Position numbers and translations under genes: made by a program
Shown here: one piece after another, positions 1-49,902 of the stretch
How positions within the stretch are numbered: the first letter of the stretch is position 1
Layout of the letters: the number at the start of each line of letters is the position of its first letter
NCBI GenBank assembly: GCA_021158055.1
Contig: JAGGVJ010000013.1
Location: 1 to 49,902, forward strand
Direction of reading: 5' to 3'
Source of the DNA: Candidatus Iainarchaeum sp.
GTDB taxonomy: Archaea > Iainarchaeota > Iainarchaeia > JAGGVJ01
DNA length: 49,902 nucleotides
The notes under the pieces: generated by a model
The model's input: the letters and a program-made list of their open reading frames with translations, nothing else
Told to the model about the DNA's origin: nothing
Databases searched by the model: none

Positions 1-879
1 GACGGCACCGGTTCATTCACGCAGGAATCAATCACGCATTCAATCCCGGTGACTTATTTCAGGGGGAAGGATGCGGCGGACGTTGACAACGACGGCGACG
101 TTGACTTTGTGATGTCAGCCAACATGAGCGGTTCTTCTCTCGGGACCGGAAACCATTACATATGGCTTTTCAGGAACGACGGCAATGCAGACTTTTCAAT
201 TGAGCGGATTTACGTGGGCGCAGTGTCGAATACAGTTGATGCTTACCATCTGACTCTGACAGACTTCAACGAAGATGGGTTTATTGACGTGACTGTGAAA
301 GCGGGCCACTCAAACACCAATGCGCCAATGAAAATTTCGTTCGGCGATGGCACGGGAACTTTTTCAAGTTTTCAAAACGTTCAGTCAAACGGCACGGATG
401 TGCCAAACTATAATTACATGCCGGCAGACAACACTGACTTCAACCACGACGGCCACCAGGACCTTGTGTTCACAAGCTATGACGGAGAACACGCATACTA
501 TATGCCAGGAAACGGAGACGGAACCTTCGGCGCGTACACAGACCTCGGGACAGTAGACAGGCACGGGAATTCAAGAGCGTTGATAATGGGTATTGCTGCT
601 TCAGGGCAGTCCAGTTTGACAGACTATTCAATTGTCATCGGCGACCCGGTTGAGTTTACAGGTGGCTTTAGAGTAACTTTGACTGAGTGCGGCCAGGTCC
701 CTTCTTTGACAGGAACGGTGAGCGTGTATCAAAACGGAGCGCTTGTCGCGGAAGCTGAAACTGATTCGGGAGGCGTTGCAAGGGTTCCTGTTCCGCAGGG
801 AACATATGATGTGAAAGGGTGCCTGACAATAGACAGCGTCCTGAAGTGCAACTGGCGCTATGGCGTTGAATTTTTTTGA
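1..879 (+). CDS. FG-GAP/VCBS repeat surface protein, 5'-truncated by window edge
   Basis: Frame 1 is open from base 1 (DGTGSFTQESITHSIPVTYF...). It has repeated DxDxDGxxD and GxGxGxF motifs (ADVDNDGDVD, TDFNEDGFID, TDFNHDGHQD; GDGTGTF, GNGDGTF). A C-terminal carboxypeptidase-regulatory/Cna-B-like strand follows (ETDSGG...VPQGTYDV). Confidence 0.8.
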   Translation, partial: DGTGSFTQESITHSIPVTYFRGKDAADVDNDGDVDFVMSANMSGSSLGTGNHYIWLFRNDGNADFSIERIYVGAVSNTVDAYHLTLTDFNEDGFIDVTVKAGHSNTNAPMKISFGDGTGTFSSFQNVQSNGTDVPNYNYMPADNTDFNHDGHQDLVFTSYDGEHAYYMPGNGDGTFGAYTDLGTVDRHGNSRALIMGIAASGQSSLTDYSIVIGDPVEFTGGFRVTLTECGQVPSLTGTVSVYQNGALVAEAETDSGGVARVPVPQGTYDVKGCLTIDSVLKCNWRYGVEFF

Positions 880-957
880 AATGTTGTGACTTGCATTTAT
901 CGGAAGAAAATTTGTGTTCACCAGAAGAAGGCATGTATTTGTTGGAAGAAGCAAGCG

Positions 958-1015
958 GTTTTCAGGAAAACCGGCAATCTGATTAATGTTTCAGGAAAAT
1001 CAGCAACCCGATGAT
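958..1015. repeat. Imperfect ~30-bp tandem duplication containing the PRTase stop codon
   Basis: gttttcaggaaaaccggcaatctgatta followed by gtttcaggaaaatcagcaacccgatga. The minus-strand stop (tca, 1000-1002) lies in the gene-proximal copy. Confidence 0.6.
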
Positions 1016-1677
1016 TTGAAGTGCTTGCATCCCTTGAGCTTTTTGTTTTCGTCAAGAAGCTTTTTTACTTCGTTGTCGCTTGTTTGCGGAAAGTTTTGGT
1101 AGAACTGGCCTACGCTGAAAAAATCAGGGGGTGTTTGCAGGCAGATCACTTTTGCACCCGTGTTTTCAAGAAGTTGTTTTGCGTCAGTTGATGAAACGGG
1201 GACTGCAACAAAAACTTTTTTTGCTTTGAGTTTTTTTAGCATTGAAACTGCAACAAGAACAGTTGCGCCTGTTGCAAGCCCGTCGTCAACAACCAGCACG
1301 TTTTTCCCGCAAACCCGCGGAACAGTATCCTGAGCGTATTCCTTTGCTCTTCTTTTTATTTTGTCAACCTGAAAGTTGATTTCGTTTTTTAAGGTGTTTT
1401 CTTTCACGCCAAGCGCTTTTATCAGTTCACTGTTCAGGTAAACAGTCTTGTCAGGGGCAACCGCACCTATTGCAAGCTCCGGGTTTTGAGGGGCCCTGAG
1501 TTTTCTCGTTACAAGCAACCTCATTTCTTTTTTCAGCTCAAGCGCAACCTCAAAAGCTATTGGCACCCCGCCTCTTGGAATTGCCAAAATCAGGGGGTCT
1601 TCAATTTTTTCAGACACAATTTTTTCCGCGAGCAGTTTTCCCGCGTGCTTTTTGTTTTCAAAGACAATGGTGTTTAT
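1000..1677 (-). CDS. Phosphoribosyltransferase family protein (type I PRTase)
   Basis: LAIPRGGVP, RKLRAP..PELAIGAV, PRPP loop VVDDGLATGAT and FFSVGQFY motifs. The family-like N-terminus (IVFENKKHAGKLLAEKI) extends upstream of the GTG at 1617 to ATA 1677 or ATT 1668, so the start is uncertain. Confidence 0.85.
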   Translation of the reverse strand: MNTIVFENKKHAGKLLAEKIVSEKIEDPLILAIPRGGVPIAFEVALELKKEMRLLVTRKLRAPQNPELAIGAVAPDKTVYLNSELIKALGVKENTLKNEINFQVDKIKRRAKEYAQDTVPRVCGKNVLVVDDGLATGATVLVAVSMLKKLKAKKVFVAVPVSSTDAKQLLENTGAKVICLQTPPDFFSVGQFYQNFPQTSDNEVKKLLDENKKLKGCKHFKSSGC

Positions 1678-2621
1678 TCAATCACTTCTTTTTCTTTAAT
1701 GAGTTTTATGAGTTCGCGGATTTTTTTTATGTCTGAGAGTTCTTCCTTGTTTATCACGGCGATTCCGCCGACTGACTGGTTTTTGCAGTTTGAGATAAAC
1801 ATCGCGTTTGATTCAAAAAAATCAGCTGAAGTTCTCATGATCTTTGACTTTCTTGTCATTGCAGGGCGTTTTTCTGCTTCCGAAAAAATGAGTGACGTTT
1901 TGCATTGGGCGTAAGCGTCAAAAGGGGCTTTTTTCAGGTGCATGACATTGAAACCCATGTTTGAAAGCGTTTGAGCGGCTTCGTTTTTTTCATTGTTTTC
2001 GTTTTTTTCAAAGTGTTTGAAACTAATTTTTTGCCTTTCTTTTTCGTCAGAAAACAATTCAAAGTCTGACTGCAAGAAAGAGTCAAGAGTTTTTTCAAGT
2101 TTTTCAAGCACTGAATCTGAAACCATCTGCCTTCCTGATTCATAGCGGTAAACGCTTTCCTTTGATATGCCGATGATGTCGCCGAGTTCCTGCATTGAGT
2201 AGCCTTTTTTTGCGCGCTGTTGTGTGAGTTTCTTTGAATTGATTTCAGAGTAAACCCTGCCGCAAAATGAAAATCTTGAAGGGATTGAACCGTTTTCAAG
2301 AATGGATTTGAATGTCGTGAGGTTTATTGTCGGGATTTCGTATCTTTCGTAAATGGTGTTGTCTTCAAGCATGTTGTCTTTTGTCCTTACCCCGACTATT
2401 ACCGGCTCTGTAGAATCCTGTATTACTGACGCAAGTTTTTTTAGCTCGTTTGACTGGTTTTCCCGCAGGCTGTCAACGTTTCCGAGAACCTTGATCAAAA
2501 GCAGGGATTTCTTTTGTCTTGCCGCAATGTCAAAACAGGATTTCATGTTTGAATAAATGGCTACCTGGTAACCGAACTTTAAAAGCGTTTTTTCAACTTC
2601 AAGCGCAACAAATTCTTTCAA
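1674..2621 (-). CDS. Archaeal HTH transcriptional regulator (COG1395-like, XRE-type HTH)
   Basis: N-terminal CFDIAAR..LLIKVLGNVDSL motif, LEDNTIYERY, and HTH SMQELGDIIGISKESVYRYESG. Start placed at TTG 2621, 5 nt after a GGTGA SD; the ORF track starts at 2654. Confidence 0.85.
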   Translation of the reverse strand: MKEFVALEVEKTLLKFGYQVAIYSNMKSCFDIAARQKKSLLLIKVLGNVDSLRENQSNELKKLASVIQDSTEPVIVGVRTKDNMLEDNTIYERYEIPTINLTTFKSILENGSIPSRFSFCGRVYSEINSKKLTQQRAKKGYSMQELGDIIGISKESVYRYESGRQMVSDSVLEKLEKTLDSFLQSDFELFSDEKERQKISFKHFEKNENNEKNEAAQTLSNMGFNVMHLKKAPFDAYAQCKTSLIFSEAEKRPAMTRKSKIMRTSADFFESNAMFISNCKNQSVGGIAVINKEELSDIKKIRELIKLIKEKEVIE

Positions 2622-2640
2622 ACCATTCACCTGTAAATTT

Positions 2641-3513
2641 TCAAAACACGGCACCGATCAGAAAAGCAATTAATGCAGTAAGCATTGATATCTTTGAATA
2701 CTTGCTTGATCTGATTAAGTTTTCCTGTTTTTTATTTTCATGTTTTTCAGGTTTTAACAAAAGGTACACAGTGTATATGAACCCGGTGTCGGCAACCAGT
2801 ACCGCATAAATGAAAACATCGTTGAATAAATTGAGAGTTACCGGAATGATGCTGAAAATGATTGCGGCAGCGTAAAAGAGAACGATTGTCGCAGTGATTT
2901 CTTGTTTTGAAGCAAGCATTGCAAGAGTTTTTTTGTTGCCCTTGTCTGCCTGGACGTCTTCCAGGTCCTTTGTGATTTCCCTTCCGAGATTGGCGAAAAA
3001 AGCGCAGGAAGCAACCAGTACCAGCGGGGCGTTGATTTGCCCGAGAACGATTCCCCCGTATATCAGGGATGCCGCGGTCAGCGACGCAACGACAAAGTTC
3101 CCGGCCACCTTGAACTGCGGTTTTGCAGCGTAAGCGAAAAGCAGGACAGAAGCGATTGCTGCTATTGCGAAAGCAGTTAAGCTGATAAAAAGCGACAAAA
3201 CGGTGCCGGTTAAAAAAAGGGCAATCGAGTAGTTTTTCACGAAAGGCGCGCTGAGTTTTCCAAGCACAATCGGGTTGTTTGTTGTTTTTTTCCTTGCGTC
3301 GGTTTTCCTGTCAAAATAGTCGTTTACAGCCATTCCCGCGCCGCTTATTAAAAAAACAACAATGCATCCGGTAAAAAGTTGCGGGGTAAAGATAAGTTTT
3401 CCACCTGAAATAAGGAACCCTAAAACAGTGGCTGCTGTGGCCATGAATGAGTTTCCGGGCCGCAGTATGCTTATGGCAGGTGGGGAAAGTTTTAATTGTC
3501 TTTTTAATTTCAT
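2641..3513 (-). CDS. Digeranylgeranylglyceryl phosphate synthase (UbiA family)
   Basis: ILRPGN, NDYFDRKTD and REITKDLEDVQAD..K.TL motifs with multiple TM helices. ATG 3513 overlaps the rpl40e stop (ATGA). Confidence 0.85.
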   Translation of the reverse strand: MKLKRQLKLSPPAISILRPGNSFMATAATVLGFLISGGKLIFTPQLFTGCIVVFLISGAGMAVNDYFDRKTDARKKTTNNPIVLGKLSAPFVKNYSIALFLTGTVLSLFISLTAFAIAAIASVLLFAYAAKPQFKVAGNFVVASLTAASLIYGGIVLGQINAPLVLVASCAFFANLGREITKDLEDVQADKGNKKTLAMLASKQEITATIVLFYAAAIIFSIIPVTLNLFNDVFIYAVLVADTGFIYTVYLLLKPEKHENKKQENLIRSSKYSKISMLTALIAFLIGAVF

Positions 3514-3674
3514 TTCCTTGATTCCGCTGCTTTTTTGCGAAGCTGTGTCGAATGGCATTTCCTGCACCTGTCTGGTTTTGAGCCGGTGTTTCCACACCTG
3601 TTTTTGTGGTTGCATGCGTTGCACACCCATATTCCTTTGAATTTTCTGTTCATGGCTTCTTCGAATTTTGCCAT
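3510..3674 (-). CDS. rpl40e: 50S ribosomal protein L40e
   Basis: Hand-translated 54 aa: MAKFEEAMNRKFKGIWVCNACNHKNRCGNTGSKPDRCRKCHSTQLRKKAAESRK. Has CxxC...CRKC zinc ribbon and LRxK, with a GAGGTGA SD 5 nt upstream. Absent from the ORF track because of its size. Confidence 0.9.
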   Translation of the reverse strand: MAKFEEAMNRKFKGIWVCNACNHKNRCGNTGSKPDRCRKCHSTQLRKKAAESRK

Positions 3675-3992
3675 TGTTTTCACCTCAAGAATAAATCATA
3701 AATATTTTTTGTATAAACTGGTAATCAATGCTGTTTGATGCTAAGAATTTGACAGGCAGTGATTTGCCGGGTTAAATTGATGATGATTATTTGTCTTACT
3801 TATCTATTTTACATATTATCTCTTTCTTTATATATAATTATTGCGAGCGCTGTTAGATATGCCACTGCAGTATATAAAAATAGCGTGTTTTTGCTGTAAA
3901 ATAGGGGTGTGTTTTGGTTGTTTGGTTATATTTATTAAGTAACTGGCATTTTATTTGTCAGGCGTGTTTATCCAAGGAACAGGGGATGCATT

Positions 3993-4649
3993 ATGGTTGA
4001 AAACATTCGCGAGGGAAAATTCAATTTAGTCGGGCTGATCAAGGGAACAAGTACGCCGGGGAAGTTTTACCGTGTGTTTTCGCGGCTTTCGAACGTTTTT
4101 CTGATCCCCTTGCACGCGTTCATGGCGTACCTTTTTATGTGGTTTACTTTGGGGCTTGCGACTCTTTTTTTCCCGCAGATAAACCCGGTGTATTTGTTAC
4201 TGACTTTTGAACCGATAGTGAACGGTATTTTTGGGATGACAGGAAATCCTTTGATTTTGATTCCGTGCATCACTCTTGTGTTCATGATTCACGAAATGGG
4301 CCATGCTACTGCAGCGCTCGGATTCAACAGGAGCGTTCCTTATATCCTGTGCATGGGCGTTTACGGGAAATATTTTCCGGTGATTGCAGCATACATTAAA
4401 GGGGAAGAAAAAGAGTTTTCAAAAAAAGAACTTTTTTCAATTTACAACGGCGGGAATTTATCTGTTTTTCTGGCGCTTGCTGTGTCTTTTCTCGTATCCT
4501 TTTTTTTGCCGGGAAACCCGTTTACTTCTACTTTTTCCTTTTCTGCCATGGCTGTCCTTGCCTTTAACGTGCTTCCCTTTTCCGGAACTGACACTTACCG
4601 CATATTGACTTATGACTGGGAAGAAAAAAATGTGCTTGTTACAGTGTAA
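3993..4649 (+). CDS. Site-2 protease (M50)-like membrane zinc metalloprotease
   Basis: HEMGH in a hydrophobic segment plus FNVLPFSGTD, resembling the NxxPxxxxDG motif; several TM helices. Confidence 0.7.
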   Translation: MVENIREGKFNLVGLIKGTSTPGKFYRVFSRLSNVFLIPLHAFMAYLFMWFTLGLATLFFPQINPVYLLLTFEPIVNGIFGMTGNPLILIPCITLVFMIHEMGHATAALGFNRSVPYILCMGVYGKYFPVIAAYIKGEEKEFSKKELFSIYNGGNLSVFLALAVSFLVSFFLPGNPFTSTFSFSAMAVLAFNVLPFSGTDTYRILTYDWEEKNVLVTV

Positions 4650-4739
4650 TTTTTAGATACGGCGTAAGCGCGGTTCTTAAGACATGTTAATTGGCCTAAA
4701 CCGTTAATTGTTGTTTGGCCTTAAAACGGTTGACCGCTG

Positions 4740-5009
4740 TCAGTCAATTACCTGTTCAATGTTCCTGTAAATATAGTAAGAGCCTGCAAAGAATAACATG
4801 GAGAAGATGAAAAACAAGGAGATCATTGCGTTTGTCTGAAGGATGAAGCTCTCCTGAAACACCATTGATTTCATTGCGAGTTCTGCCTGTTGCGCTGAAA
4901 ACCATTGAATTGACTGCAGTCCGATTGTAAGAAAAAGAAAGCTGATTGTAAGGAATTCACCTGTGAATATGTTCCGAATCATTTTTTTGCTTAATGGAAA
5001 ATCGCTCAT
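4740..5009 (-). CDS. Small membrane protein (two TM helices), unknown function
   Basis: 89-aa ATG ORF with two hydrophobic stretches, filling an otherwise empty gap. Confidence 0.6.
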   Translation of the reverse strand: MSDFPLSKKMIRNIFTGEFLTISFLFLTIGLQSIQWFSAQQAELAMKSMVFQESFILQTNAMISLFFIFSMLFFAGSYYIYRNIEQVID

Positions 5010-5104
5010 ACTGCAATTTAAGTGAGTTTTTGTTTTTATTCTTTTGCATGTTTTTTTGTTTTTTCATCAAAAGCAATATAAATTATGTGGAACTTAGTGG
5101 TTTC

Positions 5105-5659
5105 ATGGCAGGAGAAAATGACACTGGCAGTGACTATGTAAGCGGTTCCATAAAGTTTTCGTCAGATGTTGAAAAAGAAAGGATAAAAGAGGAAAAATCA
5201 AGGCAGACGAAAAAAACCCTGAAAAAAATTTCTCTTGTACTGGTTGTCGTGTTTGTTTTGGCACTTGCCGGGGGAGTGATTTACCTGTTTGCAACAGATT
5301 CTCCGGTGCTTGATTTTATTGACTTTGTCCTTGATGGAAAAAAGGATTTGAATGGAGAAAGCGAGAGGTGCACTTCGCCTGAATGTTTTCTTCCCGCGTT
5401 AAAGCAATGCACCAGCGGTTTCACGTACAGTTTTGTTTCAGAGCAGGGAAATTTTTCTGAAAGCGCAAGGATTCTTTCAAAAACAAATGACTTGTGCAAA
5501 GTGAGTGTTTTAGTTGAAGACAACGGAAAAAAATTCAAGGGCCTGTGTTTTTTCCCTGACGAGTTCAAGCCATATAAAGTGAAGGCAGATCCGGCTTCAA
5601 TGGAACTGATTTGCAAAAGCAGGTTTAGTTACTTTTTTTCACCTGAAAAGTCAGCTTAA
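5105..5659 (+). CDS. Single-TM membrane-anchored protein with Cys-rich C-terminal domain
   Basis: ATG 5105 (MAGEND), a basic stretch, one TM helix, then a domain with six Cys. The ORF-track start at 4994 overlaps the divergent gene. Confidence 0.7.
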   Translation: MAGENDTGSDYVSGSIKFSSDVEKERIKEEKSRQTKKTLKKISLVLVVVFVLALAGGVIYLFATDSPVLDFIDFVLDGKKDLNGESERCTSPECFLPALKQCTSGFTYSFVSEQGNFSESARILSKTNDLCKVSVLVEDNGKKFKGLCFFPDEFKPYKVKADPASMELICKSRFSYFFSPEKSA

Positions 5660-5669
5660 CTCTCAAAAT

Positions 5670-6416
5670 TTACCTTGATATTTTTTTCCAAAGGTGAGAG
5701 AAGTCCTGCGGCCTGTTCAAGAAGTCAAGTAAGACAGGATTTTTGTGTATTATTTCGTACATTAGCTTGTCTTTTTCAAGTCCCGGGGCAGAAAAATCAG
5801 TTGCTCTGCAAACCTGTGGTTCCGGGTAATTTGAATAAGCAGGGTTTTCAATCCACTTATTTCCTTTTACAAGATAGTAAGCAATACCGTGAAGGTTTTT
5901 TATGGGTTCGTAGTTTGAACTGAACTTGCTTGAGACCCAGTTTGCCATGATAAGGGTTTTGTTGCATGTGTTAATGGTTACGTGGGCGTAATTTGGAGGG
6001 ATTAAAACATGGTCTCCTGCTTTGGCGTGAATTATTTTAAAATCTGCGACTTTGCTGGACTCATTTTCATCAATTTTTTGCAGGGTGTAAACTGCTTCTC
6101 CTTCAAGCACTTCGTAAACTTCTGTGAACGAAAGGTCGGTTCCCGGCACTTTGGGGTGGTAGTGCCCGGCTGTTTTTACATATTCTTTCCCGAGCATGAA
6201 CGGGGGGATAACAGTTATGTCAAACCGCAGGTTGTTTTTTTCAATCTTTTTCAGGTCTTCGCGCGATTTTGACACGTTCCTGTACATGTAATAAAGTTCA
6301 TGGTCTTCTTTTTGGGATTTGAGCCAGTCAGTGTCAAACAAGACGTCTTTCATTTCTGACACATGCCGGATTCCGGGCGTGATTTTTGAAAGGTTGAAAC
6401 CAGAAACGATACCCAT
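5670..6416 (-). CDS. pgiA: Glucose-6-phosphate isomerase, cupin type (archaeal PGI)
   Basis: LYYMYR, RFDITVIPP, KTAGHYHP, EVYEVLEG, IPPNYAHVTIN and SSNYEPI motifs. Confidence 0.88.
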   Translation of the reverse strand: MGIVSGFNLSKITPGIRHVSEMKDVLFDTDWLKSQKEDHELYYMYRNVSKSREDLKKIEKNNLRFDITVIPPFMLGKEYVKTAGHYHPKVPGTDLSFTEVYEVLEGEAVYTLQKIDENESSKVADFKIIHAKAGDHVLIPPNYAHVTINTCNKTLIMANWVSSKFSSNYEPIKNLHGIAYYLVKGNKWIENPAYSNYPEPQVCRATDFSAPGLEKDKLMYEIIHKNPVLLDFLNRPQDFSHLWKKISR

Positions 6417-6544
6417 GCAGACACATAGTCAAACATTATTTATAAAAGCAACTGGTTAGTTAAAACCGATTAACGGTAGTTAAAAAATTAATTAAGCCAG
6501 TAACAAACAACAATTATTTAAATAAATGCTGTGTTTGTTTTTGT

Positions 6545-7492
6545 ATGATTGATGTTTTTTCGCTTACATCAAAGGAAGTGACAAATGTTTCACTGGAAAA
6601 GTTGTCTTCAAGGCACGATTCAGTGGTGTTTGCGGAGTCACCTTCAAAAGAAGAGATTGACTTGCTTTCAGGGTCATTGAACATAAGCAAAGACGACATT
6701 CTTGAAGCATCCGGAAAGTACACAAGGCCCAAAGTGGATGAAAACGATGAAACAACATACTTTCTTTTTGCAGCAGCAGGCGAAGTGAACTCAACAAAAC
6801 CGGTTTCTGTCGGGGTTTTTTTGCAGAAGAAACTTTTGCTGGTTGTTTCAAAGGAAAAAATACATTTAGTTAGCAAGGTAAAGGACTCTCTTGAAAAAAA
6901 CAAGTATGAAAAGGAATGGAAGTCAGAGGGGCTTTCGTTTTTTGTGTTCCGGTTTTTGGACGGGTTTGTTGAAAGTTTTTTTCCGGCAATTGAAAGGATA
7001 GATGATGAAATTGAAGTGGTTGAAAAAAAAGTTTTGCACAGCCCTTCAAAATCAATTGTTGAAAAAATATTTGCCCTTAAAAAAAAGCTGATATTTCTTC
7101 ACAAGGCATTTGTCGCAAACCGCGAGGTTTTGATGTCAATTGAGAAAGGGTACGTTTCCGTTTTGAACAAAAAAACTGTTTTGCGTTTCAAGGACACGTA
7201 TTATGACATAAACCAGCTGATTGACATTGAAGAGACATACCGCGACATAGTCACGAGTGCTTTTGACATTTACCTTTCAATGGTTTCAAACGACATGAAT
7301 GTCGTGATGAAAAAGATAACTGTAATCGGCGCAATTTTGCTTGTCCCGACCCTCATTTCAGGGATTTACGGCATGAACTTTGATTTTATCCCGTTTGACC
7401 GCCACCCGCTTGGTTTTTACATGACTGTTTTTGGAATGGCACTTATTTTTGTTGTGATGTATTATTATTCAAGAGTCAAAAACTGGATATGA
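6545..7492 (+). CDS. corA: CorA family Mg2+/Co2+ transporter
   Basis: GIYGMNF signature between two C-terminal TM helices; MNVVMKKIT. Confidence 0.92.
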   Translation: MIDVFSLTSKEVTNVSLEKLSSRHDSVVFAESPSKEEIDLLSGSLNISKDDILEASGKYTRPKVDENDETTYFLFAAAGEVNSTKPVSVGVFLQKKLLLVVSKEKIHLVSKVKDSLEKNKYEKEWKSEGLSFFVFRFLDGFVESFFPAIERIDDEIEVVEKKVLHSPSKSIVEKIFALKKKLIFLHKAFVANREVLMSIEKGYVSVLNKKTVLRFKDTYYDINQLIDIEETYRDIVTSAFDIYLSMVSNDMNVVMKKITVIGAILLVPTLISGIYGMNFDFIPFDRHPLGFYMTVFGMALIFVVMYYYSRVKNWI

Positions 7493-7726
7493 TCGCCCGG
7501 GTTTGAGCATGTTCCATGCGCGTTTTTTGTTAGAGTTCATGCGCATTTTTTGCTGAACCGTTTTGTCTATCAGAATATCAGAAAAACCTATTAATGTTTC
7601 TTGCATTTAATAATTACAATTACATTTACAGGTATTTTCAATAATTTTCAGTAAAATACAGGTGTTTTTCACAAATATCGCAAAAAGTGCCCAAAGCACA
7701 ATAAAAATAAAGTATAAGGTGTTGAA

Positions 7727-9472
7727 ATGAAGTTCGCGTCGGTTGCGCATGCATTTGAAAAAATAGAGTTTATTTCCTCGCGCCTTGAAATAACAGGCAT
7801 ACTTGCAGAGTTGTTTTCAAAGGCTGAAAAAGAAGAAATAGGAAATCTTATGTACCTTTGCCAGGGAAGCGTCGCCCCGAAATTTAAGGGTGTTGACATC
7901 GGCATGGGGGAAAAGCTCGTGGAGTCGGCCATTGCTTCTGCCATGGGGTTTTCCAAAAGAGAAGTCGAGGAATTGTATTTTAAACTCGGTGATTTGGGCC
8001 TGGTGTCAATGGAGCTTGCTTCCCAAAGGAAACAACGGTCCCTTTTTTCACGGGAGCTTTCAATCAACGAAGTTTATTCAAGCATGATGAAGATTGCAAC
8101 TTCGGGGGGTTCAGGTTCACAGGACCTCAAAATAAAAGTTCTTGTCGACCTGCTTGGAAACGCGAGTCCTGTTGAAGCAAAGTTTTTGACGCGGTTTCCG
8201 GTCGGGGCCATGAGGCTTGGGGTCGGCGACCCGACAATCCTTGACGCCTTGAGTATCAGGGCAGCCGGCGATAAATCACTTAGGGAAACAATTGAAAGAG
8301 CATACAACCTGCGCTCAGACCTTGGCCTTGTTGCAACGATTCTTTTTGAAAAAGGGATTGAAGGCCTCAAGGGAATAAATGTTGAAGCAGGTGTTCCTCT
8401 CCGCCCCGCGCTTGGAGAACGCCTTCCGTCAGCACAGGAGATAATCAAAAAACTTGGAAAATGCGCGGTTGAGGGAAAATACGACGGGCTCCGCTGTCAG
8501 CTGCATAAAAAAGGAGATGAGATAACTCTTTTTTCAAGAAAACTTGAAAACATCACTTCAATGTTTCCGGAAGTCGTCGCCGCGGGAAAAAAGCTGAATG
8601 CAAAAGAGTTGATCATTGAAGGCGAGGCGCTTGCGTTTAATCCGGCGACAGAAGAGTTTTATCCCTTTCAGGTCACGATACAGCGGAAACGCAAGTACGG
8701 CATTGAAAAAATGTCTGAGGACCTGCCCTTGTCACTTGTGGTTTTTGATGTCATACTCATTGACGGCACTGACTGCACAGTGAAGCCGTACAGTGAAAGA
8801 AGAAAAATAATCGAGTCCCTGATAGAGGAGAACAACACATTTAAGCTGAGCAGGCAGATCATTACTGACAGCGCTGAAAAAATAAATGAGTTTTTTGAAG
8901 TTTGCCTTGAAGCAGGGCTTGAAGGGGTAATGGCAAAGGATCTCAGCGCGCAATATACTGCAGGAAAGCGAAAGTTTGCGTGGGTGAAGCTTAAGAGGTC
9001 TTACAAGGGAGAGCTGGCAGACACTATTGATGCGGTGATTCTTGGCTTGTTTGTAGGCAAAGGCAAAAAAGTTAAGTTTGGTTACAGTGCTTTTCTTTGC
9101 GGGGTGCTTGATCCTGAGAAAGACGTGTTCAGGACAATCTGCAAGGTAAGTTCGGGTTTAAGCGAGGAAGAACTCATTGGGATAAACCAGCTTATCAAAA
9201 AAGACATTGTTTCAGTTAAGCCGAAAGAAATTGAAAGTGAAATTGAACCCGATGCCTGGGTTGTCCCAAGGTATGTGTTTGAGCTGACTGCCGACGAAAT
9301 AACTGTTTCCCCGGTCCACACCTGCGGGCGAAACACCAAAAGCGGTTATGCACTCAGGTTTCCAAGGATAAAAGGCGGTCTGCGTTTTGACAAGGACCCG
9401 TCTTCTGCCACAACTGAAAAAGAAGTGATTGACATGTACAAAATGCAGTCAAGCGTTGAAGTGCAGGATTGA
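7727..9472 (+). CDS. lig: ATP-dependent DNA ligase
   Basis: Motif I EGKYDGLR, plus EGE, FDVI, EGVMAK, WVKLK and LRFPR, with the N-terminal DNA-binding domain. Confidence 0.97.
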   Translation: MKFASVAHAFEKIEFISSRLEITGILAELFSKAEKEEIGNLMYLCQGSVAPKFKGVDIGMGEKLVESAIASAMGFSKREVEELYFKLGDLGLVSMELASQRKQRSLFSRELSINEVYSSMMKIATSGGSGSQDLKIKVLVDLLGNASPVEAKFLTRFPVGAMRLGVGDPTILDALSIRAAGDKSLRETIERAYNLRSDLGLVATILFEKGIEGLKGINVEAGVPLRPALGERLPSAQEIIKKLGKCAVEGKYDGLRCQLHKKGDEITLFSRKLENITSMFPEVVAAGKKLNAKELIIEGEALAFNPATEEFYPFQVTIQRKRKYGIEKMSEDLPLSLVVFDVILIDGTDCTVKPYSERRKIIESLIEENNTFKLSRQIITDSAEKINEFFEVCLEAGLEGVMAKDLSAQYTAGKRKFAWVKLKRSYKGELADTIDAVILGLFVGKGKKVKFGYSAFLCGVLDPEKDVFRTICKVSSGLSEEELIGINQLIKKDIVSVKPKEIESEIEPDAWVVPRYVFELTADEITVSPVHTCGRNTKSGYALRFPRIKGGLRFDKDPSSATTEKEVIDMYKMQSSVEVQD

Positions 9473-9583
9473 ATCAGATTGTATCTGCATGCGGAACCAG
9501 ATCAGCGTGTATGTGTGTATGCGGGAATCAAATCAGTGTATGTGTGTATGCGGGTATGCGGGAATCAAATCAGTGTGTATGTG
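9463..9583. repeat. Degenerate ~29-30-bp tandem repeat (~4 copies) starting across the lig stop codon
   Basis: Units gcaggattgaatcagattgtatctgcat / gcggaaccagatcagcgtgtatgtgtgtat / gcgggaatcaaatcagtgtatgtgtgtat / (gcgggtat) / gcgggaatcaaatcagtgtgtatgtg. Confidence 0.75.
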
Positions 9584-9591
9584 ATGATGAA

Positions 9592-10449
9592 ATGATTGTT
9601 TGGCGAGTGAACTGGATAGGCAGAAGTTCCCAAAACCATTTTGCTCCGGTTCTTGAGTGCATTGAAGGTAGTGAAGTGATTTCTGTTCCGCTTGATTTTG
9701 GAGAAGAATTCCATTTTTCGATTTCCGGGAATAAAAAGTGCACGGGGTTTTGGAATGCTGAAAAAAAACACCAACCGTGCCCAACTTTTTCTGATGCTGT
9801 TTCAGGCTGCCAGTGCGACGACTGCAGGTCAAATGATTTTATGCAGGCATGCATTGCCTGTGACGGAAGCGTTTGTTTTGCCCCGTCAGCGATGAGGGTG
9901 CCGTGCAGTTTAGCAGAATATTTTGTTTACCTTGTTTCTTTCGGAGACGCACTCAAAGTCGGAATAACCGCAAAACACAGGTACCCCCAAAGATGCATCG
10001 AACAGGGGGCTGATTTTTGCACTGCCGTTGCCCTTGTTCAGGGAGGGGATTTGGTCAGGTGCATTGAAAAAGACATCTCCAGGGATTTTTCCATAGCAGA
10101 CAGGATGACAACAAGCAAAAAGATAGCGACAATGACCCACAGAAACCCTGCTCTTATCCCGGAAATTGCTTCTTCTGTCCGCGAGTCGGTTGGAAGCGGT
10201 GCAGTTAATTTTCCTGTCCTGGATTTAAGCACGCACCACGGGTTTGCCTGCCTTGAGCGAAAACCCCTTGTTCAAAAAAACCCGCAGGACAATACCGGCG
10301 GAAAGATAATCGGGGTAAAAGGGAGCACAGGTGTTTTTGAGTGCGCAGCTTCGTTTTTTGCAGTTGATTTCAAGTCGCTTAGCGGGAGAAAAATCGAGTT
10401 TGGAGCGAAAAAACAAAACGTTCAGTCAAGCTTGTTTGGCTGGAATTGA
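9592..10449 (+). CDS. DUF2797 family protein (Cys-rich, putative zinc-binding)
   Basis: CTG..CP..QCDDC..CIAC and VYLVSFG.LKVGIT..R..EQGA motifs. ATG 9592 chosen because the ORF-track N-terminus is translated repeat DNA. Confidence 0.8.
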   Translation: MIVWRVNWIGRSSQNHFAPVLECIEGSEVISVPLDFGEEFHFSISGNKKCTGFWNAEKKHQPCPTFSDAVSGCQCDDCRSNDFMQACIACDGSVCFAPSAMRVPCSLAEYFVYLVSFGDALKVGITAKHRYPQRCIEQGADFCTAVALVQGGDLVRCIEKDISRDFSIADRMTTSKKIATMTHRNPALIPEIASSVRESVGSGAVNFPVLDLSTHHGFACLERKPLVQKNPQDNTGGKIIGVKGSTGVFECAASFFAVDFKSLSGRKIEFGAKKQNVQSSLFGWN

Positions 10450-10614
10450 CGGTTTTTTGTTTTGGAGTGATTTTACCATGCCTTATTTTCCTGCCGGGGG
10501 GTACAACTTCATACAGTAAGCATATAAATTACTTGTTTCTTTTGTTATTTGTTATTGGTATTGCGCGCGTGAATGTGTATCCAATGTGTTTATGGTCAGC
10601 AGAGAGTGAATTAA

Positions 10615-11790
10615 ATGATTGAAATTTTTTTCCAGCTCATTTTAATGCTGGGTCTTGCAAAGCTTTTGGGAGAAATGTGCGAGAGAGTAAGTGTTCCGAA
10701 TGTCTTGGGTTACATGGCAACAGGAATCATTCTCGGGCCGATGGTTCTTGGAAGCGTGTCTCATGACGTTCCTGAAATAAAACTTTTTGCAGAACTCGGG
10801 CTGATATTTTTAATATTCCTTACAGGTTTCAAGGAAGGCAACTTAAGCGAGATGATGAATCACAAGAGGTCAATCGTTTCTGTTTCCGCTCTCGGGTATA
10901 TTTTCCCGTTTGTTGTTTCTTTTGCAATAGCGATGTATTTTGGGTGGTCGATTGCAGCAGCGCTCATTTTAGTCCTTGCTGTTTCAGCAACAGACATAGG
11001 CGTTACTGTAAAAACCATGCTTGACATGGGTAGGCTGAACACCCCGCTTGGAAGAACCATGCTTGGTGTGACAATACTGGACGGGATAGTCGGCCTTATT
11101 GTTTTCACGATTGCAATCGCGTACATTGTTGCAGGAAACATCGGCGGGTTCGAGTTTTTGAAGGTCATTGCGTCAATATTGTTTTTCTTTTTGTTCTTTT
11201 TCATAATAAGGCGCGTAGTGCCAAAGATTGTCCAAAAAGTCGGATTTTTTTCAGTTGAAGAAAGCCAGTTTGCTTTTGCGTTTGTCTTTATATTGGGTCT
11301 TGCGATTACCGCTGAGCTTTTCGGGCTCCACGGCATAATCGGGGCGTTTCTGGCAGGAATGCTTCTTTCGCGCTCTTCCCTTGCAGACACTGATTTCATA
11401 AGCAAGCTTTCAACAATGTCTTACGCTATTTTTATACCCTTGTTTTTTGTATGGACGGGCCTTCTTGTAAACGTGAGTAAATTCACTGTGTTTCCTTTGG
11501 TGATTATAGTGGGTGTTTTGTCGGCAAATTTTGTCGGCGCATACATCGGAGGATTTATCGGCGGCATGAAAACTCACGACAGGTTTTCAATGGCTTTTGG
11601 AATGTTTCCTCGTGGGGGAATAAATATTGCGATAGCGTCGATTGGGATAACCTTGATTGACTCTGCAGGAAATCCGATAGTCAATGGGGAGTTAGGCAGC
11701 ACGCTTTTTTCAACTGTGATGCTTTTGATTGTGGTCAGCGTTATTGTTGGCTCGCTGCTCCTTAAGTCAAGCCTTAAGAGGGGGTCTTGA
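10615..11790 (+). CDS. Cation:proton antiporter (CPA2, KefB/NapA-like)
   Basis: About 12 TM helices; GIILGP, AELGLIFLIFLTG, SATD, ILDG, GAFLAG and MFPRG motifs. Confidence 0.9.
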   Translation: MIEIFFQLILMLGLAKLLGEMCERVSVPNVLGYMATGIILGPMVLGSVSHDVPEIKLFAELGLIFLIFLTGFKEGNLSEMMNHKRSIVSVSALGYIFPFVVSFAIAMYFGWSIAAALILVLAVSATDIGVTVKTMLDMGRLNTPLGRTMLGVTILDGIVGLIVFTIAIAYIVAGNIGGFEFLKVIASILFFFLFFFIIRRVVPKIVQKVGFFSVEESQFAFAFVFILGLAITAELFGLHGIIGAFLAGMLLSRSSLADTDFISKLSTMSYAIFIPLFFVWTGLLVNVSKFTVFPLVIIVGVLSANFVGAYIGGFIGGMKTHDRFSMAFGMFPRGGINIAIASIGITLIDSAGNPIVNGELGSTLFSTVMLLIVVSVIVGSLLLKSSLKRGS

Positions 11791-12306
11791 ATGATTCACG
11801 ATAGCATAAAACAGGTGAGAAAAAAATCCATAACTGATTTTTGTTACAGGCGGTTTGTCTCTGTTTGCAAAGACACTCTGATAGAAGAAGTCCTTAAAAA
11901 ATTCAACAGGCTTCATTCATCAATACTTCCGGTTGTGGACAACGAAGGCAAGCTAGTGGGGAAGATACGCAAAAGCGACCTGATGAAATTGTTTGTCGAC
12001 CCGAAAGATATTCCCGAGGAACACATTGCAGGTGCTTGCATAGACTTCGGGTATATTGCGCTGCGGGCATCTGAGATAATGAGTAAATACGGGGCTGTTG
12101 CAGACGAGGGCATGCCCGTGCACAAGGCAGCCCTGATGATGATGAAGCACCATTTAACTTCCATGCCTGTAGTTGACAAAAACAACAAGCTTGTCGGAAT
12201 TCTTTGCGGGGACTCGATTATTGAGGAAGTTCTGCGGATAACCGGAAACAATCCCGGTTGCAAGAAAGGAAATTTGTGTCCTGTTAAAGGAAGAGGTAAG
12301 GAGTAG
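11791..12306 (+). CDS. CBS domain-pair protein
   Basis: Two CBS motifs, LPVVDNEGKLVG and MPVVDKNNKLVGI; abuts the antiporter stop. Confidence 0.9.
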   Translation: MIHDSIKQVRKKSITDFCYRRFVSVCKDTLIEEVLKKFNRLHSSILPVVDNEGKLVGKIRKSDLMKLFVDPKDIPEEHIAGACIDFGYIALRASEIMSKYGAVADEGMPVHKAALMMMKHHLTSMPVVDKNNKLVGILCGDSIIEEVLRITGNNPGCKKGNLCPVKGRGKE

Positions 12307-12353
12307 GTTTTAAGGTAAAAAGTAAGTTTTAAGGGTAAGAAGCAGGGTTTTAA
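12295..12353. repeat. Degenerate 19-20-bp x3 tandem repeat across the CBS gene stop
   Basis: ggtaaggagtaggttttaa / ggtaaaaagtaagttttaag / ggtaagaagcagggttttaa; the TAG stop is in the first unit. Confidence 0.7.
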
Positions 12354-12376
12354 TAAACAAGTATTTGGCGGTAGAA

Positions 12377-12694
12377 ATGAGAAAAAAAATATTTACACTG
12401 TTTATCATGCTTTTTTTAGTCGGTATGTTTGCATACCATTCTTTTGAGAAGTGGAGCTGGATCGACTCGCTTTATTTTTCAGTCACAACCCTTACAACTA
12501 TCGGTTACGGCGACCTCTACCCCACAAACGATGTGTCAAAGATGTTTACCATATTTTATGTGATTGGTGGCATATCCCTTGTCCTGTATGCGTTGTCAAG
12601 CATACAGCGGGATTTGATAAATATTGAAGAAAGAGTCGAGGACGTAGTGAAAAAAAACATAAGAAGGAAATCCAGAAAAAATCAGGATAATTAG
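12377..12694 (+). CDS. Two-TM potassium channel pore protein
   Basis: Selectivity filter TTIGYGD and SLYFSVTT pore helix between two TM helices; no RCK domain. Confidence 0.92.
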   Translation: MRKKIFTLFIMLFLVGMFAYHSFEKWSWIDSLYFSVTTLTTIGYGDLYPTNDVSKMFTIFYVIGGISLVLYALSSIQRDLINIEERVEDVVKKNIRRKSRKNQDN

Positions 12695-12769
12695 GATTTG
12701 ATAAGTTTTATGTCTGTTTATGGAGATTAATTTTGGTTTTAAAGTTAATAATTGAAATCTTTAATTTGA

Positions 12770-13423
12770 TTAAAATTTTCTGCTGCGTTTTTCTTCCCAC
12801 CCTGCAGGGTCTTCAATCCAGTCCATTACCTGTTCCTGTTCGTCTGATGAAAGGTAATTGTTTTCAACTGCAACTTTTAAGAGTTCAGGCAGGTTTGAAA
12901 GGCAGTTCAGTTTGATGTTGTTTTCTTCAAACGCGGTTTTTGAAGATTCAAAACCATAGCTGAAAATTGCTTTGCAGTTGTTTACGATTCCGCCTTCTTC
13001 TCGGATTGCGTTTGCGACATTTATTGAGCTTCCTCCCGTGCTTATCAAGTCTTCAACCACGACCACTCTTTGGCCTTTTTCAATTTTTCCTTCAATCAGG
13101 TTTTTTTTACCGTGTTCTTTCTTTTTTGCGCGCACGTAAATCATCGGAAGGTCAAGGCGCTCTGCGATAAAAGCCGCGTGAGGTATTCCTGCGGTGGCTG
13201 TTCCCGCCAGAAGGTCAACATTGTCAAGGCCTATTTTTTTTTCAAGAACTTCAACAAAACAGTCAACAACCAGTTTTCGTTTTATAGTGTCTGAAATCAG
13301 GATCCGGCAGTCAGTGTAAATCGGGCTTAATATTCCGGAACTGTACCTGAAAGGCTCGGTTGTATTGATGGAAACAGCTTTTAAATCAAGTAATGCTTTT
13401 GCAACAACGCTGCTAAACTCCAT
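12770..13423 (-). CDS. pyrE: Orotate phosphoribosyltransferase
   Basis: SGILSPIYTDCR, GTATAGIPHA, YVR..KEHG and VVEDLISTGGS motifs. Confidence 0.95.
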   Translation of the reverse strand: MEFSSVVAKALLDLKAVSINTTEPFRYSSGILSPIYTDCRILISDTIKRKLVVDCFVEVLEKKIGLDNVDLLAGTATAGIPHAAFIAERLDLPMIYVRAKKKEHGKKNLIEGKIEKGQRVVVVEDLISTGGSSINVANAIREEGGIVNNCKAIFSYGFESSKTAFEENNIKLNCLSNLPELLKVAVENNYLSSDEQEQVMDWIEDPAGWEEKRSRKF

Positions 13424-13536
13424 TATATTTCCCCCGTTGAGTTTTTTAGTTCAGGCAATTGGATGTTTTTGTTTATTTGTTTATGAACATTTGTTTAAAT
13501 GTCCGTTAGATAAATGTCTATTAAGTAATTGACAAA

Positions 13537-13643
13537 TTAGTATTTAATTGTTTATCAATTAATAATTATCAGTTAATAAGTTAGTATTTAATTGTTTATC
13601 AATTAATAATTATCAGTTAATAAGTTAGTATTTAATTGTTTAT
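13537..13643. repeat. Perfect 44-bp AT-rich tandem repeat, 2.4 copies, in the divergent pyrE/pyrD promoter region
   Basis: ttagtatttaattgtttatcaattaataattatcagttaataag at 13537 and 13581, with a partial copy at 13625. Confidence 0.95.
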
Positions 13644-13767
13644 TAGGTTTTGATATCTGTTGCAAACGACTGCAAAATACAACCTTGTCTGCTTGTTGCA
13701 ACACTGTTTGCAATAATTTTTCATAAAGTATTAATTGATTGGAAGAGCATTTATCTGCGGGGGAAAC

Positions 13768-14685
13768 ATGCCAAATCTTGAAACCGCTTTCTTGAATAAG
13801 ACTTTTTCAAATCCGACTGTTTTGTCATCCGGGATACTTGGAGTTTATGGTTCTTCCCTTGTAAGGGTTGCAATTGAGGGGGCAGGGGCGGTTACCTCGA
13901 AATCAATAAGCCTCAACTACCGGAGCGGGCACCCAAACCCGATAATTGTTGAGTTTGAAGCCGGTTTGATAAACGCGGTCGGGCTTTCGACACACGGGAT
14001 CGACGATTCGATTTCTGAAATTTCTTACGCAGTAAAAAATTCCCCAAGCCCGGTAATTGCAAGCGTTTTTGCAGACAACGTGGAAAACTTTGCGCTTGTG
14101 TCGCAAAGAATAAACGAGGCAAACCCTGATTTTATTGAAGTGAACATATCGTGCCCGAACGTGGAATCAGAGTTTGGAAAGCCCTTTGCAACCGACCCAA
14201 AAACTTCGGCCGCAGTTACTTCGGCAGTCAAAAAAGTTTCAAAAGCGCCGGTAATAGTTAAGCTTTCGCCAAACGTGCCGAACATAAAACTCATTGCAAA
14301 AAGCGTTGTTGACGCAGGCGCTGACGCAATATGTGCGATAAACACGGTTGGGCCGGGCATGGTGATTGACATAGAAAGCGCCAAACCGATTTTAAGCAAC
14401 AAAGTCGGAGGCGTGTCAGGGCCGGCGATAAAGCCTGTTGCGGTCCGGTGTGTCTATGACATTTTTTCCGAAGTTGACGTTCCCATAATCGGTGTCGGCG
14501 GAGTTACAAACGGAAGCGACGCAATTGAAATGATTTTTGCAGGGGCAACGGCTGTGGGAATCGGAAGTGCCGTGCACTATCGGGGGATAGGCGTGTTCAA
14601 AAAGGTGTCAAAGGAAATTTTCCGATTCATGGACACCCACGATTATTCATCAATTGAAGAAATGAGGGGACTTGCACATGAATGA
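13768..14685 (+). CDS. pyrD: Dihydroorotate dehydrogenase (family 1B) catalytic subunit
   Basis: NAVGL, EVNISCPNV, VKLSPN, AINT, GGVSG..IKP and IGVGG motifs. Confidence 0.96.
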   Translation: MPNLETAFLNKTFSNPTVLSSGILGVYGSSLVRVAIEGAGAVTSKSISLNYRSGHPNPIIVEFEAGLINAVGLSTHGIDDSISEISYAVKNSPSPVIASVFADNVENFALVSQRINEANPDFIEVNISCPNVESEFGKPFATDPKTSAAVTSAVKKVSKAPVIVKLSPNVPNIKLIAKSVVDAGADAICAINTVGPGMVIDIESAKPILSNKVGGVSGPAIKPVAVRCVYDIFSEVDVPIIGVGGVTNGSDAIEMIFAGATAVGIGSAVHYRGIGVFKKVSKEIFRFMDTHDYSSIEEMRGLAHE

Positions 14686-15547
14686 AGGCGCGCAGAATTC
14701 AGGGAGGCTCAACAAGCCGATTACCCTTCCGATTGTCAAAGTGGTGGATGAGGCAAAAGATTTCAAATCTTTTTATTTTGATTTTGACCTGGACGCAAAA
14801 CCAGGGCAGTTTGTGACTGTGTGGATTCCCGGAGTAAACGAAAAACCGTTTGCGGTTTCAGGCCAGAAAGACGGGCTGTTTTCAGTTACTGTTTCTGCAG
14901 TCGGGCCGTTTACAAACAAAATGCACGAACTCAAAGAAGGGGATAAGGTCGGAGTGAAAGGGCCTTACGGGACCCACTACAAAATTTCCGGGCCAGACTG
15001 TGACGGAACCGGAGCTGAACACAAAAACCTTGTTCTGGTCGCAGGGGGGTATGGGGTTGCTCCACTTGTGTTTCTTGCAGAAGAGGCGGTCGGAAAAGGA
15101 GTTCAGACAACAATGATTGCGGGAACGCGGACAAAAGAACTTTTGGCATTCCGGGAAAAACTTGAAAGCATTGGCGTTGAGTACCTGGCTGCAACCGATG
15201 ACGGTTCAGAAGGGTTTCACGGTTTTGTGACAGACGTGCTTGAAAACCAGATAAGCCAGGGCAAAGCAAGCGAAATCTGTGCCTGCGGCCCCAGACCGAT
15301 GCTTGAGCGGGTGGGGGCAATCGCTGAAAAGCACAATTTGCCGGGCCAGTTTGGTCTTGAAAGTTACATGAAGTGCGGTTTCGGGATATGCGGGGAATGC
15401 GCTGTTGACTATAAAGGGATTCACATATGCAAAGACGGCCCGGTTTTTCCGCTTGCAACCGCTATGAAAATTTTTCGCTTCAAAAAAGAAAATGACAATT
15501 TTTCTCAGGACAATACAGATGACAAAAGTGAAAAAGAGGTGTTTTAA
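14678..15547 (+). CDS. pyrK: Dihydroorotate dehydrogenase electron-transfer subunit
   Basis: PGQF, GPYG, AGGYGVAP, TDDGS, ACGP and the 2Fe-2S motif MKCGFGICGEC...CKDGPVF; overlaps the pyrD end. Confidence 0.95.
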   Translation: MNEGAQNSGRLNKPITLPIVKVVDEAKDFKSFYFDFDLDAKPGQFVTVWIPGVNEKPFAVSGQKDGLFSVTVSAVGPFTNKMHELKEGDKVGVKGPYGTHYKISGPDCDGTGAEHKNLVLVAGGYGVAPLVFLAEEAVGKGVQTTMIAGTRTKELLAFREKLESIGVEYLAATDDGSEGFHGFVTDVLENQISQGKASEICACGPRPMLERVGAIAEKHNLPGQFGLESYMKCGFGICGECAVDYKGIHICKDGPVFPLATAMKIFRFKKENDNFSQDNTDDKSEKEVF

Positions 15548-16908
15548 TGAGTCTTGCAATCCTTGGCTGTTCCATTGTTGAAAACCAGCGTCTGGTTGAA
15601 AAAAACGTTTTTGTAAGGGAAGGAAAAATTTATGAAATAACCCCTTCTTCAGACATTTCAAACAAAAGGGACTTTGACATAATCATTGACGGTAGAAAAA
15701 AAGTTTTGCTGCCGGGAGTAATTGACGCACACGTGCATTTTCGCGTTCCTGGAGGGGAGCACAAGGAAGACTGGACAACGGGTTCTTGCGCGGCGGCGTC
15801 CGGGGGAGTGACTACTGTTCTTGACATGCCGAACACGTCTCCCCCGACAACAACTGTTGACAGGCTCAATGAAAAGCGGATCATTGCTTCAAACAAAAGC
15901 ATCATTGACTTTGGGTTTCACTTTGGGGCGGAATTCGGCAACGCCAACGAGATAGAGAAAGCCAGAAACATTGCGTCAATTAAAATATTCATGGGTTCGT
16001 CAACAGGAAACCTGCTGATTGACGACGATGCGGAACTTTATTCAATATTTGAACTCGCAGAAAAACATGACTTGCTTTGCACTGTTCACGCGGAAAACGA
16101 GCGGCTCATAAAACTGTTTTCAGACCAGGCAAAATTCAATGGGAAAACTTCACCCACAATACACCCTCTTATCAGGAACAATTTATGCGCGGCGGAAGCG
16201 GTTTCAAAAGCAGAGCTTTTTTCAAGGTTTGTGGGAAACAGGCTTCACGTCTGCCACGTCAGCACAAAAGAAGAGCTTGACTTCATAAAACTTGGAAAAA
16301 AATTGCAAAGAGAAGGCAGGCTTTCAGCCGAGGCAACCATGCACCATTTGCTGTTGTCGAGCGCAGCAATGCTGAAATCAGGGAACTATGCCAAGATGAA
16401 TCCTCCTCTTCGCTCCAAGGAAGACATAAGCGCGCTTTGGTCAAGCCTGAGAGAAGGCGTGATTGACATTATCGCGTCTGATCACGCCCCGCACACGCGC
16501 GAGGAAAAAGATAAGCCGTACTGGCAGGCGCCTGCAGGGGTTCCGGGAGTGGAAACAAACTTGCCGCTTCTTTTAAACGAGGTGAACAGGAAAACTTTGT
16601 CTTTTGAAGACCTCATAAATTTTACAAGCAAAAACCCTGCGAAAATATACAGGATAAAAAACAAGGGTGAGATGAAGAGAGGTTATGACGCTGACTTTGC
16701 ACTGGTTGACATGGACATTGAACAGATACTTTCAAGCTCAAATGTAAAAACAAAATGCGGATGGACTCCCTTCAACGGCATCACAGTCCAGGGTGCGGTT
16801 GAAAAAACGATTGTGCGGGGAAAAATAGTGTTTGACAAGGGAGAGTTCTTTTTGAACAAGGGAAAAGAAGTTGAATTCACGCGCAGCACAACATCTGAAA
16901 CAGAGTGA
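15547..16908 (+). CDS. pyrC: Dihydroorotase
   Basis: DAHVHFR.PG, GGVTTVLDMPNT, HVCHVST, KMNPPLR and SDHAPH motifs; lies in the pyr cluster. Confidence 0.93.
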   Translation: MSLAILGCSIVENQRLVEKNVFVREGKIYEITPSSDISNKRDFDIIIDGRKKVLLPGVIDAHVHFRVPGGEHKEDWTTGSCAAASGGVTTVLDMPNTSPPTTTVDRLNEKRIIASNKSIIDFGFHFGAEFGNANEIEKARNIASIKIFMGSSTGNLLIDDDAELYSIFELAEKHDLLCTVHAENERLIKLFSDQAKFNGKTSPTIHPLIRNNLCAAEAVSKAELFSRFVGNRLHVCHVSTKEELDFIKLGKKLQREGRLSAEATMHHLLLSSAAMLKSGNYAKMNPPLRSKEDISALWSSLREGVIDIIASDHAPHTREEKDKPYWQAPAGVPGVETNLPLLLNEVNRKTLSFEDLINFTSKNPAKIYRIKNKGEMKRGYDADFALVDMDIEQILSSSNVKTKCGWTPFNGITVQGAVEKTIVRGKIVFDKGEFFLNKGKEVEFTRSTTSETE

Positions 16909-16937
16909 CTGTTAAATAGTGTTTTTGGGGGATTGAA

Positions 16938-18695
16938 ATGAACAAAAATTTTGCTGACAGGCTGATTGAAGCAATAGAAAAAAAAGAAAACCCGACGGTT
17001 GTCGGGCTGGACCCGTGGTTTAAGGATATACCTGAGTCCCTTAAAAAAGAGACATTTCTCAAGTTTGGCGATTCGTTTGAGTCAGTGGGAAAATGCATTC
17101 TTGAATTCAACACCCGGATAATAGACGCGGTCTGTGAGACTGTTCCGGCAGTAAAACTGCAGATGGCGGCTTACGAGCAATACCTGGAGCCGGGAATAAA
17201 CGCCTTCAGACAAACAACGGATTACGCAAGGAAAAAAGGACTTGTGGTTTTTGAAGACGGCAAAAGAAATGACATCGGTTCAACTGCTCAGGCATACGCT
17301 GACGGGCACATCGGAGAAGTTGCTCTTTTTGAAAAAAGTTCCGTTGCTTTCGGCGTCGACGCGATAACTGTCAGCCCCTACCTCGGGTCTGACGGGATAA
17401 GACCTTTTATTGAAAATTGTTCAAGATACGGCAACGGGATTTTTGTTCTCGTAAAGACATCAAACCCTTCAAGCAGTGAAGTCCAGGATCTTGAATGCAG
17501 TGCAGGCAACAAAAAGATATATGAAGTCATGGCTGAAATGGTAAATGAATGGGGCAAAGAAGCAATAGGGGAAACCGGTTACAGCAGCGTAGGTGCGGTT
17601 GTCGGTGCCACGTATCCGGAGGAAGCCGCAAAGTTAAGAAAGCTGATGCCGAATTCAATATTTTTGGTTCCCGGCTACGGCGCCCAAGGCGGGGGCGCAA
17701 AAGACGTTGTTCCGTGCTTTAACCCTGACGGCAGGGGTGCAATCGTAAACTCGTCCCGCGGGGTTATTTTCGCATACAAGAAATCAGGAGACCAGGAAGA
17801 ATTTGCAGGCGCTGCAAAAAATGAGGTGCTTGCTATGCAGGAAAATTTAAACAAGGCACTTTCTGAAAACGGAATTCCGGTGGGCAAAAAAACAACCACT
17901 CACCAAAGCGGTTCCGGTTCCGGTTTAGGCTCTGAACAAGATGAAAACAAAGTTTTTACCGGTGAAAAGATCGCTGAAGGAAAAACAAAAACAGTTTTTG
18001 AAGACGCAAAAGACGAAAACGCTGTTCTTCTTTTTTTCAGGGACGACATAACAGCAGGCGACGGTGCCAAGCATGATATCATGGGAGGAAAAGGAAAACT
18101 CAACTGGGAGACAACAACTGAAGTGTTCAGGTTTCTTGAGTCAAAAGGCATTGCGACTCACTTTATCTCGTCCCCGAAACAATGTTATCTCAAGGCAAAA
18201 AAAGTGGAGATGATCCCGATTGAATGCGTTGCAAGAAGGCTTGCATACGGGTCCCTTCTGAAACGCCTGCCGTTTGAGAAAAAGCACAGGTTTGAAGTCC
18301 CGCTGGTTGAATTCTTTTTCAAGGACGATGAAAAAAACGATCCGATGGTAACAGACCAGCACATCCGGACGCTTGCAATCGCAGGCGCTGACGAGGTAAA
18401 CCAGATGCGCGAGATCACAAGAAAAGTATTTGAACTGCTTGAGGAAAAATTCACGGAAAAAGGCTCTACTCTTGTGGACATGAAAATAGAGTTCGGAAGG
18501 GCAAAAGACGGTTCGCTTCTTGTTGCAGACGAAATAACCGGCGACAGCTGGAGGCTCTGGGAAGGAGGCGAAGAGTCAAAAATGATGGATAAGCAGATTT
18601 ACAGAAACGGCGCTTCTATGCAGGATGTTAAAAGCGGTTACGAAAAAACCCTTGACACGATAAGGCGGTTTGATGATCCCCAGCAAAAAGAATGA
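16938..18695 (+). CDS. pyrF-purC: Bifunctional OMP decarboxylase (PyrF) / SAICAR synthetase (PurC) fusion
   Basis: aa 1-~315: VGLDP, DGKRNDIGST, TVSPYLG, VKTSN, GAVVGAT, LVPGYGAQGG, NSSRG. Then a GS linker. aa ~342-585: EGKTK, DDITAGDG, IPIECVAR, EFFFKDD, LVDMKIEFG, ADEITGDSWRLW, DKQ.YR. Confidence 0.93.
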   Translation: MNKNFADRLIEAIEKKENPTVVGLDPWFKDIPESLKKETFLKFGDSFESVGKCILEFNTRIIDAVCETVPAVKLQMAAYEQYLEPGINAFRQTTDYARKKGLVVFEDGKRNDIGSTAQAYADGHIGEVALFEKSSVAFGVDAITVSPYLGSDGIRPFIENCSRYGNGIFVLVKTSNPSSSEVQDLECSAGNKKIYEVMAEMVNEWGKEAIGETGYSSVGAVVGATYPEEAAKLRKLMPNSIFLVPGYGAQGGGAKDVVPCFNPDGRGAIVNSSRGVIFAYKKSGDQEEFAGAAKNEVLAMQENLNKALSENGIPVGKKTTTHQSGSGSGLGSEQDENKVFTGEKIAEGKTKTVFEDAKDENAVLLFFRDDITAGDGAKHDIMGGKGKLNWETTTEVFRFLESKGIATHFISSPKQCYLKAKKVEMIPIECVARRLAYGSLLKRLPFEKKHRFEVPLVEFFFKDDEKNDPMVTDQHIRTLAIAGADEVNQMREITRKVFELLEEKFTEKGSTLVDMKIEFGRAKDGSLLVADEITGDSWRLWEGGEESKMMDKQIYRNGASMQDVKSGYEKTLDTIRRFDDPQQKE

Positions 18696-20091
18696 GTCTG
18701 CAACTGACGGCCTTATTCACCCGATTGATTACCGCTACCTTGTTCCCGAACTGGTCGGCTTTTTGTCAAACCAGGCAACCCTTGCGTACCGGCTGAAAGT
18801 CGAAGCAGCACACGCGCGGGCTTTTGCGCGTTTTGGCTTGTGTTCAAAGGAAGTTGCAGAGGAGATAACAAAAAAAGCAACCACCGAGTTTGTGTCGTCA
18901 AAAGAAGTCGATGAAAAAGAGCGCGAACTGAAGCATGACATAAGGGCGATGGTTGAAGTTCTCGGGGCGCAGCTCAGCGAAGAGGCAAAGCCGTTTCGGC
19001 ACCTGGGCATGACTTCGTTTGATGTTGTGAACACCGCGCAGACCCTTGCAATAAAGGACTGCACAAAAAAAGCAGTGATTCCGGCTCTTGTAGCACTTGA
19101 AAAAACGCTTATTAAAATTGCGCGAAGGGAAAAAGAAACAGTTCAGATCGGAAGGACGCATGGGCAACACGCAGAACCGATCACTTTCGGTTTTTATATC
19201 TCAAACTTTGTTGACAGGTTCGGGCGCGGGATGCTGAACATAAACAACGCGTCTGAAGCGCTTACCGGGAAAGTTGCGGGAGCTGTCGGAACAAAAGCAC
19301 CGTTTGCGCTTTTTGAAGCAGATGCTGACGCGCTTGAAAAAGCAGTGCTTGATGAGCTCGGGCTCAAACCGGCACCGGTCAGCACCCAGATAGTTCCGGG
19401 TGAAGAGCTTGCAAACTATTTTTCCCAGGTGACAATTTGCTTTGCAACTCTTGCAGACCTTGCAAATGACATGCGCAATCTGCAAAGGACAGAGATAGCT
19501 GAAGTTTTTGAAGGGTTTTCAGACAAGCAGGTCGGCTCTTCAACAATGCCCCAGAAGAGAAATCCGATAAGCTGGGAGAATATAATCAGCCAGTTCAAGG
19601 CAGTCAAGCCCCATATAATCAGCGTTTACGACGATATAATTTCAGAGCACCAGCGCGACCTGACAAACTCGGCGTCTGCAAAGTACTATATTCCTGAATT
19701 CATAAACGCTTTTGTGTACTCTGTCAAGAGGGCGACTTCTGTTCTTGAAAAGCTTGAAATTGACCGTGAATCGATGAAGAGAAATTTTGACTCGAACAAA
19801 GGGTTTGTGCTTGCAGAACCGCTTTATATACTCCTTGCGAAAAATGGCCATCCGGATGCGCATGAGTTTGTGCGAAGAATTGTGGTTTTTGCCCGCGAGA
19901 ACAACTTGTCTTTTACTGAAGCGCTTGCGGAAAACAGCGAATCAAGGCAGTTTATTGACAGTTTGCCTGAAAAGCACCGCGCCATTTTTTCCAGCCCGCA
20001 GAAATACGTCGGGGTGTCAGTTGAAAAGACAGAGGAGATTGCTTTGTTTTGGGAAAGCAGATTAGCCGGTTTGAACAAGGAGTTATTTTGA
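18670..20091 (+). CDS. purB: Adenylosuccinate lyase
   Basis: HPIDYRY, HDI, HLGMTSFD, GRTHGQHA, the SSTMPQKRNP signature loop and HQRDLTNS. Confidence 0.96.
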   Translation: MMIPSKKNESATDGLIHPIDYRYLVPELVGFLSNQATLAYRLKVEAAHARAFARFGLCSKEVAEEITKKATTEFVSSKEVDEKERELKHDIRAMVEVLGAQLSEEAKPFRHLGMTSFDVVNTAQTLAIKDCTKKAVIPALVALEKTLIKIARREKETVQIGRTHGQHAEPITFGFYISNFVDRFGRGMLNINNASEALTGKVAGAVGTKAPFALFEADADALEKAVLDELGLKPAPVSTQIVPGEELANYFSQVTICFATLADLANDMRNLQRTEIAEVFEGFSDKQVGSSTMPQKRNPISWENIISQFKAVKPHIISVYDDIISEHQRDLTNSASAKYYIPEFINAFVYSVKRATSVLEKLEIDRESMKRNFDSNKGFVLAEPLYILLAKNGHPDAHEFVRRIVVFARENNLSFTEALAENSESRQFIDSLPEKHRAIFSSPQKYVGVSVEKTEEIALFWESRLAGLNKELF

Positions 20092-20190
20092 AGAAACAGT
20101 CAGTTTGAAGAAACAGTCAGTTTGAAGAAACAGTCAGTTTGAAGAAACAGTCAGTTTGAAGAAACAGTCAGTTTGAAGAAACAGTCAGTT
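20087..20190. repeat. Perfect 17-bp tandem repeat x6 (VNTR-like)
   Basis: tttgaagaaacagtcag at 20087, 20104, 20121, 20138, 20155 and 20172, with no spacers. The first copy contains the purB TGA stop. Confidence 0.98.
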
Positions 20191-20257
20191 ATGTTTTTTA
20201 GCTTGTTTGTTGCTTTGGATATACTCTGAATAATAAAAGGTTTAAAGGGGGGTTTTT

Positions 20258-20704
20258 TTGAAGGTATTAGTTGCAATGGGAAGCAAGTCTGACCGGAAGA
20301 TTCTTGACAAGGCCGTGAAAATTCTTGACGAGTTTGAAATTCCGTATGAATTTGAATTGGTTTCGTCCCACAGGACACCTGACAAGGTTGACGTTGTCGC
20401 TGAAAGAATAGAGAAAGAGTTTGATGTCTGCATTGCAATCGCAGGGCTTTCAGCGGCTCTTCCCGGAGACATTGCCGCAAGAACCACGAAGCCGGTTATC
20501 GGATGCCCGGTGGATGTAAAGCTTGGCGGGCTTGACGCGTTGTATTCGATTGTGCAGATGCCTCCCGGAACCCCGCTTGCATGCGTCGGAATAGACCGCG
20601 GGGAAAACGCAGCCCTTTTAGCGGCTTCAATTCTTTCGATAAGCAACATGCAAGTCAGGCAAAAAATACTTGAGTACAGGAAAAAAAGGCGCGAAGAATA
20701 CTAA
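20258..20704 (+). CDS. purE: N5-CAIR mutase / AIR carboxylase
   Basis: MGSKSD, SSHRTP, AGLSAALPG, PVIGCP, GLDAL.SIVQMPPG.P and NAA motifs; TTG start. Confidence 0.95.
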   Translation: MKVLVAMGSKSDRKILDKAVKILDEFEIPYEFELVSSHRTPDKVDVVAERIEKEFDVCIAIAGLSAALPGDIAARTTKPVIGCPVDVKLGGLDALYSIVQMPPGTPLACVGIDRGENAALLAASILSISNMQVRQKILEYRKKRREEY

Positions 20705-20765
20705 AAACGCGCTTAAAGCGGCAAACCAATTCCGGAAAATGACAAAGCGAAAAAGAGGTGTTGTT

Positions 20766-21251
20766 TTGGAAATGCGAATACTTGAAAGGAAAAACATGGA
20801 AATGCATGAAGTCATTGTCGGACAGGCAAATTTTACCATAAAGACAATTGATGATTTGTACGACGCGGTTTATTCAGCTGTTCCTGATGTGAAATTCGGG
20901 GCGGCAATGAACGAGGCAAAACCCCGGCTTACAAGAGCAGTCGGGACAGATGAGAACCTCAAGCAGGAAGCGTCAAAGCTGTGCAACGAGATTGCGGCAG
21001 GGCACGTTTTTGTTGTTTACCTGAAGGGTGCGTTTCCGATTCACGTGATGAACGCAGTCAAATCACTTCCGACTGTCTGCACGGTGTTTTTGGCAACAAG
21101 CAACCCGTTCCAGATAATCGTCGGCGAAACAGGGCTTGGAACGGCGGTTCTTGGGGCGGTTGACGGAAGCAAGGCAACTTCAATAGAGACAGACGGCCAA
21201 AAAAGCGAGCGCCGTGCACTCAAGAAACAGTTCGGCTATGTGCCGGAGTGA
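20766..21251 (+). CDS. Adenosine-specific kinase / AMP-binding family protein (DUF355-like)
   Basis: VIVGQANF.IKTIDDL, FGAAMNEA, IAAGHVF, FPIHVMN, ATSNP.QIIV.ET..G..VLGAVDG and FGY motifs. TTG start 5 nt after GAGGTG. Confidence 0.8.
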   Translation: MEMRILERKNMEMHEVIVGQANFTIKTIDDLYDAVYSAVPDVKFGAAMNEAKPRLTRAVGTDENLKQEASKLCNEIAAGHVFVVYLKGAFPIHVMNAVKSLPTVCTVFLATSNPFQIIVGETGLGTAVLGAVDGSKATSIETDGQKSERRALKKQFGYVPE

Positions 21252-21285
21252 TTTTTTTAATTTAAACTGATGTTTGGTGATTTGC

Positions 21286-21948
21286 GTGACTGAAAAACTT
21301 TACTGGATAGATGCTTATCAAAAAGAATTCGATGCCAAAGTGATCCGTGTTGAAGGAAACAAAATTGTGCTTGACAAGACCTGTTTTTTCGCAAGAAGCG
21401 GCGGGCAGTCTTCAGATACGGGTTATCTTGATTCCGTGCGGGTAATTGACGCAGTAAAAGATGATAATAGTAGTGATATATTTCATGTTCCTGAAGGAAG
21501 CCACGAATTCAAAAAAGACGATGTTGTGCACGGGAAAATTGATTGGAAGAAACGCTATGCAATAATGAAACTCCATTCTGCTTCGCATCTGGTTTACTAT
21601 GTCATGCAGGCAGTTTTCGGCCCAAGCTGCAAAAATGCTTCTTCAGGGTTGATTTCTGAAAATAAAAGTAAAATTGATTACTATTTTGAAGAGCCCCTTG
21701 ACCCTGAAAAACTTGCTCTTGTAAATGATAGGGTGAACTGGATAATAAAACAGGGCCATGATATAGAGACAGGGACGAGAAATGAAAACGAAAGGTACTG
21801 GAAAGTAAGCGGTTTTCCTGAAATGCCTTGCGGCGGAACCCATGTAAAAAACACGTCTGAGATTGGCGAAGTGACAGTAAAAAAAGGCAAGAAACCAGGT
21901 AAAGGCAGGCAACGGATTGAAGTTTCCCTTAAACAGGAAGCAAACTGA
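21286..21948 (+). CDS. alaX: AlaX-type trans-editing alanyl-tRNA deacylase
   Basis: TEKLYWIDAY, LDKTCF..SGGQ..DTG, zinc motifs HSASH and CGGTHV, KGKGRQRI-like C-terminus. GTG start after GGTGAT. Confidence 0.9.
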   Translation: MTEKLYWIDAYQKEFDAKVIRVEGNKIVLDKTCFFARSGGQSSDTGYLDSVRVIDAVKDDNSSDIFHVPEGSHEFKKDDVVHGKIDWKKRYAIMKLHSASHLVYYVMQAVFGPSCKNASSGLISENKSKIDYYFEEPLDPEKLALVNDRVNWIIKQGHDIETGTRNENERYWKVSGFPEMPCGGTHVKNTSEIGEVTVKKGKKPGKGRQRIEVSLKQEAN

Positions 21949-21986
21949 ATTAGACAGGAAAGCAAACTAAACACAGGAACTAAACG
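21929..21986. repeat. Degenerate ~21-bp tandem repeat across the alaX stop
   Basis: ttaaacaggaagcaaactgaa / ttagacaggaaagcaaactaaa / cacaggaactaaac; the TGA stop is in unit 1. Confidence 0.7.
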
Positions 21987-22050
21987 TAAAAACAGTTTTT
22001 TAAACGAGAAGCGGAAGCAAAAGAAAAAAAAACGCAGAAAAGGTAATAAC

Positions 22051-23595
22051 ATGGCTTTTGAAAAAATAATCGTCCTTGATTTCGGAGGGCAATACGCGCA
22101 TTTGATAGCGCGCAGGATAAGGGAAGCCGGAGTGAAAAGCGAAGTTTTCCCGTGTTCTGCGACGGCACAGGAACTGAAAGCCCTTGAGTGTGATTTAGGT
22201 TCAAAGATAAAGGGAATCGTGTTTTCAGGCGGGCCCTCCGGAGTATATGAAGAAAACGCCCCGGAATGCGACCCGCAAATACTTGACCTGGGGGTGCCTG
22301 TTCTCGGGTTGTGTTTTGGGCACCAGCTGATTGCAAAACTTCTTGGCGGGCGTGTTGAAAAAGGCGCAGGGGAATACGGGGTTGCGCAGCTTGAAATACG
22401 AAAGGAAAGCCCTGTTTTTGAAGGGCTTGACGCACGTCAAAGCGTGTGGATGAGCCATGGTGACAGTGTTGTTGAGCCCCCGCAAGGGTTTGATGTCCTT
22501 GCAGGCACGCCTGAGTGCGGGGTGGCTGCGTTTGGAAACGGTTCAATTTTCGGGTTGCAGTTTCACCCGGAAGTGACCCACACAGAAAACGGTCAAAAAA
22601 TGATTTCAAATTTTGTGCTTGAAGTGTGCAGGTGTGAAAAAAACTGGGGCATTGAGGATTTTGCAGAAAAATCGGTTTTGGAAATAAAAAAACAAGTCGG
22701 AAGTTCAAAAGCGATAATTGCGTTGAGCGGAGGCGTGGACAGCTCAGTCGCAACTGTGCTTGGTTCGCTTGCAATGGGAAAAAACCTGACTGCAGTTTAC
22801 GTTGACAACGGGTTCATGCGAAAAGGCGAAACTGATTTTGTGAAAAAAACGTTTGAACAGCACTTTGAACTGAACCTGATTGTTGTGGATGCCAAAGAAC
22901 GGTTTTTTGAAGCAGTGCGCGGGGTGACTGACCCTGAACAGAAACGAAAAATAATCGGGTGCGAGTTCATTAGGGTGTTTGAAGAAGAGGCAAGGAAAAT
23001 AAATGCAGATTACCTGTTTCAGGGGACGATTTACCCTGACAGGATTGAATCCGGCTCAAGCAAACACTCGTCAACAATAAAAACCCACCACAATGTCGGC
23101 GGGTTGCCGGAAGACATTGAATTCAAAGGCATAATCGAGCCTTTGACAGACCTTTACAAAGACGAAGTCCGGAAAGTCGGGGAAAACCTGGATCTTCCAA
23201 AACAAATTGTCTGGAGGCAGCCTTTTCCGGGACCGGGTCTTGCAGTGCGCATAGTCGGGGATGTTACCCCTCAAAAAGTAAAACTGCTGCAGGAAGCAGA
23301 CGCGATTGTCAGGGAAACTGTTTTGCGGTACGGTGTTGAAGACAAAATCTGGCAGTATTTTGCAGTGCTTACAGGCACCAAGTCCACGGGGGTAAAAGGG
23401 GATTCAAGGATGTACGGAGATACAGTTGCAATCAGGATGGTCGAAAGCAGCGATGCCATGACTGCCGGGTTTTTCAAGCCGGACTGGGCGCTTCTCGAAG
23501 AAATCTCCACAAGAATAACAAATACGCTTCCCGAAGTGACAAGGGTGGTTTATGACATAACCCACAAGCCCCCGGCAACAATTGAGTGGGAGTAG
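22051..23595 (+). CDS. guaA: GMP synthase (glutamine-hydrolysing), fused GATase and ATP-pyrophosphatase domains
   Basis: LDFGGQY, SGGP, LGLCFGHQ, WMSHGD, QFHPEV, SGGVDSS, HHNVGGLP, PFPGPGL and KPPATIEWE motifs. Confidence 0.97.
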   Translation: MAFEKIIVLDFGGQYAHLIARRIREAGVKSEVFPCSATAQELKALECDLGSKIKGIVFSGGPSGVYEENAPECDPQILDLGVPVLGLCFGHQLIAKLLGGRVEKGAGEYGVAQLEIRKESPVFEGLDARQSVWMSHGDSVVEPPQGFDVLAGTPECGVAAFGNGSIFGLQFHPEVTHTENGQKMISNFVLEVCRCEKNWGIEDFAEKSVLEIKKQVGSSKAIIALSGGVDSSVATVLGSLAMGKNLTAVYVDNGFMRKGETDFVKKTFEQHFELNLIVVDAKERFFEAVRGVTDPEQKRKIIGCEFIRVFEEEARKINADYLFQGTIYPDRIESGSSKHSSTIKTHHNVGGLPEDIEFKGIIEPLTDLYKDEVRKVGENLDLPKQIVWRQPFPGPGLAVRIVGDVTPQKVKLLQEADAIVRETVLRYGVEDKIWQYFAVLTGTKSTGVKGDSRMYGDTVAIRMVESSDAMTAGFFKPDWALLEEISTRITNTLPEVTRVVYDITHKPPATIEWE

Positions 23596-23707
23596 TTAAT
23601 TTTTGTTTTTGGATTTTTCTTTTTTTGTTTGTTTTTTGACAAAAGTTTATTATTTTTGATGTGCCTTAAATAATATCCCTGATGATCTTGACACATTAAA
23701 TTTTTTC

Positions 23708-23780
23708 GGGCCCGTAGATCAGCTGGAAGATCGCAACGTTCGCAACGTTGAGGCCTGGGGTTCAAATCCCCACGGGTCCA
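23708..23780 (+). tRNA. tRNA-Ala (anticodon CGC)
   Basis: Acceptor stem GGGCCCG/CGGGTCC with the G3:U70 alanine identity pair; D arm GATC/GATC; anticodon stem CAACG/CGTTG with loop TTCGCAA; T arm TGGGG-TTCAAAT-CCCCA. No intron; CCA not encoded. Confidence 0.97.
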
Positions 23781-23785
23781 CTTCA

Positions 23786-23815
23786 TTTTTTGGTTTTTAT
23801 TTTTTCCTTTTTTTG
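23786..23815 (+). terminator. Oligo-T tract, candidate archaeal intrinsic terminator
   Basis: Successive T5-T8 runs directly after the tRNA 3' end. Confidence 0.5.
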
Positions 23816-23887
23816 TCATTTGTGTTTTTAATTTCCTGTTCACTTACGTTTTTAAACTACTTTTTACTTGTTTTTTTTGGTGGTTTG

Positions 23888-26341
23888 ATGGTTTTTGCAA
23901 AGAAAAAACAATTTATTTTATGGTTTGACCAGATCGGGATAGATGACGTTTCAATTGTCGGGGGGAAAAATGCTTCCCTTGGGGAGATGTATCAGAATTT
24001 GACTGCAAGGGGAATAAATGTTCCGAACGGGTTTGCAATCACTGCTTACGCATACCGGTATTTTATTGAAAAAGCAGGGATAGAAGATACAATAAAAGAA
24101 ATCCTTTCAGACCTTGACACTCACGACATTGACAACTTGATGACAAAAGGCCAGAAAATCAGGAGCACCATACTCAAGGCAGAGCTTCCAAAAGAGCTCA
24201 ATGAAGTCATCCTGAAAGCGTACAAGGACCTTTCAGACGCTTACAAGACAGAAGACGTGGATGTTGCAGTGAGAAGTTCGGCAACAGCCGAAGACTTGCC
24301 TGACGCAAGTTTTGCAGGACAGCAGGAAACATATCTCAATATTGAAGGTGAATATATGCTTCTTGACGCGTGCAAAAGGTGTTTTGCGTCTCTTTTCACA
24401 AACAGGTCCATTTCGTACCGGGTTGACAAAAATTTTGATCATTTTTCAGTGTATTTGAGCATAGGTGTCCAGAAGATGGTCAGGAGTGACATGGCGTCTT
24501 CAGGAGTCATGTTTTCAATTGACACCGAAAGCGGCTTCAAAGACGTTGTCCTGATTAACGGCGCATACGGTCTCGGTGAAAACGTGGTTCAGGGAGCAGT
24601 CAACCCGGACGAGTTTTATGTTGCGAAAGCCACGCTTGGTCTTGGAAAAAGGCCGATAGTGAGCAAGAAGATCGGCACAAAAAGAATAAAGATGGTTTAT
24701 TCAAAAGACAGCAACATTCCGACAAAAAACATTCCTGTTTCTGAAAAAGACAGGCATAAGTTTGTCATTTCAGACGACGAGGTTTTGACTCTTGCAAAAT
24801 GGGCTGTTGAGATAGAAGACTATTATTCTCAAAAAGCAGGTCATTTTAAGCCCATGGACATGGAGTGGGCAAAAGACGGCCAGACAAACCAGTTGTTTGT
24901 TGTTCAGGCAAGGCCTGAAACAGTTCAGTCGCAGAGAAACAGGCTGATTCTTGAAGACTATGAGCTGAAGCTTGAAAAAGAAGCGGTAATACTCACAAGC
25001 GGAAGGAGCGTAGGGGACAAAATCGGGCAGGGACGGGCAAATATCATAAAAGATGTCCAGGATATAAAGAATTTTAAGAAAGGGGAAGTTTTGGTGACTG
25101 AAATGACTGACCCTGACTGGGAGCCGATAATGAAAATTGCATCAGCCATCGTGACCGAGCGCGGCGGAAGGACGTGTCACGCCGCGATTGTTTCAAGGGA
25201 ACTTGGTATACCGTGCATTGTCGGAACAGAAAACGCAACAAGAGCAGTAAAAAACAAGACTTATGTCACTGCTTCGTGTTCGCAGGGAGAAACAGGTTTT
25301 GTGTATGAAGGAAAAATTCCTTTTGAAATTCAAAAAATAAACCTTGAAAACGTGCCATCCACAAAGACAAAAATAATGATGAACATCGGAATCCCGTCCA
25401 GGTCGTTTGAGCAAAGTTTTATTCCAAACGACGGCGTGGGTCTTGCAAGGGAAGAGTTCATAATTAACTCGCACATAAAAATTCACCCTCTTGCTCTTTT
25501 GAACTACGAAAACCTTTTAAGCACTAAAATAATTCATCAAATTGACAGGCTGACGGTCGGTTACGATGACAAGGCAGAGTTTTTTGTCGACAAGCTGTCC
25601 CAGGGCGTTGCAATGATCGCAGCTGCTTTTTATCCAAAGGACGTGATTGTGCGTTTGTCTGATTTTAAAAGCAATGAATATGCAAACCTTGTCGGTGGAG
25701 AACTTTTTGAACCAAAGGAGTCAAACCCAATGATCGGGTGGCGCGGGTCTTCCCGTTACTACAGCAAAAAATACAGGGACGCGTTTGCTTTGGAGTGCAT
25801 GGCGCTGAAAAGGGTAAGGGGCACAATGGGTTTTACAAACGTGAAAATAATGGTTCCTTTCTGCAGGACTGTTGAGGAAGGCAAAAAAGTAATTGCTGAA
25901 ATGAAAAAAAACGGCCTTGAACGTGGGAAAAACGGCCTTGAAGTGTATGTGATGTGTGAGATACCGTCAAACGTGATTCTTGCAGACCAGTTCAGCGAAA
26001 TCTTTGACGGTTTCAGCATCGGCTCAAATGACCTGACCCAGTTGACTCTTGGCCTTGACCGCGATTCCGAACTTGTGTCAAGCATTTACGATGAAAGAAA
26101 CGAGGCAGTAAAAAGGCTTATTTCGCAGGTCATTTCAACTGCAAAAAAACACAAGAGGAAGATAGGCATTTGCGGCCAGGCACCATCTGATTTCCCTGAA
26201 TTTGCAGAGTTTTTGGTTGAGTGCGGCATAGACAGCATTTCACTGAACCCAGATTCGCTTGTAAAAACCCGCCTGAGAATAGCAAAAAAAGAAGCGGCTT
26301 TGAAAAAAGAAAAAGGCAAAAAGACTAAAGTCAAAAAATAG
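23888..26341 (+). CDS. ppsA: Phosphoenolpyruvate synthase (pyruvate, water dikinase)
   Basis: VGGKNASLGEM, AVRSSATAED, FAGQQET, QARPETV, phospho-His motif GGRTCHAAIVSRELG, E.NPMIGWRG, SIGSNDLTQ and GICGQ. Confidence 0.97.
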   Translation: MVFAKKKQFILWFDQIGIDDVSIVGGKNASLGEMYQNLTARGINVPNGFAITAYAYRYFIEKAGIEDTIKEILSDLDTHDIDNLMTKGQKIRSTILKAELPKELNEVILKAYKDLSDAYKTEDVDVAVRSSATAEDLPDASFAGQQETYLNIEGEYMLLDACKRCFASLFTNRSISYRVDKNFDHFSVYLSIGVQKMVRSDMASSGVMFSIDTESGFKDVVLINGAYGLGENVVQGAVNPDEFYVAKATLGLGKRPIVSKKIGTKRIKMVYSKDSNIPTKNIPVSEKDRHKFVISDDEVLTLAKWAVEIEDYYSQKAGHFKPMDMEWAKDGQTNQLFVVQARPETVQSQRNRLILEDYELKLEKEAVILTSGRSVGDKIGQGRANIIKDVQDIKNFKKGEVLVTEMTDPDWEPIMKIASAIVTERGGRTCHAAIVSRELGIPCIVGTENATRAVKNKTYVTASCSQGETGFVYEGKIPFEIQKINLENVPSTKTKIMMNIGIPSRSFEQSFIPNDGVGLAREEFIINSHIKIHPLALLNYENLLSTKIIHQIDRLTVGYDDKAEFFVDKLSQGVAMIAAAFYPKDVIVRLSDFKSNEYANLVGGELFEPKESNPMIGWRGSSRYYSKKYRDAFALECMALKRVRGTMGFTNVKIMVPFCRTVEEGKKVIAEMKKNGLERGKNGLEVYVMCEIPSNVILADQFSEIFDGFSIGSNDLTQLTLGLDRDSELVSSIYDERNEAVKRLISQVISTAKKHKRKIGICGQAPSDFPEFAEFLVECGIDSISLNPDSLVKTRLRIAKKEAALKKEKGKKTKVKK

Positions 26342-26378
26342 GCAGCTGAAGATTTGAATAAAATCTCAACAGAGGTAT

Positions 26379-26948
26379 TTACAAAAACTCTTCTGAAAAC
26401 CGTTTTTCCTGTTTTTTTGAGGAGTTGTTGTTTTCAGGGTGGGCTGGTCCTTCGCCGGCAATCGGAAAAGTTTTTTCAGTTTTTTCATCTGCAGGCAGTT
26501 CAGGTGGTTGTTTGTTTTTTACCTGTTTTATAAGCTCTTCCATGACGTCGTATTTTTCAACAGCGGTGGTTTCGTCTGCTTGCGTGTCTGAAAAAAAGTT
26601 TTTTTCAGTTGCGGTTTCATCAGGAAAAACCTTTGTTTTGTTGTTGTCAAAATACATTGTGTCTCCGGCTGCTTTCGCGCTGAAGCTTTTGTCTGGCTGT
26701 TGAGGTTTTTTAAGCCGTTCAAAAATACTTTCGTCAAGTAAGCTGTTGCCAAAAGGTTTAATGTTGTCTGCTTTGCCAAGATTGTCTGCTCTGTCAGAGT
26801 CGCCTGCTCTTTTCCTGTGTTCCCTTGTGAACAGCTTTAACTCACTGATGTCTATTTTCGCATTCTTTCTTGCGCTTTTCCAAAGATGGATGTTGATGAA
26901 AATCAATATTATGTCCGCTGCACCCATCACAATAGTAGCAAAGTCCAT
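26379..26948 (-). CDS. Hypothetical protein with N-terminal TM helix and low-complexity tail
   Basis: ATG 26948 after a GTGAT SD-like motif; hydrophobic N-terminus; internal 18-bp repeat (ADNLGK/ADNIK). Confidence 0.7.
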   Translation of the reverse strand: MDFATIVMGAADIILIFINIHLWKSARKNAKIDISELKLFTREHRKRAGDSDRADNLGKADNIKPFGNSLLDESIFERLKKPQQPDKSFSAKAAGDTMYFDNNKTKVFPDETATEKNFFSDTQADETTAVEKYDVMEELIKQVKNKQPPELPADEKTEKTFPIAGEGPAHPENNNSSKKQEKRFSEEFL

Positions 26949-27068
26949 AAGATCACTATTTACTACTGTGAGGTTACAAATATATAAATATTTGCAAATA
27001 TTATTCAAAATTGTTTTTCGGGCAGAATTCAAGGAATTTGTGTTTTAATTCAAAGATATAAGAGCTTG

Positions 27069-28376
27069 CTAGAAATTTTGCACTTTTATTAGCGTGACGT
27101 TTATTTCAAACGGAATATTGAATTTTTCAGTCATTTTTTTTTCAAGGGCTTTGTTGTCAAAAAACAGGATTTCTTGTTCGGAGTAAGCTGTCACGTTGAC
27201 TGTTATGAAATTGCTTGAGTTAGTCAGCGCGAATTTTTCAATCTTTAGACCGGCGTTGGTAAAGCTGTCAGTGATTTGTTTTTTTGCCTGGGTTTCAATT
27301 GTTTTGTTGTGAACGGTGTTTAGTGTCATGTATGCAATGGGGATTGAAAAAACCAGTATAAGGAAAAAAGTGTATTTTACTGCAGTGCCGAGATTTGAAA
27401 TTGCTTTTTTTTCGTTTGTTGTCCAGCGGGGTCTTATTCCGCGCAGCCAGAAAACGACCATGGCAGCGAAAGCCATTGTGATCATGTTTATGGTCATCAA
27501 AAGCAACGCGTTGAAACTTAAAAATATTGTGGCTTCTCCGGAAAGAAACATCGCAAGCAATATTCCTGTTGTTGATGCGGGAGGCAGGAAAGCGGCTGCC
27601 ACCGCAACCCCCACGAGGCTTTCGTCAAATTTGGAAGTGAAAGCGAATGCCGCTGCAATTCCCGCTGCAAGCGCTATGCTTACGTCCAGCACTGTCGGGT
27701 TTGTTCTTGTTATGATTTCGCTGGTGAGTGTGGCCCAGGGAAAAAAGAGGGTTACGATTACTGAGAAAATGATCACTGTAAATATTCCGAAAATCAGCCC
27801 GACAACGCTTTTTTTGAACAGGTCAAAGTCACCGACGTTTATGCTGAATGCCGCTGATATCAACGGCTGAAGAAACGGCGAAACAATCATTGAGCCGACC
27901 ACGACTGCCATGTTGTTTGCAAGAAGCCCGAGGGTTGCAAGCATTCCTGCAAGGAAACAAAGCAGCATGTAATCAATTGTTATCTTGAAGGAATTTGCAC
28001 TCACATACAGGTCGTCAAATGAAATGTGTGGGATTAGGATGTCATTAAGTTTTTTTCCGTTTGAGAAAATGTCTTTGAAGTAACTGGCGTGTTTTTTTGG
28101 GGCGTCAAGTTCCCCTACTTCGGGTTCGTTCTTGGGTTTTGACCCATTTTCTTCAACAAGGGTTACTTGCGTGTACGCTGAGCATTTTTTCACAAATTTG
28201 TCTATTTTGGCAATTAAGTTGTCGAATTGTTCTTTGTTGACTGTGAATGTGAATATGGCATTGTCTGTTTCAAGGTCGGCGTTTTTTAGTTTTGATATCG
28301 TTGCCCCGGTTGATTTTGCAAGGGTTTCAAGGTAAGAACCGTATTTTTCCCCGATGGTTACGCGTATTTTTTTCAT
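27069..28376 (-). CDS. DUF389 / TIGR00341 family membrane protein
   Basis: LATLGLL.NN.AVVVGSMIVSP, EII.RTNPT.LD..IALAAG.A and LVGVAVAAAFLPP motifs. Confidence 0.88.
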   Translation of the reverse strand: MKKIRVTIGEKYGSYLETLAKSTGATISKLKNADLETDNAIFTFTVNKEQFDNLIAKIDKFVKKCSAYTQVTLVEENGSKPKNEPEVGELDAPKKHASYFKDIFSNGKKLNDILIPHISFDDLYVSANSFKITIDYMLLCFLAGMLATLGLLANNMAVVVGSMIVSPFLQPLISAAFSINVGDFDLFKKSVVGLIFGIFTVIIFSVIVTLFFPWATLTSEIITRTNPTVLDVSIALAAGIAAAFAFTSKFDESLVGVAVAAAFLPPASTTGILLAMFLSGEATIFLSFNALLLMTINMITMAFAAMVVFWLRGIRPRWTTNEKKAISNLGTAVKYTFFLILVFSIPIAYMTLNTVHNKTIETQAKKQITDSFTNAGLKIEKFALTNSSNFITVNVTAYSEQEILFFDNKALEKKMTEKFNIPFEINVTLIKVQNF

Positions 28377-28653
28377 TTCAGTCAGCCACAGTCAGACAGT
28401 TTCAGTGTTTCGGTTACCCGTTTCAATGTTTCAATAATGATTTGTTTTGTAATCTGATAATTAGTTGCAAAGTAGTTACTATCATAAAAATATTTTGTAT
28501 GTGAAAATAAACATATAAGTTATATAAGTTGTTTTTTAGGAACTGAACTTTTGTAATTTTGCCGGCTTGTCTGTTGTTGTTCACTTGTTGCAATGGTATG
28601 AAAACCGTGAAATGAGAATGGTTTAAATATGATAAGGCATTTACTTTTAAAAT

Positions 28654-31600
28654 ATGAGGAAAGTGAAACTTAGGCGAATTGTCAAGTATGTGAAATCAAA
28701 GCACGACGATTATTTGGCTAAACATCAAAAGGAATCTTTACTTAAAGTTAAGCCTGTTAAAAAGGTCAAAAAGCCTGTTAAATCACAAAAAAAGCTATTT
28801 AAGTCAACTAAATCTGTTAAAAATCCTGTTGCAAAAAAACCCGCGCGTGTTTTAAAAAAGCAAAAAGAAGTTTCCAAAAGGGTTTTGAAGAAGGTTCTTG
28901 GGAAGAAGTTGAAGGTGAAGGTTTCGAAGAAGTTTTCCAAAAAGGTTTCTAAAAAAGTTCCTAAGAAGGTTTCGAAGGTAAGGGTTTCTAAAAAAGTTCC
29001 TAAGAAGGTTTCTGGGAAGAAGTTGAAGGTAAGGGTTTCTAAAAAAGTTCCTAAGAAGGTTTCCAAAGTAGAAAAACGAAAGCCAATTGTTAAAAAGAGA
29101 AGAACTGTGTTCTCAAAAGCGGTGGGGATACCAGGCGGTATAATACATGCGTTGGAAAACACTGCCACTGACGCAACTGAAAGAACTTTTTCGGCAGTTT
29201 CCGCAATAAGAAGAGAACTTGATGAAATAAAAGTCCACATACACCATTCCAAAAAATCAACTGGAAGAATAAAAAAAAAGCCGGCGTCAAAAGGAACCCG
29301 CGCAAAATCAAGTTCATTGAAAGGAAAGAAAAGCACAGAATTGCTGAAAACCAAAAAAACCGGAAAAATCCAGGCACATGCGGGTTTAGACAAGGAAAAA
29401 TGTGTTTTTCCGAAAATTGAAGCCGAAGTAGAACTGCTTTCAAGAGAAGAACTGAAAATTGATTTAGAAGAAAAAATAAAAATTCTTGAAAACCTTCAAA
29501 GAAAACTCATGTCAAGTGTGTTGACCTCGCACGACGTGCTTGCAAAGTTCAGCAAAAAAAGATTTGATTTGAAGGAAGGCGATTCGGTTGAATCGCTCAG
29601 TGCCGAAAGAGACAAATTAACCAACATGATAAGTCTTACAAAAATAAAGTATTACAAAAGACAAATAGACAGCCCGACTTTTAACAAACTGAATTCTGAG
29701 CATTTATCCCGCTTGATTGAAGTGGAATCGAGAATGAAGCTATTGAAAAAAGGTTCTCCTGAAAAAAAACAGGGTTATGCATCCGAACAAAAAAACATTG
29801 TTACTGCAGACCTGAAGACATCAGAAGTAAAAGCAATAGCTAAAAAAATATCTGAGAACAGTGAAAAAGACACCATGTCCCTTTCAGACAGTATTGACGA
29901 GCTGAAACAAGTCATACTCTCAAAAAAAGAGACAGACGCCGATGAACAGAAAAAACAGAAGATTAATTCTTCAGGTGATGTTCAAGTGGTTTCCGAAACA
30001 GCCGCGGTTTTAAGCGGGTCAACTCAAAAAGGGAAAATTCCTTATGATAGGAAAGGTTTTCAGATGCCGTCAATTGCAAACCTGCCGACGGAAGTTGTTG
30101 AGAAGTCAATGTTTATTGAGTCAACTTCACCGCTAAGAAAACTGGAAAAAAAGTCAGCAGTAAAAGAAAAATTGATCGGCAAGGCCAAGTTTGATAAAAA
30201 ATACCCTATTAAAAAAGAGGGGGTCAGCGTACGGGTATATTGGGATGAAAAGGAAAAAAGCTCAAAATACATGGTTTCGGAACCGGAGTTGAGTCCGGAA
30301 GAAAAACCTATTCTTAATAGCCTTAAAGAAGAAGTGATGGATGTTGTCCAAAGCGACCTTTATTCCCTTGAGTCGCAAAACAAAGCCAAAGACTACCTTA
30401 ATGAAAAAATAGACCGGGCATGCCAGTCCCTGAATATCAAAAATAAGTTAAGCATAAAAAAATACAGGTACTACATTTTGAGGGATTTTGTCGGCTACGG
30501 AAAAATAGACCCGATTATGAATGACCCGAACATTGAAGACCTTGGATGTGACGGTTTCAACATACCCGTGTATTTAAGGCACAGGAAATACGGGGCTTTG
30601 AAAACAAATATAGCGTTTGAAAAAAAAGAACTCAAGTCATTTGTGGTAAGGCTGTCACAGCGGGCAAACAAATTTATTTCTTTTGCCCAGCCGCTGATGG
30701 ACGGCAGTCTTCCGGACGGAAGTAGGGTGCAGGCTACTTTTGGAGGGGATGTGTCTCCGAAAGGTCCGTCTTTTTCAATAAGAAAATTCAAGGAAAACCC
30801 AGTGAGTCCGGTTGAATTGATTTTAAACGGCACATTGAGCGAAGGGATGATGGCTTTTTTCTGGCTGTCGATTGAATACGGTCTTTCAGTGATTATTGCA
30901 GGCGGAACAGCGACCGGAAAAACAACTCTTTTGAACGCGATATCTCTTTTTATTCCCCCTGATTTTAAAATAGTTTCGATTGAAGACACACCAGAACTTA
31001 ATATCCCCCACGATAACTGGATACAGAGCGTTTCAAGAATCGGTTATGGTCCGTCTTCTCTTTCAGGTGAAAGATACGGTGAAGTTACCATGTTCGACCT
31101 TTTGAGAGCCGCGTTCAGGCAAAGGCCGGATTATGTTCTTGTCGGCGAAGTAAGGGGAAAAGAAGCGTATGTGCTTTTCCAGGGAATGGCTTCAGGTCAC
31201 GCTTCACTTGGAACAATGCACTCAAACTCGATTGAAGACCTTATAAGCAGGCTTCAGACGCCACCGATAAACCTGCCGCCTTCGCTCATAAAAGTCCTTG
31301 ATTTGATTGTAATCCAATCACTGACTCCCTTAAGAGGCAAAAGCGCCAGAAGAACAAAAGAAATAATTGAGATTCACGACGTTGACATGGAAACTGACAA
31401 GCCGAACGTAAACAAGGTCTACAGGTGGGATCCGAGAGCAGATGAATTTTATTTTTCCGAAGTGAGCTTCAAAGTAAACGAAATCAGCGAAAGAACAGGC
31501 ATTAGCAGCAAAGTGCTCCAGGAAGAACTGCACAGGAGAACAGATGTCTTGAGATGGATGATAAAAAACAACACCACTGACTTTCTTTCTGTTTCAAAAA

Positions 31601-31761
31601 TAATTGCTGATTATTATCAGGATCGCGAAGGAGTGATGAAAAGAGTAAACCTCAGCAATATGGCAAAAATCAAAAAAGACAATCTTAAAGGTCCTTATGA
31701 AGAACTGTCGCCGCCGGCAAATGAGTCGCCGCCAGCAGATGACAATCAGAAAATTGCGTGA
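28654..31761 (+). CDS. Type IV pilus/Tad assembly ATPase (FlaI/TadA-like) with long basic N-terminal extension
   Basis: C-terminal ~520 aa: DFVGYGKIDP.M.DPNIED, LPDGSR, FSIRKF, Walker A GGTATGKTT, SIEDTPEL, RQRPDY..VGEVRG, GH..LGTMH. The N-terminal ~500 aa are Lys-rich and coiled. Confidence 0.93.
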   Translation: MRKVKLRRIVKYVKSKHDDYLAKHQKESLLKVKPVKKVKKPVKSQKKLFKSTKSVKNPVAKKPARVLKKQKEVSKRVLKKVLGKKLKVKVSKKFSKKVSKKVPKKVSKVRVSKKVPKKVSGKKLKVRVSKKVPKKVSKVEKRKPIVKKRRTVFSKAVGIPGGIIHALENTATDATERTFSAVSAIRRELDEIKVHIHHSKKSTGRIKKKPASKGTRAKSSSLKGKKSTELLKTKKTGKIQAHAGLDKEKCVFPKIEAEVELLSREELKIDLEEKIKILENLQRKLMSSVLTSHDVLAKFSKKRFDLKEGDSVESLSAERDKLTNMISLTKIKYYKRQIDSPTFNKLNSEHLSRLIEVESRMKLLKKGSPEKKQGYASEQKNIVTADLKTSEVKAIAKKISENSEKDTMSLSDSIDELKQVILSKKETDADEQKKQKINSSGDVQVVSETAAVLSGSTQKGKIPYDRKGFQMPSIANLPTEVVEKSMFIESTSPLRKLEKKSAVKEKLIGKAKFDKKYPIKKEGVSVRVYWDEKEKSSKYMVSEPELSPEEKPILNSLKEEVMDVVQSDLYSLESQNKAKDYLNEKIDRACQSLNIKNKLSIKKYRYYILRDFVGYGKIDPIMNDPNIEDLGCDGFNIPVYLRHRKYGALKTNIAFEKKELKSFVVRLSQRANKFISFAQPLMDGSLPDGSRVQATFGGDVSPKGPSFSIRKFKENPVSPVELILNGTLSEGMMAFFWLSIEYGLSVIIAGGTATGKTTLLNAISLFIPPDFKIVSIEDTPELNIPHDNWIQSVSRIGYGPSSLSGERYGEVTMFDLLRAAFRQRPDYVLVGEVRGKEAYVLFQGMASGHASLGTMHSNSIEDLISRLQTPPINLPPSLIKVLDLIVIQSLTPLRGKSARRTKEIIEIHDVDMETDKPNVNKVYRWDPRADEFYFSEVSFKVNEISERTGISSKVLQEELHRRTDVLRWMIKNNTTDFLSVSKIIADYYQDREGVMKRVNLSNMAKIKKDNLKGPYEELSPPANESPPADDNQKIA
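28899..29063 (+). repeat. In-frame coding repeats encoding VSKKVPKKVS units
   Basis: Exact 30-mer ggtttctaaaaaagttcctaagaaggtttc at 28944, 28983 and 29034 (spacings 39 and 51 nt); tgggaagaagttgaaggt occurs twice. Confidence 0.92.
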
Positions 31762-31861
31762 TGATGTCAATATGTCAATTAAAAGTTCACACGGACCATC
31801 AATATTAAAAGTGAAGGTTATTTGATTGACAAAATAGATCAACTGATTGAAGGTGTAAAAA

Positions 31862-32800
31862 ATTAAAGAAAAAAACGAGCTCCTGGAAACTTATGTCTTG
31901 TACTGCTCAAGGATAATGTCATTTATCCTGGGGAGAAAAATTCATTTCATGGACTCGATGAAACAAACATATATGTCTGCAAACATTTCGCATTCCATGA
32001 ACAGTTATGCTTCGGCACTGTTTGTCACTACTGTTTTGGTCGGGTTGGTTTTCTTTTTGGCTGGAATAGGTCTGTTTTCTTTTTTTCTTCCAATGGTAAT
32101 TAATTTTCCAAACAGTTTTGTTTTTACAGTCCTTGTTTTTTTGATGTCACTGCTTTTAGGGGTTCTTTTTGGAGCGGTTGTATTTATGATGATCTATTAT
32201 TACCCGTCACAGCGTATGGATTACAGGCGCAAGAGGATTAACCTTGATATGTCATATGCACTGAGTTACATGGCTTCAATTGCGGGTTCAGGTGTTGCGC
32301 CGCAGGTAGCGTTTAAAATGCTTGCTGAAATAGGCGAATACGGTGAAGTTTCCACGGAAACCAAGCACATAGTCAGGGACCTTGAATTAATGGGAAAAGA
32401 TTTGAACAATGCTCTTGTTGACGCGGCAAAAAGAACACCCAGCACCCAGTTTGCACAAATTCTCATCAGCATCAGGGGAACTTTGCTTGCAGGCGGAAAT
32501 TTTATGATTTACCTTAAAGAAAAAGCACAGGAGCAAATGTTTGCACAACAGCTTCGTGAAAGGCAGTACACAAAAACAATGGAGTTATACTCGGATTTTT
32601 ACACTATACTTGTAGTTGCTGCTCCGCTTTTTATTGTGACGATGGTTCTTGTAATGGGTCTTGTCGGCGGAAGTGAAACTTTGCCGATCCCGGCAATAAA
32701 TGCCATTCAAGTGCTTTCATATTTTATCATTCCCGCGATAAACATTGTGTTTCTTTTCGTGATAAAAAATGAAGCTGAAAGCAGGGGGGTGGTCGGATGA
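31862..32800 (+). CDS. TadC/FlaJ-like type II secretion system F membrane platform protein
   Basis: YYYPS...RINLD..YALSYMAS.A.SG, EYGEVS.E and LVDAAKRTPS motifs. Start uncertain: ATT 31862 after GAAGGTG versus TTG 31898. Confidence 0.88.
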   Translation: MKEKNELLETYVLYCSRIMSFILGRKIHFMDSMKQTYMSANISHSMNSYASALFVTTVLVGLVFFLAGIGLFSFFLPMVINFPNSFVFTVLVFLMSLLLGVLFGAVVFMMIYYYPSQRMDYRRKRINLDMSYALSYMASIAGSGVAPQVAFKMLAEIGEYGEVSTETKHIVRDLELMGKDLNNALVDAAKRTPSTQFAQILISIRGTLLAGGNFMIYLKEKAQEQMFAQQLRERQYTKTMELYSDFYTILVVAAPLFIVTMVLVMGLVGGSETLPIPAINAIQVLSYFIIPAINIVFLFVIKNEAESRGVVG

Positions 32801-33669
32801 AACTGAACATGTTTCAAAAAAGACTGCTTTTCGGGATGCTTATCGGTTTAGTTATCATTATCGGAGCTGTTGTTTTTCTTTATGAAACAAGATTTTTCCA
32901 AAGCGGAGTAATACTTGGAATAATGGCTGCAGCAAGTTTCCCTGCAATACTCGGTTACATTGACTTCCAGCGCGTTCAGGTATATGAAAGCAAATTTCCG
33001 ACTTTTTTGATTGATCTTGTTTCGTCAATGGAATCAGATATGACTATACCTCAGGCAATTAACCTGGCGTCGTCAGGGGATTACGGTGCCCTGACACCTC
33101 ACATAAAAAATCTTAACAAAAATATTTCCTGGGGCAAAAGTTTTGAGGAGTCATTGAAAAGGTTTTCATTTGACTGCAATTCACCGGGAATCACCCGTTC
33201 AGTGAGTGTTATTATCGGGGCATACAAGTCAGGCGGGGAAATAAATCAGGTTCTTCGCGCTGTTGCGGAAAACCTTCTCAAGATAAAACAGGTAAAAACC
33301 GAGCGCGCGTCAGACATGCAGACACAGGTAATAACCGGTTACGCAATTTTTATAATTTTTCTTTTTATCATACTTGTCCTGACAAATATTCTGCTTCCTG
33401 CAATCGGCGAAACAGGCAAATTACTGGAGGAAAATATAGAGGGAGGCATGGACCAGTCATTTTTAGGTGAAGGAAACGAAATATTTCAGTTTACAAGTTC
33501 AGAGGAGATTTACCAGTACAAAGTAGTGCTTTTTCATATGTGTCTGATTGAAGGGCTGTTTACGGGATTAATTATCGGGCAAATGACAAGCGGAAACATA
33601 GTGAACGGCGTGAAGCATTCGCTTGTCTTGTTTACAATTGCTTTCATGGTGTTTTCTGTAATAATCTGA
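32797..33669 (+). CDS. Second TadC/FlaJ-like T2SSF protein
   Basis: FPTFLIDL, DYGAL, ISWG.SF, SGGEI..VL and GLIIGQM..G...GVKH motifs; ATGA overlap with the previous gene. Confidence 0.9.
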   Translation: MKLNMFQKRLLFGMLIGLVIIIGAVVFLYETRFFQSGVILGIMAAASFPAILGYIDFQRVQVYESKFPTFLIDLVSSMESDMTIPQAINLASSGDYGALTPHIKNLNKNISWGKSFEESLKRFSFDCNSPGITRSVSVIIGAYKSGGEINQVLRAVAENLLKIKQVKTERASDMQTQVITGYAIFIIFLFIILVLTNILLPAIGETGKLLEENIEGGMDQSFLGEGNEIFQFTSSEEIYQYKVVLFHMCLIEGLFTGLIIGQMTSGNIVNGVKHSLVLFTIAFMVFSVII

Positions 33670-33729
33670 GAAAATACACACTTAAGTTTCAAAGAAACAT
33701 TAATTAAATCATTAATACTTTTCATGTTT

Positions 33730-34287
33730 ATGGACTCAAAAGCAGTTTCGCCGGTTATTTCCACGACAATGATGGTTCTTCTAATGGTGATAATTGTTGC
33801 TTCCATGTACTCGTGGTCAGGCGGCATCTTAAAGGAAATGCAGGACGCTGCAACCATCGGTCAGGCAAGGTCTTCGCTGACTTCAATGGATCTTGCGATA
33901 AAAGGAGTTGTAAGAAGCAACGTGGGTTCTGTCCGTGTTGTTGAAGGGACTTTGATTGAAGGGACTGATTTTGACGCGGCAAACAATTCAATCACTTACT
34001 CGCTTCTTTCACCCCAAAAGTTTTTCCCGCATATCGCATTGGCAGACAGTAACATGACGATAAACGACAACAGGTTTGGAGTAGTGCTTATAAGATTCAA
34101 TGAAAAAAGCAACATATACGTTGGTTCCATGCCCATGGGCGGAAGTTACCTTAATGTTATCCAAATAAAATACACCAATGTTGATCTGCAGCTGGGCGGA
34201 AGCTGGGCAACCCATTCGCAAAGACAGATCTTTAGAAAAACAGGTTACAGCGGAAACACAATAATCGTTGAAGGTGAAGCAAGTTGA
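33730..34287 (+). CDS. Archaeal type IV pilin-like protein
   Basis: Class III signal peptide MDSKA/VSPVISTTMMVLLMVIIV, directly downstream of the Tad genes. Confidence 0.85.
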   Translation: MDSKAVSPVISTTMMVLLMVIIVASMYSWSGGILKEMQDAATIGQARSSLTSMDLAIKGVVRSNVGSVRVVEGTLIEGTDFDAANNSITYSLLSPQKFFPHIALADSNMTINDNRFGVVLIRFNEKSNIYVGSMPMGGSYLNVIQIKYTNVDLQLGGSWATHSQRQIFRKTGYSGNTIIVEGEAS

Positions 34288-35390
34288 GCCAGACGTTTTC
34301 AATGATTTTGACTACGCTTATCGGTTTGGGTTTATTTATAAGTGTTTATGGCATGTTCACAGTTATCGGCGAAGATCTTTACAAGCCCTCAAGAGTAGTT
34401 TCTGCAAAAGAACTTTCAGATTACGTTTCCTCAACAATCCGGTTTGTTTTGTCGTCAATGAACGCCAATGACAGATACCTTGGAAAGCATTACTCAAACG
34501 CAAACCCGGTTCTGGCACCGAAAATAGCGTTTTATTGTTACACGAGTGATTGCAGCACTTTGAAAAGCCGTTTTGATGATGAAGACTTAAATTACACTTG
34601 TTTTAACGGTTTCGGAGTTGACAGTGCAGAAAACAGGCCGGTGCTGACGCCTTTAATAAATGACCTTTCAGGCTATGACGTGGTTGTTCTTGAAGACCCG
34701 TATATTTCCTTGACCACATTGACTACTGACAGCAAAGTGATTTCAGATGAACTTGACAATTTCCTGTCAGGCGGCGGATCTCTTATTGCTTCCGGACACG
34801 GCGACTACATTGAGAAATTCGGTTTCAGCTACACTGACGGGGGTTCAAACACAGGCGATCTGGAATGCACAGTTGAACTCCGTGAAAAAAATATGGCATT
34901 GTTTCCGGGAGTGATTGTGATTCCTTCAACAATACCTTTTGTGTCTTCAACTGCGACTATCGCGTCTTATAATTCTTTTTCAGGCGACTGCGTTTCCGGT
35001 GTTGAACACGCGGGAGGGGGAAAAGTATATTATTTTTCTGATTTCGTGACGAAAAACAATGTAGATCTTGAGGGGAGTGCTGCGTTGCTTTTGAAATCAT
35101 GGCATCCTCCGCTGCAGGGCAATGTTCCGAATATGGTTGTTTTTTTGCACCCGCCTTACAAGATAATGGATAGCCAGTATGTTGTTGAAGGTTCATGCGA
35201 TGATTCGGGAACAAGCTGGATTGTCATTCGCGATGCAAGAGAAAACGTGCTGTCAAGAACAAGAACAAGCGTGAACTGCGTTGATTCATTTTTGTCAGGG
35301 AAAGTTTTTGCATCAGAGGACACCGGGATTGGGTTTTACAGAAGCGGGAATTACCTGTACGTGGAAGTGGCAAACTATGAAAGAGAATGA
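34284..35390 (+). CDS. Pilus-locus membrane-anchored protein with a DUF4350/GATase-like domain
   Basis: N-terminal TM helix; YDVVVLEDP...ELDNFLSGGGSLIASG and GGGKVYYFSD motifs; TTG start overlapping the previous stop. Confidence 0.65.
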   Translation: MSQTFSMILTTLIGLGLFISVYGMFTVIGEDLYKPSRVVSAKELSDYVSSTIRFVLSSMNANDRYLGKHYSNANPVLAPKIAFYCYTSDCSTLKSRFDDEDLNYTCFNGFGVDSAENRPVLTPLINDLSGYDVVVLEDPYISLTTLTTDSKVISDELDNFLSGGGSLIASGHGDYIEKFGFSYTDGGSNTGDLECTVELREKNMALFPGVIVIPSTIPFVSSTATIASYNSFSGDCVSGVEHAGGGKVYYFSDFVTKNNVDLEGSAALLLKSWHPPLQGNVPNMVVFLHPPYKIMDSQYVVEGSCDDSGTSWIVIRDARENVLSRTRTSVNCVDSFLSGKVFASEDTGIGFYRSGNYLYVEVANYERE

Positions 35391-35916
35391 CTTTGCAGGA
35401 AAAACAAAAAAGCCAAGTGTTGTTGCAAGGGGTTTTTCAACGTTTACTCTTGACGGAATAGCTGCTCTTGCTATATCTATTACAGCTGTTGTGCTTATCG
35501 TTGTTTTTTTGCTTGGTTATGTGCCGACCAATACGGTCACTGAAAAAGTATACCTGCAGTCTTACGCGGATTTTGCTTCAAAGACCCTTGTCGAGTCGCC
35601 TGGTGTCCCTTCAAACTGGGAATCGTTAAGCAGTGTTTCAGTAATTGGCTTGGCAGATTGTTTGGCACCGCGGGTTTTTAGCACTTCAAAATCAAATGCG
35701 CTTGCTCTTTTAACGCAGCAGCAGGTGAAAGACGCAATGCAGGTCGGGGACCTGAATGTAAATTTGAGAATAACTGTTACAAACGATTCAAATGCTTCTT
35801 TCGTGCTTGTTGAAACGCCTTCAGACACGCCTCCAAAGTCAGCCCGCGAGTCCAATCGTTTCATGGTTAATTCCGGCAACGAGCTGATAAGGGTAAAAGT
35901 GCAGGTTTGGGGATGA
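35377..35916 (+). CDS. Pilin-like protein (class III signal peptide)
   Basis: Charged leader then ARG/FSTFTLDGIAALAISI...; LVESPGVPSNWE and IGLA motifs, recalled from archaeal pilus-locus proteins. Confidence 0.75.
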   Translation: MKENDFAGKTKKPSVVARGFSTFTLDGIAALAISITAVVLIVVFLLGYVPTNTVTEKVYLQSYADFASKTLVESPGVPSNWESLSSVSVIGLADCLAPRVFSTSKSNALALLTQQQVKDAMQVGDLNVNLRITVTNDSNASFVLVETPSDTPPKSARESNRFMVNSGNELIRVKVQVWG

Positions 35917-35992
35917 TTGGTAAATGAATATATTATTGAAATTGATAAAGGAATGCATCATTAAACTGCAGGCAGGTATTGCAAGAGGTCGA

Positions 35993-36064
35993 TCCTGATA
36001 TGGGTTTGCGTAACGGTCCTGATATGATTTCACGCAACGGTTCTGGCAGGGTTTCGCGTAACAG
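35993..36064 (+). repeat. Degenerate 24-bp x3 repeat in the pilin leader
   Basis: tcctgatatgggtttgcgtaacgg / tcctgatatgatttcacgcaacgg / ttctggcagggtttcgcgtaacag. Confidence 0.8.
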
Positions 36065-36515
36065 GGGTTTTATGATCACTGTTGAAGCCGTGCTTGCGAT
36101 GGTGATAATGTTTTCGTTTTTTTACATTGTTGCAGGCCAGTACAATTCGCAGACGTCAACCGAAGTCGGAGTGAAGTTCCTTGAGCATTACAACAACGAG
36201 ATACTTGACCTTGCACTGAACAACAGGCTTTTCCAGCAGGAGCTTGACGAGGACACCCCGGATTACAGCGCGTTTGAAGCGCACACGGGCTTAATGCTTC
36301 CCCCGGGAATCAGCTATCGTTTTTTTGTGGAAAAAGACAGCGTGAAAACATGCATAATGCCCGCCGGCTGCACTTCAGAAAACATCGACAGGAACTCAAC
36401 AGTCGTTACAGGTTCAAGGTATGCTTATGCCGTCAGTTTTTCCGATGGCCTTAATCCCCCGAAAAAGAGAGAGTATAAATTGAGTTCAGAAGTGTGGTTT
36501 GATTATGAATTGTGA
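36000..36515 (+). CDS. Pilin-like protein (class III signal peptide)
   Basis: NRG/FMITVEAVLAMVIMF cleavage motif followed by a hydrophobic helix; ATG 36000 follows GAGGT. Confidence 0.78.
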   Translation: MGLRNGPDMISRNGSGRVSRNRGFMITVEAVLAMVIMFSFFYIVAGQYNSQTSTEVGVKFLEHYNNEILDLALNNRLFQQELDEDTPDYSAFEAHTGLMLPPGISYRFFVEKDSVKTCIMPAGCTSENIDRNSTVVTGSRYAYAVSFSDGLNPPKKREYKLSSEVWFDYEL

Positions 36516-36643
36516 ATGCGGTCGTGAAGGTTGCAGTATCATTTATCAATTTGTTTATATGTGGAAATATTATTTCTTATGTTGTGTCATTGCAGGAAGT
36601 TGAAAAAAATTATGGGTTGCAAAGAGCCACAGGTGATCATGTC

Positions 36644-38473
36644 ATGAAAAAAATGAAAAAAGGGCAGTTTTACATTGCAATGGCTGTATTTGTTGTCATG
36701 ATAATCGCGGTATTTTTTACCCACCTGTATTCCCTGAATAGTCTCGGCTCAAAAAAAACCATGCAGCCGGCTCAACTCGGGGACGAGGTGGCAGTTTATT
36801 CAAATATAAAGTCGCAGGTTGCGTCCCTTATTGACAATTCGTTTATTGATGAAAACAGCTCTTACAACGCACCGGACCTGGCCGGGTTTTTCAGCGACCT
36901 GGAAACTGATTTTGCAAGGCGGGGCATTGATTTCAATTATTCCTACATGGTTGACTCAAATGCTTCATCGATTGTCAGTTCAAAGATAGCAACAAGGATT
37001 TCTTCAGACGATGTTTTTTTTCACGACGAGTTTTATCTTACCCAGGCAAAAACGAAGATAGAAACCATGATATTTGCAAGGTTTTCCGGAATGCAGTATT
37101 ATGTTGCAACTTTCAAGGAATCCAAAAACGACAGGTTCGTAATATACAATCCCACAGAAAAAGACGCTAACATCAGTATTGAGTTCAAGGACGTCACAGT
37201 TGAAAACACTCTTCCCCCAAAGACAACCTGGGAGCTTTTTGCAGATGATGGCCTGAATTACAGGGACGGTTCAAAGATTGAGATAACCGGTTTTGCACTC
37301 GTGTACTTTTCACGTGAAAACGGGACGGCGGCCCCGCCAATGGACATAAGCACCACAAATTACATTGCTTTTGCTTCAAGCGGCGAATCTGACAGGCTTT
37401 ATATATTCAACCCGTCACGCACACAAGACGCCAATGCCACCATTAATTTTTGCGATGACGGTTCCTGCATCACCCAGAACATATCAATCGGCAAGTTTGA
37501 AACAGAAGAAGTGGATGTTCCAAGCATCGGGGGAGTGGAGATTATATCTGATATAGGGCTTTCTGTAATGTACGGCATTCTTTCAGGTGACGGGGTGGGG
37601 ATTGACAGTGCTGTTTTTGAACCGCAGACTGAATATTTTGCACCATACAGCAAGGTAGGAAGAGCAGTAAAATTAAGGTATTATAATCCAAGTGATACCC
37701 AAAGCGCGACTGTGAACATTTATTACAACGGGAGTTCAACCGCGAAAGTATTGAATCTCGGCCCGAATGATTTCGGATATCCCTCCACCCCGCCGGGTGC
37801 GAAAGGGGGTGCCCACATAGTTTCAGATGAGCCGATATTTGTGACTGCAAGGACAGCGGGGGAATCGGAAGCGGCTTGGTTGCAATGGTTTTTGAAGTCA
37901 GAGTACTGGTTTCCAAAGTTTGAGGACAGCAACGATGCATTGATGTTCTATAACCCCAACAATTCAGATGTGACTGTGAATGTTTTGTTTGACGATCCGC
38001 TTGCAACCGACTGGGTATATGAACTGGAAGCTTACGAATTTAAGGAACTTGGAGCTGACGGAAACTATTTCGGACCCGGCTCTATCACTTCAAGCGAAGA
38101 TCTGGTCGTGTTCCAGTATTCGGGAGGGGTTGGGGTTGGAAAGGGGCTTCAGGTGCCTATAGTCTGGCTTCCGTCACTTGCTGATATGTGCGACACGTGG
38201 ATAATGCGCTACGACATAAAACTGACGAACATGGTTACCGGGGCAGGTCTTGACGATGCCTGGATGGCTGTTGAGTTCATTGACGGCGAAACTGTCATCC
38301 ACACATCCACCACAGGAAACGGGGAAATCGTGGACATTGGAGACGGCCTTTACTCCAAGCTGCAATGGGTATGCATGCCGTCCAATAACCCAATAGATAT
38401 CAGGGTATTTGCATCTCTTCCGGGTCACGTTGACATATACAACCTGCAGGAAGGAGTAATTCCTTCTGAGTAA
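36644..38473 (+). CDS. Large pilin-like protein / putative pilus adhesin with four internal repeats
   Basis: MKKMKKG/QFYIAMAVFVVMII class III signal after an AGGTGAT SD; four (Y/F)NP..(A/V)x(I/V)x(I/V) beta-rich repeats spaced 87-92 aa. Confidence 0.8.
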   Translation: MKKMKKGQFYIAMAVFVVMIIAVFFTHLYSLNSLGSKKTMQPAQLGDEVAVYSNIKSQVASLIDNSFIDENSSYNAPDLAGFFSDLETDFARRGIDFNYSYMVDSNASSIVSSKIATRISSDDVFFHDEFYLTQAKTKIETMIFARFSGMQYYVATFKESKNDRFVIYNPTEKDANISIEFKDVTVENTLPPKTTWELFADDGLNYRDGSKIEITGFALVYFSRENGTAAPPMDISTTNYIAFASSGESDRLYIFNPSRTQDANATINFCDDGSCITQNISIGKFETEEVDVPSIGGVEIISDIGLSVMYGILSGDGVGIDSAVFEPQTEYFAPYSKVGRAVKLRYYNPSDTQSATVNIYYNGSSTAKVLNLGPNDFGYPSTPPGAKGGAHIVSDEPIFVTARTAGESEAAWLQWFLKSEYWFPKFEDSNDALMFYNPNNSDVTVNVLFDDPLATDWVYELEAYEFKELGADGNYFGPGSITSSEDLVVFQYSGGVGVGKGLQVPIVWLPSLADMCDTWIMRYDIKLTNMVTGAGLDDAWMAVEFIDGETVIHTSTTGNGEIVDIGDGLYSKLQWVCMPSNNPIDIRVFASLPGHVDIYNLQEGVIPSE

Positions 38474-38996
38474 GCAGTAGTGTAGTTGCTTGTGCGGTAA
38501 AGGCCTGCTTGTTTTGGGGTGTTTCCGGTTTTTTGAGTTGAGTTGTTCAATAATTCAATCAATATTTTTAGTTTAAAAGATAAACTGTTTTATAAGGTCT
38601 GTTTAAAGGCAGTTTTTGATTGAAATGTTGTTGTATTTTTGTTTTTTGGGTGTATTTTTGTTTTGAATGCCTGATTGCAGAGTATTCTTGTTTTGAACGC
38701 GTAAAACGTGCATTATGTTCCAAAAATGTGTTAAATAAGTAATTTTGTCTGCTTTAACAGGGAAAGTTAATGTGATATTGTGTGGAACATCCGAAGTGAT
38801 GATTATATTTTATTAAACTCAAAACATCTGAAGAATTTGAACCTGAACCGGATAAAAAAAGAAAACCTTTAAATATCACCCATTGGTTTTAAAATATATG
38901 TGGGAAAACTGAATTCAATCGTTTAAGTTGATTGGATTTAAAATCCTGCCCGAAAGATATAATAAAAAAGAAAAAAAGAGGTTTGGAGGTAGTTGT

Positions 38997-40190
38997 ATGC
39001 TTGGTTTGGTTGAAGAAGTTACAAACACACAGGTTGATTCGGGTAGGGGGGAAGAAGACACATCTGTGAAAGATTCAGTGAAGATAATGGTTGTTGGCTG
39101 TGGGGGCGCAGGAAATAACACCGTATCCCGTTTGACGAAAATGGGGATAGACAGTGCTGAAACAATAGTCATGAATACTGATGCACAGCATTTGGGCATA
39201 ACTGAAGCAGACAAAAAACTGCTTATCGGAAAAACAATTACTCAGGGAATGGGTGCAGGCGGATACCCGGAAATCGGTCGAAAATGCGCTGAAATGGACA
39301 GACAGGTCATAAAAGAAGCTCTTGAGGGCTGCGAACTTTTGTTCCTGACTGCCGGAATGGGCGGCGGAACAGGAACCGGAAGCGCACCGGTCGTTGCACA
39401 GGTTGCAAAAGAAATGGGTGCGATAGTGGTTTCAGTTGTCACTTACCCGTTCAAGCTCGAGCGCGCAAGACTTAAAAAAGCGGATGAAGGCCTGCGGGAA
39501 CTCGCAAAGGTTTCAGATACGGTCATCATACTTGACAACAACAAGCTGGTTGAATATGTCCCAAACCTCCCTATGCAACAGGCATTTCTTGTCGCAGACG
39601 AGATAGTTTCAAAGGCGATAAAAGGAATCACGGATACTATCATGTACCCGAGCCTTGTAAACATTGACTTTGCAGACATCCGCGCAATAATGCAAAACGG
39701 CGGAGTTGCGACAATCGGCCTTGGAGAAGCAAAAGGAGCAAAACGCGTTGAAGAAGTCGTTGAAAAAACACTGTCACAGCCGCTGCTTGATGTTGACTAC
39801 CGCGGAGGGACTGGTTGCTTACTGCATATAACCGGCGGAGACGACTTGGCACTCGGGGAAATAACCGAGATTGGCGAGTCAATAACTCTTGAGCTTAAAG
39901 ACGACGCTTCAGTCATCTGGGGCGCAAGGGAAGATCCGAGCATGCACGGCGGAGTAAGAGTCACTGCGATTATCATGGGTGTAAAGTCGCCTCAGATAAT
40001 GGGCAGGAGCATTTTTACAGAAGCGGATGAAACAGTTGCCGTACCGGCTGTGAGTGAGTCGGTTCTCAGAAGGCGCCGCGTCATGAACGGTGAAGAGCCT
40101 GCAATAAGAACAGTTTCCAGGCCAAGAATAAACGGCACTTCGCCTTCAATGCAGGTAACTTCTGAAATAGACGTGGAGTATATCCTCTAA
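38997..40190 (+). CDS. ftsZ: Cell division protein FtsZ (FtsZ2-like)
   Basis: [32 protein letters not shown] and SLVNIDFAD motifs; GGAGGT SD before ATG 38997. Confidence 0.97.
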
Positions 40191-40236
40191 AGGATATTTC
40201 CGGCTTTTGGAAGTCTGGAAAAAACAGGTGAAATTC

Positions 40237-40470
40237 ATGAAGTTGAGTGAATACTACGGAAAAAAAATTTACGACACCAGAGGCAAGTTGCGGGGAGCAA
40301 TTCACGAGGTGGTTCTCGACATGGAGTCAGGGACCATTTCAAGCATTGCACTTGATCGCATAACCAATCTTGCCAAAGTGGGAACTAAGACAGAAGCTAA
40401 AAAGAAGCTTATTTCATACGGCAAAGTACGCAGCGCAGATGAAATTGTTTTGGTTGATATGGAAGAATAG
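40237..40470 (+). CDS. PRC-barrel protein (CdpB-like cell division protein)
   Basis: MKLSEYYGKKIYDTRG...G.I.EVVLD..SG.I...ISY..V.SADEIVLV; AGGTGA SD; directly after ftsZ. Confidence 0.85.
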   Translation: MKLSEYYGKKIYDTRGKLRGAIHEVVLDMESGTISSIALDRITNLAKVGTKTEAKKKLISYGKVRSADEIVLVDMEE

Positions 40471-40481
40471 GAGGGGGTTTT

Positions 40482-40712
40482 TTGTCCGAAATTGCGCGTC
40501 ATACTATTTCCCGAGTAATGAAAAATTTCGGGGCCGAAAGAGTCAGTGAAACCGCGGCCGATGAAATGGCGGGACTGACTGAATCATACATAAGAAGAAT
40601 TACTGAAACAGCTTCCAAGATAGCAAAACACTCCGGAAGGGTGACTGTCAAGAAAAAAGATATTGAACTGGCTGTCGATGAGCTTCACGTTGGCGTGGGG
40701 CTCTCAAGGTAA
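40482..40712 (+). CDS. Archaeal histone (HMf-like fold)
   Basis: RVMKNFGAERVSE.A and AKHSGRVTVKKKDIELA motifs; TTG start after GGAGG. Confidence 0.92.
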   Translation: MSEIARHTISRVMKNFGAERVSETAADEMAGLTESYIRRITETASKIAKHSGRVTVKKKDIELAVDELHVGVGLSR

Positions 40713-40733
40713 TTCTTGTTTAAAGGTGGCTTT

Positions 40734-41267
40734 ATGCCGGATATTTTAAACAGTTGCCTTTATGCTTTTTTTTATTTAATAGGGCTTTTGGGAGAGCCGA
40801 TTATCTGGGTTTTTATTGGGCTCATTGAGCTTGTTGTTTTTTTGAGTGTAAAAAAAGAGTTCAGGGATAAACTGAAGATAATTTCGCTTGAATTATTTTC
40901 TGCCATCTTTGTCTCGACAGCAATAGTTTCAGCGCTTAAACTTTTTTTCAGAATTCCGCGGCCTTGCTTTGGGCAGGCGTTTTGTCCCCTGGATTTTTCT
41001 TTCCCAAGCGGGCACGCGGGCGCTGCTTTTGCAGTTTTTGTTTTTCTGGCCCTGAACACAAAAAACAATTTTTACAGGGCGGGTTTGATTTTTTCAGCAG
41101 TGATCGTTACTTATTCCAGGGTTTACATAGGCGTCCACACGTGGGTTGATGTTTTTGCAGGCGCGTTCATAGGAGTGATTGTCGGAGTCGTGATCAGCTT
41201 TGTTGTAAGCTCGCACAGCAGCGCGAAAAAGTCAGCTTTGTTTGAGATGCTTAAAATCCGCAGGTGA
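40734..41267 (+). CDS. PAP2 family membrane phosphatase
   Basis: C1 KLFFRIPRP, C2 FPSGHA and C3 SRVYIGVH..DV motifs. Confidence 0.92.
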   Translation: MPDILNSCLYAFFYLIGLLGEPIIWVFIGLIELVVFLSVKKEFRDKLKIISLELFSAIFVSTAIVSALKLFFRIPRPCFGQAFCPLDFSFPSGHAGAAFAVFVFLALNTKNNFYRAGLIFSAVIVTYSRVYIGVHTWVDVFAGAFIGVIVGVVISFVVSSHSSAKKSALFEMLKIRR

Positions 41268-41323
41268 CTTAAGGCAGCAATGCAGGTAAGTTAAGGTAGC
41301 ATTGCGGGCAGGAATGCAGCAAT
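41260..41323. repeat. Degenerate 22-bp tandem repeat across the PAP2 stop
   Basis: gcaggtgacttaaggcagcaat / gcaggtaagttaaggtagcatt / gcgggcaggaatgcagcaat; the TGA stop is in unit 1. Confidence 0.7.
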
Positions 41324-41372
41324 TCAGGCAACATTGCACCTTTAAGCAGAACTGGTTTCTTTCACTTGTTTG

Positions 41373-42392
41373 CTATTTGCTGATTTTTTCAAGCGGGCTC
41401 AGCACACCTTGATTTGATTCAAAGTGTTTTCTGACCGGCTCAAGCATTTCAACCAGGTAGTCTGCAACAGAGGTTTTCAGGTCCATCGGGTGAAGGTCTT
41501 TTGACTCAAACGCTTTGCCGAGCTCTTCAATTGAAGCAAACGATACGTTTCCCCCGAATTTTTCAGGGCGTTTTACATCGAATTCCCGCTTTGATTCCTT
41601 CAAGAAGTCAAACACCAAAAGGTCTGTCCATTGGATAACCGGGTTGCCTTGAGTTTGCCCTGCAGGGCAAAAAGCGTCTGAAATTTTTTTCCTGATGACC
41701 TCTGGAGAGTCGTGAAGCATGATGTTTGTTTCAGGCTTGCTTGAAGACATCTTTCCAGTTGAAGTCAGGCCCATCAGGAGAGGGGTGTGAAACGCAACAA
41801 ACGAATAACCCTGCCTTGCAAGCATTTCACGCGCAAGCATGTGAATTTTTCTCTGTTCCATTCCGCCCATTGCAATGTCAACCCCAAGCGATTTGATGTC
41901 ATAGGCCTGCATTAGCGGGTAGACCATCTGGGACACCATTGCATTGTCAATGTCACGGGCTATTTCCTGCATGCTCCTCATCGCCCTGTTGACTGTTGTT
42001 TCAAGGCCAAGGCTCAACACGTTTTTTATGTAGTCCGGTTTGAGCTGGTAGTCTGTTCCGACCACAAAATCTGTTTTTTCCCTGTCAAGTCCCGCGGCAA
42101 TTGCGGTTTCCCGCCAGTAATCAACCATTTCTGCAATCCATTCCTCGTCTCCTTTCCTGTTCAGCCAGGTGTGAAGGTCTGCAAGCAAAAATTTTATCTT
42201 GAAACCGATTTTTTGCATCTGCTTAAGTTTCTGGATAGTGTAATAGTGACCGATGTGAACAGGACCGGAAACCTCGTACCCGGTGTAGACGACTGGATTT
42301 TTGTTTTTTTCAAGAAGCGCTTTTAACTCGTCAAGAGTCACGACTTCTTCGACTCCGCTTGTGGCAATTTCTATTTTTTCTTTCACACCCAT
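41373..42392 (-). CDS. tyrS: Tyrosyl-tRNA synthetase (archaeal type)
   Basis: YTGYEVSG.VHIGH, LLADLH, YPLMQAYD, GGMEQRKIHMLARE, KMSSS and LHPMDLK motifs. Confidence 0.97.
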   Translation of the reverse strand: MGVKEKIEIATSGVEEVVTLDELKALLEKNKNPVVYTGYEVSGPVHIGHYYTIQKLKQMQKIGFKIKFLLADLHTWLNRKGDEEWIAEMVDYWRETAIAAGLDREKTDFVVGTDYQLKPDYIKNVLSLGLETTVNRAMRSMQEIARDIDNAMVSQMVYPLMQAYDIKSLGVDIAMGGMEQRKIHMLAREMLARQGYSFVAFHTPLLMGLTSTGKMSSSKPETNIMLHDSPEVIRKKISDAFCPAGQTQGNPVIQWTDLLVFDFLKESKREFDVKRPEKFGGNVSFASIEELGKAFESKDLHPMDLKTSVADYLVEMLEPVRKHFESNQGVLSPLEKISK

Positions 42393-42586
42393 GGTTTCAC
42401 CTTTTTACCTGCAGGATAAAAGGTTGCAGGAAGTTAATAACTTTTTTGAGGGTGTTGGTTTTTTTGATTTGGAATTTGCGACGGGTAATTATGGCAAGCA
42501 ATATGCTGACAATTACATGTCTTGTTCCCGGCAAATTGCCAACCTATAAATAATCACTTTCATTTATGAATTTGTAGGTGCAAAAC

Positions 42587-44671
42587 ATGCCAAGGGATTC
42601 GTTTAAAGTTGACGTCAAAAAAACAGGCCTTGAAAAAAGCCTTGAACTTGAATGGCTTGAGACAAACGGTCTTGGAGGATATTCGTCCTCAACAGTTGTC
42701 GGGGCAAACACCCGAAAATACCACGGCCTGCTTGTGGCTGCCATGGAACCCCCGGTTGAGCGGTGGGTTCTTTTAAGCAAGCTTGAAGAAACAATTGAAA
42801 CCAACGGCGAGAAAACAGACCTTTCCACAAACATCTATCCAGACGCTGTTTATCCCCGGGGCTTCAAGGCAATGGATGGGTTTTCAAGAGATTCCTTTTC
42901 AAAAGAACCGTTTCCGACATTTGTTTTTTCTGTCGGAAAAACCACAGTTAAAAAAACCGTTTTTTTGTTTCGCCACGAAAACACGGTGGCAGTTTTGTAT
43001 GAAGTCAAAAACGCGCCGAAAAACACTGTTTTCACTGTAAGGCCTCTTGTAAACTTTCGAGGGTTCCACGACATTACTTCCTTTGACTCCTGCAGATTTG
43101 ATGTCTTTCAGCAGGCGTTTGAAAAAGGGACTTTTGCAGCGAGTTCAATGCAAAACGCACCAAAGCTTTTTTTGTCTTCAGATAAGCTTTCGTTTTCTGA
43201 AAAAGGCGAATGGTATTTCAACGCAGTTTATCCAAAGGAACGCGGGCGGGGTTATAAGTTTACAGAGGATAACTTTTGCCTGGGTGAGTTTTCAGTCCAG
43301 TTAAACGGGAAAAGCAAAAAAACCGTTCGTTTTTTTGTCCTTGCAAAAGCAATGCAACCCAGTGAAACTTTGAAAAAATGCAGGAAAGAAGTTGCGCTTG
43401 ACCTGAAAAAAATTGATTCTTTGATGGCTCGGGAAAGACAAAGAAGAAAAGACATTGTGAAGTCCGCGCGAAAACAATGCAGGGTGAAAAACAACCGATT
43501 TTTTGATTCACTGGTCCTTGCTTCAGACCAGTTCATTGTCAAGCGCAATTCCAACGGGGGGTCCTCGATCATTGCGGGTTACCACTGGTTTGCTGACTGG
43601 GGGCGCGATGCCATGATTTCCCTGAACGGACTTGCATTGTGCACAGGGAGATTTGAGGAAGCAAAACAAATCCTTCTGGCGTTTGCCAGGCACCACAAAA
43701 ACGGAGTTCTGCCAAATAGGTTTGTTGACCGCACAAACAGCGCGCAGTACAATTCAGTTGATGTTTCCCTCTGGTTTTTTGTTGCTGTGGGGCAGCTTCT
43801 GAAAAGGACAAAGGATAAAAAGTTTGTGAAACAGCGCTTGTGGCCGGTAATGAAGAAGACCATTGATGCCTACAAAAACGGTCTGGCAGAAAACATCTCC
43901 ATGGACTTAGACGGCCTGGTAAAAACAGGTGAGGGAACGCAGCTTACATGGATGGACGCACAGCCCCCGCAAGGGAAACCCGTGACTCCGAGAAGCGGAA
44001 AACCGGTTGAAATTCAGGCGCTTTGGTTTAACGCGTTGATGATTGCATCAGGCCTTGCAGAAGAGTTTGAAAAAACCGGCACGCTCGGCAAAAAATATTT
44101 CAGGCTTGCGTCTAAGGTCAGGGAAAGTTTTAACGAAAAGTTCTGGAACGAAAAAGAACAATGCCTTTTTGACGTTGTTGACGTCGGCGGCGGAACAAGG
44201 GTCTTGGCTAAGGTGCGACCGAACCAGTTGATTGCGACGGGGCTTGAGTTTGATTTGCTTGATCCTGAAAAACTGGACAAGGTTGTGCTGAAGGCTGAAA
44301 CAGAACTTTTGAGTTCAAAAGGGCTTTTGACACTTCGCAGGAAAAATCCTGATTTCAAGGCACATTATGAGGGAGACGTGAATTTGCGGGACTCTGCATA
44401 TCACGAGGGGACAATTTGGCCTTGGCTTGCCGGACCTTATGTCAAATCACTTCTTAAAAGCAGCTGTTGTTCAAAAACAGTTCTGCTGAAGACAAAATCT
44501 TTCCTTGAAGGATTTGCTCCCGAACTGGAGCGGGGCGGTCTGGGAACAATCCCGGAGATCTTTGAAGCGGATTCCCTCATGCAAAAAGGCTGCATTGCCC
44601 AGGCGTGGAGCGTCGCGCAGTTGCTTGAAGTGTATTGTCTGGTTCTTGAAAAAATACGCGAGAGTAAATGA
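42587..44671 (+). CDS. Glycogen debranching enzyme (amylo-alpha-1,6-glucosidase)
   Basis: EWLETNGLGGY, TRKYHGLLVA, IIAGYHWF.DWGRD, LTWMDA, RPNQL, AYHEGTIWPW and QAWSVA motifs; AGGTG SD before ATG 42587. Confidence 0.93.
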   Translation: MPRDSFKVDVKKTGLEKSLELEWLETNGLGGYSSSTVVGANTRKYHGLLVAAMEPPVERWVLLSKLEETIETNGEKTDLSTNIYPDAVYPRGFKAMDGFSRDSFSKEPFPTFVFSVGKTTVKKTVFLFRHENTVAVLYEVKNAPKNTVFTVRPLVNFRGFHDITSFDSCRFDVFQQAFEKGTFAASSMQNAPKLFLSSDKLSFSEKGEWYFNAVYPKERGRGYKFTEDNFCLGEFSVQLNGKSKKTVRFFVLAKAMQPSETLKKCRKEVALDLKKIDSLMARERQRRKDIVKSARKQCRVKNNRFFDSLVLASDQFIVKRNSNGGSSIIAGYHWFADWGRDAMISLNGLALCTGRFEEAKQILLAFARHHKNGVLPNRFVDRTNSAQYNSVDVSLWFFVAVGQLLKRTKDKKFVKQRLWPVMKKTIDAYKNGLAENISMDLDGLVKTGEGTQLTWMDAQPPQGKPVTPRSGKPVEIQALWFNALMIASGLAEEFEKTGTLGKKYFRLASKVRESFNEKFWNEKEQCLFDVVDVGGGTRVLAKVRPNQLIATGLEFDLLDPEKLDKVVLKAETELLSSKGLLTLRRKNPDFKAHYEGDVNLRDSAYHEGTIWPWLAGPYVKSLLKSSCCSKTVLLKTKSFLEGFAPELERGGLGTIPEIFEADSLMQKGCIAQAWSVAQLLEVYCLVLEKIRESK

Positions 44672-44688
44672 AAAAATTTGCAGGTGCA

Positions 44689-45864
44689 TTAGATTTGCAG
44701 TTTTCTGATTCTTTCTGCCGCGTCCCGGATCATTTCAATTGTGGGCACAAGTGCGAATCTCACGAAATTTTCTCCCGGGTTCACGCCGTCAACGGTGCTG
44801 CTTAAAAACGACCCGGGTGTTGTGACAACGGCAATGTTTTCATCAAGAAGCTTTTTTGAAAACTCAACTGAAGTGTAGTTTTCCGGGACTTTTTGCCAGA
44901 TATAAAACGTGCTTTTTGGGGTGCTTTCCGGAAGCCCTATGGTTTTGAACGCGTCAAGCATTATGTCGCGTTTTTCCCTGTATTCACTGCGCATTTTTTC
45001 AACGTGCGCTTCGTCTTTGAGCGCTGCTGTCGCCGCGTCCTGGATAAATGTCGCTGTTCCTGAATCAATGTTTGCCTTTAATTTTTTGTATTTCTTTATT
45101 ATGCGCTCGTCGCCTGCAAGCCATCCGACACGGTACCCGGTCATGGCGCTTCTTTTTGAAAGGGAGTTAACGGCTACAATCCCTTCTGTTTCAAGTTCAA
45201 GTATGCTTATTGGCTTTTCATCAAAGTACATTTCAGAATACGCCTCATCAGACACGAGGATTACTTCGTTGTCAGAGCAGAAGTCAATTGCTTCTCTGAA
45301 GAATGGTTTTGTGGCCAGGGCGGTTGTGGGGTTGTTCGGGTAATTGAGCCACATGATTTTTGCTTTTTGTGCGGTTTGGGCGTCGATTTTTTCAAAGTCA
45401 GGTAAAAACCCGTTTGACTCTTCCAGGTTCATCAGAACAGGTTTTCCGTGCGCAAACAAAGTGCCTCTTTCGTAAGGGGGATACCCGGGATTCGGGGCAA
45501 GGGCGACGTCTCCCGGGTTTAAGAATGCAAGCGGGAAGTTGAATACGGCTTCTTTTGAACCGAGGCTTGAAGCGATCTGCGTGTCTGGGTCGACGTCTAC
45601 GTTGAAGCGGAACTTGTGCCACGCTGCGATTGTCTCAAGATATTCAGGCGTGCCTGCGTTTCTCGGGTACCCCGAGGATTTTCGCTTGTCTATTGCTTTT
45701 TTTATAGCGTCGCGAATGGTTTCGGGTGTCGGCGTCAACGGGTCGCCCACGCCGAAGTCTATGACGTCTATTCCTCTTGCCTTTAGATTGTCCCGCATCT
45801 TGTCCACTTCATCGAAAGCGTAAGTCCCGATTGATTCCATAACTTCGTTTGCCTTTACATCCAA
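44689..45864 (-). CDS. dapL: PLP-dependent class I/II aminotransferase, probable LL-diaminopimelate aminotransferase
   Basis: DFGVGDP, GSKEA, PGYPPY, LNYPNNPT, SDEAYSE and SLSKRSAMTGYRVG motifs; directly downstream of dapB-dapA. A DapC-type specificity is not excluded. Confidence 0.75.
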   Translation of the reverse strand: MDVKANEVMESIGTYAFDEVDKMRDNLKARGIDVIDFGVGDPLTPTPETIRDAIKKAIDKRKSSGYPRNAGTPEYLETIAAWHKFRFNVDVDPDTQIASSLGSKEAVFNFPLAFLNPGDVALAPNPGYPPYERGTLFAHGKPVLMNLEESNGFLPDFEKIDAQTAQKAKIMWLNYPNNPTTALATKPFFREAIDFCSDNEVILVSDEAYSEMYFDEKPISILELETEGIVAVNSLSKRSAMTGYRVGWLAGDERIIKKYKKLKANIDSGTATFIQDAATAALKDEAHVEKMRSEYREKRDIMLDAFKTIGLPESTPKSTFYIWQKVPENYTSVEFSKKLLDENIAVVTTPGSFLSSTVDGVNPGENFVRFALVPTIEMIRDAAERIRKLQI

Positions 45865-45937
45865 AATTCCACACCCTTTCCTGTTTACTTTTTTGCCTTT
45901 TTTTTGTTCTTTTTTTTATATGAGATTCAAATTTCTT

Positions 45938-46848
45938 CTATATAAGATTCAGATTTTGAAGGACTTCATCCATTGCTCTTTTTGTGCTGTCGGTAACGTC
46001 AACAAGCGGCAGCCTCGGAGTGCCTGCCGGAATTCCTATTCTTCTTAATGCATAATGCGCGGGCGAAGGATTGGTTTCAAGGAACAGTGCATTGTAAAGC
46101 CCGCGAAGCTTTTCGTCAATCGCTTCTGCTTCGTCAAATTTTTTTTCAAGCGCAAGATGTGTGACATCGCTTGTCCTTTTCGGGGCAATGTTGGCAGCAA
46201 CAGAAATGACTCCCGTGCCTCCTGCTTTTATCATCTCGAGCGTGAGCCCGTCGTCGCCGGATGTTACCGAGAAAGGCATGTCTGAAGTGTTGTCAATGAT
46301 GGTTTTTATCTGCTCCATGTTTCCGGACGCCTCTTTTATCCCTATGATATTTGAAAATTCACGCGCAAGCCTGATTGTGGTTTCTGCCTCTATGTTTTTT
46401 GCGGTTCTTCCCGGAACGTTGTAGAGGATGATTTTTCCGTTCTATGCTGTCTGCAATTGCGGCATAGTGCCGGTAAAGACCTTCCTGGGTCGGCTTGTTT
46501 TGGTAAGGGCTTATCTTGAGGTGTGTCGTGATCCCAAGGTCTTCAATTTTTTTTTGCAGCGTCGATCGCTTCGCGCGTGCAGTTTGACCCGTCCCTTGTG
46601 ATTACAGAGACTTTGCCTGAAACGTGCTCAAGCGAGTTTTTTATGAGGCTTGTCTGCTCTTCCCATGTAAGGGTGCATGAGTGCCCGGTGCAGCCGGCAA
46701 TGAGTATCCCGTCAACCCCGCCTTTTATGACGTGGTCTATCAGCATGTTCATCGCTTCCTGGTTCACGGGATTGTCAATCGCGTTTCCCGTGTCCTTGAT
46801 GGGTGTTACGAGTGCAGGGTAACAGCCCGAAATGTTTTTTGCTGTCAT
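45938..46848 (-). pseudogene. dapA: 4-hydroxy-tetrahydrodipicolinate synthase, split by two +1 frameshifts
   Basis: Removing one A from the A9 run (46547-46555) and one A at 46440-46441 restores ...[52 protein letters not shown]...IIGIKEASG..., joining ORFs 46543-46848 and 45938-46318. Confidence 0.88.
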
Positions 46849-46849
46849 A

Positions 46850-47617
46850 TCAATTGCCTCCGGTAATGTTTTTCACCATGTCGTCCAAAGTGAATATGCC
46901 TTTTTTTCCCGAGATCCATTCTGCAGCGGCAACAGCGCCTTGGGCGAATCCCACGCGGCTTTTCGCAGTGTGCTTTAATTCGATCGTGTCCGCGGAACTG
47001 TCAAAACCCACTGTGTGCGTGCCGCTTATTGTTCCCGCCCGCACGCTTGCCACGTGAAGCTCTTCGGGTTTTATTTTCCTTTCCAGCCTGTCGTACATCG
47101 CGGTTGTTTTTCTGTTTGTGTTGTTGATTATTATCTCGCCCAGTTTTCTGGCTGTTCCGGACGGGCTGTCAAGTTTTTGGCTGTGGTGGAATTCAACTAT
47201 AAAAGAGTCGTATGAGTCAAAATTGTTGATTTGTTTTGCGGCGTCTTCGACTATTTTGAAAAAGATGTTGACTCCGATTGAAAAATTAGGGGAGTATAGT
47301 AGTGCAGTGTTGTTTTTTTTAACAGCTTTTCTTGCTTCGTCCAGCCTGTTGTGCCAGCCTGTTGTACCCACAACAATGGATTTTTTGAGTCCGGCCGCTT
47401 TTTTTATGTTTTCTGTTGCTGCTGCTGGCTGCGTGAAATCTATGCAGACATCAACACCCGCGAGGCTTTCTTTGTTTATTTCGTTGAACTGGATGCCTTC
47501 TTTTTTGATGCGGGGGTCAATTATTGCCTTTACTGCGTGTCCTTTTTCAAGGGCTGTTTTTTCTATTTCCCTGCCCATTTTGCCGTAGCCGATTATGGCA
47601 ATGTTTAACAAAGGCAT
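46850..47617 (-). CDS. dapB: 4-hydroxy-tetrahydrodipicolinate reductase
   Basis: IGYGKMG, IDFT, VGTTG, PNFSIGVN, EFHHSQKLDSPSGTA and H.AKSR.GFA.GA motifs. Confidence 0.95.
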   Translation of the reverse strand: MPLLNIAIIGYGKMGREIEKTALEKGHAVKAIIDPRIKKEGIQFNEINKESLAGVDVCIDFTQPAAATENIKKAAGLKKSIVVGTTGWHNRLDEARKAVKKNNTALLYSPNFSIGVNIFFKIVEDAAKQINNFDSYDSFIVEFHHSQKLDSPSGTARKLGEIIINNTNRKTTAMYDRLERKIKPEELHVASVRAGTISGTHTVGFDSSADTIELKHTAKSRVGFAQGAVAAAEWISGKKGIFTLDDMVKNITGGN

Positions 47618-47711
47618 ATGAATACAAAACAGGCGAAGTTTATATTTTTTGTGCAAAACAAGAGGATATTGCATGCTTTTTGAAAACAAGCGCCGGGAGG
47701 GGGGTTCTGGC

Positions 47712-48716
47712 TTAGTTTTCGATCAGGGACTGCATGTCGAACACAATGATGTTTCCGTCAATGACGGTCCCGTTGCTTAAGGTCAGGTTTTCTTTTTTGT
47801 TAAACGCTTCCTGGATTTCTTCCATTTTTTCTTCGGGATTGCCTGAGACTTCAAAAGAGGTCTTGCCTTCGTTTAACCCGTCGTTGTTTTTGTCACGGTC
47901 CAATGCAGTAATCATTTTTGAAACGTTCAGCATCCATTCAGGCACGCTTCCGACATTGTTTGGCATTCCGCTCAGTGTTGCAAAAACGTCAATGAATTCA
48001 ATTACAGCCGTGTCGCCTGAAGTTTCAAGCAAGTCAAAAAGCGCTTTGTTTTCGGCGTAAAGCTGCCCGGAGTCGTCAATTATTTTTTTGACGTCAACCT
48101 GGGTCGAACCTGGTATTATAATGAATTTGTCTCTGGATGCGACTTCAATGACTGTTTCATTGACCGGGTCTGTCATTTCATAAATTGAATAGTTTTTGTA
48201 ATATTCTTTTGGAACCGTTGTTGAACCGGTGTTGTTTTTGTGGTTTTTGAAGTCGTCAAATGTTTTTGAGTCTTTTAGTTTTATGATTGTGACCATGTTT
48301 GGCTGCATGGCTTCGCCGCCGCTCATTCCGCCTGAAAGCAGGTTTAAGCTGACTTCTTCAGCGATGTCGGCGTATCCTTCTCCTTCAGCGAAAGCATAAG
48401 AAGAAGCATAGTTGAATATCTCGGAAGCAGGCGCAATCAAAACCATTTCAGGTCCGTTCCATCCAGTGCTTGAATCCGGTTTTTCTTTGGAAGATGAATC
48501 GCCGTTTTCAGACAGGTCGGTTGTTGTGTCCGGGTCAGTTGAAATGTCTGGGGTGATTGTGGTTCCAGGGTCGGTTGGGGTTTGGGTTTGCGGATTTGGA
48601 TCATCCGGATTTAGTGAATCGTCTGGTGTTGCAACTGTTGGCGTTTCTTCAACGCACCCTGCTACCAGTAAAACTGATAATAGAAGAATCAACGAAAATA
48701 CTTCTGTTTTTGCCAT
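47712..48716 (-). CDS. Putative lipoprotein with P/T/D-rich linker
   Basis: Signal peptide ending in the lipobox LVAGC, a low-complexity PDD/TDP linker, and a possible EF-hand-like loop DRDKNNDG. Confidence 0.75.
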   Translation of the reverse strand: MAKTEVFSLILLLSVLLVAGCVEETPTVATPDDSLNPDDPNPQTQTPTDPGTTITPDISTDPDTTTDLSENGDSSSKEKPDSSTGWNGPEMVLIAPASEIFNYASSYAFAEGEGYADIAEEVSLNLLSGGMSGGEAMQPNMVTIIKLKDSKTFDDFKNHKNNTGSTTVPKEYYKNYSIYEMTDPVNETVIEVASRDKFIIIPGSTQVDVKKIIDDSGQLYAENKALFDLLETSGDTAVIEFIDVFATLSGMPNNVGSVPEWMLNVSKMITALDRDKNNDGLNEGKTSFEVSGNPEEKMEEIQEAFNKKENLTLSNGTVIDGNIIVFDMQSLIEN

Positions 48717-48893
48717 GTTACCCCTCGCGTTTTGTTTCAGGGTGAAAACTGCACCCCGCACTCTAAAGTTTGTGGTCTGTATGTGTAGATATAAATGATA
48801 TGAACTTTGTTTGTTTAAAATAATTTGGTTTACGCCGGTCAAACGGTTAATTTGCTGAAAAAGTATTTAACTTGTTTGTGAGTAAATATTGTT

Positions 48894-49250
48894 ATGGAAG
48901 CCAAAGTGTTTATCCAGGGGGTTTTTAGCATAACGGGTGCAGGTCCGGTTGTAGTTGGCAAGGTGGTTGATGGGATGCTTACGCCCGGAATGAAACTTGA
49001 AATTTCAGGAACGACTATGCAGGTGCGGTCAATTGAACAGCATCACGAAGCTTTAACCCGTGCAGGCCCGGGGGAAAATGTCGGAATCGGGTTCACTAAC
49101 GGAAACAAGGATCTTTTGAAAAGCGTTGAAAAACAAGAAGTCACTTTTTTTTCAGATGATTCCGCATCCAAGGGGTTTAACGGGCAAGTGCCGGAACCGA
49201 ACAGGCCAAAAGGAGTTATTGATTCGCTAAAAGGGCTTTTTGGAAAATGA
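48894..49250 (+). CDS. Stand-alone EF-Tu/EF-1A domain II-like beta-barrel protein
   Basis: VFSITGAGPVVVGKVVDG.L.PG and VRSIEQHH..L..A.PGENVG motifs; no GTPase domain. Confidence 0.8.
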   Translation: MEAKVFIQGVFSITGAGPVVVGKVVDGMLTPGMKLEISGTTMQVRSIEQHHEALTRAGPGENVGIGFTNGNKDLLKSVEKQEVTFFSDDSASKGFNGQVPEPNRPKGVIDSLKGLFGK

Positions 49251-49255
49251 AATTG

Positions 49256-49322
49256 AATAATTTTAGTTATATTTTGGTTATTTCAATTATATTTTAGTTA
49301 TATTTCAATTATTATCAGTTAT
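49256..49322. repeat. AT-rich degenerate short tandem repeat
   Basis: Repeated attttagttat / attttggttat / ttcaattat units. Confidence 0.6.
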
Positions 49323-49366
49323 AAATTTAAAAATTATTTGCATAATTTATATGGCGGTGTAAATCA

Positions 49367-49717
49367 ATGGACTTAAAAAAAATAGGCCTGGACCTGGATC
49401 CGATGACTCTTTTGAAATTCAGGGAAATAATCGAGTGCGGTGAACTGATTGACCTGAAAAGCAAGCCTGTTTCAAAAGACGCAAAAGCAGAGCTTTTCAG
49501 GCGTCTTGTGGAGAGGGTGTGGAGCGACAACGAGGAAGAGATCCTCAAAAGCATCCAGTCAAAGCACAAAGAAAATTGCTTGCCTGAAGAAGAAGAGTCA
49601 ATGAAAACGCGCATAAAAGAACTTCAGATGCAAAAACTTGAAGAGCTCTCGAGAAAATACCCGTCAATAAGCAGGATGAAAATCATACGCGAGATGCAGA
49701 AACTGGAAAACACATAA
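49367..49717 (+). CDS. Hypothetical protein (charged, helical)
   Basis: 116-aa ATG ORF preceded by GGCGGTG; no recognised motif. Confidence 0.65.
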   Translation: MDLKKIGLDLDPMTLLKFREIIECGELIDLKSKPVSKDAKAELFRRLVERVWSDNEEEILKSIQSKHKENCLPEEEESMKTRIKELQMQKLEELSRKYPSISRMKIIREMQKLENT

Positions 49718-49735
49718 CTAAAAAAGTGGTTTTTA

Positions 49736-49902
49736 ATGGCAGACGAATTGTTTTTCACGACAGGGATTTTTCCGCTTATTTTTGCATTGGCGCTGGGTAT
49801 TCTTTTTGTTTTTGCATTCCGCGCGGTTAAAGGAGAGCGGAAAAGAACAAGGCAGATAGGTGAAGAGTCAGGGAAACTGGGTTTTGGTTTTTCAGGCAAT
49901 CC
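49736..49902 (+). CDS. Membrane-anchored hypothetical protein, truncated by window end
   Basis: Hand-translated MADELFFTTGIFPLIFALALGILFVFAFRAVKGERKRTRQIGEESGKLGFGFSGN..., open to the end of the window. Confidence 0.65.
   Translation, partial: MADELFFTTGIFPLIFALALGILFVFAFRAVKGERKRTRQIGEESGKLGFGFSGN

What the first reader, a model, noticed from the sequence alone, without database searches (positions are those of the whole stretch)
16938..18695. Cross-pathway fusion of OMP decarboxylase (PyrF) and SAICAR synthetase (PurC)
Seen: one uninterrupted 585-aa ORF with complete-looking catalytic motifs for both enzymes. They are joined by KKTTTHQSGSGSGLGSEQDENKVFT, partly encoded by ggttcc repeats. 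The linker has no in-frame ATG or SD; the ATG at 17941 is out of frame. The gene sits exactly at the junction of the pyr and pur blocks. Known: PyrF usually fuses with PyrE (UMP synthase) and PurC with PurE (PAICS); here PyrE and PurE are separate genes. I do not recall a described PyrF-PurC fusion. The two enzymes share no intermediate, so channelling cannot explain it. Inference: it fixes the purine:pyrimidine enzyme ratio, allows cross-regulation or nucleates a joint metabolon, or it is a recent stop-codon-loss fusion.
Basis: partly seen in the sequence, partly recalled or inferred. Interest (0 to 1): 0.8.

Follow-up and report, generated by a model that had tools for sequence, protein, structure and literature searches.

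The report
Natural PyrF–PurC fusion enzyme gene
A small archaeal genome makes one enzyme of pyrimidine synthesis and one of purine synthesis as a single protein joined by a floppy linker, a real and very rare arrangement that most likely arose when two neighbouring genes in a tightly packed operon merged.

Summary
Window 16938-18695 (+) is one 585-aa ORF. It has a complete type-2 OMP decarboxylase (aa 1-~312) and a complete SAICAR synthetase (aa ~342-585), joined by a ~25-aa low-confidence coil partly encoded by a 6-nt repeat.

It is not an assembly artefact. Three 585-aa homologues at 82-83% identity are also fused. Contigs from two independent cold-seep metagenomes (~95% nt identity) bridge the junction, and their only indel there is an in-frame 6-nt deletion. 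Both domains are conserved (85% and 83%), while the linker is not (35%).

The fused gene holds the genome's only PyrF and only PurC. It sits where a pyrD-pyrK-pyrC block meets purB-purE.

No other protein with both domains appeared among the 150 best hits of an exhaustive scan of 1.84 billion representatives. None was found in 214 genomes of the same class, or in the paper searches.

The same genome also carries PurF-PurD and PurS-PurL fusions. The best reading is therefore a fusion of adjacent genes in a compact DPANN archaeal genome, giving two independent catalytic domains on a tether. Functional coupling is untested. A Shine-Dalgarno-like site before in-frame M300 leaves open a separately translated PurC.

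The parts
16927..16931 (+). Shine-Dalgarno-like GGGGG, 6 nt before the ATG of the fused gene
   Evidence: Similar G-rich motifs precede pyrC, purE, pyrE, the CBS gene and other genes in the window.
16938..18695 (+). pyrF::purC fused ORF, 585 aa, TGA stop
   Evidence: It holds the only PF00215 and the only PF01259 match in the 94.9%-complete genome.
16938..17885 (+). Type-2 OMP decarboxylase (PyrF) domain, aa 1-316
   Evidence: TIGR02127 scores 277.8 bits. PDB 3r89_A matches at E 6.1e-41. All 23 invariant columns of a 72-sequence alignment are kept, including D25, K73 and D107-x-K109-x-x-D112. AlphaFold2 pLDDT is 90-99 over aa 1-310.
17823..17837 (+). Internal GAGGTG, then 6 nt, then in-frame ATG (M300); a possible secondary start that would give a 286-aa PurC-containing product
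   Evidence: the hexamer and spacing are the same as at the pyrC start. Against it: the cold-seep variants carry 17825 G>A, giving GAAGTG, and M300 is a nearly invariant PyrF residue.
17886..17960 (+). Interdomain linker, aa 317-341 (KKTTTHQSGSGSGLGSEQDENKVFT)
   Evidence: It is 8/23 identical to the sister lineage, against 269/316 and 202/243 for the two domains. It is modelled as coil with pLDDT about 28-52 in both AlphaFold2 runs. Neither family alignment has a homologous counterpart.
17909..17925 (+). Hexanucleotide repeat (CGGTTC unit, 2.8 copies) encoding GSGSG
   Evidence: The in-frame 6-nt deletion in the X3 and X4 contigs starts at its 3' end, at 17925.
17961..18692 (+). SAICAR synthetase (PurC) domain, aa 342-585
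   Evidence: Pfam SAICAR_synt scores 228.7 bits. PDB 2yzl_A matches at E 1.3e-56 and 4ja0_A at 5.2e-50. All 27 invariant columns of a 67-sequence alignment are kept. pLDDT is about 87-98 over aa 341-580, apart from one 10-residue block at 75.
12770..13423 (-). pyrE (orotate phosphoribosyltransferase), a separate gene
   Evidence: TIGR00336 scores 115.7 bits, above its 106.8 cut-off.
13768..16908 (+). pyrD (13768-14685), pyrK (14672-15547) and pyrC (15547-16908), directly upstream
   Evidence: Overlaps are 14 nt and 1 nt, with a 29-nt gap to the fused gene.
18673..20704 (+). purB (18673-20091) and purE (20258-20704), directly downstream
   Evidence: TIGR00928 scores 327.9 bits (cut-off 326.2) and TIGR01162 scores 174.9 bits (cut-off 149.6). 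purB overlaps the end of the fused gene by 23 nt.

Best explanation
The ORF is a genuine, translated bifunctional gene of a small-genome (DPANN-type) archaeon. It encodes a complete type-2 OMP decarboxylase and a complete SAICAR synthetase, tethered by a disordered linker of about 25 residues that evolves freely.

It most likely arose when pyrF, the last gene of a pyrD-pyrK-pyrC-pyrF block, and purC, the first gene of a purC-purB-purE block, lost the stop and spacer between them. These genes sit in an operon where neighbours already overlap. The former spacer, lengthened by slippage of a 6-nt repeat, became the linker.

Each domain then carries out its ordinary reaction: OMP to UMP plus CO2, and CAIR plus Asp plus ATP to SAICAR. 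The fusion adds only obligatory 1:1 co-expression. It is kept because it holds the only copy of both enzymes.

Shown: the fused frame, its conservation, the intact domains, the gene context and the rarity. Inferred: the origin by stop and spacer loss, the independence of the two domains, and translation as one chain.
For: Single ORF with both domains.

The fused frame recurs. P0002, P0318 and P0319 are 585 aa and 82-83% identical, on contigs of 2842, 9920 and 4329 nt. A 959-nt contig of run X3 and a 743-nt contig of run X4 come from two different studies. They show 48 and 41 base differences, and each bridges the junction. The only indel inside the ORF is a 6-nt deletion that removes codons 330-331. 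Applying the substitutions that one search lists (30 for X3, 39 for X4) creates no stop, and only 10 and 13 of them change a residue.

The conservation pattern fits two working domains and a free linker: PyrF 269/316, linker 8/23, PurC 202/243. All 23 and all 27 family-invariant residues are kept. There are strong matches to solved enzymes. Each domain is modelled with confidence and the linker as low-confidence coil.

This is the sole copy of each family in the genome. The genome otherwise encodes most of both pathways: PurF-PurD, PurS-PurL, PurQ, PurM, PurE, PurB, two PurP-like genes, PyrB-like genes, PyrC, PyrD/K and PyrE.

The operon is compact, with overlaps of 14, 1, 23 and 35 nt. In a relative, pyrC directly precedes pyrF (L034). 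Relatives of this PurC type sit next to purB or purE in 7 of the 12 PurC loci examined; the other 5 showed neither within the DNA held.

The same genome has two further fused genes, PurF-PurD (985 aa) and PurS-PurL (1001 aa). Among the 91 of 215 class genomes with PurD, only this one has it in a 993-aa frame. GC content is level across both halves.
Against: There is no RNA or protein evidence, because no RNA run was listed.

Only assembled contigs were laid on the window, not raw reads, so minority variants cannot be excluded. One search left 69 substitutions unlisted.

An in-frame ATG (M300) with a GAGGTG 6 nt upstream resembles real starts in this window. PurC could therefore also be made separately.

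The purC equivalog model falls just short of its cut-off (181.9 against 189.9 bits).

Nothing tested here shows that the domains do not interact; the docking job could not be run. I did not see DNA of the 82% sister lineage, so its gene order and the codon-level selection on its linker are unknown.
Confidence: 0.75

Rival explanations
1. The fusion is functionally coupled. The obligate PyrF dimer organises PurC into a defined assembly, or ligands of one domain regulate the other. Purine and pyrimidine output would then be balanced at the protein level, as a cross-pathway metabolon or allosteric module.
For: The fused state has persisted through 18% protein divergence and across several habitats. 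The gene carries the only copy of both enzymes. It lies inside one long nucleotide-synthesis gene row that also holds guaA.
Against: The linker varies in sequence and length (8/23 identical, with indels of 2 codons), as expected of a passive tether. The two reactions share no intermediate. The genome fuses other neighbouring pur genes too, and a related PurC is fused to PurF elsewhere (P0269). Adjacency alone therefore explains the fusion. No interface evidence was obtained.
Confidence: 0.1
2. It is one ORF but two proteins. Translation also, or mainly, starts at M300 (17835), behind the internal GAGGTG. This yields a free 286-aa PurC that carries the last PyrF helix and the linker as an N-terminal tail, alongside the full-length chain.
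For: GAGGTG, then 6 nt, then ATG is exactly the arrangement at the pyrC start. G-rich SD-like motifs precede many genes here. Of the 27 SD-like-plus-ATG sites in the window, about half by my own reading coincide with starts of genes or long ORFs.
Against: In both cold-seep variants the motif is weakened to GAAGTG by a synonymous change at 17825. M300 is nearly invariant in stand-alone PyrF proteins, so the ATG is there for PyrF reasons. About half of such motif-plus-ATG sites in the window are not gene starts. Even if the site is used, the full-length fusion would still be made from the first start.
Confidence: 0.12
3. It is an artefact. A sequencing or assembly indel removed a stop or shifted the frame between two separate genes.
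For: The same contig has a dapA gene broken over three frames at 45938-46872, so indel errors or pseudogenes do occur in it.
Against: The fused frame is found in four distinct protein sequences from several assemblies. It is also found in contigs of two independent metagenome studies, which differ at about 5% of bases yet keep the frame. Logan's own assembly of run X1 reproduces the stretch exactly, although X1 may be the source sample.
Confidence: 0.02

Closest known systems
UMP synthase (PyrE-PyrF fusion; NCBIfam NF004034 and eukaryotic UMPS)
   Same: An OMP decarboxylase domain is fused to a second nucleotide-synthesis enzyme in one chain. Prokaryotic PyrE-PyrF fusions of the same PyrF subtype turned up here (P0016, P0104, P0114, P0115 with PF00156+PF00215).
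   Different: The partner there catalyses the preceding step of the same pathway, so the intermediate OMP is shared. Here the partner belongs to the purine pathway, and pyrE is a separate gene on the other strand.
PAICS / PurC-PurE fusions
   Same: SAICAR synthetase is fused to another enzyme. This PurC half is of the same broad subtype: insect PAICS 4ja0_A matches at E 5.2e-50. Of the 51 longer PurC relatives, 35 carry PF00731.
   Different: PAICS joins consecutive purine steps. Here purE is a separate gene two genes downstream, and the fusion partner is PyrF.
PurC-PurF fusion (P0269, 732 aa, unnamed metagenome protein)
   Same: This is a related PurC (48% identity) fused to an enzyme that is not its pathway neighbour. 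PurF is step 1 and PurC is step 8 by the usual numbering, which I recall rather than tested. It shows that this PurC type tolerates fusion to whatever gene lies beside it.
   Different: Both partners are still purine enzymes, and PurC is N-terminal there but C-terminal here.
PurF-PurD and PurS-PurL fusions in the same genome
   Same: These are lineage-specific single ORFs that join neighbouring nucleotide-synthesis genes. The PurF-PurD frame is unique among the 91 class genomes with PurD.
   Different: Those join consecutive steps or subunits of one enzyme, so channelling or assembly could explain them. PyrF-PurC crosses pathways.

Membership tests
Orotidine-5'-phosphate decarboxylase, type 2 (TIGR02127 / PF00215) | Profile score above the curated cut-off over the full domain | tested here: met
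   TIGR02127 scores 277.8 bits against a 110.6 cut-off, aa 5-283 on profile positions 1-254 of 261. PF00215 scores 87.9 against 27.
Orotidine-5'-phosphate decarboxylase, type 2 (TIGR02127 / PF00215) | Catalytic Lys and Asp residues, including the D-x-K-x-x-D motif (their catalytic role is recalled from the literature, not tested) | tested here: met
   D25, K73, D107, K109 and D112 all lie in invariant columns of the 72-sequence alignment, and all 23 invariant columns are kept.
Orotidine-5'-phosphate decarboxylase, type 2 (TIGR02127 / PF00215) | Complete barrel fold | tested here: met
   PDB 3r89_A matches at E 6.1e-41 over aa 6-292. AlphaFold2 pLDDT is 90-99 over aa 1-310.
Orotidine-5'-phosphate decarboxylase, type 2 (TIGR02127 / PF00215) | OMP decarboxylase activity | not testable with these tools
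   Needs an enzyme assay or complementation of a pyrF mutant.
SAICAR synthetase (PF01259 / TIGR00081) | Pfam profile score above the cut-off | tested here: met
   PF01259 scores 228.7 bits against 20, on profile positions 1-231 of 233.
SAICAR synthetase (PF01259 / TIGR00081) | NCBIfam equivalog cut-off | tested here: inconclusive
   TIGR00081 scores 181.9 bits against a 189.9 cut-off. The related PurC of P0269 also scores below it, at 160.9.
SAICAR synthetase (PF01259 / TIGR00081) | Family-invariant residues and fold | tested here: met
   All 27 invariant columns of the 67-sequence alignment are kept. PDB 2yzl_A matches at E 1.3e-56. pLDDT is about 87-98 over aa 341-580, apart from one 10-residue block at 75.
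SAICAR synthetase (PF01259 / TIGR00081) | SAICAR synthetase activity | not testable with these tools
   Needs an enzyme assay or complementation of a purC mutant.
UMP synthase (PyrE-PyrF) | A phosphoribosyltransferase domain in the same chain as OMPdecase | tested here: not met
   The ORF has no PF00156 match. pyrE is a separate gene at 12770-13423 (-).
PAICS (PurC-PurE) | An AIR carboxylase or mutase (PF00731) domain in the same chain as SAICAR_synt | tested here: not met
   The ORF has no PF00731 match. purE is a separate gene at 20258-20704.

The most novel reading that the evidence does not exclude
The fused protein is a true cross-pathway device. The PyrF dimer scaffolds two PurC domains, and ligand binding in one domain tunes the other. 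A minimal archaeon would then balance purine against pyrimidine synthesis within a single polypeptide. That would be the first natural covalent link between the two de novo pathways.
Probability: 0.1. Interest if true: 0.65.

Novelty: new variant of a known kind. Interest (0 to 1): 0.4.

Why it matters
Gene fusions are widely used to infer functional links between proteins (the 'Rosetta stone' logic). A conserved fusion of two enzymes from different pathways that share no intermediate is either a clean counter-example or a hint of unrecognised purine-pyrimidine coordination.

There is also a practical point. The one named record in this clade is labelled only 'orotidine-5'-phosphate decarboxylase'. 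If annotation is read by product name alone, purC could be scored as missing in these small archaeal genomes and their biosynthetic independence underestimated (my inference; no pathway caller was run). One vent study reports that its DPANN genomes likely lack de novo purine and pyrimidine synthesis (PMC8091004, passages seen). This genome has most of both pathways.

With three fused nucleotide genes, the lineage is also a small natural experiment in how compact genomes merge operon neighbours.

Tried and rejected
- **Docking of the two domains (complex prediction, A2 + A3).** The queue was full every time, so the job never ran. There is no result on whether the domains touch.
- **RNA evidence.** No RNA holder was listed.
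- **ESM Atlas.** No usable hit.
- **Mixed alignment A4** (fused proteins plus PyrF plus PurC homologues). The PurC rows were misplaced on the PyrF half (12-18% identity), so I discarded it. I used two alignments, A5 and A6, instead. Each AlphaFold2 run therefore models only one half well, and neither says anything about contacts between the domains.
- **Collection scans with the whole protein.** Genome contigs gave 9 loci, all matching the PurC part only. Metagenome contigs gave 5 loci, 1 PyrF-only and 4 PurC-only. No further fused locus appeared and I obtained no DNA of the 82% sister lineage.
- **Phylum-level search.** It returned the same 215 genomes as the class search and added nothing.
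- **Bacterial-type promoter and terminator scan.** Counts were close to those of shuffled sequence, and the organism is an archaeon, so it was uninformative.
- **Rfam.** Only tRNA-Ala.
- **Careful PyrF tree.** It did not finish in two 300-s runs, so only the quick tree is reported. The PurC tree is a FastTree with warnings about long branches.
- **CO2 link (considered and rejected).** I considered whether CO2 released by PyrF could feed an AIR carboxylase that makes PurC's substrate. The purE here matches the N5-CAIR mutase model TIGR01162 above its cut-off. By my recollection that type does not use CO2 directly.
Full report
**What is there.** One search lists a single ORF at 16938..18695 (+). 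It is 585 aa, starts at ATG and ends at TGA. A GGGGG motif sits 6 nt before the start.

Pfam places OMPdecase at aa 60-281 (87.9 bits) and SAICAR_synt at aa 344-573 (228.7 bits). NCBIfam names the N-terminal half as type-2 PyrF: TIGR02127 scores 277.8 bits against a cut-off of 110.6. The C-terminal half is PurC: TIGR00081 scores 181.9 bits, just under its 189.9 cut-off.

Between the two lies ...KKTTTHQSGSGSGLGSEQDENKVFT.... Part of it is encoded by a 6-nt unit repeated 2.8 times at 17909-17925. One omission: 17 codons before the linker there is an in-frame ATG (M300, 17835) with GAGGTG 6 nt upstream.

**Are both halves intact?** The PyrF half matches the solved enzyme 3r89_A at E 6.1e-41. The PurC half matches 2yzl_A at 1.3e-56 and the insect PurC-PurE enzyme 4ja0_A at 5.2e-50.

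- In a 72-sequence PyrF alignment, the protein keeps all 23 invariant residues. These include D25, K73 and D107-G-K109-R-N-D112. Their catalytic role is my recollection of the literature.
- In a 67-sequence PurC alignment, it keeps all 27 invariant residues.
- Two AlphaFold2 runs used an alignment deep for one half only. They gave pLDDT 90-99 for aa 1-310 and about 87-98 for aa 341-580, apart from one 10-residue block at 75. In both runs the stretch between the domains is coil with pLDDT about 28-52.
- These runs say nothing about contacts between the domains.

**Is the fusion real?** Yes.

- The 5.8-billion-protein collection holds three further 585-aa proteins, 82-83% identical to this one. 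They lie on contigs of 2842, 9920 and 4329 nt. One is an NCBI record labelled only 'orotidine-5'-phosphate decarboxylase [Candidatus Diapherotrites archaeon]'.
- Against them, the PyrF part is 269/316 identical, the PurC part 202/243, and the linker only 8/23 with a 2-residue length difference. That is the pattern of two constrained domains and a free tether.
- I laid Logan contigs of four runs on 16900-18750. Run X1, possibly the source sample, reproduces the stretch exactly in a 5300-nt contig.
- A 959-nt contig of X3 and a 743-nt contig of X4 come from cold-seep metagenomes of two different studies. They show 48 and 41 base differences, and each bridges the junction.
- The only indels reported are a 1-nt insertion behind 16931, before the start codon, and a 6-nt deletion at 17925.
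- That deletion removes exactly codons 330-331 (Leu-Gly), right at the end of the hexanucleotide repeat.
- I applied the substitutions that one search lists (30 for X3, 39 for X4; 69 further ones were not shown). They create no stop and change only 10 and 13 residues.
- Run X5 covers only pieces on either side and does not bridge the junction.
- These are contigs, not reads, so minority variants cannot be excluded.

**How rare is it?**

- An exhaustive HMMER pass over 1,835,955,588 representative proteins gave 10,213 hits at E<=0.001. Among the 150 best, only the query's own cluster matched over aa 1-585. The runner-up (368 bits) matched aa 3-308 only.
- I also searched for proteins of 321-1024 aa similar to the PurC part. 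Of 51 such proteins, 2 carry PF00215+PF01259 (this protein and P0002). A further 35 are PurC-PurE, 1 is PurC-PurF (P0269) and 13 show PurC alone.
- The nearest stand-alone PyrF is about 60% identical and the nearest stand-alone PurC at most 52%.
- The collection holds 215 genomes of the same class, which is also the whole phylum. PurC is found in 81 and type-2 PyrF in 48.
- Only this genome has them in one open frame (591 aa). All other frames are at most 395 aa for PurC and at most 363 aa for PyrF.
- By my reading of those two tables, 30 other genomes have both genes. In 27 they lie on different contigs. In 3 they lie on one contig, 58-98 kb apart.
- Scans of genome contigs and metagenome contigs found no further fused locus.
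- Five paper searches (listings only) found nothing on such a fusion.
- A survey of archaeal fusions (PMC11237513) does not mention orotidine, SAICAR, pyrF, purC or purine in its main text. Its held supplementary files, one of them cut when stored, list SAICAR_synt fused only with the PurE family.
- Limits: a fusion built from distant subtypes of the two domains could rank below the 150 rows shown. It could also share no words with the query. I could not query InterPro.

**Context.** The genome (G000) is 1.15 Mb in 45 contigs and 94.9% complete. None of its 30 nearest held relatives is closer than the same class. The window's genes are archaeal in character: ATP-dependent DNA ligase, PilB/T2SSF, FtsZ and a PF04008 protein.

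The fused gene holds the genome's only PF00215 and only PF01259 match.

Upstream lie pyrE (- strand), then pyrD, pyrK and pyrC. Downstream lie purB, purE, a PF04008 gene, an AlaX-like gene and guaA. Neighbours overlap by 14, 1, 23 and 35 nt. The gap before the fused gene is 29 nt.

Elsewhere the genome encodes the following:
- PurF-PurD as one 985-aa ORF
- PurS-PurL as one 1001-aa ORF
- PurQ and PurM
- two PurP-like genes
- two OTCase-fold genes

PurH, PurO and PurN families were not found. Only a weak ATP-grasp match stood in for CarB. In a 95%-complete genome that does not show absence. Both pathways therefore look largely present, and both halves of the fusion are needed.

**Origin (inference).**

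- In a relative (L034), pyrC directly precedes pyrF. Relatives of this PurC type lie next to purB or purE in 7 of the 12 PurC loci examined; the other 5 showed neither within the DNA held. The window thus looks like a pyr block ending in pyrF joined to a pur block beginning with purC.
- Stand-alone PyrF proteins end near aa 316. Stand-alone PurC proteins begin near aa 337 (consensus lines). About 20 residues are homologous to neither, roughly the size of an intergenic spacer plus repeat expansion.
- A quick PyrF tree puts the fused pair (support 100) inside a 78-row clade of roughly 320-aa PyrFs. That clade holds proteins labelled Thermoplasmatota, Halanaerobiales, Peregrinibacteria and Nanoarchaeia, plus four members of its own class. 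It is apart from a 9-row clade of the class's roughly 290-aa PyrFs.
- A FastTree of PurC likewise puts the fused pair (support 99) with PAICS-like and Chloroflexi-like PurCs. It stands apart from all 11 class PurCs sampled, which are only 23-28% identical.
- Both trees are rough: midpoint rooted, with no bootstrap and with long-branch warnings. They suggest that this lineage's nucleotide genes differ in type from those of most of its class.
- GC content is level across the two halves.

**Mechanism.** The simplest account is two independent catalytic domains on a flexible tether, produced by fusion of operon neighbours and retained because the gene is indispensable. Supporting it:

- The same genome has two more fused pur genes.
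- The PurF-PurD frame is unique among the 91 class genomes with PurD.
- A related PurC is fused to PurF in another organism.

A functional coupling between the pathways remains possible but has no positive evidence. The domain-docking job could not be queued. A second open point is whether M300 serves as an internal start. The motif matches the pyrC start. However, it is weakened in the cold-seep variants (17825 G>A), and M300 is a conserved PyrF residue.

**Verdict.** It is a real, conserved, very rare domain architecture, most likely an adjacency-driven fusion. It is a new variant among bifunctional nucleotide-synthesis enzymes and of moderate interest.

Noticed in passing
G000 contig C33, L040:2677-5637 (-): A 985-aa ORF joins amidophosphoribosyltransferase (PurF: GATase_6/7 + Pribosyltran) to GAR synthetase (PurD: GARS_N/A/C). 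Among the 91 of 215 class genomes with PurD, only this genome has it in a frame this long (993 aa; the others are 297-781).
   Followed up: partly
G000 contig C40, L041:1381-4386 (+): A 1001-aa ORF joins PurS to PurL (PurS + FGAR-AT linker + AIRS/AIRS_C). It is followed by separate PurQ (290 aa) and PurM (391 aa) genes.
   Followed up: partly
window 45938-46872 (-): The dihydrodipicolinate synthase (dapA) gene appears broken over three reading frames, at 46543-46872, 46359-46601 and 45938-46441. Only the C-terminal 125-aa piece matches PF00701 positions 177-288. It is either a pseudogene or indel errors in the contig.
   Followed up: partly
G038:C51:3082-4680 (+): In a relative, the GARS_A domain of PurD is split into profile positions 1-125 and 124-194, about 1 kb apart, inside one 780-aa open frame. 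This may be an inserted element such as an intein.
   Followed up: no
proteins P0003 (530 aa), P0020 (412 aa), P0057 (397 aa): These database PyrF proteins contain long, near-exact internal repeats of their own sequence. They look like tandem duplications or assembly artefacts, not fusions.
   Followed up: no
G000:C36:24220-25985 (-): Two adjacent PurP-like (PF06973) genes lie in frames of 362 and 406 aa. PurH, PurO and PurN families were not found in the genome.
   Followed up: no
window 33724-38473 (+): Five consecutive ORFs (187, 368, 211, 178 and 653 aa) downstream of a PilB-like ATPase and two T2SSF genes have no Pfam match at E<=1e-5. They may be the structural genes of an archaeal pilus or surface appendage.
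   Followed up: no
window 16931/16932: Both cold-seep variants (X3, X4) carry one extra A directly after the GGGGG motif. This lengthens the spacer before the start codon of the fused gene.
   Followed up: no
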